From Lingula anatina (taxonomy: Eukaryota; Animalia; Brachiopoda): a DNA stretch of 64,000 nucleotides. The position numbers were made by a program, and so were the translations under genes. The stretch spans positions 19,592,001-19,656,000 of the forward strand of contig CM120646.1 in assembly GCA_051362555.1 (NCBI GenBank), written 5' to 3'. Below the pieces are notes generated by a model that saw only the letters and a list, made by a program, of their open reading frames with translations, had not been told where the DNA came from and did not search any database. Positions 1 to 64,000 of this stretch are shown here, piece after piece (position 1 is the first letter of the stretch; each line of letters starts with the position of its first letter).

Positions 1-1987
1 ACAGACATAGGACACAGCTTAGAAAAGTCTTTACTAGAAGATATTCATATATTTAAATATATGTAGCAACTGGTCTAGTATTATAACATATTATAACTCG
101 TTACGTTTAATTGAGAATGTTCTGATGTTTCCATTTTCATAAGAATTAAATAGTAATACTTAAAAGTCCAGTATGAAACTTAGGTCTAAGACTTGCTGCC
201 ACATCCAACACAATCTTAACTCTTACCATCACACTTAACACAATCATATCAACTCATATGTATAAATAGTATAGGGAAAGAATATATACTCATATATGTG
301 CACATGCACATGACATCCACTCTTGCCTTACTCCTGCGTACATCAAACACAATTTGCTGACTCGGCAGTCTTAAAGCTCTGATCACAATTTTCTACCATT
401 TTACTATAATTCTTCCACATCTGGCACAATAGTTTGGCTGTACTTGTTTTTTATCATGGCAATGTGTTATCACCTTATTGTCTAGACAAGCTCCAATACG
501 GTATTATAACATTTTAATACATAACAATTGTCACAGATATCACACAGTATATATCAGCCATCACATGGTGCTGGTTGGGCATCGTGTCAACAATATTTGG
601 TGTTGTGGTCAATATGTAAAACTTAGTGCAAAGCTAGTGTATGCAATATTTTCTTCCAGATTTCTTACAGGACAATAAATGTGAGAGTGGTGTGGTTTCA
701 TATATCCAGAGCACCTGTGACACTACATGAAGTGACACTACCATTAATACTTACTGGTATTCTAGAGTATACATATCTATGGACGGGTTCCTGAGTTGAT
801 AAGAAAATCATCAAAAATGGATAAGTTTTTCAAATAATATATTTGAATTGTACAGAGCATGTACTTTCAAATCATTTGTGTGTGTGTGTGTTAAATATGA
901 ATAAGGAGAGTGAATATAAACATAGTGTGGTAAGAAGTGAGTTAAAAGCCAACACTGCAGGTGTTAAGGATTAGCTGTATAAAACAGTCTACTATCAAGA
1001 TCAATTTGCCACACATTATCATGAAGCAAATAAATATAACACTGCCCTTATATAAAAAAGGACACACAAGTCCAGAAAAAATGACAGAGAAATGATGTAC
1101 AAGTTGTTGGAATAAGTCACATTTTTCTCAACAACTGGTTTCAAAAGGTAAATATGTTTTCACATGTTTAGAATACCAAAAAATAAACATCAATATATAA
1201 ATATATATATGGAAAACGATTTTTCTTCACCATTTTTTCAAGTGATTTTTCATCTCTGTCATGTTTACATGGTCTGTCAAAAAAGAAAGCAACTAAATAA
1301 TATGAGCAGACTGCTGAAGTAGAAAAATGCTAACACATGTACAAGGAGTGATAAGGTACGCAGATGACTCTCAGGAAAAAGGGAATCATAATGATTTGAA
1401 GTGATGTGAGAACTTCCTGGTTGATGGGTTGCACCAAAGGGAAATAAAATGTTTTTCTTACTTGACTACAGAGCAATAACATGCCCACTTGAATAGGGTA
1501 AGGAAGCATGACTAGGTTAGAAAAAAAAGAATGGGTTGCTATTTTGTATAAGAGATAAGTTTAAAGGAGTCCAATAACTTCTATTAAACATCCAGGCAGT
1601 TTATTTGAGGATAGTTAATTTAATAAGAAAAATCAAGGAAGGAAGAAAGCTTTTGAGTCACTTTATATTACTTTGATTACGAAGTGTAGGTGATAGGTAT
1701 CTCAAGTTACAAAGAGGGTGAACATTAAAAAAAAAACTTGCCATTTACTTATATAGAAAAAATTATGTGTTAACATTTAGTAACTGAGATTTGCCTATGG
1801 CAGTTTTAACAGCTGGACTTAAATCCCAAATACACAAATATTTTAATCTTATACAAAGTAACAGCTGGAGGATATTTTTCCAAAAATCCAACACATTATA
1901 TATACAGAGGCATACCTCTTTCTTGAATCCAATGGACACAAACATATCTTTAGTGTCAGGAAACAATGATATAAGTCATTTACAAAC

Positions 1988-2080
1988 CTCTCCCAAAAAT
2001 GGTGTCTTTTCCATAAACTTGTCATGGTCTGGGTTGTAGGACTCTACAAGATCCCGAGCCCGGTTATGAGTCTCTACTTG
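1988..2080 (-). CDS. SLC37A2: Probable SLC37A-like exon 9 (central cytosolic loop, possibly alternative)
   Basis: ctaacag acceptor; 93 nt open in phase 0/0 (QVETHNRARDLVESYNPDHDKFMEKTPFLGE); GAG|gtttgt donor is weak. The remaining exons are not identified and probably lie mostly beyond the left edge. Confidence 0.55.
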
Positions 2081-2696
2081 CTGTTAGTTGTTAAAAGAAG
2101 TACAAACACATATAAGCAAACAGAAGCAGACAGGTTGATAAACACTCAATATACAGACATTCTAGTTAAAATATAATGAAGCTTAAAAAGGCCAGAAGCA
2201 AGGATTCTGTATGGTTGGCTATCACACTTGGGGTTAGCACTGCTTACTGACTATCAGCAATTTATATATAATATATATATTTATATTTCAAGCACATGCA
2301 AAAAATAAAGCCACTACTAACACAACAGAAGAATGTGTCAAACTAAAATCAAGCACTTCACAGCCTAAATAGCAAAAGAAAGAAAGAAAAATGCAAGTAT
2401 GTTAATAAGTAATTTCTAAACATTTAATTGTTTTTCAACAATATCAAGACAAAATGATACATCAAATGATAGATTAAATATCCATAATCATAGTACGAAT
2501 GTCTCAAATATAAATCATCAAATTCTAATTTATTTTCAGGTTAGATTCTTGACTGAAATTTTAAAACAAGGCAGATGCCTAGATTACTTAAGATCCACAT
2601 TCACCATTGATAAATCTATGTTCACAGAATGTAAAATTGATTAATTTTTCTTTTTTAAAATAAATAAAAAAAATAAACAACTATTAACTAAGTTAC

Positions 2697-2740
2697 CTTG
2701 CCCTGATGGTCTGGTAAACTACATTCAACATCTTCTGGGT
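2697..2740 (-). CDS. SLC37A2: SLC37A-like exon 8
   Basis: Encodes DPEDVECSLPDHQGK (PEDVxC motif); phase 1->0; AAG|gtaac donor. Confidence 0.9.
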
Positions 2741-3085
2741 CTGAAAAAAAAGGGAGAAAAGAAACAAGTGCTTCTTTGAACTGCTTATCTCATTAATGTG
2801 CTGGGAAATTCTTTCTTTGGGGAGGGGGGGGGGAACAATTTTAAATTCTGACTTTGATGACAACCAGTGGGAAACTAAATCCCTTACAAAGTGCTAAAAG
2901 TATTGCACTGTGTATTTAAGTTCAGCCATAGACTAAATACTGTTAAACTTGTTAACTCACTTTAAATAGATGACTAATTATCTTCATAAACAGAAGTGCA
3001 GTGCACATTCAAAAAACTTTTTAGCCTACTGGCCCTTTCAGCCACCAGGCATAATACAGCAAATTAAGACTTCAAATGTACTCAC

Positions 3086-3252
3086 CAGGCACAAGGAAGA
3101 AGAACACCACTATCCCAAGTCCTCCTATTATCAGGCCAGGGACCACAAAGGACCACCCCCAGGCATAGTTGACAAAGGCAGCAGCTATGACAGAACCAAG
3201 GATGTTCCCTACGCTGGTGTGAGAGTTCCACACCCCCATGATAAAACCTCGC
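3086..3252 (-). CDS. SLC37A2: SLC37A-like exon 7
   Basis: Encodes RGFIMGVWNSHTSVGNILGSVIAAAFVNYAWGWSFVVPGLIIGGLGIVVFFFLVP; WNSHTSVGNILG is diagnostic of SLC37A1/2; phase 2->1. Confidence 0.97.
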
Positions 3253-3504
3253 CTGGAACACAGAACCAACCAGTTGAATGGGTTGTTTACAGTTGAAGAA
3301 TCATAAGATGAATTGAATTACATCGTCTTTTCAATTTATAGTTTAATAGGATGCAAATGTCCATTTTATTAAAAACTGATATCATTTATAATCGGAAAAC
3401 TACAAGACAAAACAATTTATTGAAATTGGATTCCGATGTCCTTTGTAGCAACAGTACTGTTAAATAAATGTTGTATGATCTAGAAAAATCTATTTTTTCT
3501 GTTT

Positions 3505-3733
3505 CAATCTTCACTCTTGCTGCAACATCCAATACAATGATTATCCCTAATTTAGTTGCCACATCTAACACAATCCTCTCACTTGCTGTCACATCCAACA
3601 CAATAATCTCCCCTCTCGTAGTCACATCTAACACAATCCCTCCTCTTGTTGACACATCCAACACATTCCTTACACTTGCTATCACATCCAACACAATCTC
3701 CACTCTCATCCTCACATCTAACGCAATCACATC
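3505..3733. repeat. Degenerate about 30-33-bp tandem minisatellite (cacatccaacacaatc...cttgct)
   Basis: About 7 units visible in SLC37A intron 6; related units at about 190-250 and about 18240. Confidence 0.8.
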
Positions 3734-3740
3734 AACTCAC

Positions 3741-3817
3741 TTTCCCTTGCCAAACCAATTCCCCACTGTGGCCACCACACTAGGCCAGCCTGTAGACTGG
3801 AACAACCCAGTAATGAT
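3741..3817 (-). CDS. SLC37A2: SLC37A-like exon 6
   Basis: Encodes IITGLFQSTGWPSVVATVGNWFGKGK (GlpT/OPA family QxxGWP...NWF signature); phase 0->2; gtgag donor. Confidence 0.97.
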
Positions 3818-4147
3818 CTGAAATAGAAACACGAGTTTATCACACTTTGCATACCACTGATAATATATTTATGATAATCAAAACCAGACAGATAATATCC
3901 AGTCAATCTAACTGTTATGTAATCCAGCTTATGCAATCATTGTCATATGCAAAAATGTGACTTACAGTAAACATCTAAACTAGAAAATCAATTGATTATT
4001 TCTATTGCTATAATTTAAGTAAAATGACAGAGGAAATTCAATTTACAACACTTTTGTGCAGCAAATCTCTTCTATTGAAGAAATAAAAAAAGATGTTAAA
4101 AATATACTACAAACATCAAAAAACTTTAAAGTGCCTGAGTGTCCTAC

Positions 4148-4283
4148 CTGTACAGTTAAATAAAATATTAATATATGGATATTCCAGAAGTATCCCATGC
4201 CAAACAGAGCAGTAAGAATTCCTGTCAAAATCATTCCCACGCTGAGGAAATATCTTAAATTCATCCTTTCTGCAACATGGCCG
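4148..4283 (-). CDS. SLC37A2: SLC37A-like exon 5
   Basis: Encodes GHVAERMNLRYFLSVGMILTGILTALFGMGYFWNIHILIFYLTVQ (MFS motif A-like); phase 2->0. Confidence 0.96.
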
Positions 4284-4972
4284 CTGAAAGAAAGAAGATA
4301 CGGATTTAATTGGAAAACTACATTAAGCCTTCAATAATTTATCAAATAAATACATTAGTACATAGCTGTAACAGGCATTTTAAAATGAGTTCTTTAAAAT
4401 ATGACAATAACTTCATAGCTAGCACCAATGCATACACTCTTGCCTATCACAGAGTATTATATATAATGTGACATACATAACATAATTTAACAGCTTTTGT
4501 TATAAAATAAGTACATCCTTAATAATAAATGAAAAAAAAACTGGATATATAAAGTTAAAATCATAAAGACAAGCCAATTTCACAAGGCTGATATTTTGGG
4601 AGGAGACCACAAAAAAAAAAAGGTTGTTACTCATGCCACATGACAGAACTTTGATGCGACTCATGTGATCTGCACTGATCTGTGAACAGTCCCAAAACAA
4701 CAATGTTCAATGAACACGTGCACAATATAAAACCCCATTCAAATGGTTCTTGAGCACTTTTATAAAGAAACATCCAACCTTCAAATAGATCCAAGTCAAT
4801 ATCAGGGCATCAATTTCATTCTGTTCAATGATTCATATAAGCCTGTTTATTTCATATGAAAGACAAGAAATGGGATATGTCATTTCCAACCAATGTAAAG
4901 ATGCTGAATCAGCATATGATGACACATATGTGATTGAAATGACAATAGTTCCTAGCCAATACATGTACCTAC

Positions 4973-5051
4973 CTAATAAACATGCCTACAGCATAGGCAA
5001 ATAAGAAAGCATAGTCCAAGCTACCAAGCAGTTCCTCTGCATTCTCTTTAT
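4973..5051 (-). CDS. SLC37A2: SLC37A-like exon 4
   Basis: Encodes DKENAEELLGSLDYAFLFAYAVGMFIS; phase 1->2; cag acceptor, gtagg donor. Confidence 0.95.
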
Positions 5052-5534
5052 CTGAAAAAAAAGAAACTTTTTATACAAAATTTTCATAAAGGCTTAGAAA
5101 AACAATAAGAAGAATTAAACATGAACCATATGACATCATAAATATTTAACACACCTCCCTAAAGCTTTTTTGGATGTGACAATGAATATATCCATACATG
5201 GCCGATCAGTATGATAATGGGCCATATACATAAACTATACCAAACTATTGCTTTAAGCAGATTGCCCTATAAATACTGGCCAGATGCCAAACATGGTTAA
5301 CATAGAACCAGTCTGTGGAAATTTTGTGAGTTTGTTCAAAATCTTTTTATATTACTCTAACATTATTATTTATGGCCGCTTTTGCTGATTTTGACCAGAA
5401 GTCTAAAGAATTTATTGGACACAGACTGTTTAAACCTGCAGGCTATGTGCATTTATCATTTTGAACAATGGAAATATCACCATTCACCTCAACAATATTC
5501 AATGTCTTGATACTGTAGAGACAGTTCTACTTAC

Positions 5535-5613
5535 CAAAAGGCTTCCAATCACAGGCTGTATCATTGAGTGAAAAGTTATCTGCTTTACTGGAACAATTCC
5601 CATGGAGGGCATT
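5535..5613 (-). CDS. SLC37A2: SLC37A-like exon 3 (luminal loop)
   Basis: Encodes NALHGNCSSKADNFSLNDTACDWKPF with LHxNC and CxWxPF motifs and N-glycosylation sequons; phase 0->1; gtaag donor. Confidence 0.92.
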
Positions 5614-6081
5614 CTATAACAGGAAAAAAAAGTAGCAATAATAAAACTTCCTTGAAGTTATAATCTTTTCTCCTCCTAGTTCAAGGACACAACTTCTATA
5701 TAAAATATAGACTAGGACCAACAATGACAATAGCAAACACTCAACAACAAGGACAATGAAGATGAAGAAGCACAAAGCTATGAAATAGCACACAAGTACT
5801 GGACATGCTATCACAGACATAGTTAAAAATGCCCAAGAGACTCATAGGAATAATGTAAATGCAAATATTTAATGTGAAAAGGAATCTTCATGGATACTAA
5901 CATACTTTTTTGCACTTTTTGTCTTTTTTAAATCTGAAAAACTGTAATTTAAATCATATTTGCTTCAAATACCGTATACTGAAGCAAGTTTGGCAGGCTT
6001 ATTTTCAATATATAAAGCCTTTTAGTCACATGCACGCATGCAATTAATAAATAAATAAATAACTTTTAACAAAAAACTTAC

Positions 6082-6163
6082 CTTAACTACGCTGAGAGGC
6101 TTTTTGGCAAGATGATATGATGTGTATACAAGAAATGTCAATATTAAAATATACGCTCGGTAG
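6082..6163 (-). CDS. SLC37A2: SLC37A-like exon 2 (TM1)
   Basis: poly-T/cag acceptor; encodes YRAYILILTFLVYTSYHLAKKPLSVVK (family motif LTFxxYxxYHxxRKPxSxVK); donor AAG|gtaag. Confidence 0.95.
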
Positions 6164-7102
6164 CTGAAAAAAAAAAGACAAAAAGGGGCATAAAAAAACT
6201 ACAAAGAATAATAAATACAACAACAATTAAATAATTTGATTTCTAGTCAAATCAAATATTCCTGAAGGGCCATGTCATTCTTGCTGGTAGCGAAAAGCCT
6301 CTGACCAAGCAAACATATAAAAAATCTATATAAAAATAATGACTTCAACTAATTCTAATGTAGGATATTATTCATGCCCTACTTTTTGGGAACACTGCAG
6401 CCTACAGTTATGAATAATGAATAAAAAGCTGGTAGCCTTTGGCAGGTATCTGTTTAATACATGTGACTAAAATCCACATCCTCTGCAATACCTGGAGGCA
6501 TACTTACTAATGGAATTAAACTTTTAAGGAAGCCATGTGTAAGATAAGTGTATACACTTAACATGTTTTACCCTCTTTAAATAAGGTTTATTATCATTTT
6601 TATTATTATTGTTCTTATCATTAACATCAATTTAAACCTGTTCAGTCAAATAAAATGAAAAGCTTAAGTCGTGATGTTTGCATTGTGTACTCATTTCATG
6701 TCTCATCAACATTTCAAGTTATTATTTTTTTCAGTCACGTCAGTTAAGATGCAGTAAGTGGTATATATTGAATGAAGATGTAACTAACTTGAAAATATAA
6801 ACACCTAAACTATGCCAAACGTAGGTTGTAGTTTAATTAAGCGTACAAACGAAACACACAAAAATTGATAACATAGATTCATGTGTGTGCGGCAATATAC
6901 TATGAGTCATGCAATCAGTTAATGTCTTGGCGCAGGTTATAACCTAATTCCGCGGTCGGTGACTGTGAGTGTGACACTGACACTAGCGTTGGGATCATAG
7001 AAGTTGATTTCCACTTAAATCTGTGTGTAGTGTCGCGAATCTAAGATTTATCTGAACGTGATTAGTTTCAGCAATATCTTGACATTCTTTGGTGTTTCTT
7101 AC

Positions 7103-7179
7103 CCCTTGTTTCTATCACAGCAACAAGATCCACCAGCTTGTTGAAGACAGCGGATACCTGGAGCTACCGAGTTGGACAT
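7103..7179 (-). CDS. SLC37A2: SLC37A1/2-like sugar-phosphate exchanger, coding exon 1
   Basis: ATG at 7179 gives MSNSVAPGIRCLQQAGGSCCCDRNK-G, with donor GG|gtaag at 7102 (phase 2). The S-V-A-P-G start resembles the vertebrate SLC37A2 N-terminus as I recall it (MRSSLAPG). Confidence 0.85.
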
Positions 7180-8167
7180 TTTGGCAGGTCACATGATCTG
7201 TTAAGCAAGCCGCGATATCACGAGCGAGCTAATCCTAAGAACTATTTGCAGTCTCACATAAACCACCTCTTCACCTTTGGCCTGTTTTCTGTTTTGGATT
7301 ATTATTTTAATTTTAGTCTTAAATAAATTAAGTATCAAAATGCTTTTTGTTTTCTTTGAAGCACTGGAATATTTACACTTTCTAAACGAGAACTCGTTTT
7401 CAATAGTGCATTTTATTTAAATACCGTACTGATAACGAGACTCCAATTTGGTAGGCGTTTATGTGAAAAAAATAAAAACTTGAATGTAAAAGGGATTAAG
7501 TTAAAATATCAAATAATTTTTAATTAATCTTAATAAATTAAGATAATTCAGGAATACTAATAGTTTCATTAATGTTTTCATATTGACAATCTGCTAGTTC
7601 CAATGTTGCGGTCCTCCTATACTTCCGTTTTGCTAAAAATAGTTCCAATTTGGACTATTTACCGGATCTTACTTCTGATATTAATGGGCATTTTAAATAA
7701 ATGCTCATCATTGAGTTATTTTCATCTGTTTGGTAAAGAAATGCACATTCGTTATGTATTTTTAACAATATGCTAGCCATCTTTATTCTGGACGAAACAA
7801 TAAATGCTTTTATTTATTTATTAGATTTATTTTCCATCGGAAGTAACAACCACATTGCAGCTGTTGCTCGGCTTTGTCTCAAAGTGGTAAATTCATTAAA
7901 AATTTCCAAATTTCATTGTAGATATTCAACAACATTAGCTGATTGATGGTAATAATATCCCAAATTGACACAGATTTGACAAGCGGACCCTCTAAAGCGT
8001 GCACTAATACCACCTTGTCCCATCTGAGGAAAACGGAAGCACGGGCGGTGAACGGGAGCGTATTTACAATCAGTGGGAGTAAAGCAAGTTATTCCAAATT
8101 TGATGTGTCACTGCGAGAACTATCTTACAACAAATGACCATAAACACACGCCGGTAGTAGCTTCAAA
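7180..8167. promoter_or_regulatory. Head-to-head (bidirectional) promoter region between SLC37A and the RhoGEF
   Basis: Divergent ATGs at 7179(-) and 8168(+); CpG is visibly more frequent here than in the introns; CGGAAG ETS-type motifs at about 7621, 7838 and 8034; E-box GTCACATGA at 7188-7196. Confidence 0.7.
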
Positions 8168-8184
8168 ATGTCCGTAAATGACAA
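8168..8184 (+). CDS. ARHGEF11: PDZ-RGS RhoGEF (ARHGEF11/12, RhoGEF2-like), first coding exon 1a
   Basis: caaaATG TCC GTA AAT GAC AA|gtaagt. Phase 2 joins exon 17695 to give MSVNDKLGSLS, resembling the ARHGEF11 start as I recall it (MSV...DRLSSLS). Confidence 0.8.
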
Positions 8185-10039
8185 GTAAGTTGGCCTTTCT
8201 TTACATTTTAACGGACTGGTGGGTGTCTTGATAAAATTCAAGAGTGGTGAATGTAGTTAAAAATTGGGTCAGACCCAATCCATTCATTCCAGTTTACACA
8301 GAATGTGATGAAAGTGATAACAATTTGTCACCAGTAGCTGTGGGTGAAGACAGATGCTTTCCTGCCCAAGTACTCTCTCCTAATCTCTTACACTGATTCT
8401 TCAGTGATTGACCCTGTACAAGTGCCCTGGGAAAAGATAAACAGGACAGTGGACACTAGAACAGCAGCTGCTGTAACTAGAAGGAATAGCCCAATATCAA
8501 CAAGGCACGCTCGGCTATCACCTCGATTGGTTAGAAAATTAAAATCTCCCTATAATTGCTACATGAATTAAAAATGGGTTGCATAATCTTTGAAACCACA
8601 TAAAATGATCGTGCCATACTAGTCTACTATAAAGCAGTAAACCCTATCAGAATCAGTTAAAGTATTCAAAACGAATGCCGTTAAGTTCCCATAGGCTCCC
8701 ATAGAGTCAATAAAATAGGGAGAGCTTGTGAAACAAGGATACCCTCGAGGCACATTAAAAATTCAAAATAAAATAGAGACAGCCTTCAAATCACGCTCAA
8801 ACTCACTCCATTTACATCAAATGTCCTCATTTACATTGTCCATTCATTGTTGGTAAATCCCACACGGACATTGGTTGAAATCCATGATAAACGCCTAAGA
8901 AGACCTCCTCGTTCAGACTGCTAAAAGCGTTAGGTGCACTTGTACCCTTAGCCTAGAAATGATTTATGACATGTTACCTCTACTTGGTCATGTCTAGATA
9001 AATGTACAACAATTTTTTTTAAATTTTGGCTTTTAAAAACCTTTTCTACTCTCTTTTAGCTGATTTGCATGTATAATTGGAAGGCATGGTAAAAACAAAC
9101 TTGCCTGTTTTGATTATGAGCGCAAACTTAAATTATGGGCATAGACTATTACATTACAATTGATTTGTAGTAAAGTCTAGGAAGATCTCTATAAGATTGC
9201 ACAATTTTTGTTATAACATGAGTATTGTGTGTTAATTTACTGTCATTAGTTCTAGTAAGCCTTTAAGTCATGTTTATCAGAGCACGATATAGCTGTCATT
9301 GTGCAGAGTAAATTGATTCCATTAAAACCCTAGAGACTGTTAAATCTGCAATTATCAATATATAACAGTGTTTGATCTTCTAAAGCCAGTAATGCACCAA
9401 CAATAGTTGTACATTTCCCATGTTGTACTCATTAGATGCTGTTAGCTTCAAGTGAGCCCCAAACCAACAAACTGTGTGAATAGTGTAAAAATATTTCCAA
9501 TCTGTCTTGGATTGCTGGTGTTGATTGTTGAAAATAATTGAGGTATAACAAATATATGTATCACACTGTCTTTATTTTTATGGCAATGACATACAAAAGA
9601 AGTTAAAGTTTTTTTGCTTCACTTCAAAACTCTACCTTTTTTTCTAAACTAAAACACATTGGATAAATTTATCTATTATTTGCATAGCTGTTTTCTTTAT
9701 TATGTGTAAACTTAAGTGTATATTTATATAACATATATTCACTAATGTTCCAAGACTCCTAAAATTTATTTCATGAATGACTAAAGGACATACTAGCAGA
9801 AAGACTGTGGTATGGATTTCTGCAAATTTGTCTCTTAATTACTGTCAGAGCACGACATACTATCTATCCATCACAGCAGTGTTTGATGATAATGATTTAT
9901 AATAAATTATAGTTATCTTTTCCTGTGTGAGATATGAGCACTCAGTTTGTGTACAAATGCCACTTCAAGCTTGATTATTTTATATGAACCTCCATAAGAA
10001 AGTAAAGTTGTGGTTTTACATATTGGGACCAAAGGCAAG

Positions 10040-10043
<4 letters not shown>

Positions 10044-10074
<31 letters not shown>

Positions 10075-10090
10075 TGTGTGTGTGTGTGTG
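10044..10090. repeat. (GT)n microsatellite
   Basis: Directly visible. Confidence 0.95.
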
Positions 10091-13000
10091 CATGTAAGTG
10101 TGTGAACATGTGTATGTTATTTTTAGGTTGATGATAGCATAAAATAATCTTTAAGTAATATGGCTCCACCCTGTTCAAAGTAATAACACTTGATTTTATT
10201 GTGTTGTTATCAGGGTTTTTTATCGTGCGGTATAGGCTGTGTTATTTTCATTTGAAGTGAATTGTAATAATCAGTGATGTAGTGCTCAGCTATTCCTTGT
10301 CAGTTAATTTACTAGTAGTAGGTTTGGCACACCTGATAAGGTGTGTTTTTTATTGACAACTGAGAAGTCACGGAAGTGGAATATTTCAACAGCAAAATTC
10401 TGAAGTTGCTAGAATAAAGAGAAGTACATTATTAACCTTATTTCAGTTTAATTTAGTTATATCAACCATTTCCTTTGTGATGAAATAAAAACTGATAACA
10501 AACTTTGGAAAGACTTAAAGTGATGTGCAATAGGAAGGCCTGTATATATACTGAAAAATAACAATAGCAATAAAAATAACACCATTGCATATCTGTGACC
10601 TCACTGTCGGACATGTACAAGCTTTAAAGAACTTAAGCTCAGTTATTACCACACCATGTTCTACATACATAATGAATAAGAAAGCATTGATGTCGCAATA
10701 TTAAGATAAAATATGAATACTATGTTAAGAAAACCTCTATGGAGAAGTGGCCCATATTGTGCCCTCACTGTCACAAAAAGAGTGCACAGTCCAGATCAGA
10801 TGTGCACATACCCTTTCAGTGTATAGATGCATGTGTAGGTGTGCATGGATGCATGCACTTGTTAGAGATGGGAGTTTTAAAGGCTATAAGTTCTCGTACA
10901 CATGTTGCTGTGAATTAGCCCCAAGTTATGCAATATATTCATATATATTGTATTAACTGTTTACTTAGACTTATTTGTACTTCACCTAATGTTTATTTGG
11001 GGGCCTTAGAACATGCACGTTTGCTCTCCCAGCAATGTGATATTGATGACAGGTTAACTTATGCAAGGGCATGACTTTTCAACATAAAAAGATTTTTTTG
11101 CAAGCACTCTAAGTGTTCATTATTTTTCTAACATAAAATTAAAATACAAATGAGTTCATCACAGTGGGAAGTTACTAGCCTCTAGTTATAACTCTAGAGT
11201 AGCTGTAACACTGCAAGAACAGCTATGCATAAACAACTCTTGGTGGGAGAAAAAAAAAAGCCTTGGGTGCAGCTCAACTGTATTTTATGATAGGAGAGAT
11301 TTCATTACCTTTGCACTGCCCCCCAAAAAATTATCTACATATTTAGGTCAAATGTCTGTATGTTCAATCCCTAGCCAAGTGAAATCTGATAATTTTCTAA
11401 ATTAAACAAATCACAGGAGGTAAATATACTATTCTGCACTTTATCACTCATTTTGTTGATTTTATGTTTTTTCTATTATTGTGACCTAGATAGATAACTC
11501 GCTTTTTTACAGCTACTCCAGACTGTTTCGATGATTTATATATACTAGTAATCTGTTTGTGTATGTACATCAGCAACAAAGGTTATAGTAAAAATTTTTC
11601 AGTGTATTCCATTCTTTCTTTAAAGAAAATAAATATTACATTATATGATAACTTGAAAAATAGTAAGAATTTTGGTTTTGGTTGTTCCTTTGTATTATAT
11701 ATATATATATATATGGTAGACCAGATATTTGGCCTGAGTTTATATCCATTTTTTTGACAAAGATTCTTCTTTGAATTTGGTCCCTGGTCTTCTCAAGAGT
11801 CATGAGAAATACCCAATTATACCCCAAAAAATGGTATACTGTTAAGAAGTTTCAGAATTAAGATTTGTGCCATATGGCAGTGTTATGTCGGCTCACATGG
11901 CCCCTCCTTCCCCCTATCACCAAACTCCCTCCGGACATGGCTAACCCACCATCTTCTTCCCATTACTTTTCAATATAGTTTTCCCTGTAAGCAAACATTG
12001 CACCTTCTTGCTGTTAGTCAATACACTGATGTGGTGCCTGCAGACCTCCACATTCAAATCAATAAGCAATAACTGGGGCTAAGTGGCAACAATGGAGGAA
12101 ATAAACTGAAATTAATCACACTGGGGGAATGGCTGTAATGGGGCATACATTGCAGCATTTAATGCAACTGGTGGCATTAGCTGTATTATTGGGCATATTA
12201 GCTTAACTCCAGTAAATACAGTATCGAAACTGTGCATTATATTCGCATTCAATTTTTTTGTGAATGATGGTAAAGAACAAGATGCTCTGAATAATGCCCT
12301 ACTTTGCTGCTGTATTCATCCAGGCATATGTAATTTGCTTGCATTACCTCAGTTCCTTTGCATGTTCTTGTATAGGCAGGTGTGAATATGCCTGTGATTA
12401 TTCTCAAACCTGTATAAAATCAAAAACATTTTGTATTTTGAAAGGGGGAAGGGGCATTTCATTTAATTAATTGATAAAAGCCATTATACCAAGTCATTGC
12501 CCTCTTTGTAATAACAGAGATTGGTTCAAAGGCAAGTATTTTTTATGCTCAAAATTGGCATTGAATTTGCAATATCTAATTAGAAAGGGTAGTGCTTTCT
12601 TACAGTGTCTGTTTTCACTCCAAACACAGCTCTTGTTTTCCTCAGAACTTGCAGCATGTACTGGTCACCATTTGTGAATCGTTTCTCCTGGAATAGTATT
12701 GTGATTCCGTGACGTGTTGGTTGCGTTACTCCCTGCTGGTGGAGGTGGTGACCAGTTATGGTTTCCTGGCTTTCAAAGGGGACTGAAATAGCTTTGCTAA
12801 ATGACTTGTTATGAGACATGACTGATAGTAGTGGATGGCAAAGAAGAGGGCAGTGAAGAAATGAATGAAAGAGGGATGGAGAGAGTAAGTGAGTGAGTAA
12901 ATGAGTGAAGAAAAGAAAGAAGTAAGAGAGGGAAGGAAGGAGGGAAGATGACAGAGAAGTTAAGAGGTGAGAGAGAAGGTAAAGATAAGAAAGAAAGTAA

Positions 13001-13158
13001 TAAGAAAAAGGAAGGAAAGAAGTATCTGAAGATAAAATAATTACTTTAGGGAAGATAGTGAAGAAAGTGCCCTTTGATTTTACCTCAGTGCCAGTCTTTG
13101 TGACTGACATCTTTTAGGTGTCATCTCTGTCAACACTCCCCATCAAGTTAATAAAGAA

Positions 13159-13277
13159 ATGTCTCCTGCTTTGTGTTCCTTACTGGAGTCCTTTATGAGA
13201 TGCCCCCTTGCTTGTGTTGCTAGGAGATGCTCCCTGGGTGATTTCCATAGCAATGGTCTGGTGTTTGATATCATTGT
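13159..13277 (+). CDS. Candidate alternative first exon of the RhoGEF (Cys-rich 39-aa N-terminus)
   Basis: ATG...ATT GT|gtaagt, 119 nt, phase 2 matches exon 17695; MSPALCSLLESFMRCPLACVARRCSLGDFHSNGLVFDII. No homology support. Confidence 0.3.
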
Positions 13278-14574
13278 GTAAGTGTCACTTGACCCCTGTC
13301 AGCTGGAAAACATCTGCTGAAGAAAAAGGAGTAAAATTGGATTTCCTTTTTTAAATTTAAAAGATATTTTTGTCACATGATCTGTCAAAGGTTAATTCAA
13401 ATTTAAACCAGCAGGTGCTTTGTGGGGCACAGGTCTTAATTTCCTGCATTTGTTCTTACATGAAGGGAACTTTGTTTCATTTTTTGTGTGTATTTAAGCA
13501 CGCTGCATTAGGATAAGAACAGTAGCCAGGCAGAAGTGTGAATAACCTCTCTGTTTTAACTCCCACTAACACTGTTGGTGGGAGAGAATGAAAATACCAA
13601 TGTGTAGAATGCAAAATTTGTTTGCCCCTGCTTGTTTGGTGTGCAAAGACTGGCATCTTTCTGATGTTCTGTTACTATACATTGTCTTTTTTTTAACAAC
13701 AGATAATTAAGTTCATTATAATTCTGACCAGCCCTCAAGTACATTTTTGCCCTTTATGACAACACTGCAATTTTTCTACTGGTTGTTTATTGGTTTATTG
13801 AATTCCTTCTTAATCACATTAGGAGTTAATTGAAAAAGTGTAAATATAACCAGTGGCAGGCAGCCTGGGAGACTGGGGGAACTTAATTATCTCCAACGTT
13901 TTTGACTAAAGTTTCTGGCAAAGAACAGATGCAGGTTCGGCTTGCTAATGAGCCACTGGAGGAGCAAAAGGGAAGATTTGAACTTTACTGGGAGTCAACT
14001 TGTGTTAAAATCTGTGGCAGCTGAAATTAATTCATTTCATTCTATTCTTGGAAATTTCCTCAACAGTCCAGGCATCGATAAACAGCCAATTGCTTCCAAA
14101 TTCACCTCAAGTGGGATTCAAAAGTAAATGTGTTTGCCTTATGTTGTTAGTTTTTATAGAGTGGAAGAAGGTGAAGGAGGAAGAGTGAGGATTTTTTATC
14201 ATCAGAGAAATCAGTTGATTGGAGGCAAGGAAATTTCTAACTTGTCTACTGTTAATGATTACATGAGCAGAAGAGCAGCACATTTGTTGGAGATTTACGT
14301 AAGGGTAGATTCAGGGGCAACTGTTATTGACAAACAATTTCAAGATTTATTTGAGACTTTTGAATGTAATCTGGATACCTGATATCTTTCTTGAAAGATT
14401 CTCTCTTGTTTGCCATTGGAGGCAATGTTGGGTTTGTACTTTTTAAAGAAATGAACATCTTCATTGAATCAACCAATAGCTGATGGAATGCAATTGTTGA
14501 TTGATAGATGTACATGAAAAAAACATTTTTTTTTCTCCATTGAAATTAAAATTGTATGGTGCTAGGTAAGGGAG

Positions 14575-15530
14575 ATGGAAGAATTACAGGATATTTTCCC
14601 ATCACAAAAGCAATGGGATGAACAGTTGCCTGAAGAACAGTTTCCAAAGTTTCCCCTTCACTTGCCTACAGAATTACTGATAAACTTCCCAGAGGAGAAG
14701 TCCACAAATGATGTGGCATTTGAGACCAGTTCTGGCCAGCATTCTAGAACTGGAATACAGAATACTGTGGGAACTTTTGGTGAGGGATCTCAATTTGATC
14801 ATCCTGCAGCGAAATCAACAGAGAGGAGAAAAAACAGTAGGGAGAGGCTCTGTTTGAGTCCTGCAGACAGTGAGTCTGTTGATGTCTTTTGTGACAATTG
14901 TCAGTCTGTCAGTCAGTCTCGTGCTGCAGATATGCCATTGGAACACCAGGAGTCGCAGGAGAGCAGGCATGGGGAATACCACAGTAGGTACCCACCAGTC
15001 TTTGAGCCAGTAATTACAAAGAAAACCCTGCCTTACCCCCAGTCACTGCAAGACAGACAACTGGAGCTGGGTGTGACCGGGTTTCAGGCTGTTGTAAGTG
15101 GAGAAAGCCTTCTGGACCCCCATTCTTTACTTGCCTTCAATGGCAATGACAGCCAAAGAAGGTGGAGCATGGTTGAAAAGGACCGTCGTTCATTTCTGAA
15201 ATCTTCACTCCCTCAAATAGAAAACTCCGAGGAATTTGATGCGAGAGCATTTCTGCCCAAAGCTGAGAACCCACTGCCTAATCATCTTGATGTGAACAAT
15301 GAGGCTGACAGAGAGATGAAGGTGACATACCGGAATAGTACAGCATCAACCAATTCAAGTGGATATCGGAGCATACAGGGAAGAAGTGCCGATAATGTGA
15401 CACGAAAAGGATTTTATTTTCAGCCTGAAGCTCGCCTTGTGCGTATGTACGGGTCAGCTGATGATATACTCCTAGATTTGAATGCTGAAAACAGAAATTT
15501 GGTATCTGCTAGTACTTCTTGTTCATCTCA
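14575..15530 (+). CDS. ARHGEF11: Alternative large first coding exon of the RhoGEF (318-aa low-complexity N-terminal extension)
   Basis: The stop of the 319-aa ORF falls inside a perfect donor (TCT CA|gtaagt). 956 nt is phase 2 and splices in frame to exon 17695 (CA+G=Gln, then LGSLSR). Confidence 0.75.
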
Positions 15531-17694
15531 GTAAGTACAGAGGGGCTTGGTTTCAAATAAAGACAGTGATAGGCTCTTTTTATTAGTTTTCACAACCTTT
15601 CTCCTCTCGATAAAGTTATTGAGCTCATACACTTATGTATGCAAAGATATGTACTTAACACATTTATACAATCACAAGTATAGAGATAATTGATTATAAT
15701 TATTATTAATCAATTAATTAATTAATTTTTTGTTTGTTTTTGAGGGAGAACATCAATGGATTTCATTAATGATAGCTTTTCAATACAAACATATATATGC
15801 ATTTACATGTGCACGTACACACACACTTAAAGTGAATGAAATTAATGCATGTATTTGTTTCTCTAGAATGAGATTACAGTGTTTCTAAAACTTTGATCTT
15901 GGTTCAGTTGGGTAATAACGCAGTGGCACACATTAGGCTTTTGTGCTGTTAAACACATGTCATTTTTCTTTGATCTTCTTTGATCTCTCCAATGGCATGC
16001 AATGGCCACTCAAGACATAACACTCAGTGGTTTGGAAGCTGTTGTGGATGAGATTTGCAAACAAAACTTGTCAAAAAGAAATCAAAACCCGTTGAACTCA
16101 TGAAGCACAAATTCTAAATTTACTAATTGGTCAATAAATCTATTGAAAACCAACAACGTTGAGAATTATGAATTAAGTTAATAAAGATAGATGAGAGAAG
16201 TTGTCAAACTCCTATGAATATGATGTATAAACAGAACATGCAAGTGTCACCAGATGAATCAATAACATAACTTTGGATAATCTATTAATCAACTGAAAAA
16301 AAATGGCTGTCAGCCTCCATAATACCCATGGGCGCTATTTTATGACAAATCAGTAATAGATGAACCTTGCTTGATTGGCCCAGTATCTGATTAGTCTGCT
16401 AATTAGGTTAGTTAGTTTTGAGGACACAGGATTTAATTATGCTTCATTGTCCAATATGTCCTCTCCAGTTCACTTTCAGTAGAGCCCTGGGAATCAATAG
16501 AATCCACATCATATCAGTACTGTGGTGGATTGTGTGGGTCCTGTGATGTGATGTGGAAGGCCTTGTCAGGTTAAGAAAGGCTGGGATTAACAGGTGTCAC
16601 CAACGGGGACAGGGATTATCCAGTTTAAGTAATCTCTGGGTTTGTGCTGAAGAGGTCGCCTGTGGGTAGTTGTTCTATATTATAATGCAATTTCTGGGTC
16701 AAATCTGAGTGAAGGAAGAATAAGGTTAAAGTTGGCAGTGGCATAAGGAATGAAGGACCAAATCTGGCAAAAACTATATTCTAGAACCACATTTCATCAT
16801 TTATGTAGTACTAACCTATTTGTTGTAGACCTAAATTACAGATTTTCATATAGAAAAGTTCATGCATGTACTTTTGATAAGACTGTCAGTGGTTCTGGTA
16901 TATATATTCTTTGTCAAAGCATTTAGTACAGTACATGAGATTCTTATTAATATTTTAAGGTGGAAGATTGGGTGGTCCATCTTTTCACCTGCCCTTTTCT
17001 TCAGGATTAATCACAAGTCACATTTGGCTTTTTCACTGTAAACTGGAGGCAGCCTGCAGCTAAAATATTGGCAAAGACTTCTTTCTTCAACTTTGGAGTC
17101 TGCTTCTTTGAAAAACACCAGAGCAAGGCCAATGCACTTTCTGTAAAACAGGAATGTCAAATGTTAAAATGTTTTTAGGGAAATTATGCAAGGCAATTAG
17201 AGCGTGTTACCTGAGATGAACCAACATGAGTCTTGCTTGTGGTATTAGTATTAGTTGTGGTTAATCTTGGGAATGGCAGCATCCAGTGTACATTTTTCTG
17301 TGAATCTCCCATTTTGTTTCAAAGAAAACAGCTTGCTCTATTAGCACTGGAATCTGAAGCTTGCAGAGCATCAAATAAAGTGATGTTGCCAATGTTATCT
17401 GGTGTTTTATTTTCTGGACATTTGGCAACTAAAAAGCTTTGGAATCTTGTGAAGTTGTCACTGTGAATTTTTCATACCCTCGTTGGTTTGTGAATGCTTA
17501 TAAACAATTCCACATTTTTAGAATATGTTTTATTGTATTTTATTATTCATCATTGTTAGACAAATTAACCCTGTGTGGATTCACACCATATATTTTACTT
17601 CTTATTAAAGTGTAAGTACAAGAAATGGCATGATAAATGTGTACTTAGCACCATCTTACCTGTGTCAGTATCGTCACTGTGTTTTATTTTCCAG

Positions 17695-17780
17695 GCTGGG
17701 AAGTTTGAGTCGAGACTCCAGCAAAGAGGACCTGAAGCCACCTCAACCAGACAAAATTATAGACACAACAGATTCTCAAG
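17695..17780 (+). CDS. ARHGEF11: RhoGEF exon 2
   Basis: ttttccag acceptor; LGSLSRDSSKEDLKPPQPDKIIDTTDSQ; phase 2->1; AAG|gtaat donor. Confidence 0.85.
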
Positions 17781-17819
17781 GTAATGGCAGCAGCTTTCCA
17801 CTGGCACTGATCTATCAAT

Positions 17820-17994
17820 GGCCCCATTCAGAATAGGGGACTAACTAGTCAGAGGGTCAAATATAGCGACCCAGTAAAAAGCTTGCCGTCCAGTTCGCTG
17901 ATAGACACTGAATAGATATTCCTTGGGGAAGTTTTCAAGTGGGTCGGCCATATTTGACCCTCGGACTAGTTAGTCTTCTATTCTGAATGGGGCC
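17820..17994. mobile_element. MITE family A copy 1 (about 54-bp terminal inverted repeats starting GGCCCCATTCAGAATAG)
   Basis: Left arm ggccccattcagaataggggactaactagtcagagggtcaaatatag; right arm reverse complement ggccccattcagaatagaagactaactagtccgagggtcaaatatgg. Related copies at about 41914 and 62050. Confidence 0.8.
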
Positions 17995-18731
17995 TATCAT
18001 AAAACCTGGATGTGTCCAGGCACAAACATATAACACAAGCCCATATGGGCCTAGACAATGTCACAAGTCAGATGTGGTAACTAAATTTAATCTATAAATT
18101 AGCAGGAGCAGTTCAGATTGTATGTCTCTTTAAAGCCATCATTACACAGCATCAGTTTAGCTGTTCTCCACATAATCTTAGAATTCCTGGTTAATTCATT
18201 ACATGGTCTGGTGAAACTTTCAAGACTGTATGATTGCACCTGCTGTCACACCTAACACAATCTCCAGTCACAGAAATGATTGGGAACTGTTTTGGTTTGG
18301 AAAGCATTAGGATGGGAGACTCAGACCTGTCAATATCTTATCAAATAGGATGATGTATGCATTTTAGAAGCATTTTAATGCATGGACTAGAAACAATGTG
18401 CCCTACATATTTTATACATATAGAAGTAAACTTAGACAAGCAGTGCTCAACAGTGCAATATAAATTTTGCTGCACAGGCCAAGCAAGCACTTATCACACC
18501 TAGCATTGGCTTTATGCAGCTAGACTGACCTCATCTACTGCATTATATTATGTCATAGTCAACTAATACAATTTTAACCAAATCAATAGTGAAGTGGCAG
18601 AATTATTAGATAGTTTTCATTTTCTTTAGCCAGAGCACACCTCTTATGCAGAATTTAGTGCAAAATGTCAGAATGTTTAGTCTGTTGCATGTGTTGCCCC
18701 CCAATTTGAAATGTTTGTGTTTGTGTTGCAG

Positions 18732-18836
18732 GAGAACAGTTAATCCAGCGCTGTGTGATAATACAGAGAGATGAGAAGGGCTATGGTCTGACCGTCAGTG
18801 GAGACAACCCAGTGTTTGTCCAGTCTGTCAAAGACA
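18732..18836 (+). CDS. ARHGEF11: RhoGEF exon 3 (PDZ start)
   Basis: EQLIQRCVIIQRDEKGYGLTVSGDNPVFVQSVKD, the PDZ of LARG/PDZ-RhoGEF (QRCVIIQKD...TVSGDNPVFVQSVK); phase 1->1. Confidence 0.97.
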
Positions 18837-19260
18837 GTAAGTAATGTGCCACTAACATTGAGTGCCATATGTCGCATTCATAAACGTCATATCATACACA
18901 TATACCTGTTATTTATAACAACATAAAATTATACTTGTGTGTAGTCTGTGTATGTAGTTCTCTTTGAAGTGAATGTGCCGATCATTGTCACCAAGAAGTA
19001 AAAAAAAAAGTGATTTTTATGTACATTATTTTGAATTCGTTAAAGATCATTTAAATTTCTGTTCATTTGTTATATTAATTTTCTGTACTGTTTTTGATAT
19101 TTTTTTAACATTTGCAAGCTCAAATGGCAGGGTAGAACTTAATTTAGAGAGCTTAATGAATCTGCTGAAAGTTCTCAGGTCAGGGAAGAAGCACAATAGA
19201 TCCTTGTACAAACTTTGGAGTAATGAAGTGGTCTAATAAAGTTTGTGTTTTCTCCACCAG

Positions 19261-19310
19261 ATGGTGCTGCTGCCAGGGCCGGGGTTCAGCAAGGGGACAG
19301 AATTATAAAG
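19261..19310 (+). CDS. ARHGEF11: RhoGEF exon 4 (PDZ)
   Basis: NGAAARAGVQQGDRIIK; phase 1->0; AAG|gtaagc donor. Confidence 0.97.
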
Positions 19311-20475
19311 GTAAGCTACTGATATGATCACATGTAAAAAGGGGAAGGTTAGTTTGTGGATGGGGGTGAGCCATTTCTTCTCCTTTTCTCCTTAAGCTTC
19401 TTAATTACTTTTTTATGCAAATTTTTAAAAAATTTATTTTACTGAAAATATGTTATATATACAACTTTTTTAATTGACACAGATTCTATATGAGAAATGA
19501 TAACACTGCATTTTCTGTCAACATGTTACCCCACCCCCAAACAATGCACACCACTCCCAAAAAAGAAAAAAAGGGCATATTTTTTGTCACTATATTTTAT
19601 CAGCCCAAGGATAGAGGAAAGCATTTCTTTTAGACAATTAAAAAATGCCCATGGTACAAGATAAAAGGCCTCAGTAATATTTAGTCTTAGGGTCAAAGAT
19701 AATTAATTTTAATTAGAATGCACTTAACTCAGTGGAAGATGTTTCAAGAGTAATTATTAATTCTCATTTGATGACTAGTATCTGCAGGATGTAATAAACT
19801 TAATTAAGGAGAGGATGAAAGATTCAAGAAACATTTTATTGTCATAAACATCAGGCCTTAAATGACATAGATTTTATATTTTATGCAAGAAAGATATAAT
19901 GATTAATTACACCATTGACTTGTTATTAAAAATGTTGTTTTATTCCTTTGATTTACCTTGCTGAACTGATTGAAATAACTTTTATGTGCATTCTGTAGTC
20001 TTTCAGCAAATTTTATTTCAATAATTACCAGTATGCTTCATGAAACATTAACAGTTGTTAGTCTTTCTTGTCATCTATGATTTAGTTCTCAGTGCTTACA
20101 TAGGCTAAGTAGGTCATATTAATATACTCTACTCAACAGCCTTATGAGTGGTTGCCATGTGGAGTCAGGTCGCTAATGGCAATAATCATCATCTTAGCAA
20201 AAATTACCGAAAGTGCCACTGATTTGTTCCGACTTCTTTGCAGCTCATGACAATATATTTGATACAGAGTGTTCACAGTTCTTATTTATGAACTGTTAAT
20301 AGATTATACTCATTGGTTATAGGTACTAGGTATGAAAAATGCAGCCAGCCTGTTATTTGTATAGTTATCCAAAGATTTACTGTGAAGCAGAGATATAAAT
20401 GGGTGAACTTGTATTCAGGTTGAAGCCTTGTTATACCATATATACGAAGTTCGTTTGGCATTTACAATCCTTATA

Positions 20476-23400
20476 TTACATCATTTGTGGGATCCAGGTG
20501 TGATAGCAGCTCCTACATTCAACAGGTACAATATCCACTTTCACTTTCACTCCATATTCTTCTCCATCACCCCCACTGCCGTCACGGCCCCCATTATCAC
20601 CCGTCTCCACAGGCTCCAGTAGCTCGTATGTATATGACTGCTGCTCATAGTGCCACCTGTACTCTAAATGGCGGTGGTAGTTCTCCCCGCGGCTGTCAAA
20701 GTTGTATTTATGACAGTTCTCCAGAGAGACTGGATGCAGCTCTGGCTGTAGCGTTAGGGTCTCCCTGTGGCGGGTGGGGAGGGAGACCCAGATGTCTTGC
20801 CCGTTGACAGGACTGGCTATTGTAATGGAGGATGAGAAGTTGAGACCCGTGGTTTTGCTCTTATTGGCAGTGTTTACATTAGGTTTGTTATTTCCATGGC
20901 TTCTTAAAAAACTTTTGTTAGTTTCAAGATTTATGACTTTCTCTTTGTTCTGCAAAATACTGTTGGTGAAATCGTTGCGGTATGGGAAGCCATTGGTGCC
21001 AAGATACCTGCTGTTTGTCCTGGGAGGTTCTTGATTATGTCCATGTTTGTTGACATGAGGACCATCTCTGTGGATGGGGGGGATTGGATCTGGTTGCCCA
21101 TTATGATAGCTGAGGGCACCAGAATTGGCAATGGGAAAACCTCCATTTTCAGACTTATTCACAGCATTTGCTGTTGTTTTGTGAGACATACCTGACTGCT
21201 GTTTATTCTGTCCCCTGTATGTAGTATTCTGTGCAATCGATGGTTCCGAATTGGAGCTATTTCCTCTCATTGTTGAAGCAGAATGAGACTTGCGTGCTTG
21301 CCTTGCTCCCATTGGCAAATTTTCATTACTATTATTATTATTAAAGAGATTTTCATTGTATCTGGAATGTCCGTTTTTGTATGTTTCCAGACCATTTCTG
21401 GTATTTACGTTATTCTGACCCAGATGATTGTCAGATGCTGGTGAGTTGGTGGCAAGAGGTTTCAATTCGTGCCTCGTCTTCTTTGTGCTAGTGGTACTGC
21501 CACTGGCTTGATTTGACTTCTTTTCCCTGTCATAAAGATAATCAAGCAAAGTATCACCAGCATTATAGGTGAAGCTCCTTCTTGGAGACCTGCCTCTCTG
21601 CTTTGTTAATGTGGGATTCACAGGGTGTAGTCCTTCACTGATGTCTGTATTATGCCTACTCCTAGCCTTAAATCCTGTGTTCTCTCTGGCCTGAATATCC
21701 ATGGTGGTTTCAACCCTGTAGACTTTCCACCGTCTCTCAGTATACACTGGCGTGTAGACTAATCTAGTTGGTCTCCTCACTCGTGATATACTAACTGGGC
21801 GTGTGTGTTTGCCTGCCAGCTGTGGCTTGATAGGATGAACAACGTCAATGGTAACACCTTGGAGAATTGTCAGATCTGAACGTCTCAGTTGATGATGTTG
21901 TCTGTTCCGCAACAGCTTGTCATTGATGTAAATATGCAGGTTTACCACACATTGGCTTAGTGACGGCAATGAGGAGGCCATTTGGTGATGGGCAGTTTCA
22001 CCCCAGCTGTGGTCATTTATGGTTTTGGTGTGTGATTGGTGCCCATTGGTAGTTTTCTCCCTGATCACTGTGTCCACACAGCTGTCTGTGGTAAGTCTGT
22101 GCCCTCTGTGGATGTATGTCCGCATGTTACTGCTGATGCCGCAGTGTGATGCTTGCTTGTAGTTTGTATGTACACTGGTGTCTACCTGGCAACAGATGTC
22201 TGGGATGTGGAGGCTGCTGGACCCCCTCAGATTGGAGGAGACGCCACTGAGATTACAAAGAAGATGGTCGTCATTCAACGCTAAGCTACCGGTAATGTTA
22301 TCAGATGTTGTACCTTGTAAAATGTGCACTGTGTTCCTTGGTCTTTGTTGGTCGACACAGGTGAATAACTGCTCTGAAGAGTGGACCTGAACTGTGTCCT
22401 TTTGCTTGGCTGACAACTTTGCTGTGTCTCTATCACAAAGCTGGGAAGGACAGTTGTTATTCCTATTACCCAAAGTTGATGTCCTCCCTGGAGGCCCTTG
22501 AAGGACTGCGTTGTCTTTAAGTGGCATCACCTTATGGGGAAAAGTTGTTGACAAACGAACTGGGCTTTGAGGTGATGACCTTTGTTTGTGAGGAACAACT
22601 TTTTGTCTAGTAGTCCTCTGGAATGTGGAGGTTTCATGGTTCCTCCAGGCACAGCTAGGGGGCACAATCTGGTTTAGGTGCCTAGGTGTAGAGTTACTGG
22701 CACATTGGTACCGAGGTTTATATGGGCTGATTTGACTTTGAGGCGTTGGCTGGCTTGGATTCAAGTTCTCTGGAGGGCGTGTTGTTTTGGTAGTTCTATA
22801 GAAATGTGTACTATACAAGTTTGTACCTGTCACCTTGTTTAATGAGGTACCTTGTGTCTCCTCATTATTGCTGGAAATGGAGTTGTGATTGTTGTTATTG
22901 ATATCATCAGAGTTACTGTGACTTTGGTATTTGACTTCGTTTGCCTTTTCGGTTTTCATAGCAGTTATCTGGTTGTTGATGGTTTGACCTGGATTGTTTC
23001 TATCCATGGTGTTGTTAGCACTACTGCCTCTGCTGTTGTCAGAAAATTGGTCTCTCTTTCTTGTTGTAAACTGAACCTTATAGGTTTTACCAGCTGATTT
23101 TTTGCTTGGAATTTTTGCAAAGGCAATTTTTTCTCTGTTGTGATCAGAAATTTGACCCATATTGTTTGTAACACCTGTTGCAATATCACTTTCTCCATAC
23201 TTGGCTACATGAGAAACACAACCCTTTTTGTTTTTGTTATGAATTATTTGATGTCTGCCATAGTCTTTTAGCTGCCTGATATTGTTGGTGTCATTAGGCA
23301 GGCTGTCAAATGGCAATGTGTCACATGAGATAGTGTCACATGTACCTTGAGTGTCTTCTGGTAGTATGTCACTTGGCAGAATGTCACATGTACCTAGAGT

Positions 23401-23583
23401 GTCACATTGTGCCCCTGTCTCAGGCACTGGTGACATTGCCCACCTGTAGGAATTATACAGTTCTTCAAAGCTGTCATCATCATCATCATAGTCACTGTTG
23501 TCCCCTCTAGATCTGATGTGCTCGACAGAGGAGGTGTAGGTTTCTTGGATAAAATCATCCAGTTTGTCCGTCTGGGTATCCAT
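20476..23583 (-). CDS. Nested antisense 1035-aa hypothetical protein (Ser/Thr/Asn/His-rich, largely disordered) within RhoGEF intron 4
   Basis: 3.1-kb uninterrupted ORF in AT-rich DNA. I recognise no RT, transposase or other domain. AATAAA signals lie on the minus strand downstream (20012-20017, 19939-19944, 19835-19840). A possible acceptor at 23649 would extend the exon. Confidence 0.8.
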   Translation of the reverse strand: MDTQTDKLDDFIQETYTSSVEHIRSRGDNSDYDDDDDSFEELYNSYRWAMSPVPETGAQCDTLGTCDILPSDILPEDTQGTCDTISCDTLPFDSLPNDTNNIRQLKDYGRHQIIHNKNKKGCVSHVAKYGESDIATGVTNNMGQISDHNREKIAFAKIPSKKSAGKTYKVQFTTRKRDQFSDNSRGSSANNTMDRNNPGQTINNQITAMKTEKANEVKYQSHSNSDDINNNNHNSISSNNEETQGTSLNKVTGTNLYSTHFYRTTKTTRPPENLNPSQPTPQSQISPYKPRYQCASNSTPRHLNQIVPPSCAWRNHETSTFQRTTRQKVVPHKQRSSPQSPVRLSTTFPHKVMPLKDNAVLQGPPGRTSTLGNRNNNCPSQLCDRDTAKLSAKQKDTVQVHSSEQLFTCVDQQRPRNTVHILQGTTSDNITGSLALNDDHLLCNLSGVSSNLRGSSSLHIPDICCQVDTSVHTNYKQASHCGISSNMRTYIHRGHRLTTDSCVDTVIREKTTNGHQSHTKTINDHSWGETAHHQMASSLPSLSQCVVNLHIYINDKLLRNRQHHQLRRSDLTILQGVTIDVVHPIKPQLAGKHTRPVSISRVRRPTRLVYTPVYTERRWKVYRVETTMDIQARENTGFKARSRHNTDISEGLHPVNPTLTKQRGRSPRRSFTYNAGDTLLDYLYDREKKSNQASGSTTSTKKTRHELKPLATNSPASDNHLGQNNVNTRNGLETYKNGHSRYNENLFNNNNSNENLPMGARQARKSHSASTMRGNSSNSEPSIAQNTTYRGQNKQQSGMSHKTTANAVNKSENGGFPIANSGALSYHNGQPDPIPPIHRDGPHVNKHGHNQEPPRTNSRYLGTNGFPYRNDFTNSILQNKEKVINLETNKSFLRSHGNNKPNVNTANKSKTTGLNFSSSITIASPVNGQDIWVSLPTRHRETLTLQPELHPVSLENCHKYNFDSRGENYHRHLEYRWHYEQQSYTYELLEPVETGDNGGRDGSGGDGEEYGVKVKVDIVPVECRSCYHTWIPQMM

Positions 23584-25252
23584 GTCAGATATCTTGTCTC
23601 TTTGATATTCTTCAGAATGTTTACACCTTAGTGTCTCCTTTTTGCCGTCTGTTTACAGTTGACAGCGAAGTTAGAATTCTCCAATGAAAATTGTTGGTGG
23701 TGCAAAATTAGGAAATGAATTATGTGTAACCAGTGTCCAGACAAGGGGTATCAAGCGATCAAATTTTTTTCAGTTTTGAACCATTTAAATTTTTTTCAGT
23801 CTGGAACCATTTTCATGTTTGTCTCAAAAGAAGCTTAGACTTATATCCATGATGAATACCACCACGATCTATATAAATAGATATAATGTATAGATGGATG
23901 CTGTGATGAGTCTCTTGAGTTAATGGTCCTCCTTTGAAGTGGTATTTTAGTACAGTTTTCCTTTAGATTACCTTTCCTTACCTCCAAACATTTTGTCTTA
24001 TTGACCAACTGTTGTGCAGTCACTCACTTATGATGTTGTAAGTTATGTTTTTCACAGCTGTTTTTCTGTTCCTGCCCAGCCTATATTGACACAACCATAT
24101 ATACAAAAGTAACAATCTTATACCCCCAACACTTAAGCTGCATAAGTTTATACATTCCTATACCATGGTCTACCGATACTGGGCCCTTGACATGGATTGT
24201 TTCATCATAACCAAGGTGGAGGTCCTTGGCAAGGGAAGCATAACCAAAAGGACAGATATGTATTCAGGTTTTGGGGCAAACCTGTGATTTCGAGGCCACT
24301 GTTCTGCACTGTAACTTATATAATGGTAGAGGAGGGGCTGTTAACTTAGGAGTGACATACTTTGGAGAACAGAGACACAAAAAGGGTGGTGATATCTGAT
24401 AGGGCCATGTGGGTGACACGAGAGGGTGATTTTCCTGAAAATCAGGGGCTGCTCTGGGCTTTGGGTGTATTTTGTTACACTGTTAATATCTACCTGGCCT
24501 ATTTGTGCCTTTGCAAGAATGGTTTTGAAAGAAACATGCTGATACAATTCTGAATAGTTTTTTATAAGAGACTACAAGGGATTACTGCAGTAAATAAAAA
24601 ATTAATTTTGATGTATTAAGTTGCCCTCCTGACAAAACACAAGAGTTAATCGAGGTAATGGTATGCTTATAAATAAGTTGTATCAATTCATATTTTTGGT
24701 TAATTCAGTTCAATTTATTTATGTACCAATACATGCTTCAATGCTAAGTACCCTTAACTAAAATAATTTTTAATGATTACAGCAGCTTTCATTGTTTTTA
24801 TGGTATTATGTTTCACTATTGCTTGTTATTTTTAGTACAATAAGAAATCAAATTTCTCTTCCTTTTCAAAATCATTTCAAGGAAAAAATGGACATTAATG
24901 CCACTTTTACTTTCACATTTTTGGGGGCGTGTTCTTTTAGTTGTACATCATTTCCACTATCATCATATTGGGTATTAAATGTGTGCTTTAGGATGTATGT
25001 CATCTAAACGTTAGATATTTGGTCAACAACCTTTAATCTCTGTTTGAATTTATACTTGTCTTTTTTTCTTGTCATCAGTCATACAGATATGCATATAATT
25101 TGACATTGATGTACTCTTATCATATGATCTATATACATTCAGCTGTCTCTGTTGCTTACTGATTGTGCTAGTTGAGACAATTGTGTGATGATACTTCTCT
25201 AACACAATCACAATCTCCTCACTGCTGACATGTTTGTGGTCCTCTTTTCCAG

Positions 25253-25310
25253 GTGAATGGGACCCTAGTTACAAATTCCAACCACATAGAAGTGGTCAAA
25301 TTAATCAAAG
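25253..25310 (+). CDS. ARHGEF11: RhoGEF exon 5 (PDZ)
   Basis: VNGTLVTNSNHIEVVKLIK; phase 0->1; AAG|gtaag donor. Confidence 0.97.
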
Positions 25311-25452
25311 GTAAGGACTTGCTTTCTCCCTTTTGATAAATTATATAACTCGTGTAGATCTTGGCATAGATTATGTTGTGATACAAGGGAGGTAGAGAAA
25401 AGAATAAAAAGTGGCAAAAGCTATGTAATTAGAAAAGCATGATTATAAACTT

Positions 25453-25455
<3 letters not shown>

Positions 25456-25503
<48 letters not shown>
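25456..25503. repeat. (GT)n microsatellite
   Basis: Directly visible. Confidence 0.95.
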
Positions 25504-25506
<3 letters not shown>

Positions 25507-28500
25507 AATGTGTTAGGTACAATCACTGCCTCCTTGACACAGATAAATGGTTCAGGTGCATGTTATGTTTAGATTAGGTAGCCATGTCAAGGACATATCT
25601 CTGTTTATCTTTCCAAGAATGATATGATATTCAGATCAGTCTAGGTGCCTCTCTCACATTAATGCCAGGCTAATAAGTCGTCAGCCTCCTCGCAAATTGG
25701 AACAGTCCAATAAACTGCATGGCTAGATGTGACAGCCTAAGATATGCATTTTAACTTCTTATCCTAGCCTTGATTTAGTTTGGCATAAAATCAACATCTC
25801 TTCCCCTCCCCCCCCCCCTTTCAAACACATAATTACAGGATAACAGACACATCCTTAATGAGTTTCTTAGAAGTAAATTTGAAAGATTTTACTCAATGGA
25901 AAATCCAAATTTTTTTTAAAGATCCTGTTAATGCATGGAATATTTTGTTTGAGTTTGTTAAGGTAACAGGAGTGATTGGACCAGTTTAGCATAGAAAAGC
26001 TGTAAAAGTATGCCTTCGCTATGTGGATTGTTAGTGTTTTTGTCTTGATTAATAAACATGATTATATCAAGAAGTAGTAATAAGTGTTTGAGAAAATGAA
26101 CAATCCTCTTTCTGAAAGATATATTTTCACTTGCTTTTGCTGCATTCATAGTTCTAAGAAAAATTTTTCATCAATTATTGATAATTTTCCAAGAACCTGT
26201 CAACATAGGTCTCCTACAGATATTTCCCACCAGTTATTGAATGTTAATATTTAATAGTTTTCTAAGAACCTGTTAACAGGTAATCTCCAGTAATCATGGG
26301 GCACACCTCAGCAGTGATAAGACGCCTAACATACTCGTATCCCTCATATCCTAGGACCTCCTACCAGAAGGACGTCATTCTAGGTTTCCTTCGTAGAAAT
26401 TATCACCTTTTTTTCTCGCACATTGAAACCATTTAGTGCTTCCATAACAAAAGGTCCTCGCTCCTGTGGGATTTTGCAGAAAGGGTTCTGTATGTGCTTC
26501 ACTCTGAATTAAGTGGAAGGTTTTTGCCGTGCAGTATGTTTTACGTGAAGTTGAACAGCGCACCTACAGACCCTCAACCCCAGAGGGTATGGTCTAAGAA
26601 AAGAGGTATGGTTGACAGATGAGGCTTTTGTTGCGTACTACTTCTTGTATCTAGAGAAAATCATCAAAAGAGATAAAGCACCATAGCAGCAGGGCTGATC
26701 AAGTAGCTATGGTGCGAATAGCTGTGTGTGTTAGAATCAGAGTGCCATAGCCATGTTGCTGATCAAGTGTCTTTGGTGTGAAAAGTTTGATTATTGATTC
26801 ACCCTTCTAACTTAGCAAAGGTGTTTTATTCTGAAGATATATTAAATCTGATGTCTGTGAGTCACTGTGTCACATACATATTTAATTACTAGTAATTCAG
26901 TCAATTAAAAAAATGAAGTCCTATGTTCATTGATATGAAAAAAAAAACAGGTAGCAAAAATGAAACCAAAATAAAAATTAAAACCGAATTGTAAGTCAAA
27001 CCACAAATGTTCTGTACTGAACTAAGTATCAATACCCAAATCAAGTATTTACTTAAATACCCCCTTGTCTATATTGGAACATAAACCCACAGTTTCTCAT
27101 AATAAAACCAGGGTGGACTGCCTGATTAAGAACAAAAAGGCTGTCAGATTTTATAGGTAGGCATTCTAGTGCACACTTGTGACTTGAATAAATAGGCTTA
27201 TTGGGCACCCTTTGAGCTGGTGATAGTTTATCATGTCTGATAGGGCGGTGGTTACTACGGGGCAGCAGCTTGGTGGTAGTTCAATGCCCTAAGTGGACTG
27301 TTTAGGAGCCAAGGTACTTTAAGCAACAAAAATTTGGGAGAAATTTTGTAGGTGTTTTGATGTTAGAGCCTTGTCCCATTGAAGGCAGGACAATGGTGTG
27401 CTTGTTGTCTTGATTTATGATCGTTTAAGTTAGGGGAGTTTAGAGAGACATCTTACCTGTGGAATACTTCTTTATGATTACGACAGCTGGAACTTCAGTG
27501 AAAGTCATCCAGAAAATCAGTGTGTTTTCATCTTCTCATGCTCGAGCCTCGGAAAGTTGTTGCATTACTGTGATGAATAGATACAATCATTGCAAAGAGT
27601 AATATCTATTTGATGTGGACATTGCCTCAGGTGGTGCCATTTAAGTACACTAGGGAGGTGTGAAGTGGCAATATCTTGATGCTTTCTCCCAGCAGTAGGA
27701 AAACTAAATACAAAAGGTTATCAAAGGATATGTGTTTTGCCATAATTTTAAAGAAGCTTTCATCTACAGGTGCGACAAAACAGAAAAGGTGTGAAATTTG
27801 TCGATATTGAATAGCCAAATGACTTCGTGATTTCTGTGCATGGTGTTAATAGGAATATATGACTTTTTCACTGCAGTGCAATTTTTAATGAGAACTACCT
27901 ACTTGACGAACAGACATTCATGATTCATACCTTCTCCGACAGGGTACAAACTGTACCACATTGTTTGGAGAAAGCAGTCTCGAATACAGGTGATGTGGCA
28001 CATGTTGTGGCAAACTTAGTGCCATGCTGCAGTTTGAGGTGGTTCTATCCATCTGAGACAAAGTGTCAAGGCAAGCCAGTAATTGATGGAACACAGACAT
28101 TGGGCAAGTCTTCTAGTCACTACTTACTGCATAAGTCACAAGCCAGCTGGTGGAGTAGAGTCAGAGGTAGAATGATTAGAGGACAATCATTTCTTGTTTT
28201 GTCAGAGGGACTTTGCCAAAGTTAAGCAATATATGCTTACTCTGTAAGGGAAATTAAGTTTTTGAGCGTGCTTTCAATGAGCAGAAGGCTGTAGTCAGTG
28301 AGTGGCAAACAACTTGCAGAGACGGAGAGAGACAGAAGACTCCTGTATTTACAAAATAAAGGAAGATATGATCCTAAGTATTTGTCAGTTGTTGTTTGAT
28401 TTGTGGAGAGCATCCTTGATAATATCAAGATGAGGACACATATAGCTCTCCCCACTCTGTTTGCTGGGCCATTACTACAGGTGATAGTTATTTAATGTGG

Positions 28501-29394
28501 CCATAAAATAGTATGTGTCTCAAACTGGCTGTCCTTTGTTGAGGAATCCCTCTGGCTCTCTGTTAGCGTGGTAAAAAACACAGGTATTTCAGGATTATTT
28601 CAACGGTGACTGTAGGACACCAGTTCCAATGCTGAAAGGAATAAAGCGCGTGTAATCCGACTTTAAGCTGACTAGTAGTGAGAATTTGGAAAAGAAAGTG
28701 TCAATTTTGCAATGTTGCAATGTGATTGAAAATCATTATCATCATCATCATCATCAAAACAGGTGGCAAGGACTTCTCGTAAAAATAAGCCGTAAAAAAG
28801 AAGTGTAAACACAAGAGTTTACACAGCTTCTAGCAGCATACATGGGTTTTAAGATACATAGTGGATAAAAATTCCATCACAGATTCCATCACTATGCACT
28901 ACTTTCAGATATAATGATTATTTGAATACACAGGGACTGGATATTCCCAATGTGGGACAGGTACACATCATACCTTGCCGAGGCACGCTACGCACCAGTG
29001 ATTTTAGAGGACAGCTTACCAAGTTCTGTGATGTCTAGCCAACTGGGGGTTTTCTTCTTCCGTTGACATTTAAACATTGAATTAAGACGCATTGTAAGTT
29101 GTGCTCTCTGATATCCTTTATGTACCTTGAATGTGATACATAAAACTCGCACAAAAAGGATTTGATTTCTCACAGAGAAAAAGAATTAAATGTGGATTTA
29201 AAAACATGCAATGTTTAGTCAAGGTATTTGATATTTAGCATTAGCTGAAGGAATAATTATAAAAGAGCTAACATGTTGAAAAACTCATGCCAAATCAGCA
29301 GAAGACGACACTTCAAACGAGCAAGAAGGGTTGATAGTTTTATGATGAATGCAAAAGAACTTGGATGTAAGTGATTGTATGGGAAAAATCCACC

Positions 29395-29530
29395 ATGCCA
29401 GGACTTCAACGTGACAGATCCAGGGCTATAAGGAGGCCGCGGAGGAGTAGCGCTGGGGCCATCGTGCCTCTAAATAATGGTAACACCACAAGCCAGGGTA
29501 AAGATGAAGGTGATAGCAAAGAACAAACAG
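29395..29530 (+). CDS. Candidate alternative first exon of the RhoGEF (PDZ-truncated isoform)
   Basis: caccATG context with an upstream in-frame stop; MPGLQRDRSRAIRRPRRSSAGAIVPLNNGNTTSQGKDEGDSKEQT; CAG|gtaatg donor; phase 1 matches exon 38128. Confidence 0.5.
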
Positions 29531-31686
29531 GTAATGAACAACTGAAGTGAGAAAAAAAGCAAAAAAAAAAAATTGTTGGCATTGCTTGATTTTTATGTAT
29601 GTGTGATATATGTAGTTATTCAGCCCTGTGGAGAAAATGAAGATTTTTGCGCCTGTTTTCGAGTGCTAACTTGTTTTGTGGATGGGGTGGGAGCACTGTT
29701 GATTGTTTTTTTGCCCTCGGGTTTATAAATTAAGTACAATGATATGAAGTTAAACAAAAACTACAACTTATCAGCAACTGCGATTTGACAGCAGTAACCT
29801 CCCCTTGTTTGAACAGTAATTTGTTATCTGTTTGGTTTAAATCATCAAAACAAATTTGCATTGTTTCATGATTTCATTGAGGATTTTTATCATATAGGAA
29901 TTGTTTTGGGTCATAGAATTACAGGGAGTTGGAGGAAGAACATTTTTTTATTAAACAAGTCTCATATATATTATGCAATCATGATTTATATTTTTTTCCC
30001 AAGAGATTTGGAGGATAAAAATTAACTCTTTTAAAACCTTGGTTTATCAGTTAATCTAGATAGATTATTTTAATTGATAAATTAATGTTGATTTTTACAT
30101 ATTTATTTGTCTTTCTGTCTATTGAAGACATTTTTAAATGTTCATTTTGCTGTGGTTATATGAACAACATTGTAAATCAACTTGAAGGATTTGTTCTGCT
30201 GCAGGACCATACTAATTTAACGCCAGGAAACCCTAAACATCTTCTCTCGTCTCTGAAAAGGATGACGAAAGCATTTCTCCTGCCAACACTTATTGCAGTC
30301 TTTCCATGCCAAAGTTGTGAAGGGAAAAATCTTAACCCTAGGTTCTGCTGTTTGTTGTATAGGTACTTATTTGTAGATCACAGCTAACAGAATGAATTTT
30401 TGTTACTCATGATTATCTTAAGGCAGGTTTACATTGATTGGTATCCAGGAGCAATTGTTACTAACCTGGTGCGCATTAGATTAAACATACATCAAAGCTA
30501 TTTTTTAACTTTGAATAAATATAATCTCTCTGTTTGGGGTAATGTAGTCAACTTATTCTCAAGGTAAAAAGGTCTGTCTTTGTTTGCCACTCAGGGTAAT
30601 AAGCCTTGTTTTTAGTCAAATTTTGAGCAAAAAAAAAACTTTATCTGCTTTTCTTTCTTGATTTATGTAGAATTCTTCTCATCCTTTATAACTCACAGGT
30701 AAAATTAATTCAGTTCTGTAAGAATTTCTCAGAAATATCTTAGCTCAAGTTGACAATACATATTCAAGGCCCATATTTAAGAGTAGTGTAGAGGTCCTTC
30801 GTGGTGAAGAATCCAAATTTGCGTAGATACTTCAATGATAATGCTTTGTCCCAGCTTTAAGTGTTGTAAAACGGCCAAGAATGATCTATAAAAAATATCA
30901 TCCACATTTATCCTGAGCATTGGTGAGTCAAAGTTTCTACAGGCTCCCTCTCCCCTGATGGCTATATATGTTGGAAAGGTCATGGGCTATTAGGTATACA
31001 GGTTCTAACCCGAGTGTGCATGTGGCTGATTATACATGTCCTGGGGCCTGTTTCATCGAATTATTTTTAAAGGTATAGACCAAAATTACTTAGACTAAAG
31101 TTAAATTGGTATTGGTCCCACTGAGTGAAATATTGCCCCCAGTTTATGCATCAAGAAAGAAATAAATGGTTCTTATTCAATTAATAGTTACTCTTTGTAC
31201 TTAAAATAATTCATTTTTATCCAGAATTGAAATAAATCAGAACTTTGGCCTCAGGTTTAAGTTCTGGTGTTCTGGCCCTGTGATTGATAAAGGTACAGAT
31301 ACATGACTATGAATACATGTCTGTATGCTGTATAGACAACAGGAGCAGATGGTGGGATTATAGATGGTCCCTGCTATGTATTTCTCTTGCTGAGCCACAA
31401 AACTGAGATGGGGCAGTAGAGGAGAAGGTCTGATGAGTGGTTTCATATTTATTGTTTTTAAATCATAGGAGTGTATTTCTTGTCGTCTGTATTTGGTGCT
31501 AACACAAAGTTTATAGAGGATTTCTGCCTCATACATGATTTTCCATGATACAATACACATACTTTTATATGGAAAAGTAAAAAATATATATAAAGAAGTA
31601 TAAATTCATATTTTGATTATATATTTAAATATTACATACATGTATCTTTCTTCATACTTTTTAAACCAGACTGAAAATGTGCGTAG

Positions 31687-31688
<2 letters not shown>

Positions 31689-31722
<34 letters not shown>
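31689..31722. repeat. (AAT)n microsatellite
   Basis: Directly visible. Confidence 0.9.
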
Positions 31723-32184
31723 GTAAAACATTCTGGACTATTGTGCCACTTGAAAGAGTGCGTTTTCTAGACGTATATATAGGGAGATATATTAGGGCAG
31801 AGATTTATAAGTTCTAAAATTATATTCATAAAATGACATTCTTCAGTTGCCAAACACGGCCATTATCATGATTTATTTCAAAACAAACTGAAATAGGTAT
31901 GGGATATTCTGGAAGAATAGCAGTGATGTATTTAAAGATAAACAAATACATAAATAAACTAAAATCAACCCAAGTTGTATGGTAAGGCATGCATACTTGC
32001 CACTCTGTAAGCCCAGTTGGTGAGGCCTCCCATTTTCCAGCCTCGTCTACATACCTCTACATACACAGGAGTGCACTGCATCGCGGCAGTTCTCAGAGAG
32101 GCACACATACGCCACATACAGGATTATATACACTGCACAGGGAACAGTCAATGTAGCCACAGGAGAAGGCAGAGCAAATTCAAG

Positions 32185-32338
32185 ATGGCAGACAAGCCTC
32201 CCTCGGCCCCGGCGCCCAATAAGTGGGAGCCTTCAGGGTGGAGGAGGCGATTAAATCGCAGGGAGAGGTCCATGAGACGTCCCACGTTCCCCCTCCCCAG
32301 CAACAGGGCTGGTGTAGCGGGACATTTATCAGACCCAG
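32185..32338 (+). CDS. Candidate alternative first exon of the RhoGEF (PDZ-truncated isoform)
   Basis: caagATGG context in a GC/CpG-rich patch; MADKPPSAPAPNKWEPSGWRRRLNRRERSMRRPTFPLPSNRAGVAGHLSDP; CAG|gtgagg donor; phase 1 matches exon 38128. Confidence 0.65.
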
Positions 32339-34152
32339 GTGAGGAAGGGGGAGTTGGGGGGGGGGGGGTAGCTGGCTGTAAACATTGATATTGTTCACTT
32401 GGTTCTACATTGGAATTCATAAGAAGGTTTGGGTGTGGTAGATGACATAGAGAAGCATTAGCTAAATATAACAATTCAGGAAAATTGAAATATGTATGTA
32501 GGTGTGGTTTTGGTAGATTAAAATATTGTTAGGTGTATGTAACAATATTAAAAAGGGTTGATGAAAAAATGTAGTAATAAAATTAAAAAAATAATAAACA
32601 CTTATTGAATAGACATAGAATCATATGAGTATGAATAGGAATGTATGTCATTTTTGGCAGAAAATTGTGTACATTTAGAATCAGGAAAGAAATCCCCTCT
32701 AACAACAGGTCATACATGGGGGTCCTGCCCCACAAAGTTACTATGTAAAGTGCGGACCAAATTGATGTTTTGTCTTTTTTGACCCAAGATCAATTAGAAG
32801 TAGTAAAACAGAATAAAATATTGTGATTATTTTATAACAGGAAAGATGTGTCTTTTGCCTCACACCAGTGGTTAGTATACTACTGGACTGCAAGTACCTC
32901 CTTAACTGAAAAAGACTGAACATTTCCTCCTCAACCTCAGACCAATTTTCTGTCTAGAATTTGTTTGTTTCTGTTCTGGAGCAGATGATCTGGCTGTGTC
33001 AGTGGGAGGGAGGAGGTATTTATCTGTTGGTGATCACCAGATCACAGGATGTGATGTCAGAACACAGCAGAACACAAACATCCAGGACCCATGCTGCTCA
33101 GATTACCATGGTTGATAATTAATACCTGTTAATCAGGGTGGGCAAGGGGTGTTCTGGGGGGATTGGGGGGGGGGAGGGAGGGGTAATACAGGTTGGATAG
33201 CCCTAGGCAACCCTCCCACCCCCACCCCACCTCCATAGCTGTTATTTGGTGGAAGGTGAGGATGAGACAGAAAATGTTCATTTATATCTATTATACTGGC
33301 TGGGGGAAGGGGGTGAATATTGCATTTAATATTGGTAATGCTATGTAATATTGTTTGGGTAATTAGAAATGTATCCACCTGCTGTGTCATTTGGGTACTG
33401 AAAACTAGTTACAAAGCTTCCCACTCAGTCTCAGTTATTTTTAAGTCAGGAGGATTTATTGTGGCTGTAACTGTGAAAGCATTAGCAAGGGGGAAAGGTG
33501 GGATATTTATGTGTTTACACATAGGCCACAGGAGATACCAACAGTGATAGGCATTCACCTGAAAATTATTACAATCATTTTAAAGGATCCACCAAAAAGA
33601 GAGCCCTTTATGTTGGAATGAATCATATTCGCATTCACAGTGCTCGAGGCCAATTTGCACACAAACTCTACAAAAAGTATTGTAATTGTAGTGAATCATT
33701 TTGGGTATTAAAACTATTTAATGTGTTTCTGTAACTCAGTGGCAAGCAGTAGGAAAAGTGCAGGCCCAGTGTTTTGAAGTGATGGGTGTTCCTTGAAAAT
33801 GTTACAATTTTGTCGTGAAATATGGTCTGTTGATCCACTTGAAATTAGACATGTCAAAGTACGAAGACTTACCATGAGGGGAAACTGCTATTTAAATGGC
33901 TTATGATATCAGAGATAGCTAAATGATTGAAAAATAAATCATCTTTGACTGAAAACACCTATGATATGGTGGTCAAACCTGCCTGAGATAAAACATTTTA
34001 AGATTATTATGTGGTGGTATCTATGCTGTGCAAGAGTGGGTCCTTGATTAAATACTGATTCTAACTTCTATGCATTTGTAATGGTAACCACTATGACAAT
34101 ATTCAATGGCTGTGTGTAGAGACCCTGTAAATGGAAGTGTTTGTCTATTAAA

Positions 34153-34255
34153 ATGTTGTTGTTGTTGTTCTTCTTCTTCTTCTTCTTCTTCTTCTTCTTC
34201 TTGTTATCCCAGTGGTAGCTATGTTTTAAAGACACAGTCATTAACTTTTACCATT

Positions 34256-34326
<71 letters not shown>

Positions 34327-34329
34327 TTT
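34153..34329. repeat. (TGT)n-(TTC)n and (TTTA)n microsatellites
   Basis: Directly visible. Confidence 0.9.
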
Positions 34330-35372
34330 CACAAGTTTATTGACCACTAGGAGCACATTTAGTTACATTTACGGGCTCTCTATTCTACATGAATTTCTAA
34401 AGTTCTCATATCATCCCAGGTCTATTTAATGTACTGTTTCCTCCCCTGGTATTTACATGGTACAGCCCCTATATCTGTTATGATCACGAGAGAGGTAATG
34501 TGAGCTAATGAGCGATATTAAACCAGCAGGAGTCAAGGGGGGAGATATATGCCTCAAGTCCAGAGGAGAGAAAAGTTCAGGAATTCCTGGAGTAAATAAG
34601 GTACAGGGATCCACCTTCACAGCTAGAGCTATGATCTAACACAAAGTGGATCATCATTTTCTAGTTATTGAATATAATCTCTACACATTTTTAGAAGACT
34701 ACATAGACATACATAACTTACTTGAAATGAAATTTAGGTTTTATGTTTTCAGTTGGTGACCCTTGTTTTCTATTTTATGCTGTATGCGCATCAGAGTTAT
34801 TTATTAAAAATGTTATTGAATTACAATAAACATAAGTAACTGTATTGCATATAATTGTTTCCTTTCAAAATCAACAAAGGCGCATGAAAAAGAATTTATT
34901 CAAGACCTATCCTGTGACATTTGCTCAACAGATTTTAGGTACGGTAATAAATTTCTTACGTAAAGACCTTTTAGCTAGCAATTTATGGGGCCAAATTTTG
35001 GGAGTACTCTTATAAAAGCACTTACAAACACATTTATCATATTAGTTAATATTATTACCATTATACTTACAGTAGTTCATACTATTTTGTAATCACGATT
35101 TTGTGTAGAACATTAAAGAGGCATCATTTAATTTATGAAAGTACTTGTTTTAGAAAAAATAAGGTAGAAAGATGTTTCACTGTTCAGATGTATGCCATTG
35201 AAAATTTTTCTGTTAATGGGGCATTATGAAGTAGATGCAAAATAATTTTTAAGCAAAAGATTCATTACTAGAAAAGGTTTTTGGTCTGATATTTATGCTT
35301 TGACTTTTAGATATGAGTATGCCTTGTAAAGAAAGCACGTCATTCCTTTCACCTGACTCAAACTTGATATCA

Positions 35373-35674
35373 GGGGCCAGTTCTACAAAAATAAAAGAAA
35401 AATTACACTGAATGTTGGTTTTATATGTAGACGAAAATTTTGGTCTACTTTTTGATTACATCATAAATGTGCAGTATTCCATATAAATACAATAAGTGTC
35501 AGTCTAAAACAACTGTTTCTTGTATTTATATATATATGTATGAACATATATAGCAGGCACTGTATTTTAATTAGACTAGTACTGATTATCCTGGGTCAGG
35601 AATAAACTAAGATTATTTAGTCTAAAGGTTTAGACCAGCTTTTGGACTAAATATATTTTTTTGAAACCGTCCCC
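35373..35674. mobile_element. MITE family B copy (ends GGGGCCAGTTCTACAAAA ... TTTTTGAAACCGTCCCC)
   Basis: Imperfect terminal inverted repeats; shares the ggtttcacaaa and tttagaccaa motifs with copies at about 31043, 44365 and 48481. Confidence 0.55.
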
Positions 35675-37048
35675 CCTTGCCAAACAAATCTGCTCTGCTA
35701 TGGTGCCCTTTATGGTCCCTGTAATGTCTCGATGTATTGATATTTCACCAAGGAACCATATTATTCTCCTTAGAAATGCTTCTTTGCCTTGATGGATGAG
35801 TGTGGCGAGAATATTACGGTGCTTTCCAGGCTCCAGTTGGTGGCTCCAGTTGGTATTATCTTGGTCGTTGTCTGTGCTGGTGTTCCACAGAGCTTATCTG
35901 CAGCTCTCTAGCCTGCATCTGTTGTCTACGATCATTTTCTCCAGTTGTTGTTTTCAGTTAACTGTCTTGTATACTCTTCATTTACATTTACTTAAACAAA
36001 TAGGGCATTTTTGTGGGCAATATTAAATAAATGTGTTATTAACACATTAAACTGAATAATATAATTTTTCCTTTCCATTTGGCTTCTTTGTGTAACTGTT
36101 TGTTTCACTTTTCAAATGTCAGGTCACAGTCTTCAGTAGTAAAATTGTTCTGGTGTCAAATAAAAAAAAAAATCAAAGTGTAGAAATTATATCATGAATA
36201 TTAGAAATAGGGTGTGCTGGCAACTGCAGTAGGTTTACCTGACAGTGTGAAATAATTTGTCCAACAAGAGTTGACATTTGCATGACACTAGCTGGCTTTA
36301 ATTTATCGGAATGCCTGAATAAAAAAAGGTTTAAGAGCTTGTTTTAAAGAGTAGTTCGTATCAGGTTTCTTTACTTTCTGCTTTATCTCCTCCACTAGGC
36401 TTTTATTCAGCTTTTATAAACCCAGCTTCAACAATCCTTAAACTTATTAGGGAGTTAATAAATTAAGTAAAGAAAAAGCTCATGAATAGAAAAGATGGGA
36501 AGAATATCGATGGGCATGAAGAAATGCTGCAAAATTGGAATGAAAATGTATGCGCGAATCAATTTTCTCCTAATCCAGACTAAGAACCAAAATATTTGCT
36601 GGTCTTTTTCATCTAGTTTGTGGTTAGATTTTGTTGACATAAACCATGATAATAAACAGAGAACAAGGCTCAGAGGTAGGCGGGGTCTGCTTACTACGCC
36701 CCAGTTTAGAGATGTACACAAGTGAATGGGAGGCTGACTTGAGGCTATGGTTGACTCACATGTACCAATACTGCCTGGTGAAAGTGGATATCAGCTTGAG
36801 ATGGTGTAAAATATCAGGATGTATGACACAAAGAAGTGAAATTTCTTATTTATAGATAAAAAAATCACTGCTTAAATGTATTTGGCATTGGTGAAGTGGG
36901 ACATATATTATAGTACTATTTGACAAAGGAGAATTGGGACATTGTAGAATCTGACATACAAGAAGTGGAACATCTATTGTAGTATTGTAAACAGATTGTC
37001 AGTAGTGTCTTGAAGTTGGTTTCACATTCATCATGCCACTTTCTTCAG

Positions 37049-37075
37049 GACAACGAGACAAGGAAGGCAATAAAG
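37049..37075 (+). CDS. Candidate 27-nt microexon (or short first exon from ATG 37033) of the RhoGEF
   Basis: ctttcttcag|GA CAA CGA GAC AAG GAA GGC AAT AAA G|gtattc; phase 1/1, frame preserving. Confidence 0.3.
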
Positions 37076-38127
37076 GTATTCAGTAAGATCTGAGATGAAC
37101 AGAGAGAGATGATTTTCTTGTGCTTGGTACAGGAATCAGATGTACTTTTATAATATGTTACATTCTTGTACAGTACATACACCTGTTCAGAGGCAGTTTT
37201 CTTATATAAAAAATAATAATAGCTGTTATATTAATAATAATAATTTACAGTTATCAACTTTGGCAAAGATCAGGATTTTTTTAGACATCAGAAAGGAATA
37301 TCAATCAAGAGACATGGACATTTTATAATGATAATTATTAATTGAATTATGTGTAATTTCATAATAATCAAATAACTTGATAGTGTTTTCACTGAGTCCT
37401 GCCTACACTGCCGTATTATACCCAATTTCCTTAACTTATATCGTGTGGGTTGGATCTAAAAGAATATCTAGCAGGCATGTGCACCTTGATAACACATGAT
37501 GAGCTATACTATATGTCAGACATGTACTCCTTATGATAAGTCAGGTGCAGAAGATGGGTCCCTAGTTATCGGGATATTTTTGGGGGCACATTTATCATAA
37601 ACATGCACGCTTTGATATTTTCTGTGAATTTGTTTTTAAATGTAAAGGTCCTTCACCTCTTGCTTCAGAATGGATGAATTTTGTTTTAAGGTACAGGTCA
37701 AGTTTAAATGATTAAACAAGACAGTATAATTCTTATATTGAAGAGCCTGCATTTAATATATATCCATGCTTATTCAAATCATTTTGATGTATAATTTAAA
37801 AATGCCTGCTGCCTCTCTTCCTTAAACACTAATCCATATTGAATTTTTTTCACCTTAGGTCATCTAAGTTCAAAGGCTCGAAATAACTGTCAAAGTTGCA
37901 AATATTTTTTTACTCTAGAGTGATGGATGGTGTGGAAATGTGGACCCAGGTGTGTCTTTTCCCCTGGTTTTCATGGTCAAGGATTACAAAGATTTCAGCA
38001 TCAGTGAAGGGCCACAGATTATCTTTTTTATAAATATTTTTCATTAAAAAACTGCACCAGAACTTGTACTGGCAGACAATATTTTGCACTTTTGAAATCT
38101 AAAATCCTCTCTTTTCTTTCTTTCCAG

Positions 38128-38282
38128 CCAGTTCCTATGTAGCATTGACACTATTAGGCCGACCCCCGGGCCAGACCAACAAACCCCTAGACCCCCCCAC
38201 CCCCAGCCTCCGGAGCGGGTCCATGACAGAGAAGCCAGGGACACCTGAGAGGGTTCATGTGACTGGGCCACAGCCTGTAGAT
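38128..38282 (+). CDS. ARHGEF11: RhoGEF exon 6 (PDZ end plus linker)
   Basis: Long polypyrimidine acceptor; ASSYVALTLLGRPPG...VTGPQPVD (family motifs YVALTLLG and xTGPxP); phase 1->0; gtgagt donor. Confidence 0.95.
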
Positions 38283-38386
38283 GTGAGTATATGGCCAGAT
38301 TGTTTCTTCTAGTAGAGATGGCAGTTTTGTCTGTATTTTGTAGATTACATTTTATACTTTCATTGGACTCAATACAATCAGTGGTC

Positions 38387-38469
38387 AAGAATGAATTACC
38401 CAGAATGTTCAACCAAAATGGCAAAAAAATAAGCCCATTTTGGTTGAACATTCTTGGTAATACATTCTT
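38387..38469. repeat. Near-perfect hairpin (35-bp arms, 33/35 match, 13-nt loop)
   Basis: Left arm aagaatgaattacccagaatgttcaaccaaaatgg versus reverse complement of 38435-38469, aagaatgtattaccaagaatgttcaaccaaaatgg. Confidence 0.9.
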
Positions 38470-39747
38470 TTTATTATCTATATATTTGGGGAAAGTTTTT
38501 ATAGTTTCATATACAGTAGACTATTCTTGACAAGAATTTTTGTTTGAAATATGCAAAGAACCCATTGAGATGGTGTATTTCATGATTTCATGAGATGGGA
38601 TACTGTTGATATGATAGAGGCATAAGATGAAGACCACCCTTCACATAATTTCTCAATGAATAGTGCATCTATCTCTCAAAAACTCCCAGACTCTGTAGAA
38701 TAGGTTTTTCATTTCCCCATGTTTAGAGGTGGTTAAAAATACCTTGATAGTTTCTTTGATGAAGGGTCTTAACTTGATTACTCACTGGTAAGAACATGTG
38801 AAGTCTCTTTATTGAAAGCTATATATCTTTTTACCAATACTTAGACCAGTTCTTAAGCGATTAGGTGAAGTGTTGACTTTCTCAATAACCCCCCATGCAC
38901 ATGTTTTGTATGATTTTATGCATGATCTAACATGGGAATATCCAGGTACATCACTCAAAGAACTTCCTCATTCCAAACTCTCGTGTTGTCTGAGAATATT
39001 TCCTGATTAATATTAGCTGAGTAACATTGTGTGGTTTTTTTTTTTTTAATTTATTATTATTTTGCAAGTAAGAAAAAAAATTATAAGAATAATTGACAAG
39101 TCAATGCTACACTCATTGTGACTTAACTTATTTTGAACAAGTTTTAAAAGTTCAAAAAGTGAAAAACAACCTTTTTTGCGTGTTGGGAAAAAATAAAACA
39201 ACATTATTTATTAATGACTAAGAAAGTTGAATAAACATTTGACAAGAACATCTAGTCAGGCCACAGGTATGGTGAGGTCTGGTATGTTAACATTTACAAC
39301 TGCACATGTGCATCCTCATATATTGATCATGATAAAGCACGCCACTGGTATTATACAGTGAGAATACATCAGTTATACTGAGAAGGGGTTGTTTTTTGGG
39401 GAGTGGGGCTGGAAAATATTCCAGATTTTCATGGCACTGTTGACGGCTTTGGAGTACCTATCCATCATCAGTCACTTGAGTGCCAGTCTGTAGTTTTTAT
39501 ATATGTACGATACTTTTTACACCAAACTCTTCGTGCATTATCTTAAAGGAGAATAGAACATTGCATTTAAGCCATTTGCCATTGAGACATTTGCGCAGCC
39601 TGTCAGAAGAAGGTGGAAGGTTTAATAAAGATTAAATTCCACATGGACACCTAATATCTGCCTCCTGATGTCTTCAAGGGTACTTAAGAAACTGTACACA
39701 AACATGGTGTTTAATATGTTGTGTTTAAGTGTTATGTGTTATTTTAG

Positions 39748-39771
39748 ATCAGCAGCAGAATTCGCCTGTTG
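39748..39771 (+). CDS. Candidate 24-nt microexon of the RhoGEF (ISSRIRLL)
   Basis: ttattttag acceptor, TTG|gtatgt donor, phase 0/0. Confidence 0.45.
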
Positions 39772-39811
39772 GTATGTTTTCTACTTCTCAGCATTCCTTT
39801 TTTTATTCATT

Positions 39812-40007
39812 ATAGCATCATGATTCTAACCATTCAGTATGTGTGACCCGTGGAAAATATGTTATTTTGTAAAGCCAGTGGATGTTTGATTAAGCTTTAT
39901 TGGTGTATATTTACACTTGCATAGATATTTGTATTATATATGTGTCATGTTTTCCAATGGGAACGTGTTACGGGTCACAACATTCATAGCCAGGATCATG
40001 ATGCTAT
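39812..40007. mobile_element. MITE-like inverted-repeat element (about 40-bp arms)
   Basis: Left atagcatcatgattctaaccattcagtatgtgtgacccgt versus right reverse complement atagcatcatgatcctggctatgaatgttgtgacccgt. Confidence 0.6.
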
Positions 40008-41378
40008 TTGCTCCGTCTGTCTTATGTACCAGAATTTAATTTTTATTTCTGCCAATTTAAAATAAAAATAATCATCTCAAGTTCTTTTACAAGAATTACT
40101 TAAAGCAACACTCATAAAACAAAGTTTGCTTTGAAAATACTTGAATACTTGTTTTACCAAATAGTGAAATTGTATTAATTATATCAAGCATATTCTGTGT
40201 AATTGTTGGCAATATGGTTCAGTACATCACAATTTCCTCGTCTCACCTGTCACAATGTTACCACTATTTCCTACCTACCCTGTCACATCTACCACACTCA
40301 GCTGCCACTCCAAGCCAGGGGCCTGGTTCACAGAATGTGAGAAGTTTTATAGCCTATCTTAAGCCAAAGACTTATCACATTTTGGGCTTAGCTTAGCTTA
40401 GACTGCTATTTTTGGGTAGCCTACTATAGAAAGTCAGTTTTGTGTGTGATAGTAGACTAAAGCTTTTTTTACCAATGATTAGTGGATACGGCAAAAATGT
40501 AGTTTACATAGGTTGTTGTCATCAAGGAGGGTAAAAATTACATATTCAGTTACATTTTGTTCAAGGGACTTCTGTAAATGAAAATAAAAAGGTTATCAGC
40601 CTTTTAGATCTTTGTTCATATGCATAAGTCTGAAATTCTTGGCAGTCTTTGCTGATTTTTAACTTAAGTCACTATATTTGTTAATCAGGCCCCCTGCATT
40701 TCTGACACTTTTATCATGCCTACCACAGTTCTCACAATCAACGCTCCTTATACAGGTCAACTATCATCCTACATGGCAAAAACCATTAAGCTACAGCTTG
40801 ACATTTATTTATGATCATAACATCAATGATAATTATATGTATGCAGTGAGATATTCATCAAAACAATGGATGTTGCACATAGGGAAAATAAATTTTATCC
40901 TTATTCTAGCATGATTGTACGTGGTCCAGATTATCAAATATAAAGTTTTGCTTAATAGACCGTCATACAAGTTACCCTGAAATGGTATTAAGAAAGCTTT
41001 AAGTAGATGTACAGAATGGTTTAATATATCTTTTATATCTATATACTATAAAATGCAAGGTAAGAAGCAAAGATCCTGTTTGCATAGAATGAGGTGCTTG
41101 TTGTGTATCTGCAATATGCATATCGCATATTCATATTTTATAATTCAGAAAAGATACCTTGCTTCCGTGTGGCTATATTGAAAAGTGAACTGCTAGTATG
41201 TAATATTCCTGAACCTGTGTATAATATGTTAATAAGATAATATTAAATAAATCGACCTTGACCTTTGCATGTTACCCAGGAGATGGCCTTGACCCTTTAT
41301 GTATATGCCAAGCTATGAGCCTGGTTATAAATTTCAGATATGTTCAAATTTTGTCAGTTTTGGTCTCTCATCCTGTAG

Positions 41379-41456
41379 AACAACTTTTTTCAGCTTCCTC
41401 AGAGTTTCAAGAAAAGTGACGGGACCATTAAGTCTTTCAAGATTAAGAAAGCTTCG
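41379..41456 (+). CDS. Candidate 78-nt cassette exon of the RhoGEF (Lys-rich)
   Basis: ttttggtctctcatcctgtag acceptor; NNFFQLPQSFKKSDGTIKSFKIKKAS; TCG|gtaggg donor; phase 0/0. Confidence 0.5.
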
Positions 41457-41913
41457 GTAGGGTGGCATCTTCTCACATAATATATGTGTTTAAGGGCACT
41501 TCAAGGGTTGTATGGATTGCTTTAATGCATGTGGGACTTGTGAGGCCTAAATAGGAATGGGCTAACTAAAATTGTTTCAGGACTAATTCAAGGAAGTAGA
41601 CAGTTTGCTCTCATTGGTTCTGTAATTATGGATATGGGCAATAATTATTTCTACTTTTTTCTTAGAACCTAAAGTCTTGTGTATAACATTGTTTCATAAT
41701 ATTGATTTCTAAGTTATGAAAAGTAAATTGGCTTTGCATCTGATTCAGAAGTACATTGAGTGTCTGAAAATGGTAAATCTTGAAAAAGTAAGAGAAAAGT
41801 AAGAAAAAGTATGGTGTTATATGAAGTATAGCAATACAGCCTATTTGGTGGGAACGAGACATGAGATTGCAATCAAATTGTCTGCTTCCTGGCATTAGAC
41901 TGACAACAGTTTT

Positions 41914-42296
41914 AGCATTCATTACCAGTTGATCCACAGACTAACTAGTCCGTGGATCAAATATGGCCAACCCACTTAAGAGTTTGCCACATAATCCCCC
42001 AATAGACACTGAATAGATTCCCTCTGCAGGGGTGGATTTAGGCCGTCTTCTGGGTCTTTTGGAAGATGGTCAAATTTTCAAATTTACATGGACGGGTATC
42101 TAATTTTTCTCTGTCGGAAGAGGGTCAAAAATGGAGGATGGATCAACAAAGATAATTTGGAAGACTGTCAGAAAATATCTCTGGATCCGCCCCTGCTCTG
42201 GGATTACAAAGCAAGTTTTCAGCCGAGCTTTTAAGTGGGTCGGCCATATTTGATGTGCAGACTAGTTAGTCCAGGGATCATCTGGTTGTGAATGCT
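41914..42296. mobile_element. MITE family A copy 2, interrupted by a nested element
   Basis: Inverted arms agcattcattaccagttgatccacagactaactagtc and gactagttagtccagggatcatctggttgtgaatgct; internal atagacactgaataga shared with copy 1. Confidence 0.75.
42027..42195. mobile_element. 169-bp nested MITE with 15-bp TIRs and 5-bp TSD (CTCTG)
   Basis: TIRs CAGGGGTGGATTTAG and CTGGATCCGCCCCTG; CTCTG duplicated at 42022-42026 and 42196-42200. Confidence 0.8.
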
Positions 42297-42965
42297 CTGT
42301 TAAGCCAATGTGTTCCTGGTTGAGACCTGAAACTGATCAGCAATCATGCCAATGCTCCAGGAGCAGGTGGTCACACACACTCCAATTATTGAATTGTTGT
42401 ACTGCAACAACACCATTTTTACCACTTCTCATATCTGGGTATGTCTGAGAACTTGTGGTCAAAATATCCACACTTTTTCATTTCTTGAACCTATCTAGGT
42501 GTTATGAATATAGTACAGTCCCAAGGGCTTGGATTGATTTCTATTTGTCCTATTTATTATTATTATAAAATATTCTGTTTCATTTTTTTTTTTTTTTTTT
42601 TTTTGCTAAAGTAAAAAGTGTACTTGTAATTATTTTATTCACCAGAGAGTTACACACAGGATATGTTATGGTATAACATAAGCAGATAAACACAAACCCA
42701 TGCATGGGCTACAGGGACTGTGGGCTATAAGTTATGGATACAGAAAAAACCTCTTGAAAAGAAGATAGGCATTCAGGAATTCTGTATATTAAACATATTG
42801 AATAATTGCATCATTTTTGATATAATGTGATGGGGATTTAGAATTGGTCTTAAAGTTGAAGAAATTATGAAGAGCTGTCATTTGATGATGTTTTTTCACT
42901 TTTTTATTATGTCATATACATCATTATTAGATGTAGTGGTAACTTGTAGAGTTTTGTGTTTTCAG

Positions 42966-43046
42966 CCTTCAAAGGAGAGGGAGTTTGCCAGCCAAAAAAT
43001 TAATACCACACTCAAGATGTATGAGCAAGCGATGCAAGATTACGAG
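42966..43046 (+). CDS. ARHGEF11: RhoGEF exon 7 (predicted coiled coil)
   Basis: PSKEREFASQKINTTLKMYEQAMQDYE; phase 0/0; GAG|gtaag donor. Confidence 0.9.
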
Positions 43047-43686
43047 GTAAGAACACAGCATGTACACCAGTTTACTGGGATTTTCTTTGCAGTTCAACAG
43101 CCAGTTGATACAGTCACAGTCTACTTCTGGGGCCGCTGTACCTTTGACTTCATCATTATCGTGTTCTGCGGAAATTGTACAAGTCTTGTAACATTGCAGT
43201 TCTGAAAATGTTATTTATAGAACTGTTGTCGTTTTTTTTTTTTTTTCTTGTTTTGTGAGATATATAGTACCATTCCAAGTCAGGACACACCCATTATTGA
43301 AGGTCAGTCAGAGACTGAAAACAATTTTATGAAAACTATATTGGTAAAAAATTGAATGATTGGAAGTATCAGTTATTTTGTGCGGATTACTTTCTCTTGA
43401 ATGGAATGTTCATATTTTCTAGATTGTCTTTTGAAAAAAGGCTAGACAAATCAGAAACCTAAAAGTCTGGTGGTTTTATAATAAAGTTTTTTTAGTTCTT
43501 TCACTATTTGATGAAAAGAACCTCCATTTTCTATCGCAACAATCTGCTCTGACTTGGAGATGAATCATACTTATTTAAAATAGTTTCAATTGAAAACATC
43601 ACACATATTTTAAATTCATTGGAAACCCTGTTGTGTGATGTATAAATAAGACCATTCTAATGTACAAACTGTTTTGTTTTTGGCAG

Positions 43687-43836
43687 AGATTAAAGGATCA
43701 ATATAGCAAAAATCCCACAGAAAAACTCCTGTCACAGATAGCCGACTATGAGCGGATGGTGCGGCAACTGGAGAACCAGCTCAAGAACCTGGGGGTATCT
43801 CCACAAGACTCTAGGAATGCAGGAACACAGAGTCAG
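43687..43836 (+). CDS. ARHGEF11: RhoGEF exon 8 (predicted coiled coil)
   Basis: RLKDQYSKNPTEKLLSQIADYERMVRQLENQLKNLGVSPQDSRNAGTQSQ; phase 0/0. An alternative donor at GGG|gtatct is possible. Confidence 0.88.
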
Positions 43837-44843
43837 GTAGTAACTATAATAAAGAGTGATATATTGTAATGAAACAGTGGAAGAGTGTAGGGTGGCTTGT
43901 CTTGGTGTGGCCTGATCATGCGATCAAAAATAGAAGAAATAAGTGGTTTTGACTTGTCATATTTGGGGTTTTTGAAATATTGCAGGTGGTTTAGGTTTAT
44001 GTGAACTCTCAAAAGTAGTATGAGCTTAATTTGAGGTTTTTTAATGTTGTATGATAGTATTATCTGGAGAAATTCAAAAACTTTGGTGTCCCCCAGTAAG
44101 ATTTGAAAATGTTAGAACAGACTGTCAGCTGTAGTTAGTGGATTGGTTTTTAATGTCAAAAAAATAGACTTAATGATGATTAAAAAAGTTCCAGTCACAG
44201 ACACATATCTGTTGCTACAAATGTTAAAGTGGGAATTCTTGCAGAAGTGGGGAATTATGAAATGTGATTTAAATTGATGCCTTATCATTTGATAGAAAAT
44301 TCCCAGAAATAGTCCCTGTAATTGCATGATTTCAGAATTGTTATAATTAAGCGTCGTGTATCAGAAGCTGGTTTCACAAAATAACTGAAGCCTGAAAACT
44401 GGTCTTAACTTTCAGACCAATAATTTGGTCTAGTTCAGTTTAAGGTGAATCAATTTTAATCCAATTCCCTCTTTTGTCGGACCTATTTATTGCTGCTGTT
44501 TGTCAAATTTTGTCAAGTTGTATGCCATGTTCAGTTAGAAATTGTAAACATGTATGATCTATTCATATAGCATGGCACTAGTCTAGCCAGGACAAGTGAA
44601 TGGTATATGCACTCCATTGATCCGTCCCAGATTATCTGTGCACGATAGAGAGGGTTTTGTGCCGTATCCAGATCCAAGCGTCATAAACCTGGAGATAGTT
44701 AAGTGTTTCATTATCAGCAGCAGGGAAATACACATTTCTTATCTATGCAGTTTTCTATTGGTTTTCTGACTGTGTCCAAGTATGCTTCCTTGGACAAGAT
44801 CTCCACCCCAACAGTCATAAATATTGTTTCCTTATCTCTCCAG

Positions 44844-45008
44844 GGTTCTCCTCCATCTACGATCCACCCAGACCGAGGCGACAGAGCCGAGATGATCAAG
44901 TCCGACTCCAAGTACGACAGCGAAGATTCTTTAGAAAATTTTGCCGATGACAGCTCTTATGACTCTCATTCCTACCCCAGCAGTAAGGGGAAAAATGTAG
45001 CACCTTGG
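44844..45008 (+). CDS. ARHGEF11: RhoGEF exon 9
   Basis: GSPPSTIHPDRGDRAEMIKSDSKYDSEDS...APW; phase 0/0; TGG|gtaagt donor. Confidence 0.85.
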
Positions 45009-45519
45009 GTAAGTTGTAAAGGCAATCAGAATTGGTCTTCCATCAAGATTTATGGCTTTGTGAGACGGGCTTTGGTTGGATGAATTGTGAAGCTGGGCAT
45101 GACTGGATTTTAAATGGCAGCTTTCATGTTGAAAAAAAAAACCTTTGCTTGGAATGTAGAATCTGTCCTAATCCAGAATTATTTTCTCCATAGATTTGTT
45201 TAACCAGTGTGTGTTAGATAATGTTGAATGTAGTTAGTGTTTACACTGATTACTGAAGTAGTATCCATAAACTCCAAGGCAGGAAGTGCATGTGTAATTG
45301 TCAAGTTTCTACCAGAAAAGGAAAAGAAGTTTTACTAGAGTTGCATAGTAAATGCATATCCTCATGGTAGGCTGTCCGCCTAGATATTCGGAATTTGTCG
45401 AACATGTAGAATGAAAGTTATAGGCTTTGAAATGCTTTCAAATTGTAGAATTAGCTGTTTCTGTTACATATGCATGCAGAACCGTGTTTACCAGCGCCCT
45501 CTTTCTCTCTCTCTTGTAG

Positions 45520-45705
45520 TTGGGCCCTGGTGGTCCGAGACACTTTAAATCTGGCTCCATGCCAGACTCATTTTACCAATCAGAGGAAAGGTATACACGA
45601 GATATCAATATAGAACGTTCAAAGTCGGATGCAGATGCCAGAGCACGGCAGCTTACTTCATCAGATACTTACCCTCTTATGGGCAAAGGAAGAATGGACT
45701 CGGCG
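45520..45705 (+). CDS. ARHGEF11: RhoGEF exon 10
   Basis: CT-rich acceptor; LGPGGPRHFKSGSMPDS...ERSKSDADAR...MDSA; GCG|gtaggt donor; phase 0/0. Confidence 0.85.
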
Positions 45706-46240
45706 GTAGGTTATGCTACTCTGGCACTTCCCAAGCACTCAATTTACATCAAATTTGTCTAGGGGCTCGATGAACTTTTTAGCATTTGATGTAAAGAAAG
45801 CAATGTATCAAGGCAATATAGTCCTTATAGTGGAGTGAAACAGCGCACAATTTATCATTTAGCTGAAGAGTTAACTACTTTCTCTGTTAACCTGCACTGA
45901 GCTAGTACAAAATGCCAAGATACATATTGCCTATTGCATTAGGTGTTCTCCTTATACAAATCCATCCTGGCTTCCTGTCCACCTGCAGCAATCCACAAAC
46001 AGAACTGCTCCTTTGGGAAAAGCAATACACTTTTCAGCAGCAGTAGAGAAATTATCACTGTTAAAATGCTTCTAAATCCCTATTTTACACACTTTGGAAA
46101 ATATGCTTAATTGATGTAGAGTATTTAACCTGAGGAAAATATTCTGTACCTGTGTGCTTGCTGCAAGAAATGTATTGCATTATTCATTTTTATGTCCAAA
46201 TAGCCTTTGTAACCAAAACGAACCTTAACAGATGAAGCAT

Positions 46241-46290
46241 GTGTGTGTGTGTGTGTGTGTGCGTGCGCGCGCGTGCATGCGTGTGTGTGC
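46241..46290. repeat. Alternating purine-pyrimidine (GT)n/(GC)n tract
   Basis: gtgtgt...gcgtgcgcgcgcgtgcatgcgtgtgt is directly visible. Confidence 0.9.
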
Positions 46291-46459
46291 AAAGATGCAC
46301 ATACGGGTGCATGCATGTGTAAGAGAGATATGAAAGATGAATGTGTGTGTGCATGTGTATGTGTGTAAAGTTAAAAGAGAAAGGTTCATTTTGGTTCTCT
46401 ATGTATCCTGGACCCATAGATCAACCTGGAATGTTTTGTTTTAATGCTGGCACATCTAG

Positions 46460-46489
46460 GCGGACCTGCGACGTAGGGTGATGAGAAAG
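46460..46489 (+). CDS. Candidate 30-nt microexon of the RhoGEF (ADLRRRVMRK)
   Basis: ttttgttttaatgctggcacatctag acceptor, AAG|gtaaac donor, phase 0/0; CpG-rich relative to the surrounding intron. Confidence 0.55.
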
Positions 46490-47337
46490 GTAAACGCATC
46501 AGCTTCCTAATTTCCCCCATAGTGTTTACACCGTGTTACGTCCCCTTGTGTGTGTATAATACCCTGCATTCTGACCAGAGCTGTTTGAGACTAGACTTAT
46601 GTTTGTATTTTCATCACTGGGTGACTGAGGGTCTCTGTCACAAATACGACTAAGTCCTTTTCCCATCGAGAGAGGCAGCTTTCTGTACCACACTGGTTTG
46701 ACTGATACTAACATGCAATTACTCTATGGGAGGGGGTTTCCTTTTCACAAGCCCCAGTGTACCTACCTATCAAGAGAAATCTGGTTAACTGGGCTTGTGG
46801 AAGGTAAATGACTCTTTTGTTATCAGTTTCTCCAACCGTAGGGGTACTAGAAAACTGGACCACTCGATATGAAGGGGGATAAAGCCTTGGTGAGCTCTCC
46901 ACTCTTGTCATGCTGGTTTGATCTGGAAATATTTGTTAGAAGTGCAAGATTAAAATTTGTGAACAATATTGTTGTGTATTAAAACGCAAGTAAAATGTGT
47001 AAATAATATTCTTATATTTTTAATATTATGAGAAAAATTGGTGAACAAAGATGACTATTAGCTAACCAAGGCTTTTATTTTAAACAATGGACCCAAATAG
47101 TTAACTGGTCATGTGGTGATGAAGATGTAGAGTTCTCAGGTCTTCAGTTGACTGATTTTCTCCAGCCTTCATGGAAGAATCATGGGAGACTTGATGATGC
47201 CATGATTAACATTATTATTAGCTGTTTGTTTTCTCTCACTCACAGTGTGTGGTAGAGATAATAAAGCATGCCCCTTTGATTAGAAATATTGCAAGATGCA
47301 AGATTGTCTCACTGCCTGCTGAGAGAAAGTCCCCTGT

Positions 47338-47383
<46 letters not shown>

Positions 47384-48048
47384 TGGAGCAAAAGGTTGAG
47401 TAGGTTTTCCCTGTAGGATAGTATTTCTTATTTAAGTAATACTATTTATTTTTCATTCATATATTTATTCATTTAATATTCATGATTTATCTGTATCTGA
47501 TTTAACTGTAGCAGAACTATTAAAACTGGAAGATTGATCAGAATTTGCTGGAAGAGGATATTTGACTTGAATTTTGTTGTCAATGGAAATGAAACTATCC
47601 ACTGTTGTAGCTCAAGATTGATGCCTCATGCATGAATGGCAAACTGGGCATTTTTTTTTTTTTTTTTTAACAACTCAGTTCGATGAAATATAATGATGGT
47701 GATAATTTATAGTAAAAAAAGTCTTCTGCAGAGAAAAAAATATCCTCCTAAAGTATTTTTTACTTTAAGTTTGATATGTAATTTGTTGGAATGGTTTGGC
47801 ACAAATTCTGTGCATTTTTCATGTGTAGGAATTATGCTAGGAGTGTTTTGAGTTTGCATTCTCTTCTAGAGGTGCCTTTCTATATCTGTGTCACAGGTCT
47901 AACATCTAATTAAAATAATAACAATTAGTCTGTTATAACAGTCTCAAGTAATTGGCTTCTGGTGAATGTAAAGAGTAACAAATACAACCAATTGGGTTAT
48001 TCACAAGTTTTTTTAACCATGGATTTACAGGGTGTAAAATAAATCATT

Positions 48049-48169
<121 letters not shown>

Positions 48170-48480
48170 GTTGAACATTGGGTTGCTTGTTGGTTCCCTG
48201 GATATCTAGGTGGTACCCTGGGTTTCAGAGCCAGTCAGCCAGCTTCTTCATTTTCAAATTCCCATACATCCACATATGCTGACTTAATTATTGCGTCTAA
48301 ATTTTTACAGTACAATATTTGATTGAACTTTACCATGCCAATCACAAATGTTATGATACTATATCAGGAAATCCTGATGATTGGATGTTTGTTTGGAGTT
48401 GGCACAGTAAACTGCAATCAAGCCTGAGGAACGCCAGGGTCAAATAAGGAGATTTGAAAATGAAGAAGCTGGCTTGCCTT

Positions 48481-48741
48481 GGGCAGGTTTCACAAAAGGA
48501 CTTTGCCTGAAAATTGGTCTAAACTTTAAAACCACAATTTTAGACTACTTTGACCCCAGATGAAGCACTGATAATTCAGTTAAGTGGAATGTTGTACCTT
48601 CTTTATAACGAAAAAAAGGACAATGTATCTTTCAGAGAAATACTGATTTGATTTAAGTGGACAGTTGTGTCTTTATCTTGATAATTGATTATAAAGTTTA
48701 GACCAATTTTTGGACTGAAGATCTTTTATGAAACCTGATGC
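48481..48741. mobile_element. MITE family B copy (about 55-bp imperfect TIRs)
   Basis: Left gggcaggtttcacaaaaggactttgcctgaaaattggtctaaactttaaaacca versus right reverse complement gcatcaggtttcataaaagatcttcagtccaaaaattggtctaaactttataatca. Confidence 0.75.
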
Positions 48742-48776
48742 TAAAAATCATGATCAATGGGTGGCTAATTGCCATC

Positions 48777-48852
48777 AGGGTAATGAAGGTCACAAGGTAA
48801 TAAGGGTAATGAAGGTCACAAGGTAATAAGGGTAATGAAGGTCATCAGGGTA
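48777..48852. repeat. 26-bp tandem repeat (agggtaatgaaggtcacaaggtaata), about 3 copies
   Basis: Directly visible. Confidence 0.85.
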
Positions 48853-49045
48853 CCAGTTGGTAAAGGATCCCATAAAGTAACCCCTGTACCAGACGATAAA
48901 CTGATTGCATATTTTCATCTCAGCAATTGGTTTATGCCCCACAGAAACAGAAATTATCATTGTTGAAGTTCTTTGTCACTTTAAGTGTTATATATTGGTT
49001 TTGTACTGTGACATTTTACTTATCCAGTATTGTATTGTGTTTTGT

Positions 49046-49185
49046 ATATTATATTATATTATATTATATTATATTATATTATATTATATTATATTATATT
49101 ATATTATATTATATTATATTATATTATATTATATTATATTATATTATATTATATTATATTATATTATATTATATTATATTATATT
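49046..49185. repeat. (ATATT)n pentanucleotide microsatellite
   Basis: About 28 units abutting the exon 11 acceptor. Confidence 0.97.
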
Positions 49186-49189
49186 TCAG

Positions 49190-49360
49190 TCCATCTCCCT
49201 GCCCCTAAGTACAGATGAGGGAGGGGGTGGGCTGTCAGACAGGGACTCCATAGAGAGCCCCTCTACCTCCCCTACCCCCTCTCACCCACGGAACCGGGCC
49301 TGGGGAGAGTCCATGGACCAGTCGGATACCAATGATGGGGATACCACTTCCACTGGAGAG
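49190..49360 (+). CDS. ARHGEF11: RhoGEF exon 11
   Basis: SISLPLSTDEGGGGLSDRDSIESPSTSPTPSHP...TTSTGE; GAG|gtaggg donor; phase 0/0. Confidence 0.85.
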
Positions 49361-51507
49361 GTAGGGGTTCTGTGTTATCGTACAGTTATTGTACCACTAG
49401 CCTGAGTGCTTGGGATAATAAAGTAACAATTTTTAGTGAAATGAGTTATTTCTTTGTTAGTATTATTATAAATCAGGCACAATTTATTTTGATTTAGTAT
49501 TGTTGGTCTGTAGTCCCTTTTTGAAGCAGGCTCAGGCTATGAACTATTTTGTACAGAGAGATATATACAGAAAGGAACTGAATTCAATGTATTGGTTTAA
49601 GTACATATGTAATCATCTTATGTTGCGAAACAGATCTGGTAATATAAGCATCCAAGTGCCTCTGTGGTTTTACTGGATATTACCTGCAGCAGAATTAACT
49701 GCACAAACCAGTCTCTAACACATTCAGATTTATAGCATCACCCTGCCATTTGGCCTTGATTGAAAGGAATAAACATTTGACGTAAATCCCCTTTAAGTGG
49801 CATTTCAAACTGCGCTTGGCTGCAAGAAGAGGAAATGAAGCTTACTAATTTCTAGCACCAGCTGGAGCGTGTGTGACCAGGGCACTGGGTTTGTGGGTGG
49901 TGCATCTTGGGCACCTGAAGTCTGCCGCCTCCTAGTTGGTGGATTTGGTCTTGGTGCTGCCATCTGTTGACATTGGTCACGTGATTGGTTCATCTTGTAC
50001 CAGTGGTGCCATCTGTGGGGAAAAATGACAGAGAATCTGGTGTGAATGGATTATGTATAAGTTACGACCTCTTTAGATGTATTGGCATAAAGATTCTTTA
50101 ACTGAGGGTCTTGGGACACTTTTATTAAAAGACTCCGTTAAAAAGGATGATAAACAAACATTTTCTTTTGAATATCTTATGTCTCTGTATGTATTCGATT
50201 TGGCCTGAGCTGGGTGAATTGAAATCCAGTAGTGGTTTATGTAGTGCCCTGTAAGTATCTGAAATGATGAATAGACAGGAAACATGGGGGCCATTTCCTC
50301 CTACATGTAGGAAAGTCAAAGACTAAGGCTCTTACAAGTATGTAGGGCAAGTTAGTTAAATCAAGATGGACACACCCATGTGCACAGATATACGCACGGT
50401 GAGATGCACGTGCATACACACACATGCACCAATAGAGTTGGCAGGATATGCATGCTATATAATATTATGGAATGGCAGTATGGTTGGAATAGGAGAAGTG
50501 TGAAATTAGAACAGCATTGTCCATTGCATCCTTTCTCTTCTTTCTCTCTACAAGGAACCTTTGTTTTGATTTTAAAAAAAACATAACACATATCAAAGTA
50601 TTCCAATTGATAGATGTACATTGGGGAAGAAATCTCGTCTCATTTGCTCCTATCTTTGTGACTTGCACATATGATATATGAGTTTTATGGGCGTGTGATA
50701 CAAGCTAGATAAGTAAAATATATTGTTTCTTGTATGAAGTAAGGTGGAAGATAGATGCAATAGATTGATATCCGGTTCTTTATGATCTCATTAAGAACGT
50801 TGGAAAATTGCCACACCGTGAACTATTGAAGGCAATAACATAGAGCCATTGCTTGTTCCTATATTAATAGCACACATAGACATATAATCTAATCAGGGAC
50901 TTGAAAGATGCGATGCATGGAAAGAGAAAGGTTGTAAAGTACCCAATTCCTACCCCCCCCCCCCCCCTTCTTTTTATCGATTTTGTTTTGAGCAAATGAT
51001 AACACAACCAGGGCTGTACAAAGTGTAACAGAATCAAGAAAACAGGAAGGAATCTCTAAAAAGAAACTCAGAAAAGTGATGTGATATCAAATAAGTTACA
51101 GCTGAGGCTCTGGCAGCCTATTGATTGGATCTTAATTACTGCTGCTTATAATGGGCTGCTATCAAAGGAATTCTCAGTTTCATTAATAGGCCTAATGTTT
51201 AAACCTGTCAAAGCACAGAGACACAATAGACGGAGATGTTCCAGGGATCCAATAAGGTTCCAGGGGTTTCAATTATACTTTCTTGCCAAGCTGTCTCTAT
51301 TGTATCATGATAAGGGGAATGGGGAAAAAAAGCATAACGATAATTATGTTATGTGTATAGATGGGGAAAAATCGTTTTATTCTGTTCAGGTGTTTTTCAG
51401 TATTATTATTATCATAAAAGATTGTCTAATGATGAAACCCCAGACATACAAAGCACTTATTGCTTGTAAACTGATTACATGAAACAATATTGAAAATACA
51501 GGCATAT

Positions 51508-51554
<47 letters not shown>

Positions 51555-52804
51555 TCTTTCATGACCTGAAAATGTACATGGCTTTAGATTTGTCAGTTTG
51601 CTTAAAAAGACATGCTTCACTAACTCTGCTTGGAAATGAAGTTGGATAATGTTCTTTTAGCTTGTTCACCATTCCTTTGGCACAACAACTTGTAGAATTC
51701 TTCCAGTGAACATCTTCAGCATTTTGAAAAAGCGTTTATTTACTAAGACTTAGTGATCTTAAAAGTTAGACAAGCAAATCAGTTTTGTTAATCTGCAAAG
51801 TGAAAAGGTTTCAGCAGGCAAGCCAGGTTTTATTTTAAAAGGTTGGCAGGCAATAGAAAGTAGAAAGCATCACCCTCCAGTCAGTTTCCACTAGGAGTAT
51901 TTCAGACTGGACAATGTCCCAACTAATACCCTAAGTCAACCAGATGGATTAAACATGAATCCATAGGTCTGATATGTACCATTGCCTCTCTGTTCAGACT
52001 ATGAGTTTTTAAAGAGAGACTTGTGCCAATTTTTAGAATTCCTTGTTATTGACATATGTTCATCTGATAACACCAGATAGCGTGTTTACCAGTCCAAAAT
52101 TGTCCATGTCTGAACTGATTCGGCTACTACCATGAAAAAAGCAACCGTTGCACAGTAATGTGATTAAGCAGGAGGAAGTCGCCCATAGTTATGGCAGTGG
52201 AGGCACCAAGGTAGTTGCACAGGAATTAGAGTGCAATGCATTTTACAGAGAAGATTAGCCACTATCCAGGTGTAAATTATTTCAGTTCTGCACCCCATTT
52301 TTCTGGAACACTAGTTAAGGAAGGAGTTTTACATCTTGCTGTGCTACATTACCCCCTCCAAAACAAAATAATAAAATAAAAATAAATAAACATGCCTACG
52401 TTGAATCCCAAGGTCTAACCTAGAAACCACCGGGAAACCTGGTGTAAATTATTTCAGTTCTTTATTCCAATTTTCTGGAACATGGTGAGTGTTACCTGTA
52501 GCTATGCCCCTCCCCCCTCTCCCCTCAGTAGATACTTTCATCTCGGTGATATGATGGTACAACTCTTTCAGCTTTGCACCATCAAATATTCTCTCTGATT
52601 TATGGGTCAGTGTATGTATTTTTCTCTTTTTATATTTTATTTATATTTTTTCATTCATATTTTGCGTTATGTTTTAAGATAAATTATATTTTACACAAAA
52701 AGGAAAAGAAAAAGAAGAATGCTGAAGCAACTCTTACTTATCTTAACAGAAGTGAATAGTTGTTGAAGAGAAGAAACATTTTTGCACTGTTACTGTGATT
52801 GTGA

Positions 52805-52842
<38 letters not shown>

Positions 52843-55800
52843 AACAATACAGCAAAATTTTCTGTCATAACTACTCATAAGCATATCTTGTCCGATCTCT
52901 AAAATCTCATGAGATTACACCATAACTTTTCTTCACACTATAATTTTCCTTTAATTTGACCAAATATAATGGAACAGAAAGTCAGAGAAGGTGAACTGTT
53001 CCTGTCTTCGCTGTAACTTCACTGTAACTCTCTGTCAGACCAGTAGTTTAGTGCTCTGATTCTGTTCCTTTCCTACTGTGCCCAGATCATGTATAGTAAT
53101 ATACAGCTCCTGTGTCAGTTGCCGTAGAAACCACCAGCTATTTTGGTACCACTGCGGTCTGCAAAAGTTCCCTCTGCTGGAGGAAAGATGGATGCCCTGC
53201 CAGATATTTTCTCAATGAAATTGTTTAAAGGAATGTTGATATGTGCTCTTTGATGCATTACGGTGATTTTATGTGATTTGTATGGACTCTACTCGACTTG
53301 GTGCAGTGAAAAGAAGATAAAGCATGTAAATACCTGTTTATAAACAGACTAATTTCTTCGACATATTTTTTCCAAGTTTTTACTGATGTCAAGTTGAAGT
53401 TAACATGAAGAAGACCAAGATTTTCCTTAACATATTTTACTCTCCATATTTTTTATATTGTTGCAAAATAACTCAGTTTACAGGATCAGTGACTTTAGTC
53501 AACCAACCCCTTCCTCCTCAACATCATGCCTGTAAATATCGTTAGAACTGCAATATTTTAGCTCATTTCAGATCAGATTTTGACTTGTTTGAATATGCGA
53601 TTTGACTTCTCTGTCATAAGGATATGGAGGCTTATTCCTCTTATTTAAACATCTTTGACTTGAAGGATCAGGTCAGAGATTGCCCAGATCAATAGCCAGT
53701 TGTCAGATAGAGCATCGCTTTGATAGCATTTCAATTACGTGTCATAAACCATGTGTTAGGGGAGTACGTGACTGATGTCCTCTGGTGTTGGAAACAATAT
53801 TTGTACTGAAACTCTTGGAGACTTGTTAATAATAATAATAAAAATGATAATAGTAATATAACAAAAGCCAGTACAATTAAGTTTTTTGAGTAAGATGGAC
53901 ACAAACAGAAATAAGCACACCTGACTTAAATTATCCTTCAAAAGGGCCATGATATCAATTTCATTTTAAAAAAGAAAAGACATTATGTGAAACTATAGCC
54001 TACTCCGCTGAGGAGAGGCCCTCTTTCTTGCTGGTGTGGAATTAATATCAAACAATGGGGTTTTCTATCCTATAATTTACCACATTTATATTAATGAGAT
54101 GATTATTGGATGGTTATGAAACAAGGCACTCAAGGTGGGGGGGGGGGGGAGATTGATGAACCATGCTGTGAGATGAAAACACCGAAAAAAAACAGAGGAT
54201 TCAGAAATTATCCTTATTTTTGTTTAATCGTATGATTATACAAAAAAGGAATTCACGAGATCAAATGTGGCTCATTAATGTTTGCTGAATGCTATATACA
54301 AAATTAAAACTTAATGTCGGTCAAATATCACAATGAATTGTTGAAAATTTTGATTTTTGAGATTCCGACAAAATCTGATGGATAAAGGCATACAGAAATG
54401 AATCCATATTTAATCCTGGCCAAGCAGTTGTAACTGAGCTACCAAATGCACTGAGGCATTGTGTGGATGGTTGGATAAGGGAAACGGGAGAAAAGATGGG
54501 AATGTCCAGTAAAAAAATTTGGAGATATTAAAAGAGTTATGGGTTAAGGAAACTGCTGGCAGCATGTAGGAACTCAATTTAGGGAGCCCACAGGTACACA
54601 TGCCAGGTAGAGTTAATGCAGCAATTGCCATGGGATAATTTCATTGAGAAGGTAATTCCTCCGAGTAGTTATGGGCTGACATTTTCTTCCAAGTTCTGAT
54701 TGAAGAATTTGGGACAATTTACTCACTTTCGAACATTTTTTTTTCTTGTGTTTTGGACCATGTCAATAAATGAAGTCTGCCTCAACCCATCTTCCACCTG
54801 TCTGAGTCATTACATATCCTTACCCAGGGCCAGGTGATATTATTCCACAACCAAGAACTTGTATAATCTTGCTAACCTTGAGCAGTTCTAGGAATGGGCC
54901 TCTGTGTTTATATGTGGAGCCCCCGCTATGGATGGGAGACCCAACAGAGACCTGTGTAGCTCTTCTGCCTGACATTTACCTCATAAAAAAAAACTGGCTG
55001 TGCCTTCCTATACATCCACCATCCATAGCCGTGTCCAGACTACATATGCAGTGGCCATGCCACATTTGATATCCTCTGGGGGGCTCCTGTTGGGTATCCA
55101 GAGTCAGGGGCAGAGCTGGTTGAAGTGTGGGCCCCAGGGAAGGCATGGTCCACCCTTGGTACAGGTAACAGAAGAGAGTTGTATACTGCACTAATACAGG
55201 CCCAAGGAAGCTTGTTCATTTCAACTGAGTAAAATTTACACAGAAATCTACATTCCGACCAGGGCAACTTTGTGGGGGCAAACTAGCGGGAATTAACATA
55301 TATGGAGTAAAAGAGGGGAAAATGGAAGTTATGAGACACAGATATCACCACTACACAGATGGGAAGGAATAGGATGTGGTTTGGATGTGGTAGCTTCTTT
55401 CTTCTGCTTTTTTTTTAAATCTTTTTTGAATGTGGATGAGGACTGGAACTTACTCATAGGAATAAGCTTGGATGGTGACCAGAAGAGAGTATTAAGAGAG
55501 TTCAAACTTTGTGAAGAATTTGCAGATTTATGAATTTGAAAAGCAGTGACCACAGTTCCAAACAGTTGATGACATGTGGTTTTGAATATGAAGAATATGG
55601 CAAAAACATCTACCTCAGTTTAATTTTAAAGAGGATATCGAGTAAAGATGTGGTGTTAACAGAGATTATTACATTAAAGATTTCATTTACTCTTGGAAAG
55701 AAAGTGATATGTCAGTCAGAGGAATGCTAAACATGATAGTGGGAGTTCGGTTATATTAAGGACCCCTGAAATCTTAGCAATGGCTTCAGATCAGTCTGGT

Positions 55801-57595
55801 TATTTTTAATGTTCACATTTAGAAGAAGTAACGAAAATAACTCTATTCAGGAATCACTGAGCTCTCAAGTATTACTGTTGCGTAAGCCTGGGATTTTTTA
55901 GGGATCCCACAATACAAATGAATTCTACTGCTATCTTTGAACAGGCAAAATAAACTGCCTTGTCAGTCTCCTTATTTTAGTGGTTTAAGATAGCTGGACT
56001 TCCAGTCAATCAGAGGTGAATGGAAGGATAGGTGTAGTTAGTGATGATCTATCTGTGCAAAGACAGTTACTGCCTTTTTACACAAGAGGTTCAAATGTGT
56101 GTGGAGTTTGGAAAAGAAAGCACGGCACACTGCAGACAGGAAAGGGATGTGTCAGCTTAGTGATATTGTTTGATTGAATGAGAGTCTGGATCACAACAAT
56201 TCATCTTAACTACAGGCAGTTTATCGGCTGAGATTTAATCTTGGGGTTGGATGTAATCTGTAGATGCTACAGCAAGGCCATATCTAGGACATTATTCAGA
56301 AAAAGGAGAGAGAGAGAGGAAAAGAAGAGAAGGGAAGACTGGGTGGAGATGGTCTGCTGGCATACAATGGTGATTGCTCTTCCTTTCCTTCTTACATAAG
56401 GAAGAGACAAATAATTGAAATAATTGGAAGAGGAGGACATAATTCCAGTTTGACGTCATCTATATATAGACGCATCTTACTAATTTACAGCTCTCCTTGT
56501 TTGTGAGTTTTCATGCCCTGCATTTAATTAAGGAGAAGAGCGTGGATTAGTCTCTTACTGGGTGGATACAGCATGCTAATCTGAAGTTTGTCAATTTGTT
56601 CTTGTTTTTGGAAATTGTGATTTGTGGTGTGGATTCTGCCATATGATTCCATATTTGTGACAGTGTTTTCAGTCTGGATAGCACAATCTTAGTTTGTTTT
56701 AGTTAACTTTAATTTCCTTGAAAATGATGTATTGATGCAATGAATCTGTGTTTACCAAGAAGAAATGTGCAATTTAGATTTCACCATATGATGGTTTGCT
56801 TTTGTTGGAGCCAGATTTGTTCAATGAAAGGATGTTAGGAGTGTGTTCTCATTCCTGTTTTACGATATCTCTAATCACTCCGTATCTGCCATCATCATGA
56901 TAATAAAGTATCCTTTGGTTTGACACATTCAACGAGGAGCTCTGATTGCAACACTGTATAGAAGGCCTAACACTTGGCCTGTAACGGTTTTATTCTGAAG
57001 TATATCGGGAAATAATCCTCCTTAGAAAACAGTGCCTGTGTTTAATCAACACTTTGAGGAAGGCTAACGATGCAATTTTAAATGCCATTGTGACAGGTAA
57101 TTTTGATTAGAGATCCAGCTGAGGAGAAACGGCCAGTCTTAAAGGCGAGGATTGGTAGAATCAGAAGAAAAGTCTTATCAGCTGGGAAATAAAGTAGAAC
57201 GGACAGCAGATGGGTTGTAGAGAGAGCAAGAAGAAAATTTTTGAGATCATATGTCACAAATTATGTACACCTTTGGAGATATTTGATATTATTAGATCAA
57301 ATTACATCAGTGGATTTAGGATTCACATGTACTAATCTGTATCCTAAGACATGGGTTACTTCAATTGATTTCTGACGCAGTGAATGCTCACCGTTATGAT
57401 TTACGTCGTTAGAAGTCCAGGATCACTACTTGTGTGACATTTGATTCTGATATTGTTTTCCAGACAACTGGCTGACAATTAGAGATAACTTTTCAGAACT
57501 TATTTTCAAAGCAATGAGAAAGAAATGCAAATAACAAAGACCACCTGACATTTTTTCATAAATTTCAATAAAGCTTAAGGAGATCTAACACAAGC

Positions 57596-57838
57596 ATGGA
57601 CTTTTTGAGTTACGGGAATTCATGGAAATTAGACAGCCGTCGCCCTAAGGCATCTGCAATGCTGTGTAGGGAAAGTCAAGAAGGGGGTAAACCTCAGGAC
57701 GGAGGGGGTGTTTGTGGGGTGGTGGAGGGGTTGGAGTATTCTGGCAGTAAAGAACCCCCAGAGGAACATGCACCTTTGATATATATGGCGGATGAACTGT
57801 CCTTTATAGACGAGTTTGTGGAGGAAATAAGATTTAAG
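57596..57838 (+). CDS. Candidate internal alternative first exon of the RhoGEF (PDZ-less isoform)
   Basis: agcATGG start; 81 codons MDFLSYGNSWKLDS...ELSFIDEFVEEIRFK; AAG|gtgaat donor; phase 0 matches exon 60986. Confidence 0.6.
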
Positions 57839-57855
57839 GTGAATAGTTTTGATTG

Positions 57856-57886
<31 letters not shown>

Positions 57887-59115
57887 TGCCTTTGCTTTCA
57901 ATCAATTTTAAGATAGCAAAAGGACAGTGTTGTACTTAACCTGAATATATAAGTTCAATTTTATTTTTTAATGATGCGGCAGTTTGCACATGTGAGATTT
58001 GCCTTTTTTTTTTTTTTTAATTTAAGACAAACCTTCCGCTCCTTTTGATGGTGCATGTTCTGTGAATTCTTTATAGGTTAAATTACATTTTAATGTGTGG
58101 CAGATTTTGCTAATGAATTTTTTTATTATCATTCAAATTCCTGGAATGAAGGTCTGTAGGGTTCTATCTAGGTGTTTATATAACAAAAATCCAACATTTA
58201 TTTTTAATGTGTTATTCAAATTGAACAACATGCATCTAAAGAAATTATATCCTTTGGTGCAGCGCTGACTGTTTTTGATTATTTGGCAAAAAATAAGAAT
58301 AACTGGTCAGTTTTGAATTATCAATTAAACTGACATTTTAAAGTTTTCTTTAAATTCTATTATATATATAAAAAAATGAAAGGCATAATTCATTATTTTA
58401 AAAAGTATGTTTCAGTATTAAGATTTTTCTCTTGTAGACCCTTAAAGTGTTTAAATTCATACAGTAGAATCTGCATATCTAGGACACAGAGAGCAGAAAA
58501 TTTGAGTTCAGAAGAAGTTTATGTGAGGCAAAGTGTTTAGTTTCAGATAACAGCAAAGAAAAAATTCACCTTTTTTTTTTAAGAGATAAACAATAATGCA
58601 AGGTATAAGGTGAGACCTTATGTGGAATCTAATAAACTGTTTGGACTATTCCTGAAGTACTTATTTTAAAGGATTTAGAAACACTTGCAATTAATTTCCT
58701 TATCAACCAGCTTGGTATAGACAGCCTGTCTAAAAGCCAATAATGATAGTGAAGTAATATTTCCTTTGTAATTAGTTTTCTCTTGATAATAAACAAGACT
58801 CATTGAATTATTTTTAGCAGCACTTTCAGGTTTGATTCTACATCTTTTGAATTTAGAATACTTAAAATTGGAAGACAAGTGTATCAGGTTGTTATTTCTG
58901 TTAACTAAATTAGTTATGTCAGAATGTTGAGATTGGTTTAAGAGTTTTTATGTTTTGTTTCCAAGCTGAGTGGCTTTTTAATCGTCAGATGTAATATCGA
59001 ATAAGGTTGTTGACAGGGAAGGAGCTTGACAATATTTAATGTCAGGTATAATTGGGAATGTGGTCATCAGAGTATATGACCCATCTTTTAAGTTATATAA
59101 AAGCCTTTTGTAGGT

Positions 59116-59240
<125 letters not shown>

Positions 59241-60985
59241 ACTCGTAGTGTTTTGACCATGGTTTATGTTCTTGACTCATCTCCTTGGCCAGAAGACATA
59301 TGGTCCTGGCTCTCCATCCACTGATATTGCCGTCAGTCTGGGAGCTGATGAATTGGAAATCAAGGAGGCACTCACAGTGATTTATATCTACCTGAAACTA
59401 GACATATATTAGAACCCTTTCTTCATCTATTTAACTTGGTTACACTGTGGCTATGTGCTGTAAAAGAATTAAGGGTGTTCTGGCAATGATTCATGCCTAC
59501 ATTAAATTATGGGTATACTAGAAGGAATTCTAGATCTATTTTGCTGGGTTGTCTTGTGGCAATGTGCTGTAAGAGAATTAAGGAGGTGCTTACATGGAAT
59601 TGGCCATATGGTGGCTGCGCTCTCTGCAGACTCTGTGGCTATATCTCTAAGGGACCCATTTTAGCCTTATAACTGATATTTTATTTTTCAATTTGTTTTT
59701 GCTTTCTCTCTCTAAACCCCCCCCCCCCCCCCCCCCCGCCCCCTTTAACATACTAATTATGTACAGTTAATAACCCTTGGTACTCTGCAGTAAAAAGAAA
59801 GTGTACCAGAAATTGGACGTTTTGTTGATTGTATCGTCCTACCTTTAGTAATGAAGAGATATAATCCAGGATTTCAGGTATTTTTACCTGTAGTGTTTGT
59901 TGCCTTATTGTATTATAAACATTGTCTTATATTTAACAGGGAGCTGTGAAGATGACATGTGCATAGTGGCCATGAAGCCATGAATTGAGCCTTTAGCAAG
60001 GGTTTTCTTTAGTATACAGAGACACATCAGATTTTGTTTTATTACACCACATGCAGAGTCGGGGCCCAGTTCATTCAGGTGTTAATTTATACAGGGCTAT
60101 TATCATGGTTCGTGTTTTAAATACAGAGTTTGAGGCCCCAGGTCCCATCCCAGGTGTATAAAACTGTTGTGGTGTGAGGAACAGATAGTCAATATTTGGT
60201 TTGTAATGAAGTAGGGTGCTCCTAGTGTTTACAGAACACCACTGTGTCGAGAGGAGTTCTGTATGTCAAGTGGAAATTACAAAAGAAAAAGACCACTGAA
60301 TTCTACGTATACGGATATTCACCCTCAGCTTTAATTTATTTGGTGGCCCTATGCGTTAGAGTGCATTGTCACCAATTTACAGTCTTTGCTGAAAATAAAA
60401 AAGAGGAAAATTGTCTTTTTTTAGTAGAATGGGTACCAGAAAAGCACCATTGTATCTCATAAACAGAATAAATAGAATATGAATAAAAATTGCAGATATT
60501 TTTCTATGCATATGAGTAAATTACAAGTTAGTAACAAAGGTGGCATTTTTGGTTCTGGTCCATAGATCTATATTTACCTTTGTTGTTATTAAAAAAAGCA
60601 TTTTATTCAAAACCAAACTATTTTGCCTTAAATCGTGATTATCCAAATTCTTAGTGTTTAGTGTAGTTGAATTTAAAATATCAAGTTGACACATTCACAT
60701 TCTATTTAAACTCCTCCTCCTGTAGCATCCAGGAACAAAGTGTTGCTTTGATCTCAAGTCGAGAGCTGCGCCCATTAAAATGTAGACATCCCAACACTTT
60801 GCATCAGAATGGCCATGTATTCTTTTTCTCACCAAAAATATGTAGCACACATTGTCATGATGATTGTGCAGTCCTATATTTGGATTACTTATGAAAAGAA
60901 GACACAAAGTTATGTGTACATATTTCATGACATCAGATGGGAAGAATGTCAGGAGTAATGGACTGTGTGTCTTCATGTTTTTCAG

Positions 60986-61117
60986 GACATGAAGGTGATG
61001 ACGCCGAGCTCGTCCCCACCGCCAGAACGGGGCTTGCCCATTAATGCAGCATTTCGTCCGCAGCAGACCAACATCATGTGTGCTGAGGATGATGACTTCA
61101 CATCAGATGATGACCAT
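60986..61117 (+). CDS. ARHGEF11: RhoGEF exon 12 (acidic motif preceding the RGS-like domain)
   Basis: DMKVMTPSSSPPPERG...NIMCAEDDDFTSDDDH; IxxAEDDDF is the G-alpha12/13-binding acidic motif of RH-RhoGEFs; gtaagt donor. Confidence 0.93.
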
Positions 61118-61868
61118 GTAAGTCATAAACTTAATTCGCATGTTTGTGCGTGTGTGTGCTAAATGTATATGTTAATTTTATATGTCACTTATTTTGCGTT
61201 ATTTCACGTGCAACTCAAACTTGAATCCTGCATGTGAACAAGGTGTCCTTTGGCTCTCACTAGCTGGTGTAATTAATTTCAATGCAAATTCTAATATTTT
61301 TTTGTTTAAAATTCTTAATTTATGTCAAATAAGCTTTTAAACGAGCAAAATTCAGTTATAGTAGTAAAAATGAACCAAAAGATAATCCATTGGTCATAAT
61401 TTTCTATGATAACTAGAATCCTTTCAGGAACCTATTTTATCAGTATTGTATGATCACAAGTTTGTTTGCATGTCTCTCAAGTTGTATTACCACCAAGATG
61501 TGCTTGTGTCTGTTGTTTTGTCCAGTTAATTTAGGTCAAAAAGTTGAGAACATAGAGCTTTTAGCAAACCATAAAACAAAACCCATTCATGAACCAATTG
61601 AACTTGTATCAGTTGTTAATTGAATATATATATTGTGACATCAAGTTTAGTCACCAAAAAAAAAAAAAAAATTACGGAGGTTACCTTGTTCATATAGTCA
61701 AAGATTCCAAACTGCTGTTTGGGAGTTGATTATATACTGAGAGAGAAAGTCGCAGGTGCCACAAGATTTCACTAGATTTCAACACAGTGCGAATATGCAT
61801 CTTTGATCACTCCACAACACCATCAAATTTGCTGACTCATTGTTCTGTGTTTATTTCTTCCCTCCCAG

Positions 61869-61931
61869 CTTGAAGAGCGCAATGCCTTTCACATACTGAG
61901 TACATTGGAAACCAGGCCACACCTGTATCAG
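61869..61931 (+). CDS. Candidate 63-nt cassette exon of the RhoGEF
   Basis: tttatttcttccctcccag acceptor; LEERNAFHILSTLETRPHLYQ; CAG|gttgtt donor (weak); phase 0/0. Confidence 0.45.
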
Positions 61932-62049
61932 GTTGTTTGAAATGACAAACTGTGTTCTAACTTTTCATTTAATTCATTAATGATATAATGCTTGAGGCTT
62001 TGCCATGATCTGTTGGATTTATACTGCCATGCATAGAAAGCTCTGGGTG

Positions 62050-62258
62050 CATTTTGAACAAGTTGATCGTCTGACTAAAAGATCTGCAGATCAAATATGG
62101 CCAAACCATTTGAAAGCTTGCCGCATCATCTCTTAATAGACACTGAAGAAGTTCCCCTCGGGGAGTACGTGGCAAGCTTCAAGTGGACCAGCCATATTAG
62201 ATCCATAGATTTGTTAGTCTGCAAGTCCGATTTGTTAGATTTGGTTGTGAATATGGGC
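62050..62258. mobile_element. MITE family A copy 3 (diverged)
   Basis: Contains gatcaaatatggccaaacc...aatagacactgaa...aagtggaccagccatattagatc...gttagtc, matching copies 1 and 2. Boundaries are approximate. Confidence 0.65.
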
Positions 62259-63853
62259 TACGAGGCAATCTCACAGTAAATGGGAACATCAACATGAAAC
62301 ATGCCATTATCTGAAAGCATTTTTCTTTTGTTTAATAAGATGATATAAACCATCTCAAACTCTTTGGCCAATTTATCATTTATTTGGGTCTAATTTGGGA
62401 TGTGGGTGTACCAAAAATATTGCTTTGTGAGCTCTTCTTTCCTTGTCACCTCATCTTCTGCTCCTAGGAGTAGCCATCCAACAGATAATGTCATTTCTTT
62501 AACAGTCACTCAACATAGCATGTACTTAGATGGTTAGGCCCTTATGGTTGTTTGAAAACATGGTTTACAGATTTTCACATAGAAATTCTAGGAGACACGG
62601 CTCTCCAGTTTTAGTAGTACTTCATTCATCAGCTCAGCCATGCTGGCAAGTTCAGGGCTGCTGCTACCTCCAGAGCTCTGTAAACCTGGTTTTCCCATAA
62701 ACATCGCCTAAACAGTATGGCATCTGCCAAAAGCTGTGGGAGAAGGGAAAAACATCACATGCAGTAACCCCTTTTCCCTCTTCTGCTTTCATTTTTCTCC
62801 AAAGAGGAAGCTGGGCTAATCCAAACTAGCAAGCTAACTTCACTAAACTCTCTTTTTCTCTTGATCTCTCTCTCTCTCTCTCTCTCTTGATCTGTGACTG
62901 TTTTGAAATGGTCAGCAGAGCTAATGTGAAAATTTAAATTAAGTTAACATAATTTTGCCACACTGTTTGGTAATCACCTATTGGCAATCACCTGACATAA
63001 AAAACTTGTTTCTACAGTTGATATTTGAAAGACATTTTCTTTCGTTGCACATTGCTGGTAATTACACCCATTATGAATTAATTCTCCAAAGACCTTTTTG
63101 CATGACGGGTCAATCTTCTTTCAGGTTTTTAATTGACCTCAGCATTGCTGGCTGCTCAAAATGTTGTTCTTTGGCATTGCTGACTGGCTTAAACTAGCTG
63201 TAATTTCATGAGGAGGCTCATACTTAAAGTGCAACTTCAACATTTTGTCAACCATTACTGTTAGTAACAGCTAGGTTATCTTTTCAGAGCGCTTTTCTCA
63301 CATTTTTGCTCTTATCGACCACCTGGTCTCTCTCCTGGAGTTCAAACTGTTGCACTGCTATCTGAAATGCACTTTTTTAAAAGACCTGCACATTGGTATT
63401 GTTTCTATTATGTACAAGTCTTAACAAAATGTTGTACCACAGATGCTGGATAGGATACAGCATTTTGTGGAATATTGTGAATGTCAAGGAATGGAAACAT
63501 TTATCTGCTTTTATATCTCTGATGTGTTTTCAGATTGATCTAACTTGAAAGCACGATGCTCAAATTTACTTATTGCTTCAAAACATAGTTTTTCTCTGTT
63601 GTAGATGATTTTGGTTAATACATGTAGCTTTGTTTTAATGCTGTTGTCAAGCAAAGCGGACCTTTTTTTAACAAAAATAGAACACATTTAACCACACATT
63701 TTAAAGATATAAATGCTTTCACAACCTCCATGGCTCTCACAGAGTTAATTAAATATGCTTTTGTGCTCTTCATTCAAAGGTGAGGACGCGGTGGGCAGAA
63801 AAGTTGAATATATGATGAGGATGCTTACTGTTCTCCTTTTCTTTCCTCCATAG

Positions 63854-63964
63854 CCAAGAGAGCAACAGGGCCCATTCAGCGACCTGAATGTGTTGAAGAA
63901 CAAACCGGCCCACTTAGCTGTGTTCCTACATTATCTGATATCAAACAGTGACCCGTCCCCTTTG
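63854..63964 (+). CDS. ARHGEF11: RhoGEF exon 13 (start of the RGS-like/RH domain)
   Basis: PREQQGPFSDLNVLKNKPAHLAVFLHYLISNSDPSPL (LKxxPAHLAVFL...DP signature); TTG|gtaagt donor. The gene continues off the window. Confidence 0.96.
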
Positions 63965-64000
63965 GTAAGTCAATGCAATAAACAGCAGACTCCACACAAC

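What the first reader, a model, noticed from the sequence alone, without database searches (positions are those of the whole stretch)
20476..23648. Orphan-looking 1035-aa gene nested antisense inside the PDZ-coding region of the RhoGEF
Seen: a 3.1-kb stop-free ORF on the minus strand fills about half of the 5.9-kb intron (19311-25252) between the PDZ exons ...GDRIIK | VNGTLV. It has downstream AATAAA signals, and I see no TIRs, LTRs, RT or transposase motifs. The protein is mostly S/T/N/H/Q-rich, with islands that look structured: an acidic N-terminus (DDDDDSFEELYNSYRWAMSP), short CD[T/I]L repeats, a hydrophobic/basic block (VVNLHIYINDKLL...ILQGVTIDVVHP...RLVYTPVYTERRWKVYRVET) and a C-terminal block (IWVSLP...HRHLEYRWHYEQQSYTYELLEP...VKVDIVPVECRSCYHTW, with a CxxC). 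The frame stays open 23 codons upstream of the ATG, and a CTAAC branch point plus AG at 23649 suggest it may be the giant last exon of a spliced gene. Inference: a lineage-specific nested gene. Its antisense transcription could interfere with PDZ-containing host transcripts while leaving the downstream PDZ-less promoters untouched.
Basis: partly seen in the sequence, partly recalled or inferred. Interest (0 to 1): 0.8.

Follow-up and report, generated by a model that had tools for sequence, protein, structure and literature searches.

The report
Large orphan gene inside RhoGEF intron
In the lamp shell Lingula, an intron of a RhoGEF gene holds a separately transcribed, opposite-strand reading frame for a 1,035-residue protein with no relative found in the databases searched; it is likely a fast-evolving, mostly unstructured, tissue-limited gene of a common nested kind, and no effect on the host gene was seen.

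Summary
Confirmed: a 1,058-codon stop-free minus-strand frame (ATG 23583, 1,035 aa) lies in the 5,942-nt PDZ-splitting intron of Lingula anatina ARHGEF11/12. It is transcribed: three unstranded runs from a diverged lineage cover about 19,950-24,072 (16-17 of 17 bins; flanks 1 of 8), and one stranded run gives about 7 opposite-strand reads; two other stranded runs give none. Five molecules end at 24072, 31 nt from a TATA-type box. All three indel events seen keep the frame; 13 of 21 listed substitutions are third-position (omega about 0.5, not significant). No homologue among 1.84 billion cluster representatives, Pfam, PDB, PHROGs or viral contigs; no confident fold. The 'giant last exon' idea is not supported: reads run unspliced across the acceptor, though an in-frame 92-nt mini-exon may exist. 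Interference is not supported: host splicing across the intron is not lower where the nested gene is on (14:16 vs 13:31 junction reads). Verdict: a real, unannotated, unusually long, lineage-restricted nested antisense gene of a well-known kind. Interest 0.3.

The parts
18732..18836 (+). Host ARHGEF11/12-like PDZ exon (first part of the PDZ domain)
   Evidence: RNA joints; PDB match to ARHGEF12 PDZ E 3e-14; RefSeq isoforms
19261..19310 (+). Host PDZ exon just upstream of the nesting intron
   Evidence: RNA joints 18836->19261 and 19310->25253
19311..25252 (+). Host intron (5,942 nt, GT..AG) that contains the nested gene
   Evidence: Joint seen in 5 of 6 runs laid
25253..25310 (+). Host PDZ exon just downstream of the nesting intron
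24096..24103 (-). TATA-type box (fits the TATAWAWR consensus, consensus recalled); likely promoter of the nested gene
   Evidence: Sequence; first base lies 31 nt upstream of the read pile-up at 24072. Promoter activity inferred
24072..24073 (-). Likely transcription start
   Evidence: 5 molecules end at 24072 at depth 6 in X7 only (3 distinct starts, so partly possible duplicates); zero coverage in 24225-25204 in X7-X9
23584..24073 (-). About 490-nt leader, with five short upstream ORFs (4-8 codons) if unspliced
   Evidence: Covered by reads in X7-X9; uATGs at 23991, 23850, 23816, 23810, 23784
23982..24073 (-). Candidate 92-nt first mini-exon: ATG at 23991 and a consensus-like donor at 23981, in frame with the AG at 23650-23649 (would add 25 residues); splice not observed
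   Evidence: Sequence; 7 of 7 X7 reads run through the donor and carry a changed +5 base
20476..23583 (-). 1,035-aa ORF plus stop; predicted 116 kDa, pI 9.1, no hydrophobic segment (maximum 19-residue hydropathy 0.98), so likely intracellular
   Evidence: transcribed
23314..23583 (-). Acidic N-terminus (aa 1-45, net charge -12) and short CD[T/I]x repeats (aa 60-90; a 48-nt duplication, 75% alike)
   Evidence: (family D2)
21694..21951 (-). Hydrophobic/basic block (aa 545-630), basic clusters that could be nuclear-import signals (inferred)
   Evidence: no Pfam match; pLDDT about 28
20479..20805 (-). C-terminal block (aa 927-1035) with three weakly predicted strands and one CxxC (20506-20517)
   Evidence: mean pLDDT 43; C1023 codon changes only synonymously, H978 changes to R in X7-X9
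19939..20475 (-). 3' UTR with AATAAA at 20017 and 19944; likely 3' end near 19,950-20,000
   Evidence: Coverage in X7-X9 falls from 1-3x to 0-0.4x in bin 19815-20059; no poly(A) tail read was listed

Best explanation
This is a separate opposite-strand transcription unit inside an ARHGEF11/12 intron, likely started from its own TATA promoter, read mostly unspliced, and likely encoding a fast-evolving, largely disordered intracellular protein that likely serves as a tissue-limited (most likely germ-line) scaffold rather than as a regulator of the host gene. Shown: the frame, the host intron, RNA over about 19,950-24,072, opposite-strand reads in one stranded run, frame-keeping indels, absence of database relatives, intact host splicing. 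Inferred: promoter and 3' end (read boundaries plus motifs), translation (selection signal only), disorder (composition and failed single-sequence folds), gonadal expression (by analogy with nested genes in Drosophila and mammals; tissues of the runs are not known here). Origin, inferred: an older fast-evolving or retroposed gene whose relatives are no longer detectable, settled in a long intron on the strand that least disturbs host splicing.
For: Coverage: X7/X8/X9 cover 16, 17, 17 of 17 bins from 20060 to 24224 (mean 2.0, 2.7, 2.5x) and 1 of 8 flanking intron bins (mean 0.02x). Strand: in X3 all 28 listed host joint reads have the first mate on -, while about 1,007 read-bases (about 7 reads) over 20550-22509 have it on +; host-sense depth over the ORF is 0.008x. 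Ends: pile-up at 24072 is 31 nt from the TATA-type box; coverage stops at the AATAAA pair. Constraint: three indel events in the ORF (20556-20581 net -3; 20900 -3; near 21487 net -3) keep the frame and a 23-nt diverged patch at 23104-23126 keeps its length; 13 of 21 listed substitutions are third-position (p 0.007), 8 synonymous, 13 not, none a stop; listed differences 17 in 220 nt of 3' UTR against 9 in 222 nt of adjacent ORF (p 0.11). ORF GC 44.5% against 32-35% in the intron flanks. Patchy expression: none in X1 and X4, about 1% of host-exon depth in X3, about 30-40% in X7-X9. No relatives: while the same collection holds the host's RefSeq models. Nested genes in Drosophila are 71% opposite-strand, evolve fast and 44% peak in testis (PMC3814207, PMC5174743; passages).
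Against: Direct strand evidence is only about 7 reads (3-4 pairs) in 1 of 3 stranded runs; X7-X9 are unstranded. The flank control is imperfect: part of the leader is about 77% alike in X8, so more diverged intron reads of X7-X9 could fail to map. Omega about 0.46-0.61 is not significantly below 1 (p 0.06-0.16) and rests on 21 of about 190 differences that the tool showed. The pile-up at 24072 is in one run with 3 distinct starts. No peptide evidence. Five upstream ATGs would lower translation if the leader stays unspliced. No RefSeq model of the ORF was found in the collection. Tissue, copy number and function were not testable.
Confidence: 0.62

Rival explanations
1. Relic or domesticated ORF of a transposon or endogenous virus that inserted into the intron and has not yet decayed.
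For: Intronless, GC-richer than its intron, no cellular relatives, weak constraint.
Against: No TIR or LTR pair in the intron; no Pfam, PHROG or viral-contig match; no partial reads from other copies even at 80% likeness (0 reads fit two places), unlike the MITE at 17813-18001 that drew hundreds; present with frame-keeping indels in a lineage about 8-10% diverged at neutral-type sites.
Confidence: 0.12
2. Isoform switch: antisense transcription blocks PDZ-containing RhoGEF messages in the expressing cells and leaves downstream PDZ-less promoters active.
For: Geometry fits: the unit faces the host promoter near 8,100 and lies upstream of the starts of RefSeq PDZ-less isoforms X7 and X8. Interference between nested and host genes is reported (PMC5174743 passages; PMC11694760 abstract).
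Against: Joints across the nesting intron versus the previous intron: 14:16 in X7-X9 (nested gene on) and 13:31 in X1+X3 (off or nearly off); no drop (Fisher p 0.15, in the opposite direction). Library types differ and bulk RNA can hide a cell-type effect. Expression is low.
Confidence: 0.1
3. The ORF is the second exon of a two-exon gene: a 92-nt exon (ATG 23991, donor 23981) spliced to the AG at 23649 in some tissue or in the window's own lineage; or the last exon of a longer gene further upstream.
For: The donor is consensus-like and in frame with the acceptor; branch-point-like CTAAC lies 20-24 nt upstream of the AG. Depth at the site is only 1-3x, below what would reliably list a minor joint.
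Against: No joint or loose end at 23648 listed in 6 runs; X7 reads cross the donor (7) and continue past 23697 (3) with colinear sequence; the donor's +5 base is changed in X7-X9; acceptor at the low end of host acceptors; nothing upstream of 24,224 is covered.
Confidence: 0.1
4. Non-coding or untranslated: a low-level antisense RNA or retained host intron over a pseudogenising frame.
For: Few stranded reads; omega not significantly below 1; five upstream ATGs; host-sense intron reads exist at 0.2-1.5x in X1.
Against: A 1,058-codon frame kept open with three frame-keeping indel events and third-position excess; X7-X9 depth is 30-40% of host exons, against about 5% for host pre-mRNA in X1.
Confidence: 0.06

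Closest known systems
Opposite-strand nested genes of Drosophila (Lee and Chang 2013, PMC3814207; Assis 2016, PMC5174743; passages read) and mammalian host/nested pairs (PMC11694760; abstract and outline read)
   Same: Whole gene inside one long intron of a conserved, broadly expressed host; opposite strand (71% of fly cases); faster evolution and narrower expression than the host.
   Different: Coding length 3,105 nt against a fly median of about 900 nt for opposite-strand nested genes; no parent gene or paralogue found; testis peak not tested here; no interference seen in bulk RNA.
Lineage-specific (orphan) genes, most of them explainable by homology detection failure (Weisman et al. 2020, PMC7660931; abstract read)
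   Same: No detectable relative outside the lineage; low-complexity, fast-evolving sequence; sparse sampling of brachiopod genomes makes detection failure likely.
   Different: Their test needs orthologues at several distances, which are not available here; about a thousand residues is long for such a gene.
goddard of Drosophila, an orphan gene needed for spermatogenesis (PMC13195035; passages read)
   Same: Orphan protein with disordered regions around small ordered cores; a model for how such a protein could work.
   Different: No sequence link; Goddard is 113 aa with a shown central helix and a shown function; here neither structure nor function is shown.
Zinc-ribbon knuckles ending in CxxCxxxW (TFIIS C-terminus, ZAR1-type 3CxxC; motif recalled, from no call)
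   Same: The last residues of the protein have the same CxxCxxxW spacing.
   Different: Only one CxxC in the whole protein; no second pair; no Pfam match for the block at E up to 5.

Membership tests
Nested antisense protein-coding gene | Lies wholly within one intron of another gene | tested here: met
   Host joint 19310->25253; RNA of the unit bounded at about 19,950-24,072
Nested antisense protein-coding gene | Transcribed from the strand opposite to the host | tested here: met
   About 7 opposite-strand reads in stranded run X3, none in X1 and X4; boundaries in X7-X9 fit minus-strand TATA and AATAAA. Thin but consistent
Nested antisense protein-coding gene | ORF under purifying selection | tested here: inconclusive
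   3 of 3 indel events keep the frame; third-position excess p 0.007; omega about 0.5, p 0.06-0.16 on 21 listed sites
Nested antisense protein-coding gene | Translated | not testable with these tools
   No ribosome or peptide data
Lineage-specific (orphan) gene | No detectable homologue outside the lineage | tested here: met
   0 hits at E up to 0.001 among 1,835,955,588 representatives; 0; brachiopod and phoronid genomes could not be searched directly
De novo gene | Non-coding orthologous sequence in outgroup genomes | not testable with these tools
   No animal genomes held
Transposon or endogenous viral ORF | Terminal repeats (TIR/LTR) around the ORF | tested here: not met
Transposon or endogenous viral ORF | RT, transposase, integrase or viral protein domain | tested here: not met
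Transposon or endogenous viral ORF | Several genomic copies | tested here: inconclusive
   No genome held; single copy in the window; no pile of partial reads from other copies
Zinc ribbon (TFIIS-like or 3CxxC) | At least two Cys/His knuckles giving four ligands | tested here: not met
   One CxxC only; H978 not kept in X7-X9
Secreted shell-matrix or membrane protein | Signal peptide or transmembrane segment | tested here: not met
   Acidic hydrophilic N-terminus; maximum 19-residue hydropathy 0.98
Antisense interference switch | Host transcripts across the nested unit fall when it is expressed | tested here: not met
   14:16 vs 13:31 joint reads; bulk RNA, different libraries, so cell-type effects remain open

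The most novel reading that the evidence does not exclude
A thousand-residue gene born de novo from intron DNA in lingulid brachiopods, several times longer than nested orphan genes usually are, whose germ-cell transcription also shifts the host RhoGEF from PDZ-bearing to PDZ-less isoforms in those cells.
Probability: 0.06. Interest if true: 0.75.

Novelty: new member of a known kind. Interest (0 to 1): 0.3.

Why it matters
It adds a real, apparently unannotated gene to Lingula and a clean test case for the origin of large orphan genes: because it sits in an intron of a conserved gene, the orthologous place can be found in any brachiopod or phoronid genome, which allows birth from intron DNA to be told from loss of detectable homology. 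It also offers a fast-evolving nuclear marker that separates lineages filed under one species name. The arrangement itself is common in animals, and no new mechanism is shown.

Tried and rejected
No whole genome is held, so copy number and synteny were not testable. The ESM Atlas search gave no result. Word-index search of 569-1,812-aa proteins: 0 of 6,492 candidates. Pfam on the whole protein and four blocks: only one sub-threshold PUB_1 hit, E 0.29. PHROGs: three hits at E 0.15-0.27, taken as chance. Viral contigs: 5 pattern matches, none confirmed. Rfam over 17500-26000: 0. AlphaFold2 without alignment: mean pLDDT 32.6 (whole) and 42.9 (aa 910-1035), too low for a fold search, so none was run. 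Low confidence without an alignment does not itself prove disorder. Two host differences (17752, 17755) were first read in the wrong frame and redone. Earlier findings: nothing near this place, by words or by sequence. Papers holding 'Lingula' with 'nested gene' or with 'ARHGEF11': 0 and 0. The spreadsheets of the chromosome-level genome paper (PMC13121700; gene ages, expression) were too large to be read and may hold a model, age and expression profile of this gene. Zinc-ribbon, shell-matrix and transposon readings were considered and rejected (see membership tests).
Full report
1. The observation. The minus-strand frame 20476-23652 is open for 1,058 codons; the first ATG (23583) gives 1,035 aa. 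The other five frames hold 38-103 stops and 2,000 shuffles gave at most 198 codons. The ORF is 44.5% GC against 31.6% and 35.1% in the intron flanks. The host is the Lingula anatina gene annotated in RefSeq as Rho guanine nucleotide exchange factor 11/12: a 51-aa host exon finds XP_023930146.1 at 100%, its isoforms map exon by exon on the window, and the PDZ exon matches ARHGEF12 and ARHGEF11 PDZ structures. The organism's name first came as a lead from earlier notes on this genome and was then confirmed. RNA joints confirm the 5,942-nt intron 19311-25252.

2. Transcription. Six of nine offered runs were laid. X1, X3 and X4 are stranded (all listed host joint reads have the first mate on -: 27, 28 and 4 reads); X7-X9 are not. 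X1 and X4 show no opposite-strand read in the intron; X1 shows host-sense intron reads at 0.2-1.5x, which is pre-mRNA. X3 shows about 1,007 read-bases on the opposite strand over 20550-22509, about 7 reads, against host exon depth 24-28. X7, X8 and X9 cover 16, 17 and 17 of the 17 bins from 20060 to 24224 at a mean of 2.0-2.7x, and 1 of 8 flanking intron bins at 0.02x; host exons there stand at 5-11x. Oligo-dT bias may inflate that ratio, and diverged intron reads may fail to map, so the flank control is not perfect. Still, both ends fit minus-strand signals: five X7 molecules end at 24072, 31 nt from a box at 24103-24096 that fits the TATA consensus (recalled), and coverage dies in the bin that holds AATAAA 20017 and 19944. 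Expression is thus patchy: off, off, about 1% and about a third of host-exon depth. The tissues are not known here.

3. Splicing. The reads do not show it: no joint or loose end at 23648 is listed; 7 X7 reads run across the donor, whose +5 base is changed in those reads; 3 X7 and 4 X8 reads continue through the would-be intron with colinear diverged sequence. The branch point and open upstream frame are weak evidence (19 such sites; p about 0.17). Depth is low, so a minor spliced form stays possible; a long upstream gene is unlikely.

4. Selection. X7-X9 differ from the window at fixed sites, about 4% in coding and about 8% or more in untranslated sequence, well above the 1.6% heterozygosity reported for the species (PMC4595640, passage); divergence among western Pacific populations is reported (PMC8146825, abstract). 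They likely come from a separate lineage and act as a natural outgroup. Three indel events in the ORF all net -3 nt (about 1 in 27 by chance). Of 21 listed ORF substitutions 8 are synonymous, 13 not, none a stop, 13 at third positions (p 0.007); omega is 0.46-0.61, not significantly below 1. The tool showed only the best-supported 40 differences a call, so this is a small part of about 190. In host exons 5 of 7 listed differences are synonymous. The ORF is constrained, but loosely.

5. The protein. About 116 kDa, pI 9.1, 29% S/N/T, no signal peptide or membrane segment, one CxxC. No match in Pfam, PDB, PHROGs, viral contigs, the 5.8-billion-cluster word search or the full scan of 1.84 billion representatives; the exact sequence is not in the collection that holds the host's models, so it seems unannotated there. 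Single-sequence folds are uninformative, though both place three short strands in the C-terminal block. Composition points to a mostly disordered intracellular protein with two or three small ordered patches (inference).

6. Effect on the host. But joints across the nesting intron are not rarer where the nested gene is on (14 against 16 for the previous intron in X7-X9; 13 against 31 in X1+X3). Bulk data cannot exclude an effect in a few cells.

7. Mechanism and comparison. The best reading is an independent, mostly intronless antisense gene with its own promoter, expressed in a limited tissue, likely the gonad, and encoding a fast-evolving disordered scaffold. Nested genes make up nearly a tenth of fly genes, 71% are opposite-strand, and 44% peak in testis (PMC3814207 and PMC5174743, passages and abstract starts); over a tenth of mammalian genes hold one (PMC11694760, abstract). 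Many orphans are explained by failed homology detection (PMC7660931, abstract), and goddard shows that a disordered orphan can be essential for sperm (PMC13195035, abstract start and passages). What stands out here is size: 3.1 kb of coding sequence against a fly median near 0.9 kb. Two paper searches found no mention of it; unread spreadsheets of PMC13121700 (passages read) may list it.

8. Verdict. Real feature, new member of a known kind. Interest 0.3; 0.75 if de novo birth with a host isoform switch were shown (probability about 0.06).

Noticed in passing
window 17813-18001: MITE-like element in the host intron: 55-nt terminal inverted repeats, 87% complementary; hundreds of partial RNA reads from copies elsewhere map on it.
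   Followed up: partly
window 14566-15531 (+): 322-codon open frame ending at a GT donor, likely an alternative first exon of the RhoGEF; not found in the 7 of 10 cluster members mapped, no Pfam match or longer relative; not covered by the RNA lays.
   Followed up: partly
window about 29395-29530 and 32185-32338 (+): Two short ATG-started frames ending at GT donors in the next host intron; candidate first exons of PDZ-truncated isoforms. Untested.
   Followed up: no
window 43017 and 57596-57838 (+): Starts of RefSeq PDZ-less isoforms X7 and X8; X8 has its own 81-codon first exon.
   Followed up: partly
runs X7-X9, window 17700-25310: Fixed differences from the window at about 4% in coding and 8% or more in untranslated sequence: likely a separate lineage under the same species label.
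   Followed up: partly
window 21512, run X3: Two opposite-strand reads share the X7-X9 letter and carry 10 other differences, while X3 reads at 20635-20695 match the window: perhaps a divergent allele segregating in that population, or a second copy.
   Followed up: no
window 7000-9000: CpG observed/expected 0.54-0.86 against 0.27 for the window, at the host's first exon (ATG near 8169): likely an unmethylated promoter; the nested promoter region (0.16-0.17) is not such an island.
   Followed up: no
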